A stretch of 64,000 nucleotides of DNA from Alphaproteobacteria bacterium (GTDB lineage: Bacteria > Pseudomonadota > Alphaproteobacteria > Rs-D84). How positions within the stretch are numbered: the first letter of the stretch is position 1; the number at the start of each line of letters is the position of its first letter. A program made the position numbers and the translations under genes. Positions 1-64,000 of this stretch are shown piece by piece. The notes under the pieces are model-generated. The model made no database searches, had not been told where the DNA came from, and was given only the letters and a program-made list of their open reading frames with translations. Where the stretch lies: the NCBI GenBank assembly GCA_017409215.1, contig JAFQTD010000034.1, forward strand, positions 431 through 64,430, given 5' to 3'.

Positions 1-423
1 GCAACTAATATGGCTGGTTCAATCCCAGAAAATTTATTTGCTGGCATCTATGGTGCACCCCATAATGGTATGTTCAACAGCACCTTTGATAATTGCAGTG
101 GTTTAACTGGCGCAATCCCCGATGGTCTATTCGGTAATCTATATGGTGAAATAAAAGATAATGTATTCCGTGGCACCTTTGGTAATTGCAGAGGATTAAC
201 ATCAATCCCAGAAAACCTGTTTGGGAATATTTCTGGCCAAATTAGTCGCGGTACCTTCTTGGGGACCTTTTCTGGTTGCAGTGGTTTAACTGGGCCATCT
301 GCGCGTATAAATGGAAAATATTTATATGAAATCTGGACAGGTTGCTTATTGAATGAAACGTATAAAGGTTGTACTGGGTTATCGGATTATAATTCTATAC
401 CGGAATGTTGGTTGACCAACTAA
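1..423 (+). CDS. C-terminal fragment of a BspA-type leucine-rich repeat protein (open to the window edge)
   Basis: Frame 1 is open from base 1. It contains ~24-aa repeats such as FDNCSGLTGAIPDGLFGN, FGNCRGLTSIPENLFGN and FSGCSGLTG, the F-x-x-C-x-x-L-T-x-I-P pattern of BspA-like LRRs. A hairpin terminator follows. Confidence 0.6.
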   Translation, partial: ATNMAGSIPENLFAGIYGAPHNGMFNSTFDNCSGLTGAIPDGLFGNLYGEIKDNVFRGTFGNCRGLTSIPENLFGNISGQISRGTFLGTFSGCSGLTGPSARINGKYLYEIWTGCLLNETYKGCTGLSDYNSIPECWLTN

Positions 424-446
424 TATGCATTTTATCGCCTGTACAC

Positions 447-483
447 ATAAAAAAACACCGGAAATAACCGGTGCTTTTTTTTT
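447..483. terminator. Bidirectional rho-independent terminator between the LRR ORF and csp
   Basis: Stem caccgg/ccggtg (456-461 and 468-473) with a 6-nt loop, an A-run upstream and a T-run downstream. Confidence 0.6.
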
Positions 484-494
484 AATCCAGAAAT

Positions 495-836
495 TTATTT
501 CTTCCAGAATGCAAAGCCACGACGGCTTGATTTGTCTTCGCGTTGTTTGCGTTCTTCGATTGCGCGACGACGTTCTGCGCGACGTTCCTGGAATCTGCGT
601 GCAGATTCTTCATCGCGTTGCACCACAGAAATAGTTGTCACTGATAACTTATCGTTGCGAACTTCTTCTTCAAATTCAACGATATCGTTTTCGTTTAAAA
701 ATCTGATGCCGGCTGCCTTTAATGAACTTGAATGTACGAATACATCATCTGTATTGCCGTTTTCGTTTGGGGTGTCTGGACTAATAAAGCCGAAACATTT
801 TTTACCATTATACCATTTTACTTTTCCTTGACGCAT
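495..836 (-). CDS. Cold-shock domain protein with an Arg/Glu-rich C-terminal extension
   Basis: GKVKWYNGKKCFGFI (RNP1-like) and DVFVHSS (RNP2-like). It is 113 aa against about 70 aa for typical CspA; the tail is RRFQERRAERRRAIEERKQREDKSSRR. Confidence 0.85.
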   Translation of the reverse strand: MRQGKVKWYNGKKCFGFISPDTPNENGNTDDVFVHSSSLKAAGIRFLNENDIVEFEEEVRNDKLSVTTISVVQRDEESARRFQERRAERRRAIEERKQREDKSSRRGFAFWKK

Positions 837-975
837 AATCCTATCCTTTCTTATGCTTGTTATAGTTCTGTAAGACCATAAGAACCTGATATCATTCTGC
901 CAATTTTATAAAATCAACGCAAGCAGAAAAGGATTATAAAGCACTGGGTATATTTTCTTGTTAAAAAGGTGGTTT

Positions 976-2376
976 TTATCTTTTGTAATACCGCTGAACT
1001 TCGCGCATCACAAAATTAAACAGACGTGCAGATTGGTTGTTGTCGGATATTGCCCAGTCTGTTTGCATATACGGCATTGCAGACACCAATATAAACCGCG
1101 CCATAAAGTGAAAGATGTTCGATTCTTGAATCTTCGATAATTTTGCCGGTGCATTTGTGATACGAAACAGTTCGTTTTCAATTGCGTCATCCAGCTTTTC
1201 CAGAATGTTATCCAGTATTTTCTGTGGATAATACAGTTTACATTCCTTTGGAAATCCTTCCAATACAGAAATATCGCTGCCTTGACTGTACAATATATTC
1301 CAACCAACCCTGTCAAACAGGTCATCCAAACATTTGCAGATCATACGATTGTATGCCTTGACGCCATCTTCGTAAAAAACAGCCAACTTTGCTTCAAGTG
1401 CATCGGATTTTTTTGATTTTGTTTTACGTGCACTTTCATACACAAAGTGTGTCTTGTTTTCAAATTCAAAGAATGTACGAACCTGACATATAATTTCCAT
1501 TGGAATAATGTTTTTTTTGTCTGGCCCGATATTAATAATTATCTTGGCGTCACGATAATTGCGCGGGTTTTGCATATTGTAAAAGCAGTCCCGAACAGAC
1601 AAAATTCTGTCAGGCATCATTGACTGAATGCGTTCAATAAATGTACGTGCCTGTGGGATTAAATCGAACAAGCATTTTACGCGCCATACATCCTGCAGAC
1701 GCATACGTGGCTTATCAATTTTATCCAGTGCGCGAACTAAATCCGCTGCAATTTTTTCATGTCCTGACCCAATAATGGCCAGCACTGTTTCCGCAGGTGT
1801 TGATATGTATTTTTCTTTCAATTTTGCGCGCGCTTTTTCTGCAACGGCCTTGGCGGATGCTTCGCGTTCGTGTGCCGCGATAACCCTGTATACAGTTTCT
1901 GCAACCTCGTCAACATAGTTTTCATAGTATTTGCCAACGATTTTATCCAGCGAACGTGAAACAGTTTTTTGTGCGCCGACAATTACAGTCACAATGGACG
2001 ATACAGCCAAATCAATTTTATGACCTGCTGAACTTGTAAAGAATTGGTTGCGCATTGGGTCGCCATCCAAACGATGTTGCACGATATACGCATTCAGCGG
2101 ATTTATATCAGCGATACTAATCGGCTCATCGATTGCGCAATCTGTCTCGTAATCATAACGCATAACGGCGGTCTTTGGCGCACCGAAACACTTGCCAAGA
2201 ATATAAAAAACTTCACGAAACCAGTGCAGACTATCTGAATATAACGTTTTCAGATAGGCTGCAGCCTCGTCATTGATGCGTCCTGCCAGACGTGCAGCCT
2301 CAAGCGCTGCAATATTCTTGCGGTCGTTTTCAATGGTCAAAGCAACCGTATCGGATTCTTGGCTTAGTGTGTTCAT
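976..2376 (-). CDS. Hypothetical protein with a RelA/SpoT-like (alarmone synthetase fold) nucleotidyltransferase region
   Basis: The segment DVWRVKCLF...NYRDAKIIINIG...PMEIICQVRTFFEFENKTHFVYE parallels the RSD motifs DxxGxR / YRSxH / EIQIRTxxxxxWxxxxHxxxYK. Its start lies 9 nt after the lysS stop. Confidence 0.45.
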   Translation of the reverse strand: MNTLSQESDTVALTIENDRKNIAALEAARLAGRINDEAAAYLKTLYSDSLHWFREVFYILGKCFGAPKTAVMRYDYETDCAIDEPISIADINPLNAYIVQHRLDGDPMRNQFFTSSAGHKIDLAVSSIVTVIVGAQKTVSRSLDKIVGKYYENYVDEVAETVYRVIAAHEREASAKAVAEKARAKLKEKYISTPAETVLAIIGSGHEKIAADLVRALDKIDKPRMRLQDVWRVKCLFDLIPQARTFIERIQSMMPDRILSVRDCFYNMQNPRNYRDAKIIINIGPDKKNIIPMEIICQVRTFFEFENKTHFVYESARKTKSKKSDALEAKLAVFYEDGVKAYNRMICKCLDDLFDRVGWNILYSQGSDISVLEGFPKECKLYYPQKILDNILEKLDDAIENELFRITNAPAKLSKIQESNIFHFMARFILVSAMPYMQTDWAISDNNQSARLFNFVMREVQRYYKR

Positions 2377-2384
2377 TTGTTGAC

Positions 2385-3863
2385 CTACTTCATCATTGGG
2401 AACAATACGACATCACGCAGTGTTGGTTGGTTAAAGATAATGCTTGCCAATCTATCAACCCCCATACCCACACCAGAAATTGGCGGAAAACCATGTTCCA
2501 TTGCGCGAACAAAGTCGTTGTCTGGATTAAATGCTTCTTCATCACCATCTGCGATATTGCGTGCCTGTTCTTCGAATGCTTGCTGTTGTTGGATTGGATT
2601 TACCAATTCGGAATATCCCTTGCAAATTTCTGCACCACAAACCAGCAATTGATACATATCGATTCTGCGAACATCGTCATTATTACGACGCGCCAAAGGC
2701 ACCATATATGCAGGATAATTATACAAGAATGTCGGGTTTACGATATCGTTACGGATTTTGCGCTTATATACATAATCGACCAACGCAGGCAAAGACTTCA
2801 GGTCTTCTAATTCTGCCATTGGGAACATACCGTTGTCGACCAAACGTTGGCGCAATTCATTAACGTCTTCGAATTCAAGAATATCACAACCAAAGAATTC
2901 ATTCATCTTGGCGGTATAGTCAACCATTTCATACTTGCTGAAATCTAACTGTATGCCTTGGTATTCGATTTGCAGTGTTCCGCGACACTTCATCAACAGG
3001 TCTTGGATTAAATCCCACGTGAATTGAATATTTTTGTTATAGTCCCAATATGCGGCATACCATTCAACCATAGTAAATTCTTGCAGGTGTGTTGCGTCCA
3101 TACCTTCGTTGCGGAAATCCTTGGCGACTTCATATATACGGTCAAATCCTGCACCGATTGCCTGCTTCAAGAACAATTCTGGGGAAATACGCAGTTGGAA
3201 ATCAGTATCCAGTGCATTGTGGTGTGTTGTAAATGGACGTGCAGCAGCCCCAGATGCAATATTTTGCAACACTGGTGTCTCGATTTCCAAGAATCCATTT
3301 TTATTCATAAAATCACGCCAATATTGTGTCATTTTAAATCTGCCCAGCAATGCATTGCGTGCCTCTGGATTAGAAATGATATCCAAATAGCGCTGACGAT
3401 AACGCGTTTCCATATCTGTCAAACCATGATATTTTTCTGGCAATGGGCGCAAAGCCTTGGCCAAGATTTCATATTCAGAAACCTTGACGGTCAGTTCGCC
3501 TGCGGTTGTGTGATACAGTTCGCCGGTAATTCCGATAAAATCACCCAAATCAACATTGGCTTTCATAAACTTATAGTTTTCTTCGCCTAATTCTTCGCGT
3601 GACATAGAAAATTGAATTTCGCCATTAATGTCATAAATACGACCAAACATCAATTTACCCAACCAACGCAGGGCGGTGACACGACCTGCCAATTTTACAG
3701 GTGTATTATCGGCCAAGTTGCGTGCTTCTTCGATTGTGTGTGTGCGGTCAAATTTGTCTTTCCAAACAACACCATCGCGTGCCTTGATATTTTCTGCCTT
3801 TTGCAGACGTGCGGTTAGTTCATTTGTTGAAATTGGTGTGTTTTGTGTTTGTTGTTCTGACAT
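2385..3863 (-). CDS. lysS: Lysine--tRNA ligase, class II
   Basis: 492 aa with an N-terminal OB anticodon-binding region, class II core motifs (FRNEG, GGAAARPF, GxGxGxDR at the C-terminus: GVGMGVDRL) and typical LysS length. Confidence 0.95.
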   Translation of the reverse strand: MSEQQTQNTPISTNELTARLQKAENIKARDGVVWKDKFDRTHTIEEARNLADNTPVKLAGRVTALRWLGKLMFGRIYDINGEIQFSMSREELGEENYKFMKANVDLGDFIGITGELYHTTAGELTVKVSEYEILAKALRPLPEKYHGLTDMETRYRQRYLDIISNPEARNALLGRFKMTQYWRDFMNKNGFLEIETPVLQNIASGAAARPFTTHHNALDTDFQLRISPELFLKQAIGAGFDRIYEVAKDFRNEGMDATHLQEFTMVEWYAAYWDYNKNIQFTWDLIQDLLMKCRGTLQIEYQGIQLDFSKYEMVDYTAKMNEFFGCDILEFEDVNELRQRLVDNGMFPMAELEDLKSLPALVDYVYKRKIRNDIVNPTFLYNYPAYMVPLARRNNDDVRRIDMYQLLVCGAEICKGYSELVNPIQQQQAFEEQARNIADGDEEAFNPDNDFVRAMEHGFPPISGVGMGVDRLASIIFNQPTLRDVVLFPMMK

Positions 3864-4000
3864 TGTTCAGCCTTTTTTTTGCTTATTTATTTGAAACGGA
3901 CGCACAAAAGTGCGTCCGTCATTATTTGATGGTCGCACTTTGCATTAAAAAAATTTTTTCGAACTGTTTTTCATAATCAAATTCGACCTTTGTTTTCAAG

Positions 4001-4028
4001 AAAAACGGTGTCAGCAATGCTGACACCG
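4001..4028 (-). terminator. Terminator hairpin downstream of tRNA-Gly
   Basis: 10-bp stem cggtgtcagc/gctgacaccg with a 3-nt loop, followed on the minus strand by TTTTT. Confidence 0.6.
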
Positions 4029-4036
4029 CAAAACTT

Positions 4037-4113
4037 TGGTGCGAGCAAAGGGGCTCGAACCCTCGACCTCAACCTTGGCAAGGTTGCGCTCTAGCCAACT
4101 GAGCTACGCTCGC
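4037..4113 (-). tRNA. tRNA-Gly (anticodon GCC), CCA encoded
   Basis: The reverse complement folds as a cloverleaf: acceptor GCGAGCG/TGCTCGC, anticodon stem CAACC/GGTTG with loop TTGCCAA, T-arm GAGGG TTCGAGC CCCTT, 3' ACCA. Confidence 0.9.
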
Positions 4114-4220
4114 ATTGCGTGGTATATGTTTACACAATTTTTTTTAGATTGCAAGCATTATTTTAATTTTTTTTATTTGCTTGCGAAAAAACAAGAAATC
4201 CCCGATTGGGGATTTCACGA

Positions 4221-4658
4221 CTATATTGCTTTTTGCAGAACTGCAGTAAATGTTGCCTCTGCTACTTTTTTACCGCCAACAAATGCGATTCCATGGAATT
4301 TGTACAGTTTCATCTTAGAAGTCAATAATTCGACGTGCAGTTCTAATTTATCCCCTGGTCGCACCATATGTGAAAATTTTATCTTCTCCATCGTGGTAAA
4401 GTACCCCAGCATACCTTCGCGTTCTTCATCTGTCATACGCTTAAACGCAACAAAGCACGCAGTTTGTGCCAGTGCTTCGACTTGCAAGACCCCCGGCATA
4501 ATCGGGTCGCCTGGAAAATGTCCTGCACACCAAAATTCATCATCACGAACGTACTTTACACCAACTGCGTTGGTATCATTAAATTCGCGTATTTCATCAA
4601 TCAGGCGCATATTGCCACGATGCGGGATAACTTGTTCAATTTGTTTTGCGTCAAACAT
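4221..4658 (-). CDS. fabZ: 3-hydroxyacyl-ACP dehydratase
   Basis: 145 aa; HFPGDPIMPGVLQVEALAQ hotdog active-site motif; directly downstream of lpxD. Confidence 0.93.
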   Translation of the reverse strand: MFDAKQIEQVIPHRGNMRLIDEIREFNDTNAVGVKYVRDDEFWCAGHFPGDPIMPGVLQVEALAQTACFVAFKRMTDEEREGMLGYFTTMEKIKFSHMVRPGDKLELHVELLTSKMKLYKFHGIAFVGGKKVAEATFTAVLQKAI

Positions 4659-4677
4659 TGTATAGTGTCCTTTTTAA

Positions 4678-5730
4678 TTATTTTTTTGAATTTTTACGCA
4701 GCCATGCATAGTGTCGCATAAATTCTGTACCAGGTCCCGCAGGGTATCCCATATGTGATTCGCCATCTGGAATATTACGAAATACGCCACTGTTTGCGCC
4801 AACCGATGCGTTGTTTCCGATATGTACACCATTTGCGACACCAACGTGTCCGCCCAGTAATGCGTTATCGCCAACAACAACCCCGCCGGCCAGTCCAACC
4901 CCGCTGGCCAAGAAGCATTCGCGACCAACGACAACCCCATGTGCGATTTGGCACAGATTATCGATTTTTGTTCCGTCGCCGACAGTTGTATCGGTCATTG
5001 CGCCCCTGTCAATACAGGTGTTTGCGCCAACTGAAACCCGTTCCCCCAGTACCACGCGTCCAACATGCGGGATAAAAATATTGTGTCCATCTTGTTTTGT
5101 GTATCCAAAACCATCTTTCCCAATAACGGCATTTGCGTTGATAACACAGTTTGCCCCGATTGTTGCATTTTCGATATGCGCACCACTATGCACGATTGTG
5201 CCACGTCCCAGAACGACGTTTCGTCCAATAAATGCGCCTGCGAATATCTTTACATCTGGTTCGATTGCAGCGCCGCGTTCAATGGTGACAAAGTCCCCAA
5301 CATAATTTGTTCTTTTTTTACGAAAGAAAACACCGCGTTCAATACGTGAATTTTTACTGATTCCAAATCGTGGCTTTTCACGATATATTTCCCCCAGTAT
5401 TTTTACGATATTTCCGCGTGGGCTGTTTGTTATCAGCAATGTTGCATCTTTGGGTGCAAACTGTGCTTGTTCTGGTTGCACCAAAATAACAGTTGCACGC
5501 GTTTTTTCAAGCACCTCAATAGGTAAGATTTTAAAAGCGTTACTGTTTTGTTCTGTTGAATAGAACGCCAATTGTCCTGCCCGCGCATCAGCGATTGGCG
5601 CGACCCCACGCACAGGGGTGTTTGGATTTCCGCGTAATTCTAAACCAAACTTAGTGGCCAATGCCCCAGCTGTTGTCTTAACAGCAGCTGGCATAAATAA
5701 AGATTTGATTAATTTTATCATAGCAAGCAA
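4678..5730 (-). CDS. lpxD: UDP-3-O-acylglucosamine N-acyltransferase
   Basis: 350 aa; N-terminal LpxD-type domain followed by a long run of hexapeptide (left-handed beta-helix) repeats; lpxD-fabZ order. Confidence 0.9.
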
Positions 5731-5900
5731 ATTATAAATAAAAAAAATATAGATTCCACATATTTATACACAGTTTTTTTCTTGCGTTTTTACGATTCGG
5801 GGTTAATAATAAGAATGTTCTTAAAATTTAATTTTGGGGGCGGGGTTGAAAAACCCCGCTCTTTCACTAAGACATACAACAAACGCAAAGGAGTATATAG

Positions 5901-7436
5901 ATGTCTTTTGTTTCGATGCCACGTCAAGATTTATTACTAGCAATTGACTCGTTGGCCCAAGAAAAACAAATTGATCGTGAAGTTGTTTTTGAATCATTAG
6001 AGGCTGCAATTGCAAAAATCGCAAAGCATAAATATGGCGAAGAATTTGATATATCTGCAACGATTGACCGCAAAAATGGTGCGATATATGTAAAGCGTTC
6101 ATTCTTGGTAATTGACGATGCAGATTCTGTCGAAGATTATAATCCTAATACAATGCTTACGGTTGCGCAGGCAAAGAAATATGCAAAAAAGCCAGTTGTT
6201 GGCGAAACGGTCGAAGACCCATTGCCAGAACCAGAATTTGGTCGTATGGCGTTTCAAACTGCCAAACAGATGATGACTGCGCGTGTACGTGATGCAGAAA
6301 AAGGACGTCAATTTGAAGAATTCAAAGACAATATTGGTGATATTGTCAGTGTCGTTGTAAAGCGTGTTGAATTTGGCAGTGTTATTGTTGATATCAATGG
6401 CAAGGCCGAAGGTTATATCAAAGGTTCGGAATTAATCCCTGGGGAACGTTTGACTGTTGGTGACAGGGTTCGTGCATTAATTATGGATGTTTCGCGTTCT
6501 AATACTGGTCCTCAGATTTTCCTGACACGTACACATCCGATGTTTATGGAAAAATTATTTACCCAAGAAGTTCCTGAAATTTACGAAGGTATAATTAAAA
6601 TCAAATCTGTTGCGCGTGCACCTGGTTCTCATGCCAAGATTGCTGTTGAAACTGCAGACCCATCGATTGATGCGGTTGGTATGACTGTTGGTATCAAGGG
6701 TACACGTATTCAGCCTGTGATTAATGAATGCCATGGTGAAAAGATTGACGTTATCCTGTATTCCGAAGACCCGGCTGTATTTATTGTGAATGCGATACAA
6801 CCAGCCAAGGTTGCAAAAATTATCGTAGACGAAGATACGCACAGCGCGGCTGTTGTTGTTAACGAAGACCAATTATCATTGGCAATTGGCCGTCGTGGTC
6901 AGAATGTTCGCCTGGCATCACAATTGACCGGTTGGAATATCGATGTTATGAGCGAGGCCGAAGAACAAGAACGTCGCGCCAAAGAATTCCAAGAAAAGAC
7001 AGATTTGTTTATTTCTGGTTTGGACGTAGACGAAATGATTGCGCGCCTATTGATTACCGAAGGCTTCCGTACAATCGAAGAAATTGCATTTGTCGACATT
7101 AACGAACTGGAAGAAATCGAAGGCTTTAACTCTGAATTGGCCACCGAATTGCAAAAGCGTGCAAAAGATTATCTGAACAAAATTGAACAAGATTATATTG
7201 ATGGCGGACATAAACTTGGAATGTCGGACGACTTGTTGAATTTCACATTTGTCAGACGTCCAATTTTGATGAAGATGGGTGAAAATGGCATCAAGTCTTT
7301 GCAAGAATTGGCTGATTTATCAACAGATGAATTGGTAGAAATTTTAGGCGAAGATACTATGTCGACTCGCTTGGCTGGACGTATTATTATGAAGGCGCGC
7401 GAAATCGCATACAATATAAACCAAGAAGAACAATAA
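5901..7436 (+). CDS. nusA: Transcription termination/antitermination factor NusA
   Basis: 511 aa with S1 and KH regions (e.g. LAIGRRGQNVRLASQLTGW) and C-terminal acidic repeats. RBS aaggag lies upstream, and infB follows. Confidence 0.95.
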   Translation: MSFVSMPRQDLLLAIDSLAQEKQIDREVVFESLEAAIAKIAKHKYGEEFDISATIDRKNGAIYVKRSFLVIDDADSVEDYNPNTMLTVAQAKKYAKKPVVGETVEDPLPEPEFGRMAFQTAKQMMTARVRDAEKGRQFEEFKDNIGDIVSVVVKRVEFGSVIVDINGKAEGYIKGSELIPGERLTVGDRVRALIMDVSRSNTGPQIFLTRTHPMFMEKLFTQEVPEIYEGIIKIKSVARAPGSHAKIAVETADPSIDAVGMTVGIKGTRIQPVINECHGEKIDVILYSEDPAVFIVNAIQPAKVAKIIVDEDTHSAAVVVNEDQLSLAIGRRGQNVRLASQLTGWNIDVMSEAEEQERRAKEFQEKTDLFISGLDVDEMIARLLITEGFRTIEEIAFVDINELEEIEGFNSELATELQKRAKDYLNKIEQDYIDGGHKLGMSDDLLNFTFVRRPILMKMGENGIKSLQELADLSTDELVEILGEDTMSTRLAGRIIMKAREIAYNINQEEQ

Positions 7437-7457
7437 ATTTATCGGAGTAAATATATA

Positions 7458-9866
7458 ATGGCAACATTAACACTTGGAAAATCTGTGACAACTGATGCTG
7501 TGCGCAGCAAAAAAGGCGATGCTGTTTTTGTAGAACGTCGTCGTCGCGTTGTTGCGCCAAACAGTAAAGAGTTGCGTGACGAGCCAACAGCGCCTGCTGC
7601 ACCACGTAATGCGGCAGACGAAAAATTGCGTGCCGTACTGGCTGCGGCCAAGGCGCGTGAAGAAGAACGCAAAAAACGCGAAGAAGAAGAGGCTGCTGCC
7701 CGCGCTGCGCGTGCTGCGGAAATAGAACGTGAAAATCGCGAATATGAACAGGTTCGCGAACAGTTGGCGGCACGTGAAAATGCAACAGAAAAAGAAAATG
7801 TTGCCGAAGAAAAAATAGAAACACCTGTGCAGAAATCGCAACCCCAACAGCGCAAGGTATTTACAAATAATGCTGTTGCAGGTGCGTCGCGCAAGAATCG
7901 TAATGACGATGATGACGAAGGGCGCAACAGCCGTTTTGCTAATTCAAAAAAAGATTTCAAAAAATCTGGTAAAATACATTTGCGTGATATTGTCATAGGT
8001 GGTGACGAAGATGATGATGAAATTGGTATTCGTGGTGCCAATCGTCGTCGTTCCGAGGCATCACTGAAACGTTTTCGTGAAAAGGCGCGTGCAGTATTTT
8101 CTGCACCTCAAAAGGTTGAGCATATCGTTTCTTTGGGTGATACGATAACTGTAAAAGATTTAGCAGCCGCCATGGCGGAAAAGGTCGGAAACGTTATCAA
8201 GAAATTGATGGAAATGGGAATGATGGTTTCCGTAAATCAATCGATTGATGCGGATACGGCTGAATTGATTGCTGGTGAATTTGGTGCGACGGTTAAACGT
8301 GTTGATGTAAAACCGTATGCAAATATTTTGGAACGCGAACCAAATCCAGAAAAGCTAACGCCACGTGCACCTGTTGTGACTGTTGTTGGTCACGTTGACC
8401 ATGGCAAGACATCATTGCTTGATGCATTTCGTAATGCGAATGTTGCCGCTGGCGAAGCAGGCGGAATCACCCAGCATGTATCATCGTATGAGGTCAAGAC
8501 ACAGTCTGGTCAGATGATAACATTCTTGGATACACCTGGTCACGAAACATTTACTGCAATGCGCGCGCGTGGTGCACAGATGGCAGATATCGTTGTTTTG
8601 GTTGTTGCGGCAAACGATTCTATTATGCCACAGACAATAGAGGCAATTAATCACATTCGTGCTGCCAAGGTTCCGTTTATTGTTGCGATTAACAAGATTG
8701 ACCTGCCAGAGGCAAATCCAATGCGTGTAAAAACAGATTTGCTGCAGCAAGAGGTTCAGGTTGAAGAAATGGGCGGCGATATTCAGTGTGTTGAAATTTC
8801 TGCAACAAAAAGAATCGGTCTGGACAAATTAGAAGAAGCGATTTTATTACAGGCAGAAATTATGGAATTAAAAGCAGATGCAGAAATGCCTGCCGTCGCC
8901 TATGTTGTAGAGGCGAAACAAGAAAAAGGACTGGGACCTGTTGCAACAATCCTTATGCGCCAAGGCACACTAAAGATAGGCGATGTTTTTGTTGTTGGTG
9001 AAACATTTGGACGTGTACGTGGTTTAATTAATTCTGTTGGTGAACGTGTAAAATCGGTTCGTCCTGGTCAGCCAGCGATGGTTCTGGGGTTGGATTCAGT
9101 CCCCAGTGCGGGTGATGATTTGCGCGTTATGGAATCCGAGGCGCAAACACGCGAAGTCGCGGCATATCGTGCACAAAAAACCAAGGACAAAGCAAATGCG
9201 GTTAAACGCACATCACTGGAAGAATTATTTGCCAAGCGCGATGATAACAAGAAATTGATTTTACCGATTGTTCTGCGTGCAGATGTACAAGGTTCTGTCG
9301 AAGCGATTTCAGATATGATAAAAGAAATCAATACGGACAAAGTTGGTGTCGAATTATTATCATCCGGTGTCGGTCAAATTACCGAAGGCGACATACGTCT
9401 TGCGACGGCATCTGGTGCGGTAATTATCGCGTTTAATGTTCGTGCAGATGCTGCGGTTCGTGATATGGCGCGCAACAATGGTGTTGACATTCGTTATCAC
9501 AGTGTTGTGTATCGCATCACAGACGAAATCAAAGAAATTTTGTCTGGAAAACTTGCACCAGAAAAACGCGAAACCTTTATCGGCTATGCGGACGTTATTG
9601 CGCTGTTTACAGTTGGCAAAGGCGTTCGTGTTGCGGGTTGTCGTATGACCGAAGGCACGATAAAGAAAGATGCTTTTGTGCGTCTGTTGCGCAACAACGT
9701 TGTTATTTACGATGGCAAGATTGGTCAGTTGCGTCGTGAAAAGAACGAAGTCAAAGAAGTTTCTGGTGGCGTTGAATTCGGTATGTCGTTTGATAAGTAT
9801 AATGACTTAAAAGAAGGCGACCGCGTTGAATGTTACGAGGTTGAAGAAGTTCGCGCACAGATATAA
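7458..9866 (+). CDS. infB: Translation initiation factor IF-2
   Basis: 802 aa; GTPase motifs [14 protein letters not shown] and NKID; Lys/Glu/Ala-rich N-terminus; nusA-infB order. Confidence 0.96.
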
Positions 9867-9886
9867 CTGTCGCGACAAAAAATTAA

Positions 9887-9913
9887 GCACCGAATTTTAT
9901 CGGTGCTTTTTTT
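9887..9913. terminator. Bidirectional terminator between convergent infB and yidC
   Basis: Stem gcaccga/tcggtgc, an A-run before and a T-run after. Confidence 0.6.
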
Positions 9914-9928
9914 ATATGCGTTTTATTT

Positions 9929-11503
9929 TTATTTATGTTTTCTTTTTATCAGTTGCATTTGCACAATACCGAACAGGTTAGATACAGTCCAGTACAACAC
10001 CAACCCTGCTGGCATCCATGCGAACATTATTGTAAACAGCAGTGGCATCCAATTCATCATTTTCTGTGTTTGTGCAACAACATCATTTGCTGGTTCTTTT
10101 TTGTTTGCAGATTGCAGATATTGTTGCAACCACATTGTCAACCCCATCAAAATCGGCAACACAAAATAAGGGTCCATTGCAGATAAATCAGAAATCCACA
10201 AGAAATGTGCGTTGCGCATTTGTACTGAAACCAACAGCGCTTTATACAGTGCAAAGAAAATGGGTATTTGAATCAACATTGGCAAACATCCCGACATAGG
10301 TGATGTCTTGTGTGTTTGATACAATTTCATCATTTCCATTTGCAGGCGCATTTTATCATTGGCATACAGTTTCTGAATACGTTGCATTTCAGGTTGCATT
10401 TTCTGCATTGCGGCCATCGAAGTATACGATTTACGTGTCAGTGGCCACATCATCAATCGCAACAATATAGTCATAATTATAATTGCAATGCCATAGTTCA
10501 TAACCACGTGATTAATCGTATTTAACAGCCATAACATAGGACGCGCCAAGAACCAGAACCATCCGTAATTTATAGTATCTGCAATACCTGCGATTTTTGA
10601 TTCTGCGGAATTCAGGACTGATTGTTCGCGTGGTCCAACAAAGACATTTGTTGTAAATGTCTTTGTTTCGCCATTTGGAATCTGTACTGCGCTGGCTGCG
10701 GAATCTGTTAAATATTTATCCCCGGACTTTTTAACGCGAATTGTTTGGTCTGTTGCATCCATCGACGCAACTGTTTCCCAGTACTGGTCTGCAAATCCTG
10801 CAAATCCAGTTTGTGTAGAATATGCATAAGATTTTTTATCTATTTGTTCCCAATTTAAATCTTCGATATCTGTGTTTACGTATGAAATTGCCCCTGTTGA
10901 AACACCAGATGCAGATTTAACATCGTTGGTTTTTACTATGCGAACATACGGTGCAACTGCGATATCTTTACCAGAGTTATTTTGAACGGTATCTGTGATT
11001 GTCACCAGATAGCCATCCGTTGCGATATTTCGTATGAATTTTACATTATCTTGGTTGGTCCAATTCATGCCACCATCGGCCTGTTGTGTCCAGACTGTTT
11101 TGGCAAGTGGGGCTGTTGTCCCGTTTGATAACAATCCCACCTCTATAAAATTATCGTCTGCCCCCAGCAATACTACACGTTCTGCAGAATCGGGATTTTG
11201 CGCAAAATCTGACAATTCTATATTTGAAATTCGCAATCCCTGCAGGTTCGCTTTTATTTTATCAGAATTGATACTTGTTGTTGGAACGTTTGATATGTCT
11301 TCACTGATAACAGTGTCCGTTGTTTCAATATTTTGATTTTTATTTTGTGTAAATGCACCAATTACCCACCATGCAAGCACAAAGACAAATGTCCACCACA
11401 AGAATCCTGAAAAAGACGATTTTTTCTGTGTTGCATTTTTATTTGCGTTCCACATATTAAAACCGGAATTTTTATCCATATATTGTACCATTTTATTTAC
11501 CAT
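9929..11503 (-). CDS. yidC: Membrane protein insertase YidC
   Basis: N-terminal TM, large periplasmic domain and a C-terminal 60-kDa IMP core (LLRLMMWPLT, GCLPMLIQIPIFFALY). The exact start is uncertain (several Met codons; overlaps the lspA stop). Confidence 0.92.
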   Translation of the reverse strand: MVNKMVQYMDKNSGFNMWNANKNATQKKSSFSGFLWWTFVFVLAWWVIGAFTQNKNQNIETTDTVISEDISNVPTTSINSDKIKANLQGLRISNIELSDFAQNPDSAERVVLLGADDNFIEVGLLSNGTTAPLAKTVWTQQADGGMNWTNQDNVKFIRNIATDGYLVTITDTVQNNSGKDIAVAPYVRIVKTNDVKSASGVSTGAISYVNTDIEDLNWEQIDKKSYAYSTQTGFAGFADQYWETVASMDATDQTIRVKKSGDKYLTDSAASAVQIPNGETKTFTTNVFVGPREQSVLNSAESKIAGIADTINYGWFWFLARPMLWLLNTINHVVMNYGIAIIIMTILLRLMMWPLTRKSYTSMAAMQKMQPEMQRIQKLYANDKMRLQMEMMKLYQTHKTSPMSGCLPMLIQIPIFFALYKALLVSVQMRNAHFLWISDLSAMDPYFVLPILMGLTMWLQQYLQSANKKEPANDVVAQTQKMMNWMPLLFTIMFAWMPAGLVLYWTVSNLFGIVQMQLIKRKHK

Positions 11504-12029
11504 CCTTTATTGATTTTATACATTTTTGTCGTGCCAAATAAACGCTTAACAAATACCATGCGACCCCCAGTACGATACAAATATCTGCGATATTGAATGC
11601 GGGCCAATGCCAACCGCCGATATGAAAGTCCAAGAAATCTACAACTGCACCAAATCGTATTCTATCGACCAGGTTCCCCAGTGCGCCACCGCAAACCAGT
11701 GCCAGTGGTGCAACCTCGTATTTTTTTGCGCGTTTAAACAGGTAATACATCAGCACACCAATAATTGCCCCTGTTGCGACAATCATTATAAAAGGTGTCG
11801 CTTCGCCCAGTGTGCGGAACATAGAAAAAGATGTGCCAAAATTCCACGTAAACACAACGTTAAAGAAATCGAAAACATTTGCCATCATATATGGTACTGG
11901 CACAATGTCCCATGCGTGTCCGATCCATGGTACTGTATCTGTAATCAGATATAACAACAATCCCTTGGATAATTGGTCTAAAAATAATGCGCCAAAGATT
12001 ATGGATAGTATAACAAAATATTTTTTCAT
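11493..12029 (-). CDS. lspA: Lipoprotein signal peptidase (signal peptidase II)
   Basis: NFGTSFSMF and GGALGNLVDRIRFGAVVDFLDF motifs. Start taken at MKKYF (the ORF-track Met at 12086 is probably upstream read-in). Confidence 0.9.
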   Translation of the reverse strand: MKKYFVILSIIFGALFLDQLSKGLLLYLITDTVPWIGHAWDIVPVPYMMANVFDFFNVVFTWNFGTSFSMFRTLGEATPFIMIVATGAIIGVLMYYLFKRAKKYEVAPLALVCGGALGNLVDRIRFGAVVDFLDFHIGGWHWPAFNIADICIVLGVAWYLLSVYLARQKCIKSIKDGK

Positions 12030-12144
12030 TTTAATTCCCTGCAAATAACAGAATTTAAATATAACAACATAACATAATAAAATCAAACAAAATGTCCAAT
12101 ATGGAAATTATCGTAAAAAACAGCGCCGAAATTGGCGCGGTCTA

Positions 12145-12639
12145 TTATTTTATATTTTGATTTTTGTACCCTGCAAATTTTAAGATAATATTACTTGGTC
12201 GTTTAAGGTCATCTTGTACCGATGCGATATGTGATAAAACCAAATTGCGCATTTTATCTAAATCATTTTTCATATTAAGCCATGTTAATGATTTGTTTTT
12301 GTTTTGTGCCAGATCCTGCATAGAAATAGCTGGATTAGATAAATATATTTTGCCAAGGGTTATCTTTTCGTTATTTTTAACGCGTACATGTTCTTGCAGC
12401 CATCTTTTAAATAAAAAGATTCCCAAAGATTTCGTGGATAATCTATCTGTTTCTGTAAAGAATATTTTATCCATATTGTATTTTTTTTCAAAATTTTTCA
12501 ACACCGTAAAAAAGCAGATTGCATACCTGTACACATCATCGCCATATGGCGCTTCATCAATTTTTATCAATGTTTCTTGCAATTCTGCAATTGCGTCTAA
12601 AAACTCTGCTCTGTTCGCGGCATTTTGAAATATGGACAT
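12145..12639 (-). CDS. Hypothetical protein (164 aa) in the position normally held by rnpA
   Basis: Clean ORF with an aaggaa RBS. No recognisable motif and no RNR motif of RNase P protein. Confidence 0.6.
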   Translation of the reverse strand: MSIFQNAANRAEFLDAIAELQETLIKIDEAPYGDDVYRYAICFFTVLKNFEKKYNMDKIFFTETDRLSTKSLGIFLFKRWLQEHVRVKNNEKITLGKIYLSNPAISMQDLAQNKNKSLTWLNMKNDLDKMRNLVLSHIASVQDDLKRPSNIILKFAGYKNQNIK

Positions 12640-12689
12640 TAATCTGTTCCTTGGTTTAATTTAATAGTCGCCCAAGGCGACTATTCTGT

Positions 12690-12842
12690 TTAGTTAACTG
12701 CTGATACAGCGATTCTTTTACGTCCAACTGCGCGACGACGGTTTAAAACTTCGCGTCCACCTTTGGTTTCCATTCTTGCACGAAAGCCGTGTGTACGAAC
12801 ACGACGCGTCTTAGATGGTTGATATGTACGTTTTGTTGCCAT
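12690..12842 (-). CDS. rpmH: 50S ribosomal protein L34
   Basis: Not in the ORF track (50 aa). Manual translation gives [50 protein letters not shown], the canonical L34 sequence. Confidence 0.93.
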
Positions 12843-13138
12843 GACTTAAACCCTTGTTTTACTGTGTGTACTTTGTTTCTTGATTTGTTTTACAGCATCA
12901 TAAACAATCCAAGAATAATTCGTTTGCGCGTATATTTAATCACACGTTTTATAAAAACGCAACCTTTTTATTTAGATTTTATTAATCCAATTTTTTTCAG
13001 CCCCTCTATCATAAGATAGTATGTGAATAATGCAACAAAAAACTTGTAAAATGGTAAAAACATAACTGCCTCTTTTGTCTTACTATATATAATACCACTG
13101 TAAAAATATTTGTCAACTAATTTTTTAACCTTTATTTC

Positions 13139-13168
13139 TTGACCAAAAGCCTAAAAATCTGCTATGTT
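13139..13168 (+). promoter_or_regulatory. Candidate sigma70-type promoter for gyrA
   Basis: TTGACC (13139-13144), an 18-nt spacer, then TATGTT (13163-13168), about 30 nt upstream of the gyrA start. Confidence 0.3.
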
Positions 13169-13198
13169 TTGTATGTTAATAACATAGGAAAGGTAAGT

Positions 13199-15946
13199 AT
13201 GTCTGAAAATATTAATGAAGTAATTGAAACACGTGTTCCGCAGTCTTCGTTGGAACATGAAATGAGAACTAGTTTCTTGGACTATGCGATGTCGGTTATC
13301 GTTGATCGTGCATTGCCTGATGTTCGTGATGGTTGTAAACCCGTTCATCGCAGGATTTTATATGTGATGAATGATGTTGCACCTGCGACTAAGCCGACTG
13401 TTAAATCTGCGCGTATTGTCGGTGATGTTATGGGTAAATATCACCCGCATGGTGACAGCTCTATTTACGAGGCTATGGTTCGTATGGGTCAGGATTTTTC
13501 AATGGGTGAAATGTTGGTCCAAGGGCAGGGTAATTTTGGTTCGCGCGACGGGGACAAGGCCGCTGCTATGCGTTATACAGAGGCTCGACTTTCCAAACTT
13601 GGCGCATCATTAATGGATGATATGGACAAGGATACCGTTGATTGGCAACCGAACTTTGATGGCAGTTTGCAAGAACCTGTTGTCTTGCCGACCAAGTTTC
13701 CAAATTTCTTGGTCAATGGCGGTTCTGGTATTGCGGTTGGTATGGCAACGAATGTACCGACTTATAATCTGGGTGAAATATGCAATGGGATATTGGCGAT
13801 TTTGGACAACAAAGAATTAACCGATGACGAATTGTTCACTATCATTCCTGGGCCTGATTTTCCAACAGGTGCAATGATTATGGGGCGTGCCGGTGCATAC
13901 AAGGCACACACCACAGGACGCGGTTCAATTATTATTCGTTCAAAAACACATATCGAAGATTTTCGTGACCACCAGGCAATCATTGTTGACGAGATTCCAT
14001 ATCAAGTAAACAAAGCCCAGATGATTATAAAAATCGCAGAATTAATCAAAGACAAACGAATCGAAGGTATATCGGAAATTCGCGACGAATCGTCCAAGGA
14101 AGGTTTGCGAATCGTTATTGAATTAAAGCGCGACGCAATTGCAGATGTTGTATTAAATCATCTGTTTCAATACACAGAAATGCAGACCAGTTTTCCTGTA
14201 AATATGATGGCGCTTAATCGTGGTCGTCCAATGTTGTTTAATGTGCGTGGTGTATTGGATGCGTTTATTGATTTTCGTGCCGAGGTTATTCGTCGTCGTA
14301 CAATATTTGACCTGAACAAGGCGCGCAATCGTGCGCATACATTGCTTGGTTTATCTGTTGCGGTTGGCAATCTGGACGAAGTAATTGAATTGATTAAATC
14401 CAGCCCAAATCCAGAGGCTGCACGTGAAGCATTAATATCACGTGGTTGGAAGGCTTCTGACATCGAATCCTATATCCAATTAATCGATGACCCGAACACA
14501 GAATACAAAGATGGAATGTTTTATATGTCCGAAGACCAAGCGCGTGCAATCTTGGAATTGCAATTGCATCGTTTAACGGGTCTGGAACGCGACAAGATTC
14601 ACGATGATTTAACATCGCTGGGTGCAACAATTCGTGATTTGTTGGAAATTTTGGGCAGTCAAGAACGTATAATTCAAATCATACGTGAAGAAACCGCATC
14701 GGTTCGTGACAATTGGGCATCCCCCAGACGTACTGAAATATCAGATGCAGAAATTGACATTGATATCGAAGATTTGATTGCACGTGAAGATATGGTTATC
14801 ACTGTATCAAACACTGGTTATATCAAGCGTGTTGCGCTGGACACATATCGTGCGCAAAAACGTGGTGGCAAGGGTCGAAATGCAATGGCAACCAAAGACG
14901 ATGATTATGTTGTTCAGGTCTTTGTTGCGAACACGCACACACCATTGCTATTCTTCAGTTCCAAGGGATTATGCTATAAGCTAAAGACCTATAAATTGCC
15001 CGAGGCTGCCGCCGCTGCCAAGGGACGTCCATTGGTAAATCTGTTGCCACTGGAAAATGGCGAAACAATTACTGCGATTTTACCTGTCCCCGAAGAGGAT
15101 GTTGCGCGTGTTGCAGAATCTGGCAAAGAACATTTCTTGATGTTCGCAACTGCATCTGGAACGGTTCGCAGAAATCGTATGTCTGATTTTGATTCGATTC
15201 GTGCCAATGGCAAGATTGCAATGAAACTGGACGAAGGTGACAGTCTGATATCGGTACTGCCATGCAACGAAGACCAAGATGTGTTCTTGGCGACCTATCG
15301 TGGACGTGCGATTCGATTCCCTGTCCCAGAAATTCGTGTTTTTGCAGGTCGTAATTCAACAGGTGTACGTGGTATAACACTTGGCACAGATGACAGAATT
15401 ATTGGAATGGCGATGTTAAATCGTGGCGAATCTGATTCTGCAATTCGTGCGGCGTATATCAAACAATCACGTGCCGCCCGACGTGCAGAAACTGGAATTG
15501 AAGAAGAAGCCGATTCTGACGAAGAAGAAACAACACTTGTTCTGGATGAAGCCAAAATGGCAGAAATGGCATCACGTGAAGAGTTTATTTTGACCATATC
15601 TGAAAATGGATTTGGCAAGCGTACCAGTTCATACGAATATCGTTTAACGCATCGTGGTGGTGGTGGCTTCACTAACATCAAGCTTGGTGGCAAGAACACA
15701 GCGGTTGCAGGTTCGTTCCCTGTTGAAAATGACCAAGATGTGATAATGGTGACCGACGGTGGCAAGATTATTCGTACACCTGTATCGGATGTTCGCATTG
15801 CTGGTCGCAGTACGGCTGGGGTGACATTGTTCCGTACGGCAGATAATGAAAAGGTTGTTTCTGCAATTTCAATCGAAGGCTCAGAAGATGCGGCCGAAGA
15901 ATCAGCAGAGGTTGCATCAGACATCACAGAAAGTATTTCTGAATAA
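13199..15946 (+). CDS. gyrA: DNA gyrase subunit A
   Basis: [26 protein letters not shown] and [18 protein letters not shown] motifs; C-terminal beta-pinwheel repeats. Start taken at MSENINE, preceded by aggaaagg. Confidence 0.96.
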
Positions 15947-16347
15947 TGCATAGGGGTGCAGGTATGGATAACAACGAATATTTTATGTCAATAAACGAAG
16001 TTTCGAAACGTTTAAACGTACCTGCACATACATTGCGTTATTGGGAACGTCAGTTTCCTGTGGCGATACGGCCAACGACTGGTGCGGGCGGTCGTCGTTA
16101 TTATCGGCCAGAAACATTTCAACGTCTAATAACAATCAAAGATTTGTTATACACGCATGGAATGACGATTGCTGGGGTCAAGAAGATGATGCGTGATGGC
16201 AATTTACCTGCATCATCGCAAGATATTTTAAAAAATGTTGTTCAAACAGGTGCAATATCTGCGAAAACAACCCCCAGTGAATACGACACAGAAGATATAG
16301 ATTTGGCAATAACATTATTAAAGAACGCAAGAAGCATATTGCAATAA
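15946..16347 (+). CDS. MerR-family transcriptional regulator
   Basis: MSINEVSKRLNVPAHTLRYWERQF is a MerR-type HTH. The start is uncertain (15946 overlaps the gyrA stop; alternative Met at 15964). Confidence 0.8.
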   Translation: MHRGAGMDNNEYFMSINEVSKRLNVPAHTLRYWERQFPVAIRPTTGAGGRRYYRPETFQRLITIKDLLYTHGMTIAGVKKMMRDGNLPASSQDILKNVVQTGAISAKTTPSEYDTEDIDLAITLLKNARSILQ

Positions 16348-16376
16348 AAACACCCCAACAATGGTTGGGGTGTTTT
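16348..16376. terminator. Bidirectional terminator between the MerR gene and the thioesterase gene
   Basis: Stem caccccaac/gttggggtg (16351-16372), flanked by an A-run and a T-run. Confidence 0.6.
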
Positions 16377-17104
16377 CATATCTGTTTCCAATGGCATATA
16401 ACCAGTGCATGTTCTGTATCGCCGGTACGGATTTTATGTCGGCTGACCAGTCCATCAATTGCGACATCAATAAATACCTCTGGCGTGTCTGGTTTAATTT
16501 CTTTTTTGAAATTAATATCGATTTTGGCCAATTTGTGTTTGCTGCGATATTCGTATCCGACGCTTTCGGTTGCCCATACTGCATAAACTGCATTATTAAT
16601 ATGCTGATTAACATCGATATCATCGAATCTGCACTTAAAGATATGCGTTTTATTTGTTTCAAAATCTGGAAACTTTTCAAATGCACAGCTATACGCACGA
16701 TTATTAACGACAACATCAGGCGACAAGTGTTTTTCCAATGGCAATGGTCTGCGGCTGGTTAAATCAATCAGAATCCACTGTGACGTTGCGCGCACCATCA
16801 GTCGCCCATCTGCACCACGCACTTCAAAATCGCGCGTTGCGCGCAATGCGTCCTGACATGATGGCCATGTTGTAAAGGTTAATTCTTCACCTTCGCGTGG
16901 CAACTCAACAATATCAACCAGATAGTACATCACAACCCATCCGACATTGTTTTCCAGACAATATGTTCGCCCACACCCCAGAATTTCAGCGTGTCTGTCC
17001 GCAATAGATTGCAATTCGTTCATCAAAATCAGCGGCCTAACATTGCTGTATTTGTCGCACTGATATGCCTGTAAAATACGTTTTTCAACCAGTTTCCCAG
17101 ACAT
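16376..17104 (-). CDS. Acyl-ACP thioesterase family protein
   Basis: 242 aa with a double hotdog layout. The N-terminal half (YQCDKYSNVRPLILMNELQSIADRHAE...GWVVMYYLVDI) and the NQHINNAVY motif in the second half are typical of the family. Confidence 0.75.
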   Translation of the reverse strand: MSGKLVEKRILQAYQCDKYSNVRPLILMNELQSIADRHAEILGCGRTYCLENNVGWVVMYYLVDIVELPREGEELTFTTWPSCQDALRATRDFEVRGADGRLMVRATSQWILIDLTSRRPLPLEKHLSPDVVVNNRAYSCAFEKFPDFETNKTHIFKCRFDDIDVNQHINNAVYAVWATESVGYEYRSKHKLAKIDINFKKEIKPDTPEVFIDVAIDGLVSRHKIRTGDTEHALVICHWKQI

Positions 17105-17106
17105 TT

Positions 17107-19509
17107 TTACCCCTGCATATTTTGTGCCACAACAAAGTCTAATTCGTCACCGATTTGAATATTATTTGCGCGCGCTGCAGATTTTATCAATCCATGCAAA
17201 ACATCAGGCACGTCATTTGTAATGGTCAGCATTTCCAGCTTTGCGCCATTTCCGACCTTGCGTTCTGTGCGCAGTCCGCGAATGTTTTTCAGCACCTCTA
17301 ATGCGATATCCATCGTTGAAACGTCTGTATCGTATTCAGGCACAACTGTTGGGTATGCAGTCAAGTGCAGTGTTTCGCCACCTTCGAACGGCTTGTATAT
17401 TTTTTGCCACAATTCTTCGGTCAAGAATGGAATAAATGGTGCATACAGACCAATTATTGCGCGCAGAACGGTATACAACGTCCATTGTGCAGACAATTTT
17501 GATTCAGCGCTATATTTTTCAGGTGCCCAGAATCTGTCTTTGATAAATTCCAAATATTGGTCACAGAAAACATCCCAAAAGAAGGTATCAATTGCTGCGC
17601 GTGAATTGTAATTATCATATCTGTCCAAATGTTTTCGTACTTCTGCGACTGTTTTGTTAAGTTCTGACAACACCCATCTATCTTCGATAAATCGTTCTGA
17701 TACAGGTATTTGCCTTGCGCAATCTGGTTCAAAATCAGACAGATTCATCAGGGTATACTTTGACGCGTTCCATAATTTAGTCAGCAGTTTAGAACCGCGT
17801 TTCACCTCGTCATCAGAATAACGAATATCTGTTCCGATTGGTGCGGTTGCAATCCAGTACCGCAACGCATCTACCCCAAACTTTTCAACTGTATCCAGTG
17901 GGTCTGTGCCGTTGCCCTTGGTCTTTGACATTTTTTGACCTTTGGAATCACGCACCAGTCCATGGAAATTAACGGTATGAAATGGTACTTTGCCCATAAC
18001 ATATATTCCCATCATAATCATACGTGCGACCCAAAAGAATATGATATCTGCACCTGTATACAACAGGTCTGTTGGGTAATATTTTTGCAATTCTAACGTA
18101 TCTGTTGGCCATCCAAGTGTTGAAAACGGCCACAGTCCTGATGAAAACCAAGTGTCCAGCACATCAGGGTCGCGTGTCAAAGATTTTCCACCTGCCATTT
18201 TAATGGCTTCATCTTCTGTTTCTGCGACATATACCTTGCCATCTTCATCGTACCATGCTGGTATATGGTGGCCCCACCATAATTGACGTGATATGGTCCA
18301 TGGTCTGATGTTTTTCATCCACGCCATGAACAGGTTATAACGATGTTCTGGCATAAATTGAACTTCACCGTTTTCGACAGCTTTGATTGCAGGAATCGCT
18401 AATTTTTCCGCATCAACGAACCACTGGTCGGTCAGATATGGTTCAACTGGTACCAGTGCGCGTTCAGAATAAGGTGTTGGAATTATCTTATCTTCGATTT
18501 TTACCAGTAATCCTGCATCTTCGATATCTGCAACGATTGCATCGCGCGCTTTATATCTGTCCATTCCGCGATATTTTTCAGGCACAACAGGATTGTCATT
18601 TAACCTTGCATCTGGTGTTAAAATGCAAACAGGTGTCAGGTTGTGACGTTGTCCGACTTCCCAGTCATCAAAATCGTGTGCAGGTGTAATTTTCACTGCC
18701 CCTGTACCTTTTTCTGGATCTGCGTGTTCATCTGCGATAATTGGAATTTCGATATTTGTCAGTGGAATAATTGCCTTGCGCCCAATCAAGTGTTTTAACT
18801 TTTCGTTTTCTGGGTGAACTGCAATTGCTTGGTCGCCGAACAGTGTTTCTGGTCGTGTTGTTGCGATTTCAATAACACCGCCACCAACCAATTGGTAATT
18901 GAAATAATAAAATTTACCTTTTTCTTCACGTGTTTCGATTTCCAAATCAGAAATAGACGTCATCTGTTTTGGGCACCAATTCACCAGACGTTTTTCACGA
19001 TAAATCAGTCCTTCGTTATACATTTTTACAAACAGCTTTGTCACTGCATCAGACAGTCCCTGGTCCATTGTAAATCTTTCGCGCTTCCACACTGGGCTGG
19101 CCCCCAAGATATGCAATTGGTTCATAATTTGGCCACCCTTTTCAGACTTCCATTTCCATGCTGCATCTAACTTTTCCTGCAAAGACAAACTGTGTGGATT
19201 AATTCCGCGCTTTGACAGGTCGCGTTCCACCAACAGTTGTGTTGCAATTGATGCGTGGTCTGTCCCAGGTTGCCACAACACATCAAAGCCTGACATACGT
19301 TTATACCTGCAAACGATATCTGTTAATACATTATCCAGTGCGTGCCCCATATGTAAATTACCGGTCACATTTGGTGGTGGCATCATAATGCAAAATGCAG
19401 GCTTATCAGATTTTACATCATTATCCCAGAAATTATTATTATCCCAAAATTCTTGTATTTTTGTTTCGATTTCGCGTGGATTGATATTTTTACCTAGTTC
19501 GATATTCAT
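17107..19509 (-). CDS. valS: Valine--tRNA ligase (short form, no C-terminal coiled coil)
   Basis: PPPNVTGNLHMGHA (HIGH) and KMSKTKGN (KMSKS). Start taken at MNIELGKN (ATG at 19509), giving about 800 aa. Confidence 0.93.
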   Translation of the reverse strand: MNIELGKNINPREIETKIQEFWDNNNFWDNDVKSDKPAFCIMMPPPNVTGNLHMGHALDNVLTDIVCRYKRMSGFDVLWQPGTDHASIATQLLVERDLSKRGINPHSLSLQEKLDAAWKWKSEKGGQIMNQLHILGASPVWKRERFTMDQGLSDAVTKLFVKMYNEGLIYREKRLVNWCPKQMTSISDLEIETREEKGKFYYFNYQLVGGGVIEIATTRPETLFGDQAIAVHPENEKLKHLIGRKAIIPLTNIEIPIIADEHADPEKGTGAVKITPAHDFDDWEVGQRHNLTPVCILTPDARLNDNPVVPEKYRGMDRYKARDAIVADIEDAGLLVKIEDKIIPTPYSERALVPVEPYLTDQWFVDAEKLAIPAIKAVENGEVQFMPEHRYNLFMAWMKNIRPWTISRQLWWGHHIPAWYDEDGKVYVAETEDEAIKMAGGKSLTRDPDVLDTWFSSGLWPFSTLGWPTDTLELQKYYPTDLLYTGADIIFFWVARMIMMGIYVMGKVPFHTVNFHGLVRDSKGQKMSKTKGNGTDPLDTVEKFGVDALRYWIATAPIGTDIRYSDDEVKRGSKLLTKLWNASKYTLMNLSDFEPDCARQIPVSERFIEDRWVLSELNKTVAEVRKHLDRYDNYNSRAAIDTFFWDVFCDQYLEFIKDRFWAPEKYSAESKLSAQWTLYTVLRAIIGLYAPFIPFLTEELWQKIYKPFEGGETLHLTAYPTVVPEYDTDVSTMDIALEVLKNIRGLRTERKVGNGAKLEMLTITNDVPDVLHGLIKSAARANNIQIGDELDFVVAQNMQG

Positions 19510-19839
19510 ATTGCATACCTTGTTGTTTGTATAATCTGTTGCAAATCGTACCAGAATAAAATCAAAATTCAAGGAAAACCCCAATAGTGAAAAATACATT
19601 ACACCGACACATTTGATACAAAGTCCCAAAAGTGACAGTGGACGATTAAATCACCACCACAACAGGTGCTTGTCCGGCCCCTGGGTATTATTTGCCACAT
19701 TTGTCAGAAGTATGCGAAAGATGCCGCTGTCATAATTTTATGACAAAAATTTATGAAAAAAACAAGATAGAGTCATCAGATATGGGAAAATTTATATTCA
19801 GTCGATTGTGCCTAAGGGGGAAAAAAATAGGATTTTATA

Positions 19840-19867
19840 TTGACATCCAGCATGGATTTGCTATTTT
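19840..19867 (+). promoter_or_regulatory. Candidate promoter for the 19897 ORF pair
   Basis: TTGACA (19840-19845), a 16-nt spacer, then TATTTT (19862-19867), about 30 nt upstream of the ATG. Confidence 0.3.
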
Positions 19868-19896
19868 TTTATTGATATAACCAAGGGGTTCTGACA

Positions 19897-20355
19897 ATGG
19901 AACGTATTTTTAAGCAGGTTATTGAAATCCTGAACCAAAACCAAGTTTATCATTCTGTTAACCAAGAAGATATCAGCAAGACAGACTTTTGTATGGTTGA
20001 TGTTTATTCTGTAAATGCTATTGTGAAACAACCACTTGCAAAAACGATTTCTAAAAAACGTTCCAAGAAAATTGCCGAACCGCAAATTGTATTTGTTCCG
20101 ATTTTACAAATCAGGCATAATCCGATAATGTGCAATCTTAAAATATTTTTGGATAACGAATGTATTTATAACAACAATAATTTCCAAGTTGAAACAATTG
20201 GTTATAATAACAACAGGGTACAATCGCCTGAACCGTCGCTTAAAAAGATTCTTGATATATGCAAAACAAAATCAACCAAGGCGCACCTACAGAACCTAAG
20301 AATGGCAAAAGAATTACTCAAGGAACAGCGCAGGTTTTTGGCCAATGTCAGATGA
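19897..20355 (+). CDS. Hypothetical protein (152 aa)
   Basis: ORF with an aagggg RBS 8 nt upstream; no recognisable motifs. Confidence 0.55.
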   Translation: MERIFKQVIEILNQNQVYHSVNQEDISKTDFCMVDVYSVNAIVKQPLAKTISKKRSKKIAEPQIVFVPILQIRHNPIMCNLKIFLDNECIYNNNNFQVETIGYNNNRVQSPEPSLKKILDICKTKSTKAHLQNLRMAKELLKEQRRFLANVR

Positions 20356-20716
20356 TTCAACCAGGATGTTTTTGTATTTGAAAAAACTTATACAGACATC
20401 ATTTGTTGGTGTGACAAGTTTATGTGGTGACGCAGTCAAGGAATATTTCATAGATATTGACGCAGGCACAACGATTTCGTTCATTGTTTCCAAAAACAAC
20501 ACAGATGGCATACCTTCGTATCAATATTTAATCGGTATGGGTGAAGACATTATCGCAAGTGCAATGATTTCTGCGCATTCTAAACACCTGACCCGCGAAG
20601 AAGAAATGATTGTTCGGTTGTTTGATTTGTGTTCTGCACGCGTTATTTTCCAAGAAACACGTGGTGCGATACGTGCGGCATTGGAATCCAACAGGCAAAA
20701 AAATCGATTAAACTAA
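20345..20716 (+). CDS. Hypothetical protein (123 aa), overlapping the previous ORF by 11 nt
   Basis: Overlapping start and stop suggest translational coupling; no recognisable motifs. Confidence 0.5.
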   Translation: MSDDSTRMFLYLKKLIQTSFVGVTSLCGDAVKEYFIDIDAGTTISFIVSKNNTDGIPSYQYLIGMGEDIIASAMISAHSKHLTREEEMIVRLFDLCSARVIFQETRGAIRAALESNRQKNRLN

Positions 20717-21435
20717 ATTGCGCGAACGACACGACAAAATGTTATTCCATATACCGCGGTTGCGCCCGCCTTTAATAAAACCTTTCTAATTTCTGCAAAT
20801 GTTGCGCCTGTTGTCATAACGTCGTCAACCAACAAGATTCTTTTACCTTTGATTGCAGATGGATTTTTGATACTAAAAACACCGCTGATATTCTGTGCGC
20901 GTTCACGTGCATTTTTGTGTCCCATATCTGGTCGATATTTTCGCACAACAGAATTCAGATCTAATTTTAGATTAAATTCTTTTGCGATTGGTCGGGCCAG
21001 TAAAGTTGCCTGATTATAACCGCGATGGAACAGCCTGCGGTTTGCCAGTGGTATCGGAATAATTATATCTGCATCAATATATAAGTCTTGCAATGCGTTA
21101 ATCATTGCGCGCGCCATAAATTTTGCATAGTTAATTTTTGCAGCATGCTTAAAGGGCAAAACTGCATTTTTGGATGCATCATCATACACGCACGCAGACC
21201 GAATCCAATCCAGTTCACATTTCCCCGCTGCACAAACTGGGCAAAGTGGATTTTGTCCTAAATCGATATTCGCAGGGAATGGATAGCCGCACTTAATACA
21301 CTTTGGGTTTGCAATCCAATTTATTTCGCCCCAGCATTTTGCGCATAATTGCCCATGAACAGAAACCGGCGTATCGCATAACGGACACGCCGGTGGAAAC
21401 AGGAAATCTGCAATAGTTCTAAGATATTTTACCAC
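20713..21435 (-). CDS. comF: ComF-family protein (phosphoribosyltransferase domain)
   Basis: N-terminal double Cys pairs (CPLCDT...CAKCW, CIKCGYP...CPVC) and a C-terminal PRTase motif ILLVDDVMTTGAT. Confidence 0.85.
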   Translation of the reverse strand: MVKYLRTIADFLFPPACPLCDTPVSVHGQLCAKCWGEINWIANPKCIKCGYPFPANIDLGQNPLCPVCAAGKCELDWIRSACVYDDASKNAVLPFKHAAKINYAKFMARAMINALQDLYIDADIIIPIPLANRRLFHRGYNQATLLARPIAKEFNLKLDLNSVVRKYRPDMGHKNARERAQNISGVFSIKNPSAIKGKRILLVDDVMTTGATFAEIRKVLLKAGATAVYGITFCRVVRAI

Positions 21436-22706
21436 GTCATACTTTTATAAGTTTTTTTACCAACATTATCGCCAAAAATATTTTTCTGTTTTTGTGTCAT
21501 TGTTTCATATTGTTCGTTTGAAATTATACGCAGAACAAAACCAGATTCGGTTCTTTGTGACAACACTGGAACGATACGTTGCTGTGAAACCCCGTTATCT
21601 GTTAAAACTTGCTCGACAATGGCCAGTCTGCGTGCCGCCAATTTTCTTTCGTCCTTGCTTTTTGTCATATATTCTGGAATTGCCACTTGAATTGCGCGTG
21701 TTGGTTTATTAACAACAATGCCTGCGTATTCGGTCAACAAAGTATAATTTTCGCGTGACAGTGCTGAATCATCGTTTCTGAATTTTATTTTTATTTCCAA
21801 CGGTCTGATTCCACTGCCTTCGGACAAATCGTGTTGTGCAGTAAACCCTTCCATTGAACTTGATGTCTCGCTAACTGTGTCAAATGCGCTGTCTATTGAA
21901 TACGTAGACAGGTGTTTATTTTCGGATAAAAAAGTCTTTCTGAATGCGCTTCTCAATTCCGCAGGGCTCATTTTTGCCATATCGTTGCGCACACGTGCGA
22001 TTCTTGGTGATTTATTTTGTTCAACCTTTCTTACGATAACATCATCTGTCATTGGAACGACCATACGATGCAAAGAAACAGGTTGTGTTTTCTCTGTGGC
22101 AACAGCCAATTTTGTATCTGTTGTCTCAGGTGTGGTTTGCATATTTGCAATTGGGCGTTTTGCAACGGTACGGACACTGTCGTCTGCGCGCTTTTGCAAA
22201 TCGATTAAACGCGCAATCTGCGAATCCAGCTCAGATGATTGTTTTGGTTCTGTTGTTTTTATTGGCGCGCTTGCCTTTGCCAGCAATGTGTTTGACTGGG
22301 GGGTACGCATATCCAGACTTTCTTCTGGCAGGATTGCATCGTTTCTTATTACAGAAAATTCGCTTGGGTGTGGCATACGCAACGAAGAATCGCTTTTTGC
22401 CCACAAATCAGCGCTTGGACGTTTTGGGTTTAATACGTCACCAACAGCAGATGCAAGAACATTATGTTGCTGGTTGATTTTTGTTTCTGTTGGCTGTTTT
22501 ATATGTGCGCTGCGCGCCACAACGGTTTTTTTGCGTGTTTGTACTGTTGGTTTGGTTGTTTTCTGCGTACTTTTATTGGTCGCTTCACCAAATGCGTTTC
22601 GCGCAGAAACACCGCCTGCGGCAATATTTACCACAGGCATCTTAGCATTCGCCAACAAATTCGTGGTCATAAATAACGACAGCAGACAGACAATAAATCT
22701 TTGCAT
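21429..22706 (-). CDS. Secreted protein with a degenerate OmpA/MotB-like C-terminal region
   Basis: Signal peptide MQRFIVCLLSLFMTTNLLANA. The C-terminus IKFRNDDSALSRENYTLL...KLAARRLAIVEQVLTDNGVSQQRI parallels the OmpA_C pattern (F..dsa.L......L...RRA.aV...L...Gv...ri). Confidence 0.45.
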   Translation of the reverse strand: MQRFIVCLLSLFMTTNLLANAKMPVVNIAAGGVSARNAFGEATNKSTQKTTKPTVQTRKKTVVARSAHIKQPTETKINQQHNVLASAVGDVLNPKRPSADLWAKSDSSLRMPHPSEFSVIRNDAILPEESLDMRTPQSNTLLAKASAPIKTTEPKQSSELDSQIARLIDLQKRADDSVRTVAKRPIANMQTTPETTDTKLAVATEKTQPVSLHRMVVPMTDDVIVRKVEQNKSPRIARVRNDMAKMSPAELRSAFRKTFLSENKHLSTYSIDSAFDTVSETSSSMEGFTAQHDLSEGSGIRPLEIKIKFRNDDSALSRENYTLLTEYAGIVVNKPTRAIQVAIPEYMTKSKDERKLAARRLAIVEQVLTDNGVSQQRIVPVLSQRTESGFVLRIISNEQYETMTQKQKNIFGDNVGKKTYKSMTW

Positions 22707-22798
22707 AATTCCTTTCCTTCCAAATCAATCATAGAACAAAAGGCGAATCGTACGCAAGCAGAAAAAACACCAAAATAAAAAAATCGCCAAATGGCGAT

Positions 22799-23518
22799 TT
22801 ATAATTCAATTTTACCGTTTGTGGCGACCAGATCTGCGGTCATCTCGATTGTTCCGCCTGCCTCGCGCAGGATTAAGTCGCCTGCGGCAATTTCAGCAAA
22901 ATCTAACGGGTCTGACACGAATGCGTCCAACTTACCCGCGGCGACCCAGGCCAAATCCATTGCCGGACAACCCGTTCTGCGAACGTCGCCAATCAATGGG
23001 CGCGCATCAGACGTATTGGATGCAATTGTTGCCTCATCACAATCTTTGATATTAGAAACCTTGATACGTGCAGAATGAAATGCGGAAAAGACGTATGCGC
23101 CACGTTCCGCCTCTGCATAATACAGCCGTTCGTCAATTGGTGAATATACCAATGCAATTTTTGTTTCGTCGTTTGTGCGCAAAGCCAATGATATTGCAAA
23201 ATTTGGATTTCCACGAACGAAATTTGCCGCGCCAGACAGCGCCAGTACAAATTCGTCACGACCATCACCTTCGCGTGACATATCTGGTGTCAAAAGACCT
23301 GCGGATGGGCGCACCAACAGCAAATCAGACAAAATACTTTCTTCGATGCGGTTTGCTGCCTTTTGAACAAAATCACTTGCGCTACGCAAGGATTGCTGCA
23401 AGTTTTCTACTTCGCCAAAATCACGACGCAGACCAGATGCGGTACGTTGCAACGCCATAAACATTTTGTTTAACTCGGTCGAACCTTTGATTAGCAGTTC
23501 CATATCGTTGCCCCCCAC
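22799..23518 (-). CDS. Inositol monophosphatase/SuhB-family protein with degenerate metal-binding motifs
   Basis: It aligns by eye to SuhB (AMDLAWVAAGKLDAF, LILREAGG). However, DPLDGT is replaced by LALSGA and the TEESG Glu region by TPDMS. Confidence 0.7.
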   Translation of the reverse strand: MGGNDMELLIKGSTELNKMFMALQRTASGLRRDFGEVENLQQSLRSASDFVQKAANRIEESILSDLLLVRPSAGLLTPDMSREGDGRDEFVLALSGAANFVRGNPNFAISLALRTNDETKIALVYSPIDERLYYAEAERGAYVFSAFHSARIKVSNIKDCDEATIASNTSDARPLIGDVRRTGCPAMDLAWVAAGKLDAFVSDPLDFAEIAAGDLILREAGGTIEMTADLVATNGKIEL

Positions 23519-23532
23519 ATTTAGTCTTGTAA

Positions 23533-23745
23533 TTAGAAATTGAACCCTGCGAATTTAGATTTAAATTCTGCTGCGCGCTGACCCTTTTCGCCTGCATTAG
23601 AACGTTGACCAGTCCATGCAGAATGATTCAAGTTGTCGGTCGACAAAATCAAGTCTTTTTTTACAGAAGAGAACATTTTTATAGTTTTGCCGTCTGTTCT
23701 TGTGACGTTGATTTCGTGGTATTCTGGATGAATTCCTTTTTTCAT
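23533..23745 (-). CDS. rpmE: 50S ribosomal protein L31
   Basis: MKKGIHPEYHEINVTRTDGKT, the canonical L31 N-terminus; 70 aa. Confidence 0.92.
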   Translation of the reverse strand: MKKGIHPEYHEINVTRTDGKTIKMFSSVKKDLILSTDNLNHSAWTGQRSNAGEKGQRAAEFKSKFAGFNF

Positions 23746-23818
23746 AGTTTTTACCCTTTTTTAATTTTAGCCACAAAATTATACAATTAATTTTACAGAA
23801 ATCAAGCAATAATGCAGA

Positions 23819-24328
23819 TTAATATCTGCCAATACAACCCAAATAAGAATTTCCCGTAGATTCCAGTATATTGATGAATTGTGTCTGGTTCCTGCCCGAG
23901 AATAGCGCCAAAATAGTCCCCGCATCTGTGGCCAGCATATCCGCAACAGTTGCAATTCCGGAATTCATTTTCTTAAAAAAGCCACTGGTTGGGTATATTT
24001 CTGCCGCCAGCAGTTGCGTTTTTCCAGTTAATTTCACTTTTTTTTCAGATTCTATGACCATCAATTGGCATTCCGATGATATTATAATCTTGTCGCTAAT
24101 TACGCCGTCGCTGCCTAATAATTCGCCCCACCAACCGGTTGAGCCACAGAATACCGGATAATAAATAATAGTGTTTGGGTTATTGCTTAATATCTCTGCA
24201 ATATCGATATCGTCTGTACAAACATCAGGCATAATGCCAGTTGTATTGTTTATTACCTTTCGTGCCAGCTGGTATTCACTGTCCCCAGTTGTCTTGCGTG
24301 GCCAATAAAGAATCGGAAACTTTGTCAT
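23819..24328 (-). CDS. Hypothetical protein (169 aa)
   Basis: ORF between rpmE and the first VirB6-like gene on the same strand; no motif recognised and no clear SD. Confidence 0.45.
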   Translation of the reverse strand: MTKFPILYWPRKTTGDSEYQLARKVINNTTGIMPDVCTDDIDIAEILSNNPNTIIYYPVFCGSTGWWGELLGSDGVISDKIIISSECQLMVIESEKKVKLTGKTQLLAAEIYPTSGFFKKMNSGIATVADMLATDAGTILALFSGRNQTQFINILESTGNSYLGCIGRY

Positions 24329-24395
24329 TGCTATAAATTATAGCAGATTCGGCATACATAAAAAAGGGGGGTGGGTTAAATAAAGGACTTGATTT

Positions 24396-25685
24396 TTATT
24401 TTTTTATCGATTCGAATATTTTTTTTGCGCCCTTCCACAGAATATCTGTATTGTTTTTAGCTGTTTTATAGAAGTCGTCAGAAATATTTACATTAAATAT
24501 AGATTTAGAAAGTGCGGGAATCATTGTCATAAACATTGCTAAAAACAGCCCCATCAGTATAACTGTCACCAGACTGTCATTATTTAACATTAACGCATCC
24601 ATCAAGAATTTCGAATCGTTTTCAGTCAGTGCTTTTGCCAGTGCTGATTGTCCCTGCCAATCACCAAAAACAGCATTTATAAACATTGTTGCAAAGGCTA
24701 CAAATACACCTGTTATTGCCAATCCCAGTGTTCCATTAATTGCATTATCTATTATCTTAGAAATGGTTGTTCCTGCGCCTTGTGGAAAAATTTTCCAACC
24801 CTTGAACAGCCACGACAGCAACATAAATGGCAGCATAACCAAATCCATTGATAACTTTATAAATATTTCCAAGAAATATATGGGGATTGGCACCAGTGCT
24901 AAAAAGAACAGTACCAAAACCAGTGCGCCCGCAAACAGCAAAATTACGTTTGGAAATATCGGAATTTCCCACATTATTTTGTGCATATATTCATCATTAA
25001 ATGCCATATTTACCATTGTCCATCCGACCGCCATCCCCAGTCCAGTCATCTGGTGAACCCCAGACAATTCGCATGCCAGATTATGTCTTAACTTGGGCGA
25101 GAATGCCCCATAACTTGCGGCACGTTGGTCTATTGATGCCTGGTCTGCGATTGCGGTTGCAATAACACACGAATCGAAAGTGTCGTCATGTACGACCGCG
25201 CGATTCAAAGATAGTCCGACATTAAATATAGGTTGTATCGCGATATCGCTAATTAATCTGGGCAATGGTGCAAGCAAAACAATGGAAACGATTGCCAGCT
25301 TAACTATTTTGTTTGTAAAATCGCTGGCCTGTGACCAAGGGTTATCAAATTTTGAGTCCATCATATTGCTGGTCAGTGTCCAAGCAAACCAAATCGCCAT
25401 CAATATTGCAGCAAACGGAATAATAGTTTTTCCCAAGCTTGAATATATGCGTGGTAAAATATCTGACATTGTTGACATAATGCTGGCGAACATATCACAG
25501 GTCCAGCACGAACTAAAAAATTGATATGCTTCATTTGTGTTTACTGGAAATGCACTTCGGTATATTGAAAATCCAGCGATTGTGGTCAGGCCACCGACCA
25601 CCGCGACAACAACAGGTGCCCACGCTGCGGCTGTCAGTGGCAGGAATGATAAAAACGTTATCCAAAATTTTTTTAGTCGACTCAT
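24396..25685 (-). CDS. VirB6/TrbL-like polytopic membrane protein, paralogue 1
   Basis: 429 aa and multi-TM. N-terminal SCWTCDMF motif, a Cys pair in the central loop, the Trp-containing TM GMAVGWTMV and a Lys-rich tail WKGAKKIFESIKK. Paralogous to the four ORFs on the opposite strand. Confidence 0.6.
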   Translation of the reverse strand: MSRLKKFWITFLSFLPLTAAAWAPVVVAVVGGLTTIAGFSIYRSAFPVNTNEAYQFFSSCWTCDMFASIMSTMSDILPRIYSSLGKTIIPFAAILMAIWFAWTLTSNMMDSKFDNPWSQASDFTNKIVKLAIVSIVLLAPLPRLISDIAIQPIFNVGLSLNRAVVHDDTFDSCVIATAIADQASIDQRAASYGAFSPKLRHNLACELSGVHQMTGLGMAVGWTMVNMAFNDEYMHKIMWEIPIFPNVILLFAGALVLVLFFLALVPIPIYFLEIFIKLSMDLVMLPFMLLSWLFKGWKIFPQGAGTTISKIIDNAINGTLGLAITGVFVAFATMFINAVFGDWQGQSALAKALTENDSKFLMDALMLNNDSLVTVILMGLFLAMFMTMIPALSKSIFNVNISDDFYKTAKNNTDILWKGAKKIFESIKK

Positions 25686-25718
25686 TGTTTTTAATTATAC
25701 CATATTTTGCAATAAATG

Positions 25719-25727
25719 TGATATAAT
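25719..25727 (+). promoter_or_regulatory. Extended -10 promoter element (TGaTATAAT) for the plus-strand VirB6-like operon
   Basis: TG-n-TATAAT at 25719-25727, 24 nt upstream of the 25751 ATG, inside a 65-bp divergent intergenic gap. Confidence 0.4.
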
Positions 25728-25750
25728 TGAAAAGATAAAAAAATCAGAGA

Positions 25751-27010
25751 ATGTATTTATTGAAAAAAAACTTGTTTTTTGTCGCGGTGTTATTGGCATT
25801 ATTTATGCCAGATGTTGCGTTTGCTAATATCGTGGACAATTTGAATATTGCGCCATTTGTACCGATTGTATTAAATTCTATGATGATGATTGCAACACGT
25901 GGCTATGATTTTTTTGTTGGTAATGGTGACGGGATAATATATTTACTGATTTGGGGTTTTTTAGGGTTAACAACGGTATTGTATGTTGTAAAAATGTATT
26001 TTCCCAAAACGTGGCTGGGTTTTCTGGGGTTTTCTGGTGGTGGTGAATTGTATGAAGGCAAAATAACAGGATGGCAAATCGCTGAAAATTTATTACGTCC
26101 TGCGATGCGCGCGGCGATTGCGGCCATATTGTTATTACAGATACGACCAATGTTTTTAACCCACTGGTTGGTCAACCCGTTCTTAGAGCTGGGGTCGATA
26201 TACACCACTGCAATAACCAATACGATAAATGATTCTGGCACTGCGCCCAAGATAGAATGTCCATCGGATATATTATCTCAGGGCTGGATATCACAGGATT
26301 CGTGTGTTTTTCTGACACAACCTGTTTCAGATTTATCGCATGCAAACAATCAGATTATAAAACGTGGTTTTGATTATTTGACCAGTGGCATTCGCGGGCT
26401 TTTTTCACCTATACCTGCTGGTGGGCAAAATTTTATGAATGTTATAACTGGTGTGTTATTGATATTTACATTTGTCAGTTGTAATTTATTTATGGCGTTA
26501 TTGATTATTCAAGGGATTTTTAATTTCGGTATGCAGCTAATTTTATATCCATTTAGTGTTCTTACCTATGTTGTAAAATCCAGTGACAAGTGGCTTGATA
26601 TATGGCCTGCATTTGGCGGAATTACCAAGGCATTACAAGATTTAATTATCACGATGATTTCGTGTTCATTTATGTTATGTGTTGATTTAGCGATTGTTCG
26701 TGCATTATTTCATATGAACAAATCTATATATGTTGTTGCGGCAGATGGTTCTGCATACACTAATATGCCCCAGGCTGCAGATACTGCGATGGGTTTTGGC
26801 GAGCATTCTGTGACGTGGTTATCGGCAATATTGACTTTTTATTTGTTTTTCAAGTTATTTGATATGACGCAGAATCAATTAAAGTCCTATGTCGGCAGTG
26901 GTATGGACGGTTTGTATAATGCTGTAAAGTCTGACAGTAAACGTATGTTTGAAAAAGCAAAAAATATAAAGGACACATTTCAGTCTGTAAAGAAGTGGAT
27001 AAAAAAGTAA
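25751..27010 (+). CDS. VirB6/TrbL-like polytopic membrane protein, paralogue 2
   Basis: 419 aa. Signal-peptide-like N-terminus (LLALFMPDVAFA), loop Cys pair (IECPSD...DSCVF), multiple TMs and tail KDTFQSVKKWIKK. Confidence 0.55.
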   Translation: MYLLKKNLFFVAVLLALFMPDVAFANIVDNLNIAPFVPIVLNSMMMIATRGYDFFVGNGDGIIYLLIWGFLGLTTVLYVVKMYFPKTWLGFLGFSGGGELYEGKITGWQIAENLLRPAMRAAIAAILLLQIRPMFLTHWLVNPFLELGSIYTTAITNTINDSGTAPKIECPSDILSQGWISQDSCVFLTQPVSDLSHANNQIIKRGFDYLTSGIRGLFSPIPAGGQNFMNVITGVLLIFTFVSCNLFMALLIIQGIFNFGMQLILYPFSVLTYVVKSSDKWLDIWPAFGGITKALQDLIITMISCSFMLCVDLAIVRALFHMNKSIYVVAADGSAYTNMPQAADTAMGFGEHSVTWLSAILTFYLFFKLFDMTQNQLKSYVGSGMDGLYNAVKSDSKRMFEKAKNIKDTFQSVKKWIKK

Positions 27011-28207
27011 ATGGAAAATTTGATATCATCTTCAATAGATAATACGATTCAGTGTTGGGGCTGTTCTGTGTTTGACAGGTTGTTTCAGCTTGTTTCAACG
27101 GTCGCTACATCCATATATGATTATTTTAGTGCGATATGCATTGTGTTATTTCTTGCGGCATTTACTGTTTTGATAGTCAACGCGATATTTATAAATGGCA
27201 AAAACGATTTTTCTGACCCGTGGTACAAGGATTCCATTCAAAAAGTATTCATATCTGGCATTGTCGCATTGGGTATAATGGGGGCCGGGGTTATGTTTCC
27301 GCGGGTGCTGACCATGATTACGTTTGAACCTGTTGCGCAAATGACCACGACGTATACACAGTATATGTTGCGTCAGGATACAGCTGCAATCGAACAGCGT
27401 GTTTCCTATACCCCGGTTGAGATGCAAGACAATGGAATTTTTCGTCCACAACTGCGCGACAAAATAATTCTGTTAATGAAAACATCGATATCCCAGTTTC
27501 AATCTTATATAAAACTTGGTGTTGCTGTAATGGACAGTGCGTTTACGTGGAATGCATTGTTGGGGATTGGTGCATTACTTAAACATATTGTTTTGTTTTT
27601 TATAGGTCTGGCACTAACGATTGGTTTTTTTAGGTTGTTCTTTAAATACAGTTGTTATTTTATCGATGTTATAATTGCGATGGCTCTGTTTGCTTTTTTC
27701 TTTCCGTTATCTTTGGCGATGTTTCCGTTCCAAGGCGTAAAATCTGCGCCGAAATGGGCGCAAAATCTGGGGGGCAGTGTTGGTACCAAACAAATAAAAT
27801 CCTTGATAAATTCGATTGTCACATTGGGGGCTGTTGTTATCAGCTATACTGTAATAATGTTAATTCTTGCAAATTTCTTTATCGCGACGGACCAGAATAT
27901 AAATGATTTAATGACAGCAATAACCAGTGGCGAAATATTTGCATTTGATTTAAATACAGAAAACATAGCTGCGATGAGCTTAATGAGTTGTATTGTTTTG
28001 ATGTATGTGCTAAATTACATAGAATCCCAGATTCCACAGATATCAAAGACAATATTAAGCGCATTCAATGTAGAAGAAAAGAAGGATGCTGGCGAGAAGC
28101 TTGGCAACGATATGATGCGTCTGGGCGAACTGGCGCTGGGTAAAGTGTTGCAAACAGGCAAGATAATATTGTCTGGCGGTAAAGATAAAGAGGAAAGTGC
28201 TAAATAA
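27011..28207 (+). CDS. VirB6/TrbL-like polytopic membrane protein, paralogue 3
   Basis: 398 aa. The QCWGCSVFDRLFQLVSTVATSIYDYF N-terminal segment, then a TM, then GKNDFSDPW mirrors the VirB6 N-terminal layout. Its start abuts the previous stop. Confidence 0.6.
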   Translation: MENLISSSIDNTIQCWGCSVFDRLFQLVSTVATSIYDYFSAICIVLFLAAFTVLIVNAIFINGKNDFSDPWYKDSIQKVFISGIVALGIMGAGVMFPRVLTMITFEPVAQMTTTYTQYMLRQDTAAIEQRVSYTPVEMQDNGIFRPQLRDKIILLMKTSISQFQSYIKLGVAVMDSAFTWNALLGIGALLKHIVLFFIGLALTIGFFRLFFKYSCYFIDVIIAMALFAFFFPLSLAMFPFQGVKSAPKWAQNLGGSVGTKQIKSLINSIVTLGAVVISYTVIMLILANFFIATDQNINDLMTAITSGEIFAFDLNTENIAAMSLMSCIVLMYVLNYIESQIPQISKTILSAFNVEEKKDAGEKLGNDMMRLGELALGKVLQTGKIILSGGKDKEESAK

Positions 28208-29697
28208 TGTTAAAGGCGCAATTGATTATAGCCGCTGTTAAATTAATTATGGGTGCGATTGCGCTGGGTATTGGTATTTGGTATTTGTCGTCATCATTGG
28301 GTGGTGCGGCATTAACCTATACCAGTATGGATAATTTTTTAACATCAATTGGTGTTGAAAACGGTGATATTACGACATCTAATGGTTGTTTTTTGTGTCA
28401 GTATATATCGGATTTGTTCGCTGTGCTAAGCGATGCAACCGCGCGTTTTTGGGGTGTTATGGTTGATTGGGTATGGGTATTGGTTGCGCTGGGGTTTGGT
28501 GTTTTTATTTTAATTCATACCATGCAGTATATGTACGATAATGCTAAAAAGACCGCAACACTAGATGCCAAAGAGCATAAATTTGTATTCAAAGACTGGT
28601 TTGATAAAGTATGGAAACAGGGGGTTCGTGTTTTACTTGTTGGTGCATTAATTGGCGCGCTTGGTATGGGTGGGACAGATGCGCTAAAAACGATAACGCA
28701 AATAACTGTGACACCTGTATTATATGTTGGGTCTGAACTTTCGATGGCGGCAACCGGCGTGACCAGTGCCGCGCAATGTAATGCATTGGTCGCGATTGGC
28801 GAAGATGGCAACGACCAGATTTTTAATTCGGTTATTCGTCCATTTATGTGTGTTATTGGTAATTTGAACAGTGTTATGCTTGCTGGTGCTGCGGGTGGAT
28901 TTGCCTTGATGAACTATGCATGGTTGGGAATGGGTGGTGGTGTTATAACATGGTTTGCTGGTTTGGCGCTTGTTATACTGTTTCTGATAATTGGTTTTAA
29001 TTTATTTTTCCAGGTTTTATCGGTTTTCTTCAAGTTGATATTTTTTATAATATTTTTGCCTTTATTATTGGCTGCTGCAGCCTTTGAGGGTGTTTGGTCC
29101 AAGGTAAACTCTTTGGTAAATAATGGGATTAGTATGCTGGTTTCATCTGCGGTCAACATTATTGCGATAACGTTAAAGGTTGTTATTTTGTATGCAACGA
29201 TATCGTTTGCGGCCGACACGTATTTCCCTGGTCCGATGGATGGCTACAGTACGATTTTGCCACCGATGATGGGTACACACACAGAAAATCCTGATTCCCA
29301 AACCTTGTCCGTTATGAATGTTTTTTCAGAGTGCGAATCGATTTCAATGACAGAACAGGGGCTGGACAAAGAAATATTCAAGAATTGTTTTTCCGCCAAA
29401 CGCGCCCAGGTTGAACGTCAATATCCTGGTGCATTTGATTTTCTGCGCGATGGGTGGGATTTTCTGTTGTTAATGTTGTGTTTGTTCTTTTTATATAACT
29501 ATATCATCAGTCCCAAGATTGATAAAATATTCCCCAAGGGTTTCAAGTTAGTAAACTTCACAAATGGTAATGAAAAGAAATTCGAAACAACCGGTGAAGA
29601 ATTTGATTATGGTGCATGGGTTCACAGTCTGGGCAAAAAGGCGTGGGGAATTCCAAAACAGATTGCAGAGGCTGCAACAAAAAATATGTCAAACTAG
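28207..29697 (+). CDS. VirB6/TrbL-like polytopic membrane protein, paralogue 4
   Basis: 496 aa. GCFLCQYISDLF motif, loop Cys pair (AAQCNAL...PFMCVIG) and MNYAWLG. One-base TAATG overlap with paralogue 3. Confidence 0.6.
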   Translation: MLKAQLIIAAVKLIMGAIALGIGIWYLSSSLGGAALTYTSMDNFLTSIGVENGDITTSNGCFLCQYISDLFAVLSDATARFWGVMVDWVWVLVALGFGVFILIHTMQYMYDNAKKTATLDAKEHKFVFKDWFDKVWKQGVRVLLVGALIGALGMGGTDALKTITQITVTPVLYVGSELSMAATGVTSAAQCNALVAIGEDGNDQIFNSVIRPFMCVIGNLNSVMLAGAAGGFALMNYAWLGMGGGVITWFAGLALVILFLIIGFNLFFQVLSVFFKLIFFIIFLPLLLAAAAFEGVWSKVNSLVNNGISMLVSSAVNIIAITLKVVILYATISFAADTYFPGPMDGYSTILPPMMGTHTENPDSQTLSVMNVFSECESISMTEQGLDKEIFKNCFSAKRAQVERQYPGAFDFLRDGWDFLLLMLCLFFLYNYIISPKIDKIFPKGFKLVNFTNGNEKKFETTGEEFDYGAWVHSLGKKAWGIPKQIAEAATKNMSN

Positions 29698-29700
29698 GAA

Positions 29701-31047
29701 ATGAAAATGCGACAATGCATAAAACGTTTTTTATCTATTATTTGCATAACGCTTGTATCGTTGTGTTTTCTTGCGCCATCGTTTTGTGAAACAACAAATT
29801 TACCGTCTGGTGATATTGGTGATTATGGTGCATGGGCGACAGAAAACAATCGTAAAAAGTTTACGGCAGACCTATCGTCGGATATTGAAAATTTCCAAGG
29901 CGATTTTCAAAACAAAGTTGTTGCAGATTATGTCCCAGCAGAGGCAAAAATAGGCCTTGCCTTTATGAATGGTTTGTCATACATTGCGCAGGTTTTAAAT
30001 TCGTCATTAGTTCGCTTTATGATAGTGTTTATCATAGTTATGTATTTATTATGGGTCACATTCGAAGCGTATACTATAATAATAGGACAGGGTAAAGTTG
30101 AAGGTTTTGCATCAGGCAAAGGCACAATGTTCGAGATAGTAAAAAGAGGCGGTCTTGTACTTATGTGGATTGCTGTCCTAAAAGTTGGTCCCGCCCAGGC
30201 GTTTATGGTGGTTATGTCGCCTATTTTACAGGTTGCAAATTATATTTCTGATGGGATATTAACTGTTGCATCTGGTGCGATGGGGGTGGACGAATTGCCT
30301 GATACATGTGCGGCGATACGTGAATATGCGGCTGCGCATATTTCGGATAGTAATATATTAAGTGCATCTCAGGTCAGTGATATAATGTGCCTGCCATCAC
30401 GTTTGTCTGGTTTTTGTTATTCTGCGGTTGCTGTTGGCTGGCGATGGATGTTATACGGTATTGGTACCAGTGCGTTTTCGTTTTTGTGTGGTTTAATATT
30501 TGTTTGTGGTTTTGTGTATCTTACCTGGCGGTTTGTTTTTATTGCATTTGGTGTTATTGCCGACTTGTTCCTTGCGGTAATGTTATTGCCGTTTACAGCC
30601 TTGTCTGAAACGATTAAAGAAACATCGTACAAAGGAATAATAGGCAGATTTTATAACGGTTTTCTGGGCGTGTTCAATGTTTCTAATATAAACAAAGAAA
30701 TAGGTTCCTTAGAATCGCAGGTTGGCAGAATTATTGATGCTGCGCTTCATTTCATAGTTTTGTCTATTGTTGTCACACTGTGTTCTGCATTTTTGTCTCA
30801 GACAGTGACAGTAAATTCTATGAACGGGGTGCCACATTTTAACAGTCCTGGGTTCTTTATAACCATATTGATTTTAGCATTGGCGATTTATTTTGCCAAA
30901 CAAGCGGAAACTATTGCCACAGAACTGGGTGGTTCTATAAACACATCGATTGGTGATAATTTACGAAACGATGTAAAGGGACGTTGGAAATCGATCAAAA
31001 AGAACGCAGAAAAAATACGCGATATAATTCGTGACAGAAAAAAATAA
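29701..31047 (+). CDS. VirB6/TrbL-like polytopic membrane protein, paralogue 5
   Basis: 448 aa. Signal-like N-terminus, loop cysteines (DTCAAI...IMCLPSRLSGFCY), VAVGWRWMLYG and tail WKSIKKNAEKIRDIIRDRKK. Confidence 0.55.
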   Translation: MKMRQCIKRFLSIICITLVSLCFLAPSFCETTNLPSGDIGDYGAWATENNRKKFTADLSSDIENFQGDFQNKVVADYVPAEAKIGLAFMNGLSYIAQVLNSSLVRFMIVFIIVMYLLWVTFEAYTIIIGQGKVEGFASGKGTMFEIVKRGGLVLMWIAVLKVGPAQAFMVVMSPILQVANYISDGILTVASGAMGVDELPDTCAAIREYAAAHISDSNILSASQVSDIMCLPSRLSGFCYSAVAVGWRWMLYGIGTSAFSFLCGLIFVCGFVYLTWRFVFIAFGVIADLFLAVMLLPFTALSETIKETSYKGIIGRFYNGFLGVFNVSNINKEIGSLESQVGRIIDAALHFIVLSIVVTLCSAFLSQTVTVNSMNGVPHFNSPGFFITILILALAIYFAKQAETIATELGGSINTSIGDNLRNDVKGRWKSIKKNAEKIRDIIRDRKK

Positions 31048-31051
31048 AAAA

Positions 31052-32641
31052 TCAGACGAACTTTTCTGGCACCAGATTACAAAGTGTTTTCCATATTCTG
31101 CGGAATATGCTGGTATCTGGGTCGTGTCGGTATACACGTTCTTTATCATCGCCGGTTCGTTTGCCTGTCCAGACTGGTTTATTGTTTCTGTCCAATGAAA
31201 CGCGCCAAGATGTTTTTGTGTCTTGTATAATCATATTTCTTAGTTTATCTGCGAAATCGCGACTTTCAAATATTGCGACGTTTTCTGTATTATAGTATGC
31301 GCTACGTGGGTCCAGATTAAAACTGCCAATCCAAGAAATATCATCATCAAAGACCATTGTTTTGCTGTGCAATACAGAAAAACTGGATTGTTTTCTTTCG
31401 CGGTCGTGTTCTCTGCCGCGCAGATTTTCTGCAGATTCCATAAATTCATAGACTTCCGCCCCAGATTGGATTAATTGCTTTCTGTATTTTTCCCATTTTG
31501 CATAAACGGTTGGCGCATTCGTAGACGACAATGAATTTGTGACAATTGTCAAATGCACCCCAGAATCTTCTTCGCGCAACATGTGTTCCAGTCCGCCTTG
31601 TCCAGGCACAAAATATGCCGCGGACATATAAACAGATTTTTTAGTTTTATCCCACAGGTGTTGCAGTGCTTTTACTATATCGCCACGATAAGATTCTTTT
31701 TCTTCCATTGTCATTTCGACCTTTTGTGGTGGGTCTGCCAGAAACTTTCCGTGTCCCCAACTAAAATCGAATTTTTTATGCTTAAATTCGCGTTTTGCAA
31801 GATTGATAATGGTATTATATCTGCGGACTTCTTCGGTGCTGCGTTCTTCCAGCTCTGCAAAAGATTTTTCCAGTTTTCGCAGTGCGCGCTTTGATTTTGC
31901 CTTTGGAAATACTGATGCAGGAATTGACAAGTGGTGATTCCAATATTCGTTAAAGCTGTTTGTTGCGTATCTTGTCATATCGCCCAAGAACAAAACGTCT
32001 GTATCGGAAAAATTCGATGCAGTTTCTGGATAGAAATAATTACTGCCAACATTTCGTCCGCCTGTTATATATGCAACATTGTCAACAATGAACAATTTGT
32101 TGTGCATACGTGAATTCAGCCTATTAAAATCCGTCAAGAACTGTGGGTAATACAACAGTTTTGAACGATTACTGACGGTATTAAAAACTTTTACTTCTAT
32201 ATTAGGATGTTGATTCAGCAGCATAACATCAACGATATCAGACTTTGTTCCATAATCGTCCAGCAGTATACGAACCTTGACCCCGCGGTCTGCGGCATTT
32301 TTTAGTTCTGCAATCAAAACGCGTGAAGTAAAATCATTACTATAAATATACGTTTGTAAATCAATTGTCTTGGTTGCCATTCTTGCGAACGCAGACCTGA
32401 TTACAAATGCAGACAATCCATCTTCGATAAGTGTTGCCCCTGAAATATTTGGTGCAGAATTAAGTTCATCTATATAGCATTTTGCAATTGGTGTTTCGTA
32501 TGGGTTATAATCAAAGTCACCGTCTGTAATCTTCGGGGAATAGTGTTCCAGTCGTGTATCATGTATGGTTGTTGGTACGGTCGTACATCCGGCCAAAGGC
32601 AATGCCAAAATCCATATTGAAACCTTTTTTAAAATCCCCAA
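31052..32641 (-). CDS. Phospholipase D / cardiolipin synthase-family lipoprotein (two HKD motifs)
   Basis: Lipobox LPLAGC; HKD motifs HNKLFIVDN...GGRN and LHSKTMVFDDD...GSFN. Confidence 0.85.
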   Translation of the reverse strand: MGILKKVSIWILALPLAGCTTVPTTIHDTRLEHYSPKITDGDFDYNPYETPIAKCYIDELNSAPNISGATLIEDGLSAFVIRSAFARMATKTIDLQTYIYSNDFTSRVLIAELKNAADRGVKVRILLDDYGTKSDIVDVMLLNQHPNIEVKVFNTVSNRSKLLYYPQFLTDFNRLNSRMHNKLFIVDNVAYITGGRNVGSNYFYPETASNFSDTDVLFLGDMTRYATNSFNEYWNHHLSIPASVFPKAKSKRALRKLEKSFAELEERSTEEVRRYNTIINLAKREFKHKKFDFSWGHGKFLADPPQKVEMTMEEKESYRGDIVKALQHLWDKTKKSVYMSAAYFVPGQGGLEHMLREEDSGVHLTIVTNSLSSTNAPTVYAKWEKYRKQLIQSGAEVYEFMESAENLRGREHDRERKQSSFSVLHSKTMVFDDDISWIGSFNLDPRSAYYNTENVAIFESRDFADKLRNMIIQDTKTSWRVSLDRNNKPVWTGKRTGDDKERVYRHDPDTSIFRRIWKTLCNLVPEKFV

Positions 32642-32794
32642 AATAAAACCCTCTTTTGTATTTTGCTTGCAATTATAAATAAAAGTAAATGCGCCTGCAA
32701 GTGAAAATCATTATATTTTTTAATGAATTGGAAAAAATACCTTTATTAACATAGCTTAGTTGTTGTATTATGCAAAAAAACAAAGGGGCAAGAA

Positions 32795-33808
32795 ATGCAA
32801 AAGATTATTATTACTGGTGGGGCAGGGTATATTGGTTCGCATACTGCGGTCGCATTACAAGAATCAGGATTTGATGTTGTTGTTATTGATAATCTGTCGA
32901 ATTCTTCGGTTGCGTCGCTTGACGGTGTCGCGTCAATAACTGGGACACGTCCATGTTTTGAATGTGTTGACTGTACGAATATTGAAGCGTTGCGTTCGGT
33001 TTTCAACAGGCACAGTGATGCGGTGGGTGTTATTCATTTTGCTGCGCTCAAGGCTGTTGGCGAATCGGTACAGCAACCATTGTTATATTATCGTAATAAT
33101 CTGGATGGTTTGATTAATGTTCTGACGTGTATGTTGGAATTTCAGATACCAAACATTGTCTTTTCATCATCTGCGACGGTCTATGGTGTTCCATCTGTAT
33201 TACCTGTCACCGAAGAAACCCCGCTTCAGCCTGCCACATCGCCGTATGGTCAGACCAAGGTTATTGGTGAAAATATAATACGTGATACCGTATTGGCAAA
33301 TCCGGTGTTGGGTGCAACATTGTTGCGTTATTTCAATCCGATTGGTGCGCATCCATCAGGGTTGATTGGCGAACATCCCAATGGTATCCCAAATAATTTA
33401 ATGCCATATATTACACAAACTGCGGCGGGCATTCGTCCGATGTTGCGTATTTTTGGTGATGATTATGATACGCCTGATGGTTTTTGTGTGCGTGATTACA
33501 TTGACGTGAATGATTTGGCTGCTGCGCATGTTGCAGCATTGCAATATATGCTAAAAGGTGCGACAGGCATCAGTACTTTTAATCTGGGTACTGGTCGCGG
33601 TTATTCTGTTATGGAATTGGTCAACGCGTTTCAGGAATCGACTGGGGCTGATGTTCCTTATCAGATTGTTGCACGTCGTGCAGGGGATGTTCCTGCGATT
33701 TGGGCAGATGCATCATTGGCGGGTCGTGTTTTGAATTGGCGCGCAGACACTCCGCTGTCTGAAACTCTAAAATCCGCATGGCGCTGGCAACAGAATTGCA
33801 AGAAGTAA
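32795..33808 (+). CDS. galE: UDP-glucose 4-epimerase
   Basis: ITGGAGYIGSH Rossmann motif, YGQTK catalytic motif, 337 aa. Confidence 0.9.
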   Translation: MQKIIITGGAGYIGSHTAVALQESGFDVVVIDNLSNSSVASLDGVASITGTRPCFECVDCTNIEALRSVFNRHSDAVGVIHFAALKAVGESVQQPLLYYRNNLDGLINVLTCMLEFQIPNIVFSSSATVYGVPSVLPVTEETPLQPATSPYGQTKVIGENIIRDTVLANPVLGATLLRYFNPIGAHPSGLIGEHPNGIPNNLMPYITQTAAGIRPMLRIFGDDYDTPDGFCVRDYIDVNDLAAAHVAALQYMLKGATGISTFNLGTGRGYSVMELVNAFQESTGADVPYQIVARRAGDVPAIWADASLAGRVLNWRADTPLSETLKSAWRWQQNCKK

Positions 33809-33883
33809 ATTTGTGAAAAAATACGCTTGTATTAGCACGTGATATATGATAAAATAATCTGTAAAGAGAAGGGAAATTTAGCT

Positions 33884-36028
33884 ATGAAAAGATTTGTTGC
33901 AGTACTAAGCAGTTTATTGGTTTTACCCGCATTTGCAGAGGTTGCGCCCATAACCTATGATGAATTTTATGACGAAGAAGTCGCGGATTATGTGGATGAT
34001 TCTGATGCAGAATCAGCCGATATGGTTGCGGATGAAACGACAACGGTTGTGGAAAAAAGCGCGCCTGTTGTTCAACCATCGCGCAGGGGTGTACGTACTA
34101 CTGCAAATTCTGGACGTTCGGTTTCGCGTGTGTTGCCTTCATCTGTGACGAATGCGAATAATGTATCGAAACGCACTGCGTCGGCTGCTCGTGTAATGCC
34201 CAGTTCGCGTACTGCGACAACGCAACGCGTTGCGGCGCGTACTGCAACCACACAAAATGCACAGTCGCGTGGTACGGTTTCCCGCACTGCGACACGTTCA
34301 AACACGCGTGTTGGTGCGACCGCTGCGCAACAGATTGCCCAGACACGTCGTGCAATGCAGGGGGCACCGTCTGTAAATAGTGCTCGTGCATCTATTGTTC
34401 AAACAGATACTGTTAACACACCGCTTTATACTGGACGTGTTGCAATGCGTTCTGGTGCAGTGCGTGCACGTGTTCCATCGGCTGCGTCTGCTGTGTCGGC
34501 ATCTTCTGTTGTGACTGAAACGGTCGAAGAAACTGCAGTGTCAATGGATGAATTGGCGCAAATCACAGATTTTTGCAAGGCGCAATATACACAATGTATG
34601 GATAATTATTGCAATGTGCTTGACGATAATCAGGGACGTTGTTCTTGTTCTAAAAATTTAAAGAATTATGCAAAAACAGAAGAGGCATTAAAAGCCGCGA
34701 CTGAGGCATTACAAGACGTCGCACAACAGATTCAATATATTGGTTTGACCGGTGACGAAGTTGAAATATTGTTTACGCAAACTGTTGCCGAAGATCAAAT
34801 GCAATCATCATCTGATAATACCCAGTTGAAAAGTGATTTAGACAAAATTAAAAACCTGATTGTTGATGTCAAGACAGGGTCTGCATCATCAACTGAAACA
34901 GGAATGAGTTTTGATTTGTCTGGCCTGTTGGACTTCAGTGTTGACAGTACTGGTTTTGACTTGTCATCACTGTTTGGTGGCGGTCAGGCGAACACATCCA
35001 GTATCAGCAATCAACGTGGTGAACAATTGTACAAGACCGCGACTGCACGTTGCAAGGCGGCGGTTCTGTCGGATTGTCAATCCCAGGGGGTTGATATCTC
35101 GATTATCACAAACGCGTATGATTTGGAAATTGACAAACAGTGTTTGGCATACGAACGTAAATTGACAGACAGCAACGAAGAAATGGGTCGCACAGTACGC
35201 AATGCAAAAAGTGTTTTGCAACGCGCGCGCTTGATGGTTGCCCAGAACAAGAATGTTTATCAAGATATGCGCAGCTGTGTAAATGCACTTGATTCATGTA
35301 TGCAAGACGACTTTGTCTGTGGTACAGACTATGAAAACTGCATTGACCCATCCGGTAAATATATCGTAAACGGCGAAGTCGTTGTTGGTTCAATGCCAGG
35401 ACAAGTTATTGATAATAATAAACCAGGTGCGCCTGGATTCTATGGCACAGGGCTGTATGCCACATGGGAATATGATGAATCAAATGCATGGGATGATGAT
35501 GGAAGTCTAGAAGATTTTATTAACAGTACTGTAACGTCTGCGTTTCCAACTGAGTCTGGTACCAACATTTCTAAGTTCCTGCAAAATAAAATCGGCTATA
35601 ATGACAGCAGTGACGGCAGAAACTATGGTATGTGCATATCGGAATTGAATAAATGTCAGAATTTGACATACAATTCCGACGGTAAATACAAACCCGATAA
35701 TCCAGTGGTCAAGGAATATCTGCGCCGCACATTGATTCAAATCAAGAATATGCAGGATAACATCTTGGCATCCTATGCAGAAAATTGCATACCAGAGGTT
35801 AAAGCCTGCCTGACGCAAAACGGCTTTGATTTTGTGGATTACATCACTGACTTAGAACCATCTAAGTCGTCACCTACAAACAATGTTGCGATGAATGCGT
35901 GTAGACAGCAAATCATAACTTGCATGTCTGTAAATGGTGATGCAGAGGCTGATCCAACACCGAATTCAATGTTGAAATGGGTAAATAGCGCAACTGGTGC
36001 AACAAAGGCACCAACGCCAGAATCGTAA
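33884..36028 (+). CDS. Secreted 714-aa protein with an acidic stretch, an Arg/Thr/Ser/Ala-rich repeat region and an 18-Cys C-terminal region
   Basis: Start taken at MKRFVAVLSSLLVLPAFA (signal peptide, RBS agaaggg). Degenerate R-T-A-T-T-Q repeats; Cys clusters such as FCKAQYTQCMDNYCNVLDDNQGRCSCS and SCVNALDSCMQDDFVCGTDYENC. Confidence 0.7.
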   Translation: MKRFVAVLSSLLVLPAFAEVAPITYDEFYDEEVADYVDDSDAESADMVADETTTVVEKSAPVVQPSRRGVRTTANSGRSVSRVLPSSVTNANNVSKRTASAARVMPSSRTATTQRVAARTATTQNAQSRGTVSRTATRSNTRVGATAAQQIAQTRRAMQGAPSVNSARASIVQTDTVNTPLYTGRVAMRSGAVRARVPSAASAVSASSVVTETVEETAVSMDELAQITDFCKAQYTQCMDNYCNVLDDNQGRCSCSKNLKNYAKTEEALKAATEALQDVAQQIQYIGLTGDEVEILFTQTVAEDQMQSSSDNTQLKSDLDKIKNLIVDVKTGSASSTETGMSFDLSGLLDFSVDSTGFDLSSLFGGGQANTSSISNQRGEQLYKTATARCKAAVLSDCQSQGVDISIITNAYDLEIDKQCLAYERKLTDSNEEMGRTVRNAKSVLQRARLMVAQNKNVYQDMRSCVNALDSCMQDDFVCGTDYENCIDPSGKYIVNGEVVVGSMPGQVIDNNKPGAPGFYGTGLYATWEYDESNAWDDDGSLEDFINSTVTSAFPTESGTNISKFLQNKIGYNDSSDGRNYGMCISELNKCQNLTYNSDGKYKPDNPVVKEYLRRTLIQIKNMQDNILASYAENCIPEVKACLTQNGFDFVDYITDLEPSKSSPTNNVAMNACRQQIITCMSVNGDAEADPTPNSMLKWVNSATGATKAPTPES

Positions 36029-36074
36029 TCAAACAGTTCCCTTCCTCTTTCTCTCGAAAGAGAAAACCGCAAAA

Positions 36075-36100
36075 AGTCGTGTTCTCTCACGACTTTTTTT
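36075..36100 (+). terminator. Terminator after the Cys-rich protein gene
   Basis: Stem agtcgtg/cacgact followed by a T7 run. Confidence 0.55.
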
Positions 36101-36712
36101 ATTTGTTTCCCATAAACCACATCCCGAACTTTTAACAAAACCCGCACTCACACATTCGTCATTCCCGCGAAGGCGGGAATCCATTGCCCCGCAGGGACAT
36201 CTAAAACATTATCATGCCCCCCACACACATCATCACTTTCGTACATCGCCCCCCACATCCACTTTTCGTCATACCCGCATCGGGCCCCGCAAAAATTGGA
36301 AATTTTTGTGGGTGATTTCCAGGCGGGTATCCATTGCCCCGCAGGGACATATTATTGTGAATTTTTCACACCCTACAAAAATTACAAATTTTTAGCTCTT
36401 GTCATCCTGTGGCTTGACCACAGGACCCAGGTGTATTCCTTTAAAACATTACTACACACACACTCTCTCTTCGTCATATCCGCACATCGCCCCCAACACC
36501 CTCTTTTCGTCATACCCGCGCAGGCGGGTATCCATTGCCCCGCAGGGACATCTAAAATATTATCAAGCCCCCCCCACACATCATCACTTTCGTACATCGC
36601 CCCGCACTCACACACCCGTCATACCCGCATCGGGCCCCGCAAAAATTGGAAATTTTTGTGGGTGATTTCCAGGCGGGAATCCATTGCCCCGCAGGGACAA
36701 TTTTGTATATAA
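36100..36712. repeat. Mosaic palindromic (MITE-like) repeat cluster A
   Basis: Four copies of the 30-bp core aggcggg(a/t)atccattgccccgcagggaca(t) at 36171, 36321, 36522 and 36671. Two ~194-bp direct repeats (36157-36350 and 36508-36699). Palindromes cccgcg.aggcggg, caaaaattggaaatttttg and cctgtggcttgaccacagg. Confidence 0.85.
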
Positions 36713-36714
36713 AG

Positions 36715-36745
36715 ACACCGGTAAGGAAGGGCGACCGGTGTTTTC
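36715..36745 (+). terminator. Orphan terminator-like hairpin at the right edge of repeat cluster A
   Basis: Stem acaccggt/accggtgt (36715-36722 and 36734-36741) followed by TTTT. No annotated gene ends here. Confidence 0.35.
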
Positions 36746-37032
36746 TGTGCAGTTTACAGAAATTGTGAATGGGATTACTCTGTTGTATTTGATAATTTTT
36801 ATTCTCTTGATTTCAGACAATTTTGCACTATTATATACCAGTACCCAGAGAATGTAAGAACCCCGATGGGTTCTGTTGGAACAAATCCCTATGTCTTTAT
36901 TGGTCATAATAAAATACCATAGGGGGTGTTGGGTGTGCGACCCTCAGATTTACTGCGTATAAAGTCGTTTTACTTTATTGGCAATGAATTTGCAGGTCGC
37001 ACAAGAATATTAACTATAAAAAAGGAAAATAA

Positions 37033-38829
37033 ATGGTAAAAGTAAAAGAAAAAAAGACGGTGTCGGCCAAAGAAACTGCACCAAAATCGCCACAAAAAAT
37101 ACGTGGTATGAATCGACACGAAACAGATGCCAACGATGACAAGATTTATTTTATGGCGCTTGGCGGACTGGAACATATTGGTCAAAATATGTATGTCTAT
37201 AAATATCGCGGTAAATACCTTGTCGTAGATTGCGGTATGGGATTCCTGGACGAAGAAATCGGGGCAGGGGACGTCCAATATTGTGACACCACATGGTTGG
37301 AAAAACGCAAGAAAGACGTTGTTGGATTTATTGTCACGCATGGCCACGAAGACCACATTGGGGCGTTAAAATATATCTGGCCAAAATTCAGAAAGCCGAT
37401 ATACTGCACGCGTTTTCCCGCAGAAATTTTGCGTCGCACATTTGCTGGGATTGAAATGGACTTTAATCCCCAGACAGACATTGTTGAATTTGACCACAAT
37501 GGCGCGACACTTGATATTGCACCTTTTGAAGTCGAAACATTTCACGTCACACATTCTGTACCCGAAGCGCAAATGTTAATAATCAAAACCCCTGCGGGCA
37601 AGATTCTGCACACAGGCGACTGGACATTCAACGATGATATTCCAATCGAGGCCCCAACAAACTTTGCGCGTCTGTCTGAAATTGGTTCTGATCCGATGTT
37701 GTTGGCATGTATGTGCGATTCAACAAATTCTTCACGTCAGACCAAGCAGGTCACAGAAACTCAGGTTCGTGAAACCCTGACTGAAATTATGAAGAATGCC
37801 CCAGGTCGCGTATTTGTGACTGGCTATTCACGCAGTTTGGCGCGTATCAAAATGTTTGCCCAGGCTGCACGCGCCGCTGGTCGTGTTGCTGCGATAAAAG
37901 AACGCAGTAATCCAAATCCAGTGCCATATGTTGGCCTGCCAGAATTTCGTGAAATGGGGATTGCGTTTGGTTATCTGAACAAAGACGATGTCTATCTGCA
38001 CAGCGAAATCAAAGACCTGCCCGCCGAAAAGCAAGCAATATTCTTGACAGGTTCCCAAGGCGAAAAGTTTGCAATGTTGACACGCCTGTGCCATGGTCAG
38101 GTCAAAGAATTAAAATTGCAACCGACAGACACTGTTGTTTTCAGTGCGATTATTATTCCAGGTCGCGAACAAGACGTTTCATATCTGTACAACAAATTGG
38201 CGCGTATGGGGATTAAGACACACACAATATTTGATACAGACAACGTTCATGCCAGTGGTCACGCAGGCCGTCCAGAATTGGAACGTTTCTATGATATGGT
38301 TCACCCCCAGGTGTCCGTACCAATGCATGGTGACTATATCAATGAAATGCTGAACGGCAAAATGGCAATGGAACGCGGTGGCGCAAAGCATATGATGGTC
38401 TTGCACAATGGCGAAATGTTGGCACTCAGCAACGGCAATGAACCGTATGTTGCCGAAACAATCGAAACCAGTTATGTCGTTATGGAGGGCGAAACAGAAC
38501 GCAGTGCAGACGACCAAGTCTACAAGAACCGCAAAAAGATTGCGGCAAATGGTGCGGTATTTGTCACATTGCCTGTTGACAAGCGCGGTTTCCTAAAAGG
38601 CACGCCAGAGGTTTCCAGTGCCGGTATCTTTGAATCAGACGAAACAGGCTTTATGAAGCGTCAGATTCAAATTGAAATCACACGTGCGATTGATGGTTTG
38701 ACCAAAACGGAACGCAAGGACAAAAACAATCTGGTTCGTGCAGTTCAAGTTGCATCGAACAAGGTTGTCCGCGCGGCACTTGGTGCAGACAAGAAACCGC
38801 AATACAGTGTTCACTTTGTGCAAAAATAA
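37033..38829 (+). CDS. rnj: Ribonuclease J (metallo-beta-lactamase/beta-CASP family)
   Basis: ALGGLEHIGQNMYVY...VDCG and THGHEDHIGAL motifs; HASGHA near the C-terminal part; 598 aa. Confidence 0.88.
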   Translation: MVKVKEKKTVSAKETAPKSPQKIRGMNRHETDANDDKIYFMALGGLEHIGQNMYVYKYRGKYLVVDCGMGFLDEEIGAGDVQYCDTTWLEKRKKDVVGFIVTHGHEDHIGALKYIWPKFRKPIYCTRFPAEILRRTFAGIEMDFNPQTDIVEFDHNGATLDIAPFEVETFHVTHSVPEAQMLIIKTPAGKILHTGDWTFNDDIPIEAPTNFARLSEIGSDPMLLACMCDSTNSSRQTKQVTETQVRETLTEIMKNAPGRVFVTGYSRSLARIKMFAQAARAAGRVAAIKERSNPNPVPYVGLPEFREMGIAFGYLNKDDVYLHSEIKDLPAEKQAIFLTGSQGEKFAMLTRLCHGQVKELKLQPTDTVVFSAIIIPGREQDVSYLYNKLARMGIKTHTIFDTDNVHASGHAGRPELERFYDMVHPQVSVPMHGDYINEMLNGKMAMERGGAKHMMVLHNGEMLALSNGNEPYVAETIETSYVVMEGETERSADDQVYKNRKKIAANGAVFVTLPVDKRGFLKGTPEVSSAGIFESDETGFMKRQIQIEITRAIDGLTKTERKDKNNLVRAVQVASNKVVRAALGADKKPQYSVHFVQK

Positions 38830-38831
38830 AT

Positions 38832-38856
38832 AATCCGGCATTGCCGGATTTTTTAT
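38832..38856 (+). terminator. Terminator after rnj
   Basis: Stem aatccggca/tgccggatt followed by a T-run. Confidence 0.65.
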
Positions 38857-39490
38857 TTCTCGTTCTTCATCATTCCCGCATCAGACCCCATACTTACACT
38901 TTCTCGTCATACCCGCGCATCGCCCCCCATCCTCACATATTCGTCATTCCCGCGCAGGCGGGAATCCATTGCCCCGCAGGGACATCTAAGACATTATCAT
39001 GCCCCCCCACACATCATCACTTTCGTACATCGCCCCCTACAAAAATTGCAAATTAAACCTTTGTCATCCTGTGGCTTTTTCGGGCCCCGCAAAAATTGCA
39101 AATTTTTAGCTCTTGTCATCCTGTGGCTTGACCACAGGACCCAGGTGTATTCCTTTTTTTAATCAGCATAACCTAGGTTCCATGGTCAAGCCATGGAATG
39201 ACAATTTTTTTTACAAAAAATTGTTAAAACAAGGAAAACAAAACCAACCGCACCCATCACCCACACCCCGAATTTTTAACAAAACCCGCCTGCAACACGA
39301 AGTTTTAACGAAGTGTTGTCATACCCGCACATCGCCCCCGCGCCCTCGTTCATCGTCATTCCCGCGCAGGCGGGAATCCATTGCCCCGCAGGGACATATT
39401 TTTGTGAAATTTTCACACCCTACAAAAATTACAAATTTTTGTGGGTGATTTTCAGGCGGGAATCCATTGCCCCGCAGGGACATTATTAAA
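38857..39490. repeat. Mosaic palindromic (MITE-like) repeat cluster B
   Basis: Three more copies of the 30-bp core (38956, 39368, 39454). It shares modules with cluster A: tcgtcattcccgcgcaggcggg, caaaaattgcaaattttt, tcttgtcatcctgtggcttgaccacaggacccaggtgtattcc and ccgaatttttaacaaaacccgc. It also has ttccatggtcaagccatggaa. Confidence 0.85.
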
Positions 39491-39615
39491 TCCCTTCCAC
39501 CCAAAAGTTTTTTATGATTTTTGAAAAATAATATAGGCAACGCTATTTAAACGGATTGACAATGTATTTTATTTGTGTTACTTTTTTGAGAAAATAATAG
39601 CCAAAAGGATTTTTT

Positions 39616-40407
39616 ATGAATGATAAAGTAGAACAGGTTTTTTTACAAATAGTGGCCAACGTGACGTATGGCGGGGATATTAAGTACGTTCTGGAAAATA
39701 AAGAAGAAGATCGTTTTTTTGAGGCCATAGGTGCGGATTCTCTGGAAGTAGTTGAGATTGTGATGGCACTTGAAGACACATTTGATATAAATATTACAGA
39801 TGAAGAAACGGAAGCTTTTGTAAAAATGAGCTGTAATGAAATATTACATATGCTAGAGTCAGCAGGCGCATCAGCAGAATCTATGCGAAGAGCAAGAGCA
39901 CAGAAAGAAAACCAAAAACCAGTTGCTGATAAGAAACAGGCGCAGGAATCCTCAAATCCTGGTGCTGATAAGAAACAGGCGCAAGAATCCTCAAATCCTG
40001 GTGCTGATAAGAAACAGGCGCAGGAATCCTCAAATCCTGGTGCTGATAAGAAACAGGCGCAAGAATCCCCAAACCCTGGTGCTGATAAGAAACAGGCGCA
40101 GGAATCCCCAAAACCGGTTGCTGATAAAGAACAAACACAGAAAATAGAATTTAAAACTATTTTACATCAGGCAGAAAATTTGCTCGCTTCGATAAAGTTG
40201 TTTGAAACTGTACAGAATAACATAACCGCGCCGTCAAAACAGCAACCTAAACCTGCCATAGAATTGCGTACAATGAAAGACGGCAAGCCATACTGTGAAT
40301 TACTGGGCAAAAAATGCAACCGCCCAGAAAGACCAAATAACACAGGCAAGGTTTATTGTGAATTTATGAATTGCAGAATATATAACAACTTCCAAAGACT
40401 TCGTTAA
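39616..40407 (+). CDS. Acyl-carrier-protein-like domain fused to a 13-aa tandem repeat region and a 4-Cys C-terminal tail
   Basis: The N-terminus [27 protein letters not shown] matches the ACP DSL phosphopantetheine-site helix. [13 protein letters not shown] is repeated about 5 times. C-terminus: CELLGKKC...CEFMNC. Confidence 0.65.
39925..40140 (+). repeat. 39-bp in-frame tandem repeat, about 5.5 copies
   Basis: Unit gctgataagaaacaggcgca(g/a)gaatcc(t/c)caaa(t/c)cctggt starts at 39925, 39964, 40003, 40042 and 40081, with a partial copy from 40120. Confidence 0.9.
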
Positions 40408-40419
40408 TAAATCATTAAA

Positions 40420-40455
40420 AAACACAGCCGCCCAAATGGACGGCTTTGTTTTTAT
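40420..40455. terminator. Bidirectional terminator between convergent ORFs
   Basis: Stem agccg/cggct with flanking A- and T-runs (aaaaaacac...tttgttttt). Confidence 0.4.
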
Positions 40456-41789
40456 CGTTTATTTGTTGTGTATCTTTTAACAATTTGCTGTTGTGCCTTG
40501 TTTAGCGGTTTTTTTGCCTGTAATTTCTCTACGGTTTTCTTTTTATCAACAGGCGCAACCCCGTATTCATTATATAGTCTTGCGATATCATCTGCAATCA
40601 CCGCGCCACTGCGCGCATTGCCAGACTTTATACGGTCCGCGGCATCGGCTAAATTTTTGCGTTTTTCCACTTTTGTTTTTTTGATATCTTGTTTTGGTGA
40701 TGGAAAAACTTCATAACAATTCTTTAAACCAAATGTTTCCTGCATATTCTTTTTCATAGCAGGGTCTTTTGTCACTTCATGCAAGGCCCGAACAAAATCA
40801 ACCACTTCTTTTGACTTGCTAAACTTGCTATAGTTATGTTTAACAGAATCATATAACAATTTAATTATATCTTGATTGTAATAATCTGTGTTCATCCTTA
40901 GCTGTTTCAAGAATGACGATATATCGCGTTTTTCTGCGATAATTTTCTCGATTCTTTGTTTAATAACCAATGCGTTTTCAAAGTATTGAACTGCGCCTGG
41001 GCCATATATTTTTGCAATTTGTTCGTCAGACAATGCATTCAGCGCTGTTTGGTCTGCCTTATCAAAGAAAATTTCAAAATTCTTTGTTTTTTTATAATAT
41101 TCCCACTTCAACCTATCTGCCAAGACTGTCACAGCCGCCCGCATAACGATATTATAGAAGTTCTTTTTCGTAAAATCATTATCTTCTGGGTTGTTCTTAA
41201 ATTCCTTGTCTGATTGTTCGCGTCCATGTGCGTGCCATTCTGAATGCGAGATATTAAAATTATGTTCCTTTGCGAATTTCAGCATTTCAGTGCGTTTTTC
41301 TTTTGGTAACGCGTTAATAGCATCTTGAATATTTTCTCGGTCAACAAGGCGTAAAAAATCAAAGACAGCTGTCCATCGTGGATATTTCATTCCAGTCAGC
41401 ATAGCTTCAACACCAACAGGCGTAAAATTTGACATTTTCTGTGTTATATTATAGTAATCGTTCGCTATGTGCTGTTTTTTCCAAAAGCCTGCGATTTCCT
41501 GAAAATATTTCTCAATTTTTGCATCTGTACTTTTATACAAATGTGGGAAATCTAATTTATGCCTCATTTTTGCTGGGGCCATATTGGTATCAATTTTAAT
41601 AGTTTTTAAATTATCATCCACAAACTTATCAATATTTGCAAACAAGTTAGATTGATTTTGTCCATCGACACCATTTATTGTGTTTTCAAAAAAATCATAA
41701 TGTTGATTTCCATCTGTCACCGATATGCCCACTAATTCACCTTCGTTATTTCCGAAATAAGCGCGTCGTTTTGTGAAAGTATATCTCAT
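40452..41789 (-). CDS. Hypothetical protein (445 aa) with a Lys-rich C-terminal tail
   Basis: Clean ORF with an aggag RBS and no recognisable motif. C-terminus: KKKTVEKLQAKKPLNKAQQQIVKRYTTNKR. Confidence 0.6.
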   Translation of the reverse strand: MRYTFTKRRAYFGNNEGELVGISVTDGNQHYDFFENTINGVDGQNQSNLFANIDKFVDDNLKTIKIDTNMAPAKMRHKLDFPHLYKSTDAKIEKYFQEIAGFWKKQHIANDYYNITQKMSNFTPVGVEAMLTGMKYPRWTAVFDFLRLVDRENIQDAINALPKEKRTEMLKFAKEHNFNISHSEWHAHGREQSDKEFKNNPEDNDFTKKNFYNIVMRAAVTVLADRLKWEYYKKTKNFEIFFDKADQTALNALSDEQIAKIYGPGAVQYFENALVIKQRIEKIIAEKRDISSFLKQLRMNTDYYNQDIIKLLYDSVKHNYSKFSKSKEVVDFVRALHEVTKDPAMKKNMQETFGLKNCYEVFPSPKQDIKKTKVEKRKNLADAADRIKSGNARSGAVIADDIARLYNEYGVAPVDKKKTVEKLQAKKPLNKAQQQIVKRYTTNKR

Positions 41790-41848
41790 AAAAAACTCCT
41801 ACTTTTTTGCTCCAATTATATCACAAAGCCCGCAATAAACAAAATATT

Positions 41849-42208
41849 TTATTGTGTGCGGTTAGTATGCTTTGATAATTCTTTATACAGTGCATCTGGG
41901 GTTTGTATCCGCCAATTTCGTAGCCCTATCATATTCTTCGCCAGTTGTACACAGCTAATCATATATCGTATATTCGTACAATCGGCATTACAGTTGTCCA
42001 AGACTATGAACACCCAACCATATTTTGACAAGATATTTAAATCCCGCAATTTTAGCGGGATTTTAACAATTTTATTAAATTTAACAAATTGCCACATTTC
42101 TAAGTCTGATTTGCGCACCAGTATCGGTGCTGTATGTACAAAATTTCTGCAAAATAAGCGTGGCAATATTTTTGATGTATTTCTGCAAAAGCCGATAATA
42201 ATCATCAT
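41849..42208 (-). CDS. Hypothetical protein (119 aa)
   Basis: A ggag RBS lies directly after the upstream ORF stop, so it is probably co-transcribed with the 42226 ORF. Confidence 0.45.
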   Translation of the reverse strand: MMIIIGFCRNTSKILPRLFCRNFVHTAPILVRKSDLEMWQFVKFNKIVKIPLKLRDLNILSKYGWVFIVLDNCNADCTNIRYMISCVQLAKNMIGLRNWRIQTPDALYKELSKHTNRTQ

Positions 42209-42225
42209 TTACTCCATAAACAAGT

Positions 42226-42567
42226 TTAATCAATCCATCCCCGTTCTTGTGCTGCAACCCCCAGCACATTCATTGCGTGTGCCCAAATTGTGACAGCATA
42301 ATTTTCACACCATATATGTTGATGGGGTGCGCGTTTTTTATCGCCAAATTTTTTCATTACCGACAAATCATCATCGGTTAATTTTCCACACAAATACAGT
42401 TTTGTAATCAGTGTTTCTACATCCAGAATTTCACAAGGTCTGCGTGTTTGGCTGTGCCTTCTGTATGAAAAATCATTTCGCACAGATTTAGAATACAAGA
42501 ACCAGAACCATAATTGTTCTGGGGATTGGAATTTTTCAGTTGCATAGTTAGCCAAGCTTTGTGTCAT
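42226..42567 (-). CDS. Hypothetical protein (113 aa from MTQSL)
   Basis: An aaggag RBS lies 9 nt upstream of the ATG at 42567. The ORF-track start at 42609 is probably read-in. Confidence 0.5.
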   Translation of the reverse strand: MTQSLANYATEKFQSPEQLWFWFLYSKSVRNDFSYRRHSQTRRPCEILDVETLITKLYLCGKLTDDDLSVMKKFGDKKRAPHQHIWCENYAVTIWAHAMNVLGVAAQERGWID

Positions 42568-42847
42568 TTTTTCTTTCTCCTTTGTTTTTTTTATTTTGTT
42601 TTTGGTCATCGATATATATACCCAAAGAAAAGATTCTTGTAAAATATTACAACCAGCGGTTGAATTGCGAATCGAAAATCCGATTCAAAACGCATATTTA
42701 TAAAATGGTACGCGAATCGGCTTTTATTCCTAAAACGGGTATTACATCAGCTTATTTAATAAAAAAAAGTGCGCGATAATGCGCACTGAAAATAAAATAT
42801 CAATATACTAATTTTCGTTTATCTCCTTTGCTTAATCGTTTGTTGTC

Positions 42848-42874
42848 TAAAAACAAACCCGCCAATGGCGGGTT
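42848..42874 (-). terminator. Terminator after virB10
   Basis: Stem aacccgcc/ggcgggtt (42856-42874), followed on the minus strand by tgttttt. Confidence 0.6.
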
Positions 42875-42889
42875 GTAATTTCAAGACGT

Positions 42890-45370
42890 TTATAACAACG
42901 GCGGGAAGCAGTCGCCACCGGCCTCTGGACAGCAATTGAAACCCATTTCACCCATATCTGTATAGATTTCACCTGCACAGCAACCATTTTCATCTGGTAA
43001 ACTGCCATCCATACAGGTCAGTGCCGTATCTTCTGCAGCTGGCGCTTCTGTCACAGGGTTTTCGTATGGATTAACAACAGTGCCGTCATCGTTATATTGT
43101 ATCCCCAGAATTTCTTCGTTAAACTGTTGTGTTCCTTCGCCACCCAGTTCTTGAATCTTTTTCTGATACTGTTTCGTTTGGTCTTCAGTATAGGTCTTAT
43201 ATTGTAAAGCTTTCTTTGATTGATAGCTTTGCGATTGGCACCAGAACAGCAGTGTTTGATAAGAATAACCACCACATGCCGCATTGTTAGCATTAGTATT
43301 TTTACGGCATTCTTCAATTGGTCGGCACTGTCCCGATACTTCATCGCACTCACAAAAGTTCAATGTTTGAAACGCTCTCGATTGTCCCATCCATTCCGGT
43401 GATTCATAATCAATTGGGTCGAAAGCATGCATTCCTTTGCCCGTTGAACGTCGCGATCCGTTATCGTATCCCAAGGCGCATTTTTTCCCACTATTTGTAT
43501 CGTCACCACATGATGCGACCAAATCCACAGGTGAATATACGGTTATACGTGTACCTGCGGCAATTGTAAATGGCGGAACCGAACTGTTCATCATATCCAG
43601 CATTAATTTTTGTGCAACCGCATTCCACGCGCTAATAATTTCAGACTTTGCTAACTCAGATGAACGCACTGTTCCACTTTGAACAACTGTATTGTTATCC
43701 AGGTCAATCTGGTTAACAAACGCATCCGCCACTGGATTAATCAGGTTAATCGCCGCAGGAACAAAAGAAGTCAACATTGGCATAAAGAATTGTTCCAGAT
43801 AGTCTGTACTGCCACGTCCCAGAACACCTTCACGTCCTTGTGCGTCACCAGAAAAAGGATCGTTATTTCCTTCTCCTGTAAAATTATACTCCATCCCATT
43901 TGGTAAGACGAACTGGTACCATTTTATCGACATACGCCCGATTGATGCGTATGGCCCGGGCAACTTGCCTGTCACATACCCCAGCATTAATGTCCCAGCC
44001 GGTATAATAACATTGCGTCCTGAATCAGAATAAACGTTTCTATCAACAGTTGCGCGCACTGGCAAGAAACTGTTTTCTAACGCTTCGGGGTCTGCACGCA
44101 CCTCTGACACAATTGTTGCAGGAATTGGTTTATATTGACGTAATATGAATTGTCTGTCGTATGGTCGTGTTGGTCTTAATCTGTCTTCTCCAGACCCCAG
44201 ATATTCGTCTACATCAATTGGCGCTGCTGGCTTTACAATATCTTGACCTGATGATAACTCACGCCCCATTGTTCCAGTAGGTGTTGAAGGGGTATCGCTT
44301 TGTTTTGCACGAATAACTTGTTTTATTGCGGGTCTCATTTTTAATTCAGGCAACACACCACTATTTACCACCGACAAACCGATATGTTCTGCATCTGTTC
44401 CGATTTTTTTACCACTGTCATCTGTGATGATACCATTGTCTGGATTATAAGTCCCTTCGGCATTGGTACAGTCCTTGTCCGCAAAAGAATGATAATAATA
44501 CGCACCACCCGATGGCTTTACCCACCCGATTTGTTTGCCTGATGTTCCGTATGCAGGGAATGCAAAATCTGAACATCCATCAGGAATCACAATTTCAATA
44601 TCTTTCTTTGCTTTTTTTGCAGGCTTTTTAATTGCCGGTGCCAATGCATTAACAGATTTTTTGACGTTTTCCTTTACAGGCTCTGGTTCTGGCTCTGGTT
44701 CTGGTTCTTCCACAGGTTCTGGTTCAAAATCAAGTTCTTCTTCTGGCTCTTGATTTACGAATGGCTCTTCCTCTGGTTCTTCCGCTGGTTCAGGTTTTGG
44801 TTCAGGCTCTGACACAGACATTGGCACAGGGGTTGGTTCTTTGATTGGTGCTTGCGCCCCCAGTGTCAAAACGATTTTAGATTCTTTTTTCATTGTTTGT
44901 GGTTCTTTTACGTCATGCCATTCGACGAACAAAGAAACGTTTGTGACGGGCTGAACAGTGGTTGGTTCATATTTCAAAAATATTTTGCACCCAATTGTTT
45001 TATTAATGGGCTGGATTACAGTGCAATTCTGCTGTACGTTTAACCCGTTAATTTCTGTATAATTATTAACCGCCAAGACATTCACATCCGCACTTGCAGT
45101 TATACTGATTTCTTGATTTTTTGTGTCACCAACCAAGACTTCAGCCCAGTTGATGATATCAGGTTCGATTTTTATTTCTGCTGTTGCCTTTTCTACATCA
45201 TTCAAGTTGGCTTTTTTATTGCTATCATCGCCAAACAATAACATCAATAATATCAACACCAACACAAACGCAGTCAGCATCAACAGCCATTGCACGCGCT
45301 TTGGCATTCCCTGTGTCAAACCCGCCAGTTTTGTTTTCAGAACATTAAACTTTTCTTTTATCTTTGCCAT
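42890..45370 (-). CDS. virB10: VirB10/TrbI-family T4SS protein, enlarged (826 aa)
   Basis: N-terminal TM, Pro/Glu-rich linker (PEPKPEPAEEPEEEP...EPEPEPEPEPV) and a TrbI core (VIIPAGTLMLGYVTGK...IKWYQFVLPNGMEYNF...DAQGREGVLGR...TIAAGTRITVYSPVDL). It follows virB9. Confidence 0.8.
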   Translation of the reverse strand: MAKIKEKFNVLKTKLAGLTQGMPKRVQWLLMLTAFVLVLILLMLLFGDDSNKKANLNDVEKATAEIKIEPDIINWAEVLVGDTKNQEISITASADVNVLAVNNYTEINGLNVQQNCTVIQPINKTIGCKIFLKYEPTTVQPVTNVSLFVEWHDVKEPQTMKKESKIVLTLGAQAPIKEPTPVPMSVSEPEPKPEPAEEPEEEPFVNQEPEEELDFEPEPVEEPEPEPEPEPVKENVKKSVNALAPAIKKPAKKAKKDIEIVIPDGCSDFAFPAYGTSGKQIGWVKPSGGAYYYHSFADKDCTNAEGTYNPDNGIITDDSGKKIGTDAEHIGLSVVNSGVLPELKMRPAIKQVIRAKQSDTPSTPTGTMGRELSSGQDIVKPAAPIDVDEYLGSGEDRLRPTRPYDRQFILRQYKPIPATIVSEVRADPEALENSFLPVRATVDRNVYSDSGRNVIIPAGTLMLGYVTGKLPGPYASIGRMSIKWYQFVLPNGMEYNFTGEGNNDPFSGDAQGREGVLGRGSTDYLEQFFMPMLTSFVPAAINLINPVADAFVNQIDLDNNTVVQSGTVRSSELAKSEIISAWNAVAQKLMLDMMNSSVPPFTIAAGTRITVYSPVDLVASCGDDTNSGKKCALGYDNGSRRSTGKGMHAFDPIDYESPEWMGQSRAFQTLNFCECDEVSGQCRPIEECRKNTNANNAACGGYSYQTLLFWCQSQSYQSKKALQYKTYTEDQTKQYQKKIQELGGEGTQQFNEEILGIQYNDDGTVVNPYENPVTEAPAAEDTALTCMDGSLPDENGCCAGEIYTDMGEMGFNCCPEAGGDCFPPLL

Positions 45371-45405
45371 CGGATAATCTGCTTTGTTTGTGTTGTTGAT
45401 ATTGT

Positions 45406-46950
45406 TTATTGTAATCTAACGACACTGCAACTTGTGCCACTAAATTTCAGCATTTTATCGCACAGTTTTTGCGCCGTATCAATACTTGCAAACGGCCCGA
45501 TACGCAGGCGATACATTCTGGCGCTGGTTGATGCGGCACCCAAATCACCAACCCCCTGTGTATCAACGGAATAGAATACCATATCTTCGTATGGTGTTAA
45601 CAACCCCTGACCATCTTCACCACTAAATTTAGCCAGCAACATTGCCCAATAATCATCCAGTGCCTTAACGGACGTATCTGATTTTAATTCCACTGCGACC
45701 CCAACTTGGTTGCTGGAAATCAGTGGTATATTTGTCTGTGGCAGGTATGCGCCCGCAGTATTGCGTTGTTGTGGCAACATATTAACGACACTGCCCGACG
45801 ATTGTACTGTATTCTGTGGCATGCCATAAAATCCCGCTGGTGTATAATACCCCGCGCCTGTCATTGGGTTAACAGTTTGTGTATTTCCCATAAATACAGG
45901 TGACCCTGTATAATTTGTTCCCATACTCATTGCGGCCATACTGTCGGTGTATGCGATATTATTCAAAGATTGACCAGACAACATACTTTGTGCGACGTTG
46001 GCCTCTGCCAGTGCCATAACAGATGCAGTATCGGCAATCAAGAATGGTTTTTCACGTTTCTTGATACAGACGATACGCTGACCGCTGCGTAAAACCATAT
46101 CTCCGACCGCCTCGACAATTAACAGTCTGCCGTCTTCCCCGTCTGTGCGGAATCCAACAGGGGATTCGCCACCTTCGACCAACAGGGAAACCACAGGTCT
46201 TTGTGTCATCGAAATAACCTTGTCACCAAAGTCAATATATGTAAAGATTCTGTCGCGCCATACGCGTTCTGGTGCGATAACATAATCGTCTGGGTTTGGA
46301 ACAAAGATATCTAAATCAAATCTAAATTCAGATGGGTCGATTTTCATAGACTTAATCCAACCGTAATCTTCGCCATCTACCCCGACAACATTTGATGTGG
46401 TTGGCGCTGCCTTGAATATAGAACGTGCCCCCCCAGATGTTTTGCCAGTTGTTCCCATTGCGACTGGCAGACTGCCATTCCCATCCAGCACAACATCGAC
46501 CTGAGAATACATAATTTCGCTGGCATTACTTGGGTGTGCCTGTAAATAAAAGATGTATTTATTCCCAGATTTGCCGGTCACAATCATATTTGTATCAGAA
46601 CCCTGATTGCCTTGCTCGGGCGAAATAAACATTGTTCTATCGCCTTGTGTTGTGTCAATCTGGAATTGTCCAGTATCACCTACGATTGCATCCTCAATCT
46701 GTTCGCCGTTTGGCAACGTGACCATTGTCACCATTCCATTGCGCAATTTTAATGGTAATACACTGCCTGGGGACCAAGCCAATTGTGCATAGCCTGGTTT
46801 TATACTGCCGTCAACCATATTGGCATTTGGATTATCCCAGGCCTCTTGTATCCCATATGGCTCATTATCATTAGAATACGCAGGTAATGAAACCAGTCCC
46901 ATCAAACAAAAAACAGAAACGCTAAACTTTAATTTTCTTAAAAAAACCAT
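45406..46950 (-). CDS. virB9: VirB9/CagX-family T4SS protein with a C-terminal SPOR-like module (514 aa)
   Basis: Signal peptide (LVSLPAYS). VirB9 N-domain (LKLRNGMVTMVTLPNGEQIEDAIVGDTGQFQI) and C-domain (DRIFTYIDFGD...PVVSLLVEGGESPVGFRTDG..LLIVEAVGDMVLRSGQRIVCIKK). Tail MYRLRIGPFASIDTAQKLCDKM. Confidence 0.8.
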   Translation of the reverse strand: MVFLRKLKFSVSVFCLMGLVSLPAYSNDNEPYGIQEAWDNPNANMVDGSIKPGYAQLAWSPGSVLPLKLRNGMVTMVTLPNGEQIEDAIVGDTGQFQIDTTQGDRTMFISPEQGNQGSDTNMIVTGKSGNKYIFYLQAHPSNASEIMYSQVDVVLDGNGSLPVAMGTTGKTSGGARSIFKAAPTTSNVVGVDGEDYGWIKSMKIDPSEFRFDLDIFVPNPDDYVIAPERVWRDRIFTYIDFGDKVISMTQRPVVSLLVEGGESPVGFRTDGEDGRLLIVEAVGDMVLRSGQRIVCIKKREKPFLIADTASVMALAEANVAQSMLSGQSLNNIAYTDSMAAMSMGTNYTGSPVFMGNTQTVNPMTGAGYYTPAGFYGMPQNTVQSSGSVVNMLPQQRNTAGAYLPQTNIPLISSNQVGVAVELKSDTSVKALDDYWAMLLAKFSGEDGQGLLTPYEDMVFYSVDTQGVGDLGAASTSARMYRLRIGPFASIDTAQKLCDKMLKFSGTSCSVVRLQ

Positions 46951-46973
46951 TTTTTCATCCTTATATGTTTCTT

Positions 46974-47651
46974 TTAGTTGATTTTGTAAAAAACGCTATC
47001 AAGTGGATCGCCATCACCTTCGACGATTTTGTATTCACTGACACGCAACCCCAATGGGTTATCGATACGTCCTGCCGTATCTATCTCTGTATCACCGATT
47101 TCTTTTAATTTGATTTGAACGGTATAGTTTTTGGCGCTGTTTGTTAAAACGTCCCCATTAATATCGGTACAAAAATAGCGAAAGTTGATTCTGTATGCAT
47201 TTTCAGACGCAAAGTACATCATTTTATCTTCATACGACACATGGCACGAGAAGTCAAAATCTGACGTCGTTCCCATAATTCCCTTGAACATTTCGGTATT
47301 GATAAAGTCCGCATAAACATCTTCTGCTGACATTGCGCGCACTTTACCATTCCAGATATTCTGCATAGTTTCTGTGTTGTTAAACACTTCGTTCCTGTGT
47401 CTAATATATTCACGAATAAAGGCGCGTTTGTACAATTCAATATTTTTATCATTGTTTGCTGTTGACATTTCAACCAGCCTTACTGTCTTAGCACTAGATG
47501 GTTCTGTCAATAAAAAGAATATCTGTGGTCTGTTCAGCGGGAAAGTTTTTATCAGCGCAATCAGCAAACCAACCAGCACAACAATTGCAGTTGCGCACAC
47601 AAAGACCAGCAGTCTTGATACTAAAATCGGCGGTTCTACGCGTTTTGACAC
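46974..47651 (-). CDS. virB8: VirB8-family T4SS protein
   Basis: 225 aa with a single N-terminal TM, an NTF2-like periplasmic part with FIREYIRHRN, and the C-terminal NPLGLRVSEYKI motif (compare NPLGFQVTSY). First gene of the operon. Confidence 0.8.
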   Translation of the reverse strand: MSKRVEPPILVSRLLVFVCATAIVVLVGLLIALIKTFPLNRPQIFFLLTEPSSAKTVRLVEMSTANNDKNIELYKRAFIREYIRHRNEVFNNTETMQNIWNGKVRAMSAEDVYADFINTEMFKGIMGTTSDFDFSCHVSYEDKMMYFASENAYRINFRYFCTDINGDVLTNSAKNYTVQIKLKEIGDTEIDTAGRIDNPLGLRVSEYKIVEGDGDPLDSVFYKIN

Positions 47652-47872
47652 AAAATCCTTCCTATCAATTTAAAATGATTGTAGAAAAAAATATATAACT
47701 TATGCAAGAAAAAACTAATATAAAAGTTGCAAAAACGACCGATTAAATTTTTCTTGCACAAAACAAGCAAAAATATTATAATATTTCCGCTTGATTTTTT
47801 GTATTTGTGTGCTATTCTTTTGCGGACTGTATATAATGGCATGCGGTACGTCGGGCTAAAAAAAGCAGCCAC

Positions 47873-47946
47873 AGGGGCATAGTTCAACGGTAGAATATCG
47901 GTCTCCAAAACCGCGGATGAGGGTTCGATTCCTTCTGCCCCTGCCA
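47873..47946 (+). tRNA. tRNA-Trp (anticodon CCA)
   Basis: Acceptor AGGGGCA/TGCCCCT, anticodon loop CTCCAAA, T-arm GAGGG TTCGATT CCTTC, 3' GCCA. It sits in the classical position upstream of secE-nusG. Confidence 0.9.
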
Positions 47947-48007
47947 GATTTCTAAGGGGTGTTGTTATATATGGTTGCGGGTAAATTACGTAATACTGGA
48001 CAGTTTT

Positions 48008-48187
48008 ATGAAAAAAATACTGGATTTTTTTAAGTCGGTTCGCAGTGAATGGTTCAAGATTGTATGGCCATCACGCGATACTGTTGTGCGTTCAACAATA
48101 ATGATATTGGTGTTTTCTGGATTGGCGACACTGTTTTTCTTTGTAGTGGACAGTGTGTTGAATGCGTTGGTTGGTTGGATTTTTTAA
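48008..48187 (+). CDS. secE: Preprotein translocase subunit SecE
   Basis: FFKSVRSEWFKIVWPSRD followed by one TM; about 59 aa from MKKIL; lies between tRNA-Trp and nusG. Confidence 0.88.
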   Translation: MKKILDFFKSVRSEWFKIVWPSRDTVVRSTIMILVFSGLATLFFFVVDSVLNALVGWIF

Positions 48188-48208
48188 TGCTGGCAAAGGA
48201 TGTGCGAT

Positions 48209-48742
48209 ATGGAAGAAAGAATGCAGTGGTTTGTTGTTAATGTTCATACTGGGTGCGAAGACAAGGTTGCGCGCGGTTTGCGTGAACAGATTGATAAACG
48301 TCGCTTGAATGCTTTATTTGGCGAAATTTTGGTTCCGACACGTGAAGTGACCGAGATTAAGGGTGGTCGTCGCGTAAAAAGCGAAAAGAAATTTTTCCCG
48401 GGCTACATTGTTGTCCAGATGGTTATGAATAATGAAACTTTTTCGCTGGTAAAATTGATGCCTCAGGTTGTTATGTTCTTGGGTGCCAAGAACAAGCCGA
48501 TTGCTGTCAGCGAAGAAGAAGCACGTCGTTTGTTAAAACAGGTCGAAGAAGGTTCTGTTGTTGCAGATGATGTTCAGTACGAAGTTGGGCAAGAAGTGCA
48601 TGTTATCGACGGGCCGTTTGCTGGCTTTAATGGCGTCGCGTCAGAGGTTGATAATGTCAAGCAGAAAATGACGGTGACTGTATTGGTGTTTGGTCGTGAA
48701 ACCAGTATGGAGCTGGAGTTTGAACAGGTTGAAAGGGTTTAA
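48209..48742 (+). CDS. nusG: Transcription termination/antitermination factor NusG
   Basis: WFVVNVHTGCEDKV NGN domain, FPGYIVVQM, and the KOW motif GQEVHVIDGPFAGFNG. Start at 48209 is preferred (RBS aaagga 8 nt upstream); 48200 is also possible. Confidence 0.93.
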   Translation: MEERMQWFVVNVHTGCEDKVARGLREQIDKRRLNALFGEILVPTREVTEIKGGRRVKSEKKFFPGYIVVQMVMNNETFSLVKLMPQVVMFLGAKNKPIAVSEEEARRLLKQVEEGSVVADDVQYEVGQEVHVIDGPFAGFNGVASEVDNVKQKMTVTVLVFGRETSMELEFEQVERV

Positions 48743-48743
48743 G

Positions 48744-48929
48744 ATGGATGTTCGTAAAAATCCTAAAACCAACAAGATAGAGTATGTAATCACACGCGAA
48801 GATGTTATTCGTTATGTGCAGAAATTTCGTGAGTCTGAAGAAATGAAAGAATATCTTGCGAAGTTTGAAAAAATGCGTGAAGATTATAAACTGTCTATAC
48901 TAAAATCTGCCGAACGCGGTGGAAGATAA
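48744..48929 (+). CDS. Small hypothetical ORF (61 aa, Lys/Glu-rich) between nusG and rplK
   Basis: The ATG lies immediately after the nusG stop. No motif; coding status uncertain. Confidence 0.3.
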
Positions 48930-49048
48930 AGTTTCTGTCTGGGCGATTCGGTAAACGAATTGTCTGGCAAAAAACTGTGGTAGATACGCCATATCGAACC
49001 ACAGCACATTCAGGTGCAATAACGCACCGCAAAAAATGGAGTGAACAA

Positions 49049-49480
49049 ATGGCAAAAAAAGAAGTTAAGGGACTGGTAAAACTGGTTGTCCCTGCAAAGC
49101 AAGCGAATCCTGCGCCACCAATTGGTCCGGCTTTGGGTGCTGCTGGTGTGAACATTGCAGAATTCTGCAAACAGTTTAATGACAGGACTGCTGATAAAGA
49201 ACCTGGAATGCCAATTCCTTGCATTATCACAGTTTATACAGATCGCAGTTTCGAATTTATTATGAAATTGCCACCTGTTTCGTATTATATTAAAAAGGCA
49301 TTGAAATTAAAAATCGGTTCTCACAAACCTGGTCGTGACTTTGTTGGTACATTGACACAGGCGCAATTAAAAGAAATTGCCGAAGCAAAAATGCCAGACT
49401 TAAATTGCTCTACCATTGAATCAGCAATGAATATTGTTGCGGGTCAATGCCGTTCTATGGGCGTAAAGGTGGAGGAATAA
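49049..49480 (+). CDS. rplK: 50S ribosomal protein L11
   Basis: [30 protein letters not shown], the canonical L11. Start moved from the ORF-track Met. Confidence 0.95.
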
Positions 49481-49484
49481 TATC

Positions 49485-50159
49485 ATGAAATTGACTAAGA
49501 AACAGCAAACTTGGAAAAACTTGGACACAGACAAAGTTTATACTTTGGCCGAAGGTATCGAAGCGTTGCGTGAATACGCATCCAAGAAATTTGATGAAAC
49601 ACTAGAAATTGCAATTCGCTTAGGTATTGACGTGACCAAGGCAGACCAAAACATTCGTGGAATGTTGTCTTTGCCAAACGGTACTGGTAAAACTGTACGT
49701 GTTGCAGTATTTACAGCAAATGCCCAAGACGAAGCAAAGAAAGCTGGTGCAGACGTTGTTGGTGGCGAAGAATTGATTGATGCAGTTGCTGCAGGTAATA
49801 TTAACTTTGACCGCGTAATTGCAACACCTGATATGATGCCAAAAATGTCAAAAATTGCACGTGTTTTAGGGCCTAAGGGTTTGATGCCAAACCCAAAATT
49901 GGGTACTGTGACAAACAACGTTGCAGATGCAGTTGCGACTGCCAAGGCTGGTCAAATTGAATATCGTGCGGAAAAGAAAGGTATTATTCACGCAGGTATT
50001 GGTAAAATGTCATTTGCGACAGAAAAATTGGTTGAAAACGCAAATGCATTGATTGACCAACTGAAAAAGGTTAAACCATCATCTACCAAGGGTCAGTACA
50101 TATTGGGTGTATCGATTGCAACAACCCAAGGGCCTGGTATCAAAGTAGATGCAAAATAA
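49485..50159 (+). CDS. rplA: 50S ribosomal protein L1
   Basis: 224 aa; FDETLEIAIRLGIDV...IRG..SLPNGTGK motif; rplK-rplA order. Confidence 0.95.
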   Translation: MKLTKKQQTWKNLDTDKVYTLAEGIEALREYASKKFDETLEIAIRLGIDVTKADQNIRGMLSLPNGTGKTVRVAVFTANAQDEAKKAGADVVGGEELIDAVAAGNINFDRVIATPDMMPKMSKIARVLGPKGLMPNPKLGTVTNNVADAVATAKAGQIEYRAEKKGIIHAGIGKMSFATEKLVENANALIDQLKKVKPSSTKGQYILGVSIATTQGPGIKVDAK

Positions 50160-50342
50160 TAACGTGCGACTGAATTAACATTCGGTCGCACAAACAGATT
50201 TCTGTCCAAGACTGATGGTGTGGTGACACTTAATTTCCATCATAGACAAAGAAAGATTCTTTGGGGCAGGAACCTTAGCCCCACCCAAGGGCAACCTTGG
50301 ATGGAAAGTTAACAAAAACAGAAGCTTGAAGGAAAAATAGAC
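50160..50342 (+). promoter_or_regulatory. rplA-rplJ intergenic leader with several hairpins (candidate L10 leader/attenuator)
   Basis: Hairpins gtgcgac...gtcgcac (just after rplA), ggggc aggaaccttag cccc and ccaagg gcaa ccttgg. The position equals the L10(L12)4 autoregulatory leader of other bacteria. Confidence 0.35.
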
Positions 50343-50822
50343 ATGAGACGCGAAGAAAAATCAGATTTGATTTCAGCGTTACAGTCGTCCCTGAAAGAAG
50401 CAAACGGTGTTTTCGTTATTGAAAACCATGGCTTGACTGTACAGGAATTCGAAGGGTTGCGTAATGAATTGCGCCCAATGGTATCCTTGTTCAAGGTTGT
50501 CAAGAATCGTTTGATGAAGTTGGCGTTAAAAGACACCGACTTTGAATCTGTATCCGATATGTTAAAACGTCCAACTGCGGTTGCTGTTGCAACAGACGGT
50601 TTGGCGGTCACCAAAGTATTGGCCAAATTTGCCGAAGAACATCCAAATTTGACAATCGTTGGTGGTAAAATGGATGCGGACGTTCTGGATGCGAACGGCG
50701 TATTGCAATTATCCAAGCTTCCTTCACTGTTGGAAATTCGTGGCACAATTGCGCGTATATTGGTCGAACCTGCATCGCGCCTTGCACGTGTTTCTGCAGA
50801 GTATGGAAAAAAAGAACAATAA
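50343..50822 (+). CDS. rplJ: 50S ribosomal protein L10
   Basis: 159 aa; position between rplA and rplL; typical L10 N-terminus (K..li..l...l.......v....GltV.e...LR). Confidence 0.92.
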   Translation: MRREEKSDLISALQSSLKEANGVFVIENHGLTVQEFEGLRNELRPMVSLFKVVKNRLMKLALKDTDFESVSDMLKRPTAVAVATDGLAVTKVLAKFAEEHPNLTIVGGKMDADVLDANGVLQLSKLPSLLEIRGTIARILVEPASRLARVSAEYGKKEQ

Positions 50823-50866
50823 ACATCAGAATAGGAATATTCTGACCTACCCAATAGGAGTAAAAA

Positions 50867-51232
50867 ATGGCAGACATTCAAAAATTAGTTGAAGAATTGT
50901 CAAAATTGACTGTTTTGGAAGCAGTTGAACTGTCCAAAGCATTAGAAGAAACATGGGGCGTAAGTGCTGCTGCTGCTGTTGCAGTTGCTGCTGGTCCTGC
51001 TGCAGCTGCTGCAGAAGAAAAGTCAGAATTTGACGTTGTCTTGGCAGAAATTGGCGCAAACAAATTGGCTGTTATCAAAGCGGTAAAAGAAGCAACAGGT
51101 CTTGGCTTGACCGAAGCAAAAGCTTTGGTAGAATCTGCACCAAAGGCAGTTAAAGAAGCCTTGGCAAAAGATGAAGCCGAAAAATTGAAGGCTGCATTAG
51201 AAGCCGCTGGTGCAAAGGTTGAATTGAAATAA
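50867..51232 (+). CDS. rplL: 50S ribosomal protein L7/L12
   Basis: Ala-rich hinge [19 protein letters not shown] and C-terminal domain [24 protein letters not shown]. Confidence 0.96.
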
Positions 51233-51511
51233 TTTAACTTTTAACCAAAACGGTTTTTTATAACCGTTTCGTGGAAACACGAAAAAACGCCGCCCACCTA
51301 GGGGAAACCCTATGTGGGCACCAAGGCGTAAAAACAGTAAAAAAACAAAAAATACAAAAAGCGGATTGAAAAAGGAGATTATTAAACAAATAAATGGAAT
51401 TTACAAAGACTGAAAATACCATTTAAGAATATAGATATTCAAATTTGTTTAAGAATCTCATTTTTTTAACCGCTTCGTTTGCAAAACGCACAGAATAAAG
51501 GATTAAAACCG

Positions 51512-54500
51512 ATGGCAGTTATCCAGAAACTAAGAAAATCTTTTGGGAAAAGTTTTTTGCAAACTCCGCTTCCTGATTTAGTTGAAATACAATATAATTC
51601 CTACAAGGATTTCTTGCAGGCAGATGTTGAACCCCAGAATCGCAAAAATATGGGGTTGCAAAATGTGTTTTCTTCAATGTTTCCAATCAAAGACTATGCC
51701 GGCATTGCCGATTTAGAATTTGTTGAATATACATTGGACAAACCTGTCTATAATGTAAAAGAATGCATGTTGCGCAATATGACATATTCCAGCAAGTTGA
51801 AATTGAAGCTGAGATTGATTTTATGGGACATCGCCGAAGATGGCAAAAAAACTTTGCGTGATATCAAAGAACAAGAAATATTTATGGGCGAAGTTCCACT
51901 TATGACAGAACGCGGCAGTTTTATCGCCTCTGGGGTAGAGCGGGTTATTGTTTCCCAGATGCATCGTGCCCAAGGTGTAGTATTCGCAACAACCAAAGAA
52001 GCCAAGATTGCTGGCAATCCTGTCACATATACGGCACGTATTATCCCAGAACATGGTTCCTGGATTGATTTCGAAGAATCCAAGGGTGTTATTTATGTTC
52101 GTATTGACCGCCGTCGCAAGATTCCTGCAACTGTCTTGTTGCGTTGCTTGCCTGCGGCCGAAGATGAAAAGAAATGGCTGGCTGATCCACGCAAGACCAC
52201 AATTCGTGGTATGTCTGATGCCGAAATTTTATCTGCTTTCTACAAGCGCATCCCTCTATCATTCGATGGCAAACTTTGGACAGGTGACATCACCAGTTTT
52301 GAAGGTTTGGATAAATACCGTCTGAATTATGATTTGATTAATCCAAAAGATAAAGCGGTTTTGGCATCCAAGGGCGACAGATTAAACGCAAAACGTATGA
52401 AAAAGATTTCAGACGCATCCAAGAAGTTTGGAATTTTACCAGAATCCTTGGTCGGTGAATATCTGTTTGATGCGGTAATGAATGGCGAAGAAGTTGTCTT
52501 CCCAGCTGGCACAGAAATAACCGAAGAAGTCTTGAACGATTTGGATAAAATGAACGTCAAAGAAATCAGTTTGATTTCAATTGATAATGCCACAATCAGC
52601 GCGCATATTCGCAACACTTTGATGGCGGACAAAACAACCAATCGTGAAGAAGCCTTGATTGAAATATACAACATCATTCGTCCTGGTGAACGTCCAACCC
52701 TAGAAGCGGCAATTAATCTGTTTATGCGCCAAGGTTTCGATGCGACATATTACGATTTGTCTGCTGTTGGTCGTTTCAAAATGAACAAACGTTTGAAAAT
52801 CGATTCCGGTAAAAAACCAGAAGACGAACGTTTATTGACCAAGGCGGATTTCTTGGCGGTGTTAAAGACATTAACAAATATTATCGACCGCAAGGACACA
52901 GTTGATGATATTGATAATCTGTCTAATCGTCGTGTTCGTACGGTCGGTGAATTATTGGAACAGAATTTCCGCACCGGTATGGTTCGTATTGAACGTTTGG
53001 TTCGTGAAAGCTTGTCTTCACCAAACATTGCAAATATGCAACCCCAAGATGTTATCAATGTAAAACCATTGATGTCATTGGTGTCTGAATTCTTGGGAAC
53101 GTCTCAATTATCACAGTTTATGGACGCATATAATCCATTATCAGAATTGGAACACAAGCGTCGTATTTCTGCATTGGGACCTGGCGGTTTGAATCGTGAA
53201 CGTGCTGGCATTGATGTTCGTGACGTTCATCCAACACACTATGGTCGTCTATGTCCAATTCACACCCCCGAAGGTGCAAATATTGGTTTGATTAATCACA
53301 TGGCTGCTTATGCACGTGTGAATCCATACGGGTTTATTGAAACACCATATTACGTTGTTGAAAACAGTCGTATCACTGATAAATTGGTATACTTGACTGC
53401 CGATGAAGAATTGGGTCACAAAATTGCCCAGGGTAATACCCCAACAACGAATGCTGGTGTTTTGGCCGAAGATATGGTGACCGCACGTGTTGACGGTGAA
53501 TTTACGATGGTACCAAAAGAAGAAATTGACTTGATTGACGTTGAACCACGTCAGGTTGTGTCAATTGCAACTGGTTTGATACCATTCGTTGAAAATGACG
53601 ACGCGAACCGTGCATTGATGGGTTCGAATATGCAACGTCAGGCCGTTCCACTATTGCGTGTACAGGCACCATTGGTTGGTACTGGTATAGAACGCGAAGT
53701 TGCACGTGATTCCCGCACAGGCAAGGTTGCAAAGCACAGTGGTATTGTTGAATCTGTTGATGCAAACCGTATTGTGGTAAAATGTATGAACAGTCGCAAC
53801 GTTGTGACGGGTGTTGACATTTATAACCTTGAAAAGTTTGAACGTTCCAACAGTGAAACGCTTATCCATCAGAAGCCATTGGTCAAGGTTGGTGATCGTA
53901 TTTCTGCAGGCGACATTATTGCAGACGGTTCATCAATGAACTATGGTGATTTGGCATTGGGGCGCAATGTATTGGTTGCCTTTATGCCATGGCGTGGATA
54001 TAACTACGAAGACTCTATCGTAATTTCTGAAAAGATTTCACGTGATGACGTATTTACATCTGTAAAAATCGTTGAAAAGGAATTCAAAGTTCGTGATACC
54101 CAGCTGGGGCCAGAGGCATTAACCCGCGACATTCCAAACATTGGTGAAGAAGCCCTAAAGAATCTGGACGAATCTGGTATTATTTATGTTGGTGCGCGCG
54201 TAAAGCAGGGCGACATATTGGTCGGTCGTGTCACACCAAAATCAGAAACACTATTAACCCCAGAAGAGGCTTTGTTGCGTAATATCTTTGGTGAAAAAGC
54301 ATTGAATGTAAAGGACACATCATTGCGCGTTGGGCCAAACGAAGAAGGTACAGTTATTGGTGTAAACGTTCTGACACGTCATGGTGTCAAAAAGGATGAA
54401 CGCACACAAATGATTGAACTGCAAAAAATCGAAGCTATCAACAAAGATCGCGAAGAAGAAATCACGATTATTGAAAAAGGCTTTGCAGATCAAGTATTTC

Positions 54501-55648
54501 AGATTGCAGAAAATATGGTGATTGAATCTGGTACCGGCAGTTTGAAACCTTTTGTTGGCAAGAAATTGACATCCGAAGTGTTCGAAGGCATTCGTCCATC
54601 AGATTTAAAGAAACTGGTTGTTTCCGACAAGGAGGCCCAGACCAAGATAGAAGAATTGCGTGAACAACACTTGATAAAGTTAAAGCAATTAAATGAAAAG
54701 GCCGATGCAGAAGTCGCCAAAGCAACAGAAAGCAATTCATTGAATGCCGGTGTATTAAAAGAAGTAAAAGTATACATTGCACACAAAATGAAATTGCAAC
54801 CTGGTGATAAAATGGCAGGACGCCATGGAAACAAGGGTATCGTATCCAAGGTTGTTCCAGTTGAAGATATGCCATATCTTGCGGATGGAACACCTGTTGA
54901 TATTGTTTTGAATCCATTGGGTGTGCCATCACGTATGAACATTGGTCAGATACTGGAAACCCATCTTGGGATGGCGGCCCGTACATTGGGTGCCCAGATT
55001 GGTGCGGTTCTGGACGAAGTCAAGGCCAAACGTGCTGTCACAGACGATTTGCGTTCAGTAATGGGCAAGGTATATGGCAAAGAAATTGCGGACAAGCTGG
55101 AAAAAATGACAGACACAGATGTTCGTGCACAGGCGGCATTACTGCGTGACGGTGTTCCGATGGCGACACCAACATTTGATGGTGCGACTGCCGAAGACAT
55201 TCGTGGTATGTTAAAGATGGCTGGTTTACCAGAAACGGGTCAGTTTGATTTGTACGATGGTATGACTGGTGAAAAATTTGCCCGTCCTGTGACTGTTGGT
55301 GTTATGTACATGCTGAAGTTGCATCATTTTGTAGATGACAAAATTCACGCACGTTCTGTTGCTAATTATTCATTGGTGACACAGCAACCATTGTCTGGTA
55401 AGGCCCACATGGGTGGTCAGCGTTTGGGTGAAATGGAAGTTTGGGCGCTTGAAGCCCATGGTGCAGCGCACTTATTGCGTGAAATGTTGACGGTAAAATC
55501 TGACGACATTACCGGCCGTAACAAGATGTATGAATCCATCATTAACGGCAACAACGACATTCAAACCGGCACGCCTGAGGCATTTAACGTACTTGTACGT
55601 GAATTGCGTGGGTTGGGCTTGGCGATGACACCAAAAAAAATTGATTAG
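51512..55648 (+). CDS. rpoB: DNA-directed RNA polymerase subunit beta
   Basis: Conserved blocks are present, e.g. SQLSQFMD..NPLSE..HKRRISALGPGGL, GRHGNKG and NPLGVPSRMNIGQ. Start taken at MAVIQK with an aagga RBS. Confidence 0.97.
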   Translation: MAVIQKLRKSFGKSFLQTPLPDLVEIQYNSYKDFLQADVEPQNRKNMGLQNVFSSMFPIKDYAGIADLEFVEYTLDKPVYNVKECMLRNMTYSSKLKLKLRLILWDIAEDGKKTLRDIKEQEIFMGEVPLMTERGSFIASGVERVIVSQMHRAQGVVFATTKEAKIAGNPVTYTARIIPEHGSWIDFEESKGVIYVRIDRRRKIPATVLLRCLPAAEDEKKWLADPRKTTIRGMSDAEILSAFYKRIPLSFDGKLWTGDITSFEGLDKYRLNYDLINPKDKAVLASKGDRLNAKRMKKISDASKKFGILPESLVGEYLFDAVMNGEEVVFPAGTEITEEVLNDLDKMNVKEISLISIDNATISAHIRNTLMADKTTNREEALIEIYNIIRPGERPTLEAAINLFMRQGFDATYYDLSAVGRFKMNKRLKIDSGKKPEDERLLTKADFLAVLKTLTNIIDRKDTVDDIDNLSNRRVRTVGELLEQNFRTGMVRIERLVRESLSSPNIANMQPQDVINVKPLMSLVSEFLGTSQLSQFMDAYNPLSELEHKRRISALGPGGLNRERAGIDVRDVHPTHYGRLCPIHTPEGANIGLINHMAAYARVNPYGFIETPYYVVENSRITDKLVYLTADEELGHKIAQGNTPTTNAGVLAEDMVTARVDGEFTMVPKEEIDLIDVEPRQVVSIATGLIPFVENDDANRALMGSNMQRQAVPLLRVQAPLVGTGIEREVARDSRTGKVAKHSGIVESVDANRIVVKCMNSRNVVTGVDIYNLEKFERSNSETLIHQKPLVKVGDRISAGDIIADGSSMNYGDLALGRNVLVAFMPWRGYNYEDSIVISEKISRDDVFTSVKIVEKEFKVRDTQLGPEALTRDIPNIGEEALKNLDESGIIYVGARVKQGDILVGRVTPKSETLLTPEEALLRNIFGEKALNVKDTSLRVGPNEEGTVIGVNVLTRHGVKKDERTQMIELQKIEAINKDREEEITIIEKGFADQVFQIAENMVIESGTGSLKPFVGKKLTSEVFEGIRPSDLKKLVVSDKEAQTKIEELREQHLIKLKQLNEKADAEVAKATESNSLNAGVLKEVKVYIAHKMKLQPGDKMAGRHGNKGIVSKVVPVEDMPYLADGTPVDIVLNPLGVPSRMNIGQILETHLGMAARTLGAQIGAVLDEVKAKRAVTDDLRSVMGKVYGKEIADKLEKMTDTDVRAQAALLRDGVPMATPTFDGATAEDIRGMLKMAGLPETGQFDLYDGMTGEKFARPVTVGVMYMLKLHHFVDDKIHARSVANYSLVTQQPLSGKAHMGGQRLGEMEVWALEAHGAAHLLREMLTVKSDDITGRNKMYESIINGNNDIQTGTPEAFNVLVRELRGLGLAMTPKKID

Positions 55649-55750
55649 TGGTTAAGATTTCTCCCCAGGTTGGCAAATGGCAACTTGGGGGAAACACCCT
55701 AACTGCTAACCACTAACAACTTTTTAAGCGACTGAAAGGAGCAAAATATA

Positions 55751-58700
55751 ATGAGCAATATGTTGCAAAAGATATTTGGACAAATCGAAAATAAAGAGCA
55801 GTTTGATGCCCTGCGTATTACGATTGCGTCCCCCGAAGAAATTTTATCTTGGTCACATGGCGAAGTTAAAAAACCAGAAACCATTAACTATCATTCAATG
55901 AAGCCAGAGGCCGAAGGTCTGTTTTGTCAGCAAATTTTTGGTCCTGTCAAGGATTACGAATGTGCATGTGGTAAGTACAAAAGAATAAAGTATCGTGGTG
56001 TTGTTTGCGAACGTTGTGGGGTAGAAGTTGGTTCTGCCTCGGTTCGTCGTGAACGTATGGGACACATCAAGCTTGCGATGCCTGTTGCGCACACATGGTT
56101 CCTGCGCGAAGGAAAAATCGCAACATTATTAAATAATTTGCCACAAAAGAAATTAGAACAAGTTGTTTCTTATGATGCCTATATTGTGATTGAACCAGGT
56201 TTGACCAATCTGAAACAATATGATGTTATCAGTGAAGACGAATATCAGGCTGCGGTTGAAGAATTTGGTGCAGACGCGTTCCGCGTTGGCATCGGTGCCG
56301 AAGGCATTCGTTCAATCATTGCTAATCTGGATATGGGCGACGAACGCACTCGTTTGCGTGCAGAATTGTCCGAAACAAAATCAGAAACAAAACGCAAGGC
56401 ATTAATCAAGCAATTAAAATTGGTCGAAGCATTTTTGGATTCTAAAACAGATCCATCTTGGATGTTGCCTGATATTATCCCTGTTATTCCACCGGATATG
56501 CGTCCATTGGTCACATTGGATGCCGGGCACGTTGCGGCATCTGATTTGAACGATTTATATCGTCGTGTTATCATTCGTAACAATCGTTTAAAGCGTTTTA
56601 TGGAAATGCACGCGCCAGACATCATTGTTCGCAATGAAAAGCGTATGTTGCAAGAAGCGGTTGATTCACTGTTTGACAACGCGCACAAGGCACGTCCAAT
56701 GGTATCCCAGAACCGTCGTCCATTGAAGTCGTTATCTGATTCTTTGCGCGGTAAGTCTGGTCGTTTCCGTATGAATATGCTGGGTAAACGTGTTGATTAC
56801 TCGGGTCGTTCTGTTATTGTATCTGGTCCAACATTGAAATTACATCAGGTTGGTTTGCCCAAGACAATGGCACTTGAACTGTTCAAACCATTTGTTTATG
56901 CCCGTCTGTTGGCTGGTGATTATGCAAACACATTAAAGACTGCGCGCAAGATGGTTGAAAATGGCGAAGATGTGGTATGGGAAATTTTGGAAAATGTTAT
57001 TTACGAACATCCTGTATTGTTAAATCGTGCACCATCATTGCACCGTCTATCGTTGTTGGCATTTGAACCTATATTAATCGAGGGCAAGGCAATCCGTCTG
57101 CATCCATTGGTATGTTCTGGCTTTAATGCTGACTTTGACGGCGACCAGATGTCTGTACACGTTCCAATTTCATTAGAGGCACAACTAGAAGCGCGCACAT
57201 TAATGTTATCATCGAATAACGTATTGTCGCCTGCGAACGGTGCGCCTATGATTGTACCATCACAAGATATGGTTTTGGGTGTTTATTACATTTCATTGAT
57301 TAATGGTGAACACAACGAAAAATCGCCACGTTTTGCGAATATGGACGAAGTGAAATTGGCATTAGAAAACAAGACAATCACATTACATACACCAATTGTT
57401 GCGCGTATCAAGGGCAAGACCTATCAAACAACAGCGGGTCGTATGATATTGGGTGAATTGTTGCCTGATTCTGAAAATATGCCATTTGACTTGGTTAACA
57501 AAGTTATGCCAGTGAACGAGATAAGAGCGCTATTGGCGACAACATATGAACGTTGTGGCGACAAAGCGATGATTTTACTTGCAGACGCATTGAAAGATAC
57601 TGGCTTTGAACAGGCTGCACGCAGTGGTATTTCGATTGGTTATGACGATATTGTTATTCCATCAGAAAAGAAAGACATTATTGCTCAATCTGAAAAAGTC
57701 GCAAAAGAAATCGAAGAACAATATCAAAACGGTTTGTTGTCTGGTGGCGAACGTTATAACAAGTTAATTGACTTGTGGCATGGCACAACTGACAAATTAG
57801 GTGATATGGCGTATGCTGCATTGGGTAAAAGCAACGGTGACAATTGGAATTCTGTATATATGATGGCATTATCTGGTGCGCGTGGTTCCAAGCGTCAGAT
57901 TCAGCAGTTGGCTGGTATGCGTGGTATGATGCAGAAACCAGACGGTTCTATTATCGAAGTTCCAATTATTTCGAACTTTAAAGAAGGCTTGACCATGTCT
58001 GAATACTTTACATCGACCCACGGTGCGCGTAAAGGTATGTCGGACACTGCGCTTAAAACTGCTGACGCTGGATATTTGACACGTCGTCTGGTTGAATTGG
58101 CGCAAAACACAGTGATTACAGAACACGATTGTGGCACAACTGAATTTATTACGGCCAAACCTGTATATCAGGGTTCAACATTGTCTGTTCCATTGGGTGA
58201 TGTTGTTTTGGGACGTACTGCTGCGCACGATATTGTTCATCCATTAACCAAGGAAGTCATTGTTCCTGCTGGTGAACTGATTACAAAATCTGCTGCCAAG
58301 GCAATCAATGAATCTGGCCTGCCAAGTGTTGATGTACGCAGTGTGCTGACCTGTTGTTCAGACGGCTTGTGTGCAAAATGCTATGGTATGGATTTGTCGC
58401 GTAATGCGCTGGTTCACGTTGGCGAAGCAGTTGGTGTTATTGCGGGTCAGTCGATTGGTGAACCTGGTACTCAGTTGACGTTGCGTACCTTCCACATTGG
58501 GGGTGTTGCATCAGGTGGTGCCGAAAGTCACTTTATCGAAGTTCCTGTTGCTGGTCGCATTAAATTGTCAGGTGTTGAAACCATTAAAAACAGCGCGGGT
58601 CGTGTTGTGGTATTAAGTCGCAATGGCAAGATGATTGTTGTTGACGATAACGACAAAGAATTGTTCAGCAGCAACCTGCCATACGCATCAATGTTGATTG

Positions 58701-59860
58701 TAAACGATGGTGATACAGTTGAAAAAGGCGCCAAAGTTGCAGAATGGGATCCATATTCCAATACAATCATCGCGGAAAAAGACGGTATTGTTAACTTTAA
58801 CGACTTGATTGAAAACGTTTCATACCAAGAAGAAGTTGATTCTATGACTGGTATCGTTTCTCGCAAGGTTATAAATTGGAAAACGAACACCAAAAAGGCA
58901 TTAAAGCCTGCGATTACATTGGTTGATGCCAAGGGTAATGTTATCAATCTGGGTGGCAAAAAGATTGCAGAATATCTGTTGCCGATATATTCAGTATTGA
59001 ATGTTGCCAATGGTGACAAGGTTGTTGCCGGTGATATTTTGGCACGCATACCTGTTCAGGCAAAGCGTACAGGTGACATTACTGGTGGTCTGCCACGTGT
59101 TAACGAATTGTTGGAAGTTCGTCGCCCAACAAATCCTGCATTGCTGGCTGAAATCGATGGTACTATTGACCTAGAAGATTCCAAAGCCAAGATAGTAATT
59201 CGCATTGAACCAACTGATGGTACTGCGCCGGTTGAATACGCTGTGCCAAAGGGTACAAACCTGTTGGTTCGCAGCGGTGATTTTGTTCACAAGGCAGACA
59301 AATTGGTTGACGGTGACCCTGTACCACAAGATATCTTGCGTATTTTGGGGCAAAAGGCCTTGGCAACATTTATGGTTGACCAAATCCAACAGGTTTATCG
59401 TTTACAGGGCGTGGTAATCAATGACAAGCATATCGAAATTGTTATTCGTGAAATGACCCGTCGTGTAGAGATAACAAATCCAGGCGACACAGGCTTCTTG
59501 ATTGGTGCCGTTGTTGACAGGGTTGATTTTGACGAAGAAAATGCACGCGTTGCACGCGAAGGTGGCAAAATTGCCGAGGCATCTCAGGTCTTGGTTGGTT
59601 TGACACGTGCGTCATTGACATCACGTTCATTTATCTCTAACGCATCGTTCCAACAGACAACCAAGGTCTTGGTGGATGCTGCGATAAGTGGTTCAACCGA
59701 CAAACTGGTTGGTATCAATGAAAACTTGATTGTTGGTCGTTTGATTCCAGTTGGTACTGGTGCATACGTTCGTCGCGTTCGCGAAATTGCCAAAGAAGAA
59801 GAAAAAGCAGAACGTTTGGCACGCGAAGGCAACGGTCAACAGCAGTTGTTGGACATCTAA
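55751..59860 (+). CDS. rpoC: DNA-directed RNA polymerase subunit beta'
   Basis: Zn-binding CACGKYKRIKYRGVVCERCGVEV, catalytic NADFDGDQM; 1369 aa. Confidence 0.97.
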   Translation: MSNMLQKIFGQIENKEQFDALRITIASPEEILSWSHGEVKKPETINYHSMKPEAEGLFCQQIFGPVKDYECACGKYKRIKYRGVVCERCGVEVGSASVRRERMGHIKLAMPVAHTWFLREGKIATLLNNLPQKKLEQVVSYDAYIVIEPGLTNLKQYDVISEDEYQAAVEEFGADAFRVGIGAEGIRSIIANLDMGDERTRLRAELSETKSETKRKALIKQLKLVEAFLDSKTDPSWMLPDIIPVIPPDMRPLVTLDAGHVAASDLNDLYRRVIIRNNRLKRFMEMHAPDIIVRNEKRMLQEAVDSLFDNAHKARPMVSQNRRPLKSLSDSLRGKSGRFRMNMLGKRVDYSGRSVIVSGPTLKLHQVGLPKTMALELFKPFVYARLLAGDYANTLKTARKMVENGEDVVWEILENVIYEHPVLLNRAPSLHRLSLLAFEPILIEGKAIRLHPLVCSGFNADFDGDQMSVHVPISLEAQLEARTLMLSSNNVLSPANGAPMIVPSQDMVLGVYYISLINGEHNEKSPRFANMDEVKLALENKTITLHTPIVARIKGKTYQTTAGRMILGELLPDSENMPFDLVNKVMPVNEIRALLATTYERCGDKAMILLADALKDTGFEQAARSGISIGYDDIVIPSEKKDIIAQSEKVAKEIEEQYQNGLLSGGERYNKLIDLWHGTTDKLGDMAYAALGKSNGDNWNSVYMMALSGARGSKRQIQQLAGMRGMMQKPDGSIIEVPIISNFKEGLTMSEYFTSTHGARKGMSDTALKTADAGYLTRRLVELAQNTVITEHDCGTTEFITAKPVYQGSTLSVPLGDVVLGRTAAHDIVHPLTKEVIVPAGELITKSAAKAINESGLPSVDVRSVLTCCSDGLCAKCYGMDLSRNALVHVGEAVGVIAGQSIGEPGTQLTLRTFHIGGVASGGAESHFIEVPVAGRIKLSGVETIKNSAGRVVVLSRNGKMIVVDDNDKELFSSNLPYASMLIVNDGDTVEKGAKVAEWDPYSNTIIAEKDGIVNFNDLIENVSYQEEVDSMTGIVSRKVINWKTNTKKALKPAITLVDAKGNVINLGGKKIAEYLLPIYSVLNVANGDKVVAGDILARIPVQAKRTGDITGGLPRVNELLEVRRPTNPALLAEIDGTIDLEDSKAKIVIRIEPTDGTAPVEYAVPKGTNLLVRSGDFVHKADKLVDGDPVPQDILRILGQKALATFMVDQIQQVYRLQGVVINDKHIEIVIREMTRRVEITNPGDTGFLIGAVVDRVDFDEENARVAREGGKIAEASQVLVGLTRASLTSRSFISNASFQQTTKVLVDAAISGSTDKLVGINENLIVGRLIPVGTGAYVRRVREIAKEEEKAERLAREGNGQQQLLDI

Positions 59861-59964
59861 AAAAAACATCCGCCCAGTTAAATCTGGGCGGACGTAAAGT
59901 TTTCCTTGCAAATCGTAATGATTTGAATAAAATAGGACAGTTATAAAATAAAAAGGATAAAAAA

Positions 59965-60114
59965 ATGGCAACGCCAAAAAGTAAAACAAGTAAAGCACGC
60001 TCTGCACAACGTCGTTCACATGATGTATTGTCTGTAATGCCATGTGGTGTATGCAAAACATGCGGTGAAAAGAAACGTCCGCATCATGTTTGCCCTGCAT
60101 GTGGTGCAAAATAA
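59965..60114 (+). CDS. rpmF: 50S ribosomal protein L32
   Basis: Not in the ORF track (49 aa). Manual translation gives MATPKSKTSKARSAQRRSHDVLSVMPCGVCKTCGEKKRPHHVCPACGAK. It lies upstream of plsX, as is usual. Confidence 0.9.
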   Translation: MATPKSKTSKARSAQRRSHDVLSVMPCGVCKTCGEKKRPHHVCPACGAK

Positions 60115-60186
60115 TATAATAATACAAACGATTAAGGCAGAAGCAGGGCGCATCAAATGTGCCTTTCTGCTTTTTTATTAGAAACG

Positions 60187-61254
60187 ATGACAGACGATAA
60201 AAAAATCATATCGATTGACACAATGGGGGGCGACAAAGGGCCAAATGCGGCGCTGGGGGGTGTTAATCAATATTTATATCAATATGGCGAAGATTCTGTT
60301 TTCTTTCGCCTGTTTGGTGATGAGAAAGTTTTGCGTAAATTATTGGGTAAATACCCACGTGTTTCCCGTAATTGCGAAGTTGTACATGCCCCAAATTCCA
60401 TCAAAGGCACAGACAAAGTTATGGATGTGTTGCGCCACGCACAGGACACGTCCATGTATATGGCGATAAAAGACGTCCGCGAAGGTAAATCGTCGGCTGT
60501 GATTAGTGCGGGAAATACCGGTATTTTGATGTCTTTATCCAAACTTGCGCTAAAGACCATCGACGGTATTTCGCGTCCTGCGATAACGACTATGCTGCCA
60601 TCTGGCGCTGGGGACAGTCGTGTTGTTGTGCTTGATTTGGGCGCAAATGTTCATTGTGACGAAGGAATTTTATTTGACTTTGCTGTTCTGGGCAGTGTCT
60701 ATGCCGAAGTTATCGGAAAAATGCCAAAACCAAAACTTGGTGTCTTGAACATCGGGTCCGAAGAAACCAAAGGAAACGAAACTTTGGTTCACTTGAACAA
60801 GGTTTTAACAGCAAACAAAGATAAATTACCCTATGACTATATCGGTTTTGTAGAGGCAAACGATATCAGTGCCGGCAAGGTTCAAGTTGTTGTCACCGAT
60901 GGTTTTACAGGTAATATCGTATTAAAGACCGTCGAAGGTACCGCAAAATTAATCAAGCGCGTAATTGTTGAAAACTTCAAGAAATCTGTTTTGGCGATAA
61001 TCGGTGCATTTTTCTTGGTACATGTGTTCAAGCGGTTAAAGTATAAAATTGACCCGCGTTCGTATGCCGGTGCGACATTCTTGGGGTTGCGTGGTTTTGC
61101 GGTCAAGACCCATGGCAACAGCGATGCATTATCATTTGCAAATTCGATACATTATGCCGCCCAATTGACCAAGGCAAATATGAATGGCTTAATCGAAGAA
61201 CGCGCCCGCGCGCTATCATCCGTTCGTACGGAATTAAATAATATAACAGAATAA
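60187..61254 (+). CDS. plsX: Phosphate acyltransferase PlsX
   Basis: ISIDTMGGDKGP N-terminal motif and VVTDGFTGNIVLKT motif. Start taken at MTDDKK. Confidence 0.92.
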   Translation: MTDDKKIISIDTMGGDKGPNAALGGVNQYLYQYGEDSVFFRLFGDEKVLRKLLGKYPRVSRNCEVVHAPNSIKGTDKVMDVLRHAQDTSMYMAIKDVREGKSSAVISAGNTGILMSLSKLALKTIDGISRPAITTMLPSGAGDSRVVVLDLGANVHCDEGILFDFAVLGSVYAEVIGKMPKPKLGVLNIGSEETKGNETLVHLNKVLTANKDKLPYDYIGFVEANDISAGKVQVVVTDGFTGNIVLKTVEGTAKLIKRVIVENFKKSVLAIIGAFFLVHVFKRLKYKIDPRSYAGATFLGLRGFAVKTHGNSDALSFANSIHYAAQLTKANMNGLIEERARALSSVRTELNNITE

Positions 61255-61279
61255 AAAACGCCCGTTCGGGCGTTTTTTA
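61253..61279. terminator. Bidirectional terminator between convergent plsX and pyk
   Basis: Stem cgccc/gggcg (61259-61263 and 61268-61272) with loop gttc, flanked by A6 and T6; overlaps the pyk stop codon. Confidence 0.6.
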
Positions 61280-62647
61280 ATCCAGTGTTCGCAGGCTAAT
61301 TTTGTCTTCATCAACAATAACCAGTTTTCCTGAATTGATATTAAACTTGCGTGCAGAATTAAATGCGTCGCGCATACCAAACAGTTCGGTATCGTATATT
61401 GGGCAAATTCCGCGTACCAAGCATAATTGATTTGCAATTACAGATTCATTGCAAACTGCGATAATTGGAATATCTGGTTTTCTGCATGAAATCTGGGTTG
61501 TTGTAATTGTATCGCGTGCAAATACAACGATTGCGGATGCTTTGTTCAGGTACGCCATTGATGCAACTGAACGTGACCAATCGTTCTCTGGCAGGTGTTC
61601 TACGCGTGACCAATCGTATGGATTTGTGATTGCATCGCAATCTGCGTATGCCAAGATATTATACATAGTATTAATCACATTAACGGGGTTAATTCCCATT
61701 GTTGTTTCTTCGCTGGTCATCGTTGAATCCGCGCGCAGATATGCCGCATTTGAAACGTCTGTAATTTCTGCGCGTGTTGGGAATTCACTGTTAATCATTG
61801 TCCCCAGCATTTGTGTTGCAACGATAACAGGGCGGTTCATTTTTCTGCATTCGCGAATTATATGGCGCGAAATAGCCGGCACTTCTGCATACGGTACTTC
61901 GACGGCCAAATCGCCACGTGCAATCATAATTCCATCTGCAGCGGCTGCGATATCTGTGATACGTTCAACTGCGTTTGGTCGTTCTATCTTTGCGATAATT
62001 TTAATCGGGTGTGATGTACGTTGTGTGATAAAGTCACGTACTTCTGCGACATCTTCTGGTTTTTGCACGAATGAAATTGCAACATAGTCTGGTTTTTTTG
62101 TGATTGCATATTCTAAATCTTCGCGGTCTTTTTTTGTCAGCACAGAAGTATCAATTTCTGTATCAGGCAAATTAAATCCGCGTCTGGACCAGATTTCATT
62201 ACCGCGCACAACGGTTGCATCAACTTTATCAGGTGATGCAAATTCGACCTTCATTTCGATTTTTCCGTCATTCAGCAATATTCTGTCCCCCACACGCAAC
62301 GAAGACAACACATCTGTATCCGGCAGGTATACACGACTTGCATCCCCAGGGGCTGGATTTGAATCAAAGGTGAATTTTTGTCCGATTTCCAGTGGATATT
62401 TATCTTCGGTTTCAAAGTTCCCAATACGATGTTTTGGGCCCTGCAGGTCAATCATAATCGCAACAGGCGTATTTAGTTCTGTGGAAATTTCACGAATAAG
62501 GTCAATTTTTTTACCCTGTGCATCACCTGTATCATGGCTGAAATTCAGGCGGCATACGTTAACACCGGCTTGAATCATACGGGTCAGCGTTTCGCGGTCT
62601 TCGCATTTTGGACCAATGGAAGCGGTAATTTTTGTAAACTTATTCAT
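61277..62647 (-). CDS. pyk: Pyruvate kinase
   Basis: KITASIGPKC, VNVCRLNFSH, MIARGDLAVE and VIVATQML motifs. Start taken at MNKFTK. Confidence 0.93.
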   Translation of the reverse strand: MNKFTKITASIGPKCEDRETLTRMIQAGVNVCRLNFSHDTGDAQGKKIDLIREISTELNTPVAIMIDLQGPKHRIGNFETEDKYPLEIGQKFTFDSNPAPGDASRVYLPDTDVLSSLRVGDRILLNDGKIEMKVEFASPDKVDATVVRGNEIWSRRGFNLPDTEIDTSVLTKKDREDLEYAITKKPDYVAISFVQKPEDVAEVRDFITQRTSHPIKIIAKIERPNAVERITDIAAAADGIMIARGDLAVEVPYAEVPAISRHIIRECRKMNRPVIVATQMLGTMINSEFPTRAEITDVSNAAYLRADSTMTSEETTMGINPVNVINTMYNILAYADCDAITNPYDWSRVEHLPENDWSRSVASMAYLNKASAIVVFARDTITTTQISCRKPDIPIIAVCNESVIANQLCLVRGICPIYDTELFGMRDAFNSARKFNINSGKLVIVDEDKISLRTLD

Positions 62648-62738
62648 TATAATTCCTTTGATTTTTTTGATTTTGTTTTTCTTGATTTTTTCGAATAATT
62701 GTATATCATAAAAAAAGCAAATAAACAAGGGGAATTAG

Positions 62739-62990
62739 ATGATGAAACAAGCAAATCATGGTGCAATCGATAATCAACAATTATTAAGCATTATTGAAAG
62801 AATTGAAAAATTAAACGAAGATACAGCCGCGATTGCCGCTGATATCAAAGAGATTTATAGCGAGGCTAAATCCGCAGGCTTCGACCCGAAATATATTCGT
62901 CAAATGATACGTCTGCGCAAACTTGACCCAGATGAACTGGACGAAGCAGACGAATTAACACAAATGTATCGCAACGCATTGGGGATATAA
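62739..62990 (+). CDS. gapR: DUF2312/GapR-family nucleoid-associated protein
   Basis: LLSIIERIEKLNEDTAAIAADIKEIYSEAKSAGFDPKYIRQMIRLRK, the characteristic UPF0335 sequence; 83 aa. Confidence 0.85.
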   Translation: MMKQANHGAIDNQQLLSIIERIEKLNEDTAAIAADIKEIYSEAKSAGFDPKYIRQMIRLRKLDPDELDEADELTQMYRNALGI

Positions 62991-63304
62991 TGAAGGGTTT
63001 TACAAAAACTGTTGAAGATTTTAACTGCGCCCATTGTGGCGCAGTTGTTCGTGGTAATGGCTATACAAATCATTGTCCGCGGTGTTTGTGGTCGCGTCAT
63101 GTTGATGAAAATCCAGGTGACAGGGCGGCGACCTGTGGCGGGATGATGCGTCCGATTTCGGTTGCACCTGATGGGGTGCGTTTTGTGATAACGCATCGGT
63201 GTGAAATTTGTGGCAAGACCAAGCGTCAGCGTACAGCGGACGATGATGATATCGATACGATAATAAAATTATCGCGAAACGAAGATTTTCTTTATGGCAA
63301 ATAA
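62990..63304 (+). CDS. RNHCP-domain zinc-ribbon protein
   Basis: CAHCGAVV...YTNHCPRCLWSRHVD...ATCGGMM...HRCEICG. One-base overlap with the gapR stop. Confidence 0.7.
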   Translation: MKGFTKTVEDFNCAHCGAVVRGNGYTNHCPRCLWSRHVDENPGDRAATCGGMMRPISVAPDGVRFVITHRCEICGKTKRQRTADDDDIDTIIKLSRNEDFLYGK

Positions 63305-63331
63305 AAAAAATCCCAAACGGGATTTTTTTTT
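63303..63331. terminator. Bidirectional terminator between the RNHCP gene and secB
   Basis: Stem atccc/gggat with loop aaac, flanked by A8 and T9 runs. Confidence 0.6.
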
Positions 63332-63344
63332 GATATTTTTTTTA

Positions 63345-63770
63345 TTATTTTGCATTCTTTTGTTCGTACAACTGTGCAAAGTCCACAGGTTGCATTGTAA
63401 ATGCTGGGAATCCTGATTCAGATGTTGTTCTGGTGATAAGTGCGCGAACGGCTGGGAACAACAATGTTGGGACATCAATCAACAACGTGCGTTTTTTGAC
63501 TTCTTCGTCTTTTTCTTCTTCCATTTGAACCAGTCCAGAATAAGTTGTTTCGATTAAGAAGATAGATTTATCGTCTTTTTCCAATTTTGAGTGTGCCTTG
63601 ATAATCAAGTCGACCATAAACAAGTTGTTTTCTGCGCCTTTGATTTGAATATCGATATTGATTTCTAATTTTGCCTGACCATTGTCTGATTTGAAAAATA
63701 ATTCAGGAACATTTGGGCTTTCAAACGAAAAGTCTTTCAAGAATTGTGAAATAATATTAAATTTTGCCAT
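63345..63770 (-). CDS. secB: Protein-export chaperone SecB
   Basis: FNIISQFLKDFSFESPNVPELFF N-terminus typical of SecB; 141 aa. Confidence 0.88.
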   Translation of the reverse strand: MAKFNIISQFLKDFSFESPNVPELFFKSDNGQAKLEINIDIQIKGAENNLFMVDLIIKAHSKLEKDDKSIFLIETTYSGLVQMEEEKDEEVKKRTLLIDVPTLLFPAVRALITRTTSESGFPAFTMQPVDFAQLYEQKNAK

Positions 63771-63877
63771 AATTATATCTCCTTTGATTTTGGCGAATGT
63801 AAAGTCTGGACTTTGGTCCGCATTTTATGTTAATATAGCATTATAAAATTGTTTTACAAGTGGGGGGATTAAGAAAT

Positions 63878-64000
63878 ATGCGAATTTTTGATAAAAAAAA
63901 TTTTGTTCGTTGTTTTTCTGGGTTGTTATGTGCGTTTGCATTATCGTCTTGTGACGTATCAACACCGACTGTATCTGGGGATAATTCTGTATTACCATCA
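63878..64000 (+). CDS. N-terminal fragment of a putative lipoprotein (runs off the window)
   Basis: MRIFDKKNFVRCFSGLLCAFALSSCD has a signal sequence with lipobox LSSC. Only 41 codons are visible. Confidence 0.4.
   Translation, partial: MRIFDKKNFVRCFSGLLCAFALSSCDVSTPTVSGDNSVLPS

What the first reader, a model, noticed from the sequence alone, without database searches (positions are those of the whole stretch)
45409..45693. SPOR-like peptidoglycan-binding module fused to the C-terminus of VirB9
After the canonical VirB9 C-domain (ending ...RSGQRIVCIKK) comes a low-complexity linker rich in Q/N/G/M/T/Y. The last ~95 aa then read VAVELKSDTSVKALDDYWAMLLAKF...ARMYRLRIGPFASIDTAQKLCDKMLKFSGTSCSVVRLQ. 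The second half closely follows the SPOR consensus (Y-R-V-R-V-G-P-F-x-S-x-x-E-A-x-x-L-x-x-x-L-x-x-x-G-x-x-x-x-V-V). The first half fits the first beta-alpha-beta unit. SPOR domains bind denuded glycan strands at septa. Attaching one to the outer-membrane core subunit would tether the T4SS core to peptidoglycan, possibly to division sites or poles. I am not aware of this being a described feature of VirB9 proteins.
Basis: inference. Interest (0 to 1): 0.65.

Follow-up and report, generated by a model that had tools for sequence, protein, structure and literature searches.

The report
Altered SPOR domain fused to VirB9
A secretion-machine outer-shell protein (VirB9) of uncultured gut Alphaproteobacteria really does end in a cell-wall-binding-type SPOR domain, but in every copy the key sugar-binding glutamine is replaced by glutamate, the same change that weakens binding in the E. 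coli protein FtsN, so it probably does not work as a standard SPOR domain.

Summary
ORF 45406..46950 (minus strand, 514 aa) is one reading frame: signal peptide, VirB9 core, a ~100-aa linker and a ~98-aa C-terminal domain. The gene lies between virB8 and virB10.

**The tail is a true SPOR homologue:**
- Pfam SPOR scores above its gathering cutoff, but matches only the second half of the model.
- hhalign against canonical SPOR domains gives 97.7% over the whole domain.
- AlphaFold predicts βαββαβ, and the three best PDB matches are RlpA and DedD SPOR domains.
- The tail profile retrieves canonical SPOR proteins from 1.84 billion sequences.

**The fusion is not an artefact:**
- It is conserved in at least 275 species-level genomes (Ca. 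Enterousia and relatives).
- It also occurs in a second large alphaproteobacterial clade.
- Purifying selection on the tail equals that on the VirB9 core.

**The functional reading is weakened.** The most conserved glycan-contacting residue of SPOR domains (Gln; RlpA Q270, FtsN Q251) is Glu in 244 and Asp in 1 of 245 tail clusters, never Gln. The β1 aromatic residue is also lost. FtsN Q251E is the standard binding-defective mutant. The β3 arginines and two cysteines are invariant.

I read the tail as a remodelled SPOR-derived tether for the T4SS outer core. Canonical septal targeting is unlikely. I found no literature description. It is a new variant of a known kind.

The parts
45406..46950 (-). 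Complete virB9 gene (514 aa plus stop): signal peptide, VirB9 core, linker and SPOR-derived tail in one reading frame.
   Evidence: The full length is conserved in 120 of 120 top homologues and in 275 species-level genomes.
46873..46950 (-). Predicted Sec signal peptide (residues ~1-26, …LVSLPAYS|ND), which places the protein, including the tail's two cysteines, in the periplasm.
   Evidence: Read from the sequence. AF2 predicts an N-terminal helix at residues 2-21. The cleavage site is inferred and was not predicted with a dedicated tool.
46057..46785 (-). VirB9/CagX core (residues 56-298).
   Evidence: Pfam PF03524, 82.4 bits, E = 5e-23. NCBIfam VirB9 TIGR02781 scores only 59 bits against a cutoff of 217.7, so this is a divergent VirB9.
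45766..46056 (-). Linker (residues 299-395). The first ~45 residues are conserved with a predicted helix at 309-323. A Q/N/G/M/T/Y-rich, low-confidence stretch follows.
   Evidence: Invariant columns. AF2 pLDDT is ~25 with a helix at 309-323. pN/pS is 0.239, against 0.148 for the core.
45709..45765 (-). Conserved pre-domain motif RNTAGAYLPQTNIPLISSN (residues 396-414). A similar φP(L/V)φ motif is recognisable in some distant tail-bearing VirB9s.
   Evidence: pN/pS is 0.142. Its function is unknown.
45409..45702 (-). SPOR-derived domain (residues 417-514): β1 417-425, α1 428-442, β2 458-464, β3 478-487, α2 490-504, β4 509-513.
   Evidence: AF2 model of the tail, mean pLDDT 80.9; the same fold appears in the full-length model. 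Foldseek top hits are RlpA SPOR 6i09/6i05 and DedD 6ztg. Pfam SPOR scores 28.8 bits. hhalign gives 97.7%. pN/pS is 0.143.
45688..45690 (-). Codon GAA = Glu421 on β1, in the column of the glycan-binding Gln of canonical SPOR domains (RlpA Q270, FtsN Q251).
   Evidence: MAFFT and hhalign place E against Q. Counts are E 244, D 1, Q 0 of 245, against Q 66 of 79 in canonical relatives.
45502..45510 (-). Arg481-Leu482-Arg483 on β3 (YRLRIGP), equivalent to the RlpA R309/R311 basic patch. Both arginines are invariant.
   Evidence: 245 of 245. Residue roles are taken from PMC6895207.
45427..45462 (-). Stretch bounded by Cys497 (α2) and Cys508 (β4). The cysteine pair is invariant, is shared with the nearest canonical SPOR domains, and is a candidate periplasmic disulfide.
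   Evidence: 245 of 245. The disulfide is inferred, not shown.
46974..47651 (-). virB8, immediately upstream in the same operon.
   Evidence: Pfam VirB8 PF04335, 38.6 bits.
42890..45370 (-). virB10/TrbI-family gene (826 aa), immediately downstream.
   Evidence: Pfam TrbI PF03743, 51.5 bits, residues 412-615.

Best explanation
The tail is a genuine but remodelled SPOR-family domain, permanently fused to the C-terminus of the outer-membrane core subunit VirB9. The T4SS is chromosomal and vertically inherited. It occurs in genome-reduced gut Alphaproteobacteria (Ca. Enterousia, order Rs-D84) and in a second large uncultured alphaproteobacterial clade.

Proposed mechanism:
- VirB9 is exported by its signal peptide and assembles into the outer-membrane core.
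- From the periphery of that core, each VirB9 copy projects a ~100-residue, largely flexible linker ending in the SPOR-fold domain.
- The domains act together as a multivalent periplasmic tether that fixes the machine to the cell wall.

The ligand site on the β-sheet face is conserved but chemically changed. The Gln is replaced by Glu and the β1 aromatic residue is lost. The two β3 arginines are kept, and an Arg and a terminal Gln on β4 are near-invariant. The domain therefore most likely recognises the wall in a non-canonical way rather than binding denuded septal glycan as FtsN, DamX or RlpA do.

Shown here: the fold, the homology, the fusion, its conservation, purifying selection, and the residue replacement. 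Inferred: periplasmic location, the tethering role, the copy number per machine, and the nature of the ligand.
For: Fold and homology:
- Pfam SPOR scores above its gathering cutoff.
- AF2 predicts βαββαβ with mean pLDDT 80.9.
- The Foldseek top three are SPOR domains: RlpA with glycan at E = 4e-4 and TMt 0.65, RlpA apo, and DedD.
- The tail profile searched against 1.84 billion representatives finds VirB9 tails first and then canonical SPOR proteins. All 10 of the latter that were tested score 81-117 bits on Pfam SPOR.
- hhalign gives 97.7% over the full domain.

Reality of the fusion:
- It is a single ORF.
- All 120 top homologues are 492-524 aa long.
- 275 species-level genomes carry it.
- Tail pN/pS is 0.143, against 0.148 for the core.
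- A second clade of 510-617-aa proteins, ~40-45% identical in the tail, sits in a virB8-virB7-like-virB8-virB9-virB10-virB11 context.

Conserved, remodelled site:
- E 244, D 1 of 245; R481 and R483 in 245 of 245; both cysteines in 245 of 245; no aromatic residue at the F274 column.

Plausibility of a wall tether:
- The host lineage encodes RodA, MreB and MrdA, so it makes peptidoglycan (PMC12306168).
- In the Legionella T4BSS, the outer-core lipoprotein DotK binds PG and anchors the machine at the poles (PMC10266036). It does so although the structural study had doubted binding because key residues were missing (PMC7511231).
Against: - There is no binding or localisation data; the organisms are uncultured.
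- The Q-to-E change is the same substitution that reduces glycan binding in FtsN, so the domain may not bind peptidoglycan at all.
- The full-length AF2 model is poor (mean pLDDT 46). The position of the tail relative to the core and the flexibility of the linker are therefore not established.
- Part of the 'linker' is strongly conserved, which could mean it docks onto a partner rather than acting as a passive spacer.
- I could not inspect model coordinates. That Glu421, Arg481 and Arg483 lie on one face follows from the SPOR topology and the RlpA complex, not from a measurement here.
Confidence: 0.5

Rival explanations
1. The tail is a functional canonical SPOR domain that binds denuded (amidase-processed) glycan strands, so it recruits or retains the T4SS at division sites and new poles.
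For: - SPOR homology and fold are established.
- The basic-patch arginines equivalent to RlpA R309 and R311 are invariant.
- According to PMC6895207, most SPOR-glycan contacts are made by backbone atoms of the conserved fold, so some affinity could survive.
- Three of 79 canonical SPOR domains also carry Glu at this column.
- Polar T4SS positioning through PG binding has a precedent in DotK.
Against: - The only highly conserved glycan-contacting side chain (Gln) is Glu or Asp in 245 of 245 tails.
- FtsN Q251E reduces septal localisation and denuded-glycan binding.
- In the RlpA complex the Gln amide donates hydrogen bonds to the MurNAc lactyl carboxylate and the GlcNAc acetyl oxygen. A carboxylate there would repel the lactyl carboxylate.
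- The β1 aromatic residue (F274) that stacks on the sugar is absent in 245 of 245.
- The Pfam model fails to match the whole first half (profile positions 1-38).
Confidence: 0.15
2. The tail is a SPOR fold recruited for protein-protein interaction inside the secretion machine. It might bind the extended VirB10, a VirB7-like lipoprotein or neighbouring VirB9 copies to build an extra periplasmic ring. It has no peptidoglycan binding.
For: - The canonical ligand residues are lost while a different set of surface residues became invariant: E421, R481, R483, R512 and the terminal Q514.
- This SPOR subtype was found only on VirB9.
- It co-occurs with unusually enlarged VirB10 proteins: 826 aa here and 2274 aa in L081.
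- There are conserved segments in the 'linker' and a conserved pre-domain motif.
- Precedents exist for extra peripheral domains on T4SS outer-core subunits, for example the N0 domain of Xanthomonas VirB7 (my own knowledge). DotK and Lpg0657 were likewise first read as non-PG-binding structural subunits.
Against: - No partner was identified. AF2 shows no docking of the tail on the VirB9 core, although that model is weak.
- The retained di-arginine patch is what canonical SPOR domains use for the MurNAc carboxylate.
- The long low-confidence spacer suits reaching a distant layer better than forming a fixed ring.
Confidence: 0.3
3. The tail is an artefact: a separate SPOR-protein ORF joined to virB9 by an assembly or frameshift error, or non-functional read-through sequence.
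For: NCBI annotates several short contig-end fragments of this region as 'SPOR domain-containing protein, partial', which could suggest a separate gene.
Against: - There is one uninterrupted frame in the window.
- The same full-length architecture appears in hundreds of independent assemblies from different hosts and studies.
- Tail pN/pS is 0.143, identical to the core, with synonymous sites near saturation.
- The 'SPOR' fragments are simply C-terminal pieces of the same gene on short contigs.
Confidence: 0.01

Closest known systems
SPOR domains of the cell-division proteins FtsN, DamX and DedD and the lytic transglycosylase RlpA (Pfam PF05036)
   Same: The βαββαβ fold is the same and RlpA and DedD are the best PDB matches. 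Homology is detectable over the whole domain. The β3 'YRLRxGP' strand with the two arginines of the basic patch is kept. A cysteine pair is shared with the nearest alphaproteobacterial SPOR domains.
   Different: The glycan-binding Gln on β1 is Glu (244 of 245) and the β1 Phe is lost. There is a longer α1-β2 region and a ~14-residue β2-β3 insert, which is disordered in the model. The domain is attached to a secretion-system subunit rather than to a divisome protein or PG enzyme. Pfam matches only profile positions 39-76.
Canonical VirB9/TrbG/TraO outer-membrane core subunits of type IVA secretion systems
   Same: The CagX/VirB9 domain, the signal peptide and the virB8-virB9-virB10 gene order are the same.
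   Different: This protein carries ~215 extra C-terminal residues (linker plus SPOR-derived domain). Its score is well below the NCBIfam VirB9 equivalog cutoff. The genes are chromosomal, next to secE-nusG-rplKA-rpoBC, in a genome lineage of under 1 Mb rather than on a plasmid.
DotK, the OmpA-like lipoprotein of the Legionella Dot/Icm (type IVB) outer-membrane core
   Same: It is a PG-binding-type fold at the periphery of a T4SS outer core. It lacks canonical binding residues yet binds PG and anchors the machine at the poles (PMC7511231, PMC10266036). This is the closest functional analogue for the tether idea.
   Different: The fold is different (OmpA-like, not SPOR). DotK is a separate lipoprotein subunit, not a fusion to VirB9/DotH. 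It belongs to a type IVB rather than a VirB-type system.
AMIN domains on the PilQ secretin of type IV pili; PG-binding modules of T6SS (TagL) and T2SS (GspA/ExeA). This comparison rests on my own knowledge and was not tested here.
   Same: An envelope-spanning machine carries a wall-binding module on, or next to, its outer-membrane channel subunit. For PilQ AMIN the module is linked to septal or polar pre-positioning.
   Different: The folds are unrelated, the machines are different, and the ligands are known or assumed to be canonical.

Membership tests
SPOR domain (Pfam PF05036) | Significant match to the family profile. | tested here: met
   25.1 bits (full protein) and 28.8 bits (tail) against a gathering cutoff of 21, but only profile positions 39-76 of 76 are matched. 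hhalign against canonical SPOR domains gives 97.7%, E = 1.6e-12, over 85 columns. The reciprocal search retrieves canonical SPOR proteins.
SPOR domain (Pfam PF05036) | βαββαβ (RNP-like) fold with a four-stranded antiparallel sheet backed by two helices. | tested here: met
   AF2 elements are E7-15, H18-33, E48-53, E69-77, H80-94, E99-103, with mean pLDDT 80.9. Foldseek ranks 1-3 are RlpA SPOR and DedD; generic ferredoxin-like folds score worse.
SPOR domain (Pfam PF05036) | Conserved Gln on β1 that hydrogen-bonds the MurNAc lactyl carboxylate and the GlcNAc N-acetyl group (RlpA Q270, FtsN Q251, DamX Q351). | tested here: not met
   Glu421 in the window. Counts are E 244, D 1, Q 0 of 245 tail-bearing VirB9 clusters, against Q in 66 of 79 nearest canonical domains. 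FtsN Q251E is binding-defective.
SPOR domain (Pfam PF05036) | Aromatic residue at the end of β1 (RlpA F274, HMM position 12). | tested here: not met
   Asp425 in the window. The column holds D, H, N, G, S or A and is never aromatic in 245 of 245, against F or Y in 64 of 79 canonical relatives.
SPOR domain (Pfam PF05036) | Basic patch on the sheet face (RlpA R309/R311, FtsN R285). | tested here: met
   Arg481 and Arg483 are invariant in 245 of 245. Equivalence comes from the alignments.
SPOR domain (Pfam PF05036) | Binding to denuded peptidoglycan glycan strands and septal localisation. | not testable with these tools
   This needs sacculus pull-down or ITC and localisation of an exported fluorescent fusion.
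VirB9/TrbG/CagX (T4SS outer-membrane core subunit) | Match to the family profile. | tested here: met
   Pfam CagX PF03524, 82.4 bits against a cutoff of 34.2, residues 56-298. The NCBIfam equivalog TIGR02781 scores only 59.4 bits against 217.7, so this is a divergent family member, not an equivalog.
VirB9/TrbG/CagX (T4SS outer-membrane core subunit) | Encoded between virB8 and virB10 in a T4SS operon. | tested here: met
   The flanking genes are VirB8 (PF04335) and TrbI/VirB10 (PF03743). The same order is found in distant relatives, there with virB11 and a VirB7-like lipoprotein.
VirB9/TrbG/CagX (T4SS outer-membrane core subunit) | A complete T4SS (VirB4, VirB6, VirB11, VirD4) is present in the genome. 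| tested here: inconclusive
   None of these genes is in the 64-kb window. They may lie elsewhere, as in the scattered Rickettsiales-type systems. The whole genome was not available.

The most novel reading that the evidence does not exclude
The VirB9 tails define a new specificity class of SPOR domain. The invariant Glu-for-Gln swap, next to the retained di-arginine patch, would switch recognition from the denuded MurNAc-lactyl/GlcNAc-acetyl pattern to a different wall feature. Candidates are N-deacetylated (GlcN, positively charged) glycan or stem-peptide-bearing strands. That altered recognition would then decide where in the cell the T4SS is fixed. If so, it would be the first natural SPOR variant with a re-targeted ligand, and the first wall-reading module built directly into a VirB-type core subunit.
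Probability: 0.2. Interest if true: 0.7.

Novelty: new variant of a known kind. Interest (0 to 1): 0.45.

Why it matters
How VirB-type (type IVA) secretion machines are fixed to and positioned in the cell wall is poorly understood. The known wall-related component is mainly the VirB1 transglycosylase, which cuts the wall rather than holding on to it.

This is a wall-binding-type domain built directly into the core subunit VirB9. It is conserved across hundreds of species with genomes below 1 Mb, where little dispensable sequence survives. That argues anchoring matters for the machine.

For SPOR biology, these tails are a large natural family carrying the same Gln-to-Glu change used in the laboratory to weaken binding, with the rest of the site frozen by selection. 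They offer a ready-made test of whether SPOR folds can be re-targeted to other ligands.

The practical limitation is that the hosts are uncultured, so tests must use recombinant domains or surrogate hosts.

Tried and rejected
- **Sequence searches against the PDB.** phmmer with the tail and hmmsearch with the tail profile gave only spurious antibody heavy-chain hits (E ≥ 0.04). SPOR domains are too divergent for this; fold search and hhalign were needed.
- **NCBIfam.** There was no hit for the tail.
- **Tail-only word-indexed homology search.** It returned only short contig-end fragments of the same gene. It was useful for building the alignment but not for the distribution.
- **Full-length AF2.** The alignment was too shallow (mean pLDDT 46). 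It gave no information on docking of the tail or on the VirB9 C-domain. It only confirmed that the tail folds on its own.
- **Frameshift or separate-ORF artefact.** Rejected.
- **The tail as a replacement for the VirB7 lipoprotein.** Rejected at least for the second clade, which encodes a 58-aa lipoprotein with an LVAC lipobox next to virB8. No such ORF is adjacent to virB8 in the window, but it could lie elsewhere.
- **Other SPOR domains in the window.** None was found by HMM search of the six-frame translation.
- **Primary mutagenesis papers.** Duncan 2013 (PMC3837948) and Williams 2013 (PMC3732209) are not held. The Q251E phenotype is cited second-hand from 10.1101/2024.05.13.594014 and PMC6895207.
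- **The 'SPOR' mention in the Legionella PgdA paper.** It was only the word 'sporulation'.
- **E. coli FtsN SPOR sequence.** Its numbering (Q251, C252, S254, W283, R285, C312, I313) agrees with the residues named in PMC6895207, but it was not fetched from a database.
Full report
**1. The observation**

The window carries one uninterrupted 514-codon ORF on the minus strand (45406..46950).

Pfam assigns residues 56-298 to CagX/VirB9 (82.4 bits). The neighbours are VirB8 (46974..47651) and a TrbI/VirB10 protein of 826 aa (42890..45370). The N-terminus reads as a Sec signal peptide (sequence).

The three T4SS genes lie in the chromosome beside secE-nusG-rplK-rplA-rpoB-rpoC and other housekeeping genes. 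No virB4, virB6, virB11 or virD4 is in the window.

**2. Is the tail a SPOR domain?**

Yes. Four independent lines agree.

- **Profile match.** Pfam SPOR (PF05036) scores 25.1 bits on the whole protein and 28.8 bits on the tail alone, against a gathering cutoff of 21. Only profile positions 39-76 are matched.
- **Predicted fold.** AlphaFold2 on a 20-sequence tail alignment gives mean pLDDT 80.9 and the element order β-α-β-β-α-β, with a disordered β2-β3 insert. The same fold reappears at residues 417-513 in the otherwise poor full-length model.
- **Fold search.** Foldseek against the PDB ranks three SPOR entries first: P. aeruginosa RlpA SPOR with bound denuded glycan (6i09, E = 4e-4, TM 0.65 on the target), apo RlpA SPOR (6i05) and DedD (6ztg). 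Generic ferredoxin-like folds follow with worse E-values.
- **Reciprocal search.** The tail profile was searched exhaustively against 1.84 billion representative proteins and gave 56 hits. The best are VirB9 tails. The rest are multi-SPOR proteins, and all ten of those I tested score 81-117 bits on Pfam SPOR.

A profile-profile comparison of the tails with those canonical domains gives 97.7% probability (E = 1.6e-12) over 85 columns, from β1 through β4. Sequence-only searches of the PDB failed. That is expected for a family with under 20% pairwise identity (PMC6895207).

**3. Is the fusion real, and how widespread is it?**

- All 120 best homologues are 492-524 aa long and cover the tail.
- A scan of one genome per species found 275 species-level genomes with a relative. 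The 80 kept are gut MAGs labelled Candidatus Enterousia or Alphaproteobacteria, from sheep, goat, deer, yak, horse, mouse and human.
- Across 52 extracted orthologues, synonymous sites are nearly saturated (pS ≈ 0.7). pN/pS is 0.143 for the tail and 0.148 for the VirB9 core. It is 0.142 for a conserved pre-domain motif and 0.239 for the linker.
- More distant full-length VirB9 proteins also carry the tail: P0178, P0182, P0186 and P0189.
- P0189 represents a second large clade of 510-617-aa proteins, about a third of which already carry precomputed CagX+SPOR Pfam hits. Its locus reads virB8, a 58-aa lipoprotein (lipobox LVAC, VirB7-like), virB8, virB9-tail, a 2274-aa virB10, then virB11.
- Source names are 'TrbG/VirB9 family… [Alphaproteobacteria bacterium]' or '[Rickettsiales bacterium]'. 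Contig-end fragments are named 'SPOR domain-containing protein, partial'.

An assembly artefact is excluded.

**4. The detail that changes the interpretation**

In the RlpA-glycan crystal structure, four side chains contact the glycan: Q270, R302, R309 and R311. Only Q270 is highly conserved across SPOR domains. Its amide donates hydrogen bonds to the MurNAc lactyl carboxylate and to the GlcNAc N-acetyl oxygen. F274 at the end of β1 makes a CH/π contact. The remaining contacts are made by the backbone (PMC6895207). The equivalent FtsN residue is Q251. [quoted passage not shown]

MAFFT and hhalign both align the tail's β1, V-A-V-E-L-K-S-D, with the canonical V-Q-L-G-S-F. The offset to the start of α1 is the same as in FtsN.

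| Column | 245 tail-bearing VirB9 clusters, both clades plus outliers | 79 nearest canonical SPOR domains from 28 proteins |
|---|---|---|
| Gln (RlpA Q270) | Glu 244, Asp 1, Gln 0 | Gln 66, His 5, Glu 3 |
| Aromatic (RlpA F274) | never aromatic | Phe or Tyr 64 |
| R309 equivalent | Arg 245 | Arg 55 |
| R311 equivalent | Arg 245 | Arg 45 |

In the tails both cysteines are also invariant. A β4 Arg is present in 243 of 245 and the C-terminal Gln in 244 of 245.

The tails therefore form a distinct SPOR subfamily, seen only on VirB9. Its sheet-face site is under strong constraint but is chemically different from the canonical denuded-glycan site. This also explains why Pfam matches only the second half of its model.

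**5. What it most likely does**

The host lineage (order Rs-D84) has genomes of ~0.75-1.0 Mb, retains RodA, MreB and MrdA, and is thought to depend on partners (PMC12306168). Keeping a T4SS, and this extra domain, under selection as strong as on the core argues for function.

From established T4SS architecture (my own knowledge of the pKM101/R388 core complexes), the VirB9 C-domain sits on the outside of the outer layer under the outer membrane, in about 14 copies. A C-terminal extension would therefore project into the periplasm towards the wall.

My best reading (confidence ~0.5) is a multivalent periplasmic tether with a non-canonical recognition mode. DotK of the Legionella type IVB system is the nearest functional precedent and also a caution. 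It was first judged unlikely to bind PG because key residues were missing (PMC7511231). It was later shown to bind PG in an acetylation-dependent way and to hold the machine at the poles (PMC10266036). Missing residues therefore lower, but do not eliminate, a wall-binding role.

The rivals are:
- a SPOR fold recruited for protein-protein contacts inside an enlarged machine (~0.3), supported by the VirB9-only distribution, the giant VirB10 partners and the conserved linker segments;

**6. Novelty and score**

No paper in the held library combines VirB9 with SPOR, apart from two incidental co-occurrences. The one I opened mentions VirB9 only in its reference list. Automated pipelines already tag some of these proteins with both Pfam domains, and NCBI names fragments as SPOR proteins.

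The idea of a wall-binding module on a secretion machine is known. A SPOR-derived module fused to VirB9, with a natural Q-to-E binding site, is a new variant. Interest is moderate at 0.45. It is a clean, widespread and testable architecture, but its function is unproven and the hosts are uncultured.

Noticed in passing
window 42890..45370 (-); also L081 4115..10939: The VirB10/TrbI protein is unusually large (826 aa). It has an acidic Pro/Glu-rich repeat region (~residues 176-240, EPEPKPEPAEEPEEEP…) ahead of the TrbI domain (412-615). After that domain comes a ~200-aa Cys-rich C-terminal extension ending …CCPEAGGDCFPPLL. In the second tail-bearing clade the VirB10 homologue is 2274 aa. Enlarged VirB10 thus co-occurs with the VirB9 tail.
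   Followed up: partly
window 39616..40407 (+): A 263-aa protein has an acyl-carrier-protein-like N-terminus (Pfam PP-binding, 26 bits). It is followed by five tandem copies of a 13-aa unit ([26 protein letters not shown]) and a Cys-containing C-terminus. This is an odd architecture for an ACP.
   Followed up: no
window 40452..41789 (-), 41849..42208 (-), 42226..42609 (-): Three ORFs directly downstream of virB10 on the same strand (445, 119 and 127 aa) have no Pfam hit. virB11/virD4, which follow virB10 in the related locus L081 and in Rickettsiales-type operons, are absent here. These ORFs could be lineage-specific T4SS components or substrates.
   Followed up: partly
window 45709..45765 (-) and 45922..46056 (-): Two conserved segments lie inside the supposed linker. 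One is the motif RNTAGxYLPQxNIPLI just before the SPOR-derived domain, with a similar φP(L/V)φ motif in some distant clades. The other is a nearly invariant stretch REKPFLIADTASVMALAEANVAQSMLSGQSLNNIAY with a predicted helix at 309-323. Their conservation suggests binding sites rather than passive spacer.
   Followed up: partly
L081 1395..1571 (+): A 58-aa lipoprotein (MKKYVFLLGIASVLALVAC…) is encoded between two virB8 paralogues in the second clade. It looks like a VirB7 equivalent. No counterpart is adjacent to virB8 in the window (47652..47975 holds no convincing ORF).
   Followed up: partly
window 33839..36028 (+) and 976..2376 (-): Two large ORFs (729 aa and 466 aa) have no Pfam match at E ≤ 0.01 and E ≤ 0.001 respectively. 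They sit in a highly reduced genome that is otherwise dense with housekeeping genes.
   Followed up: no
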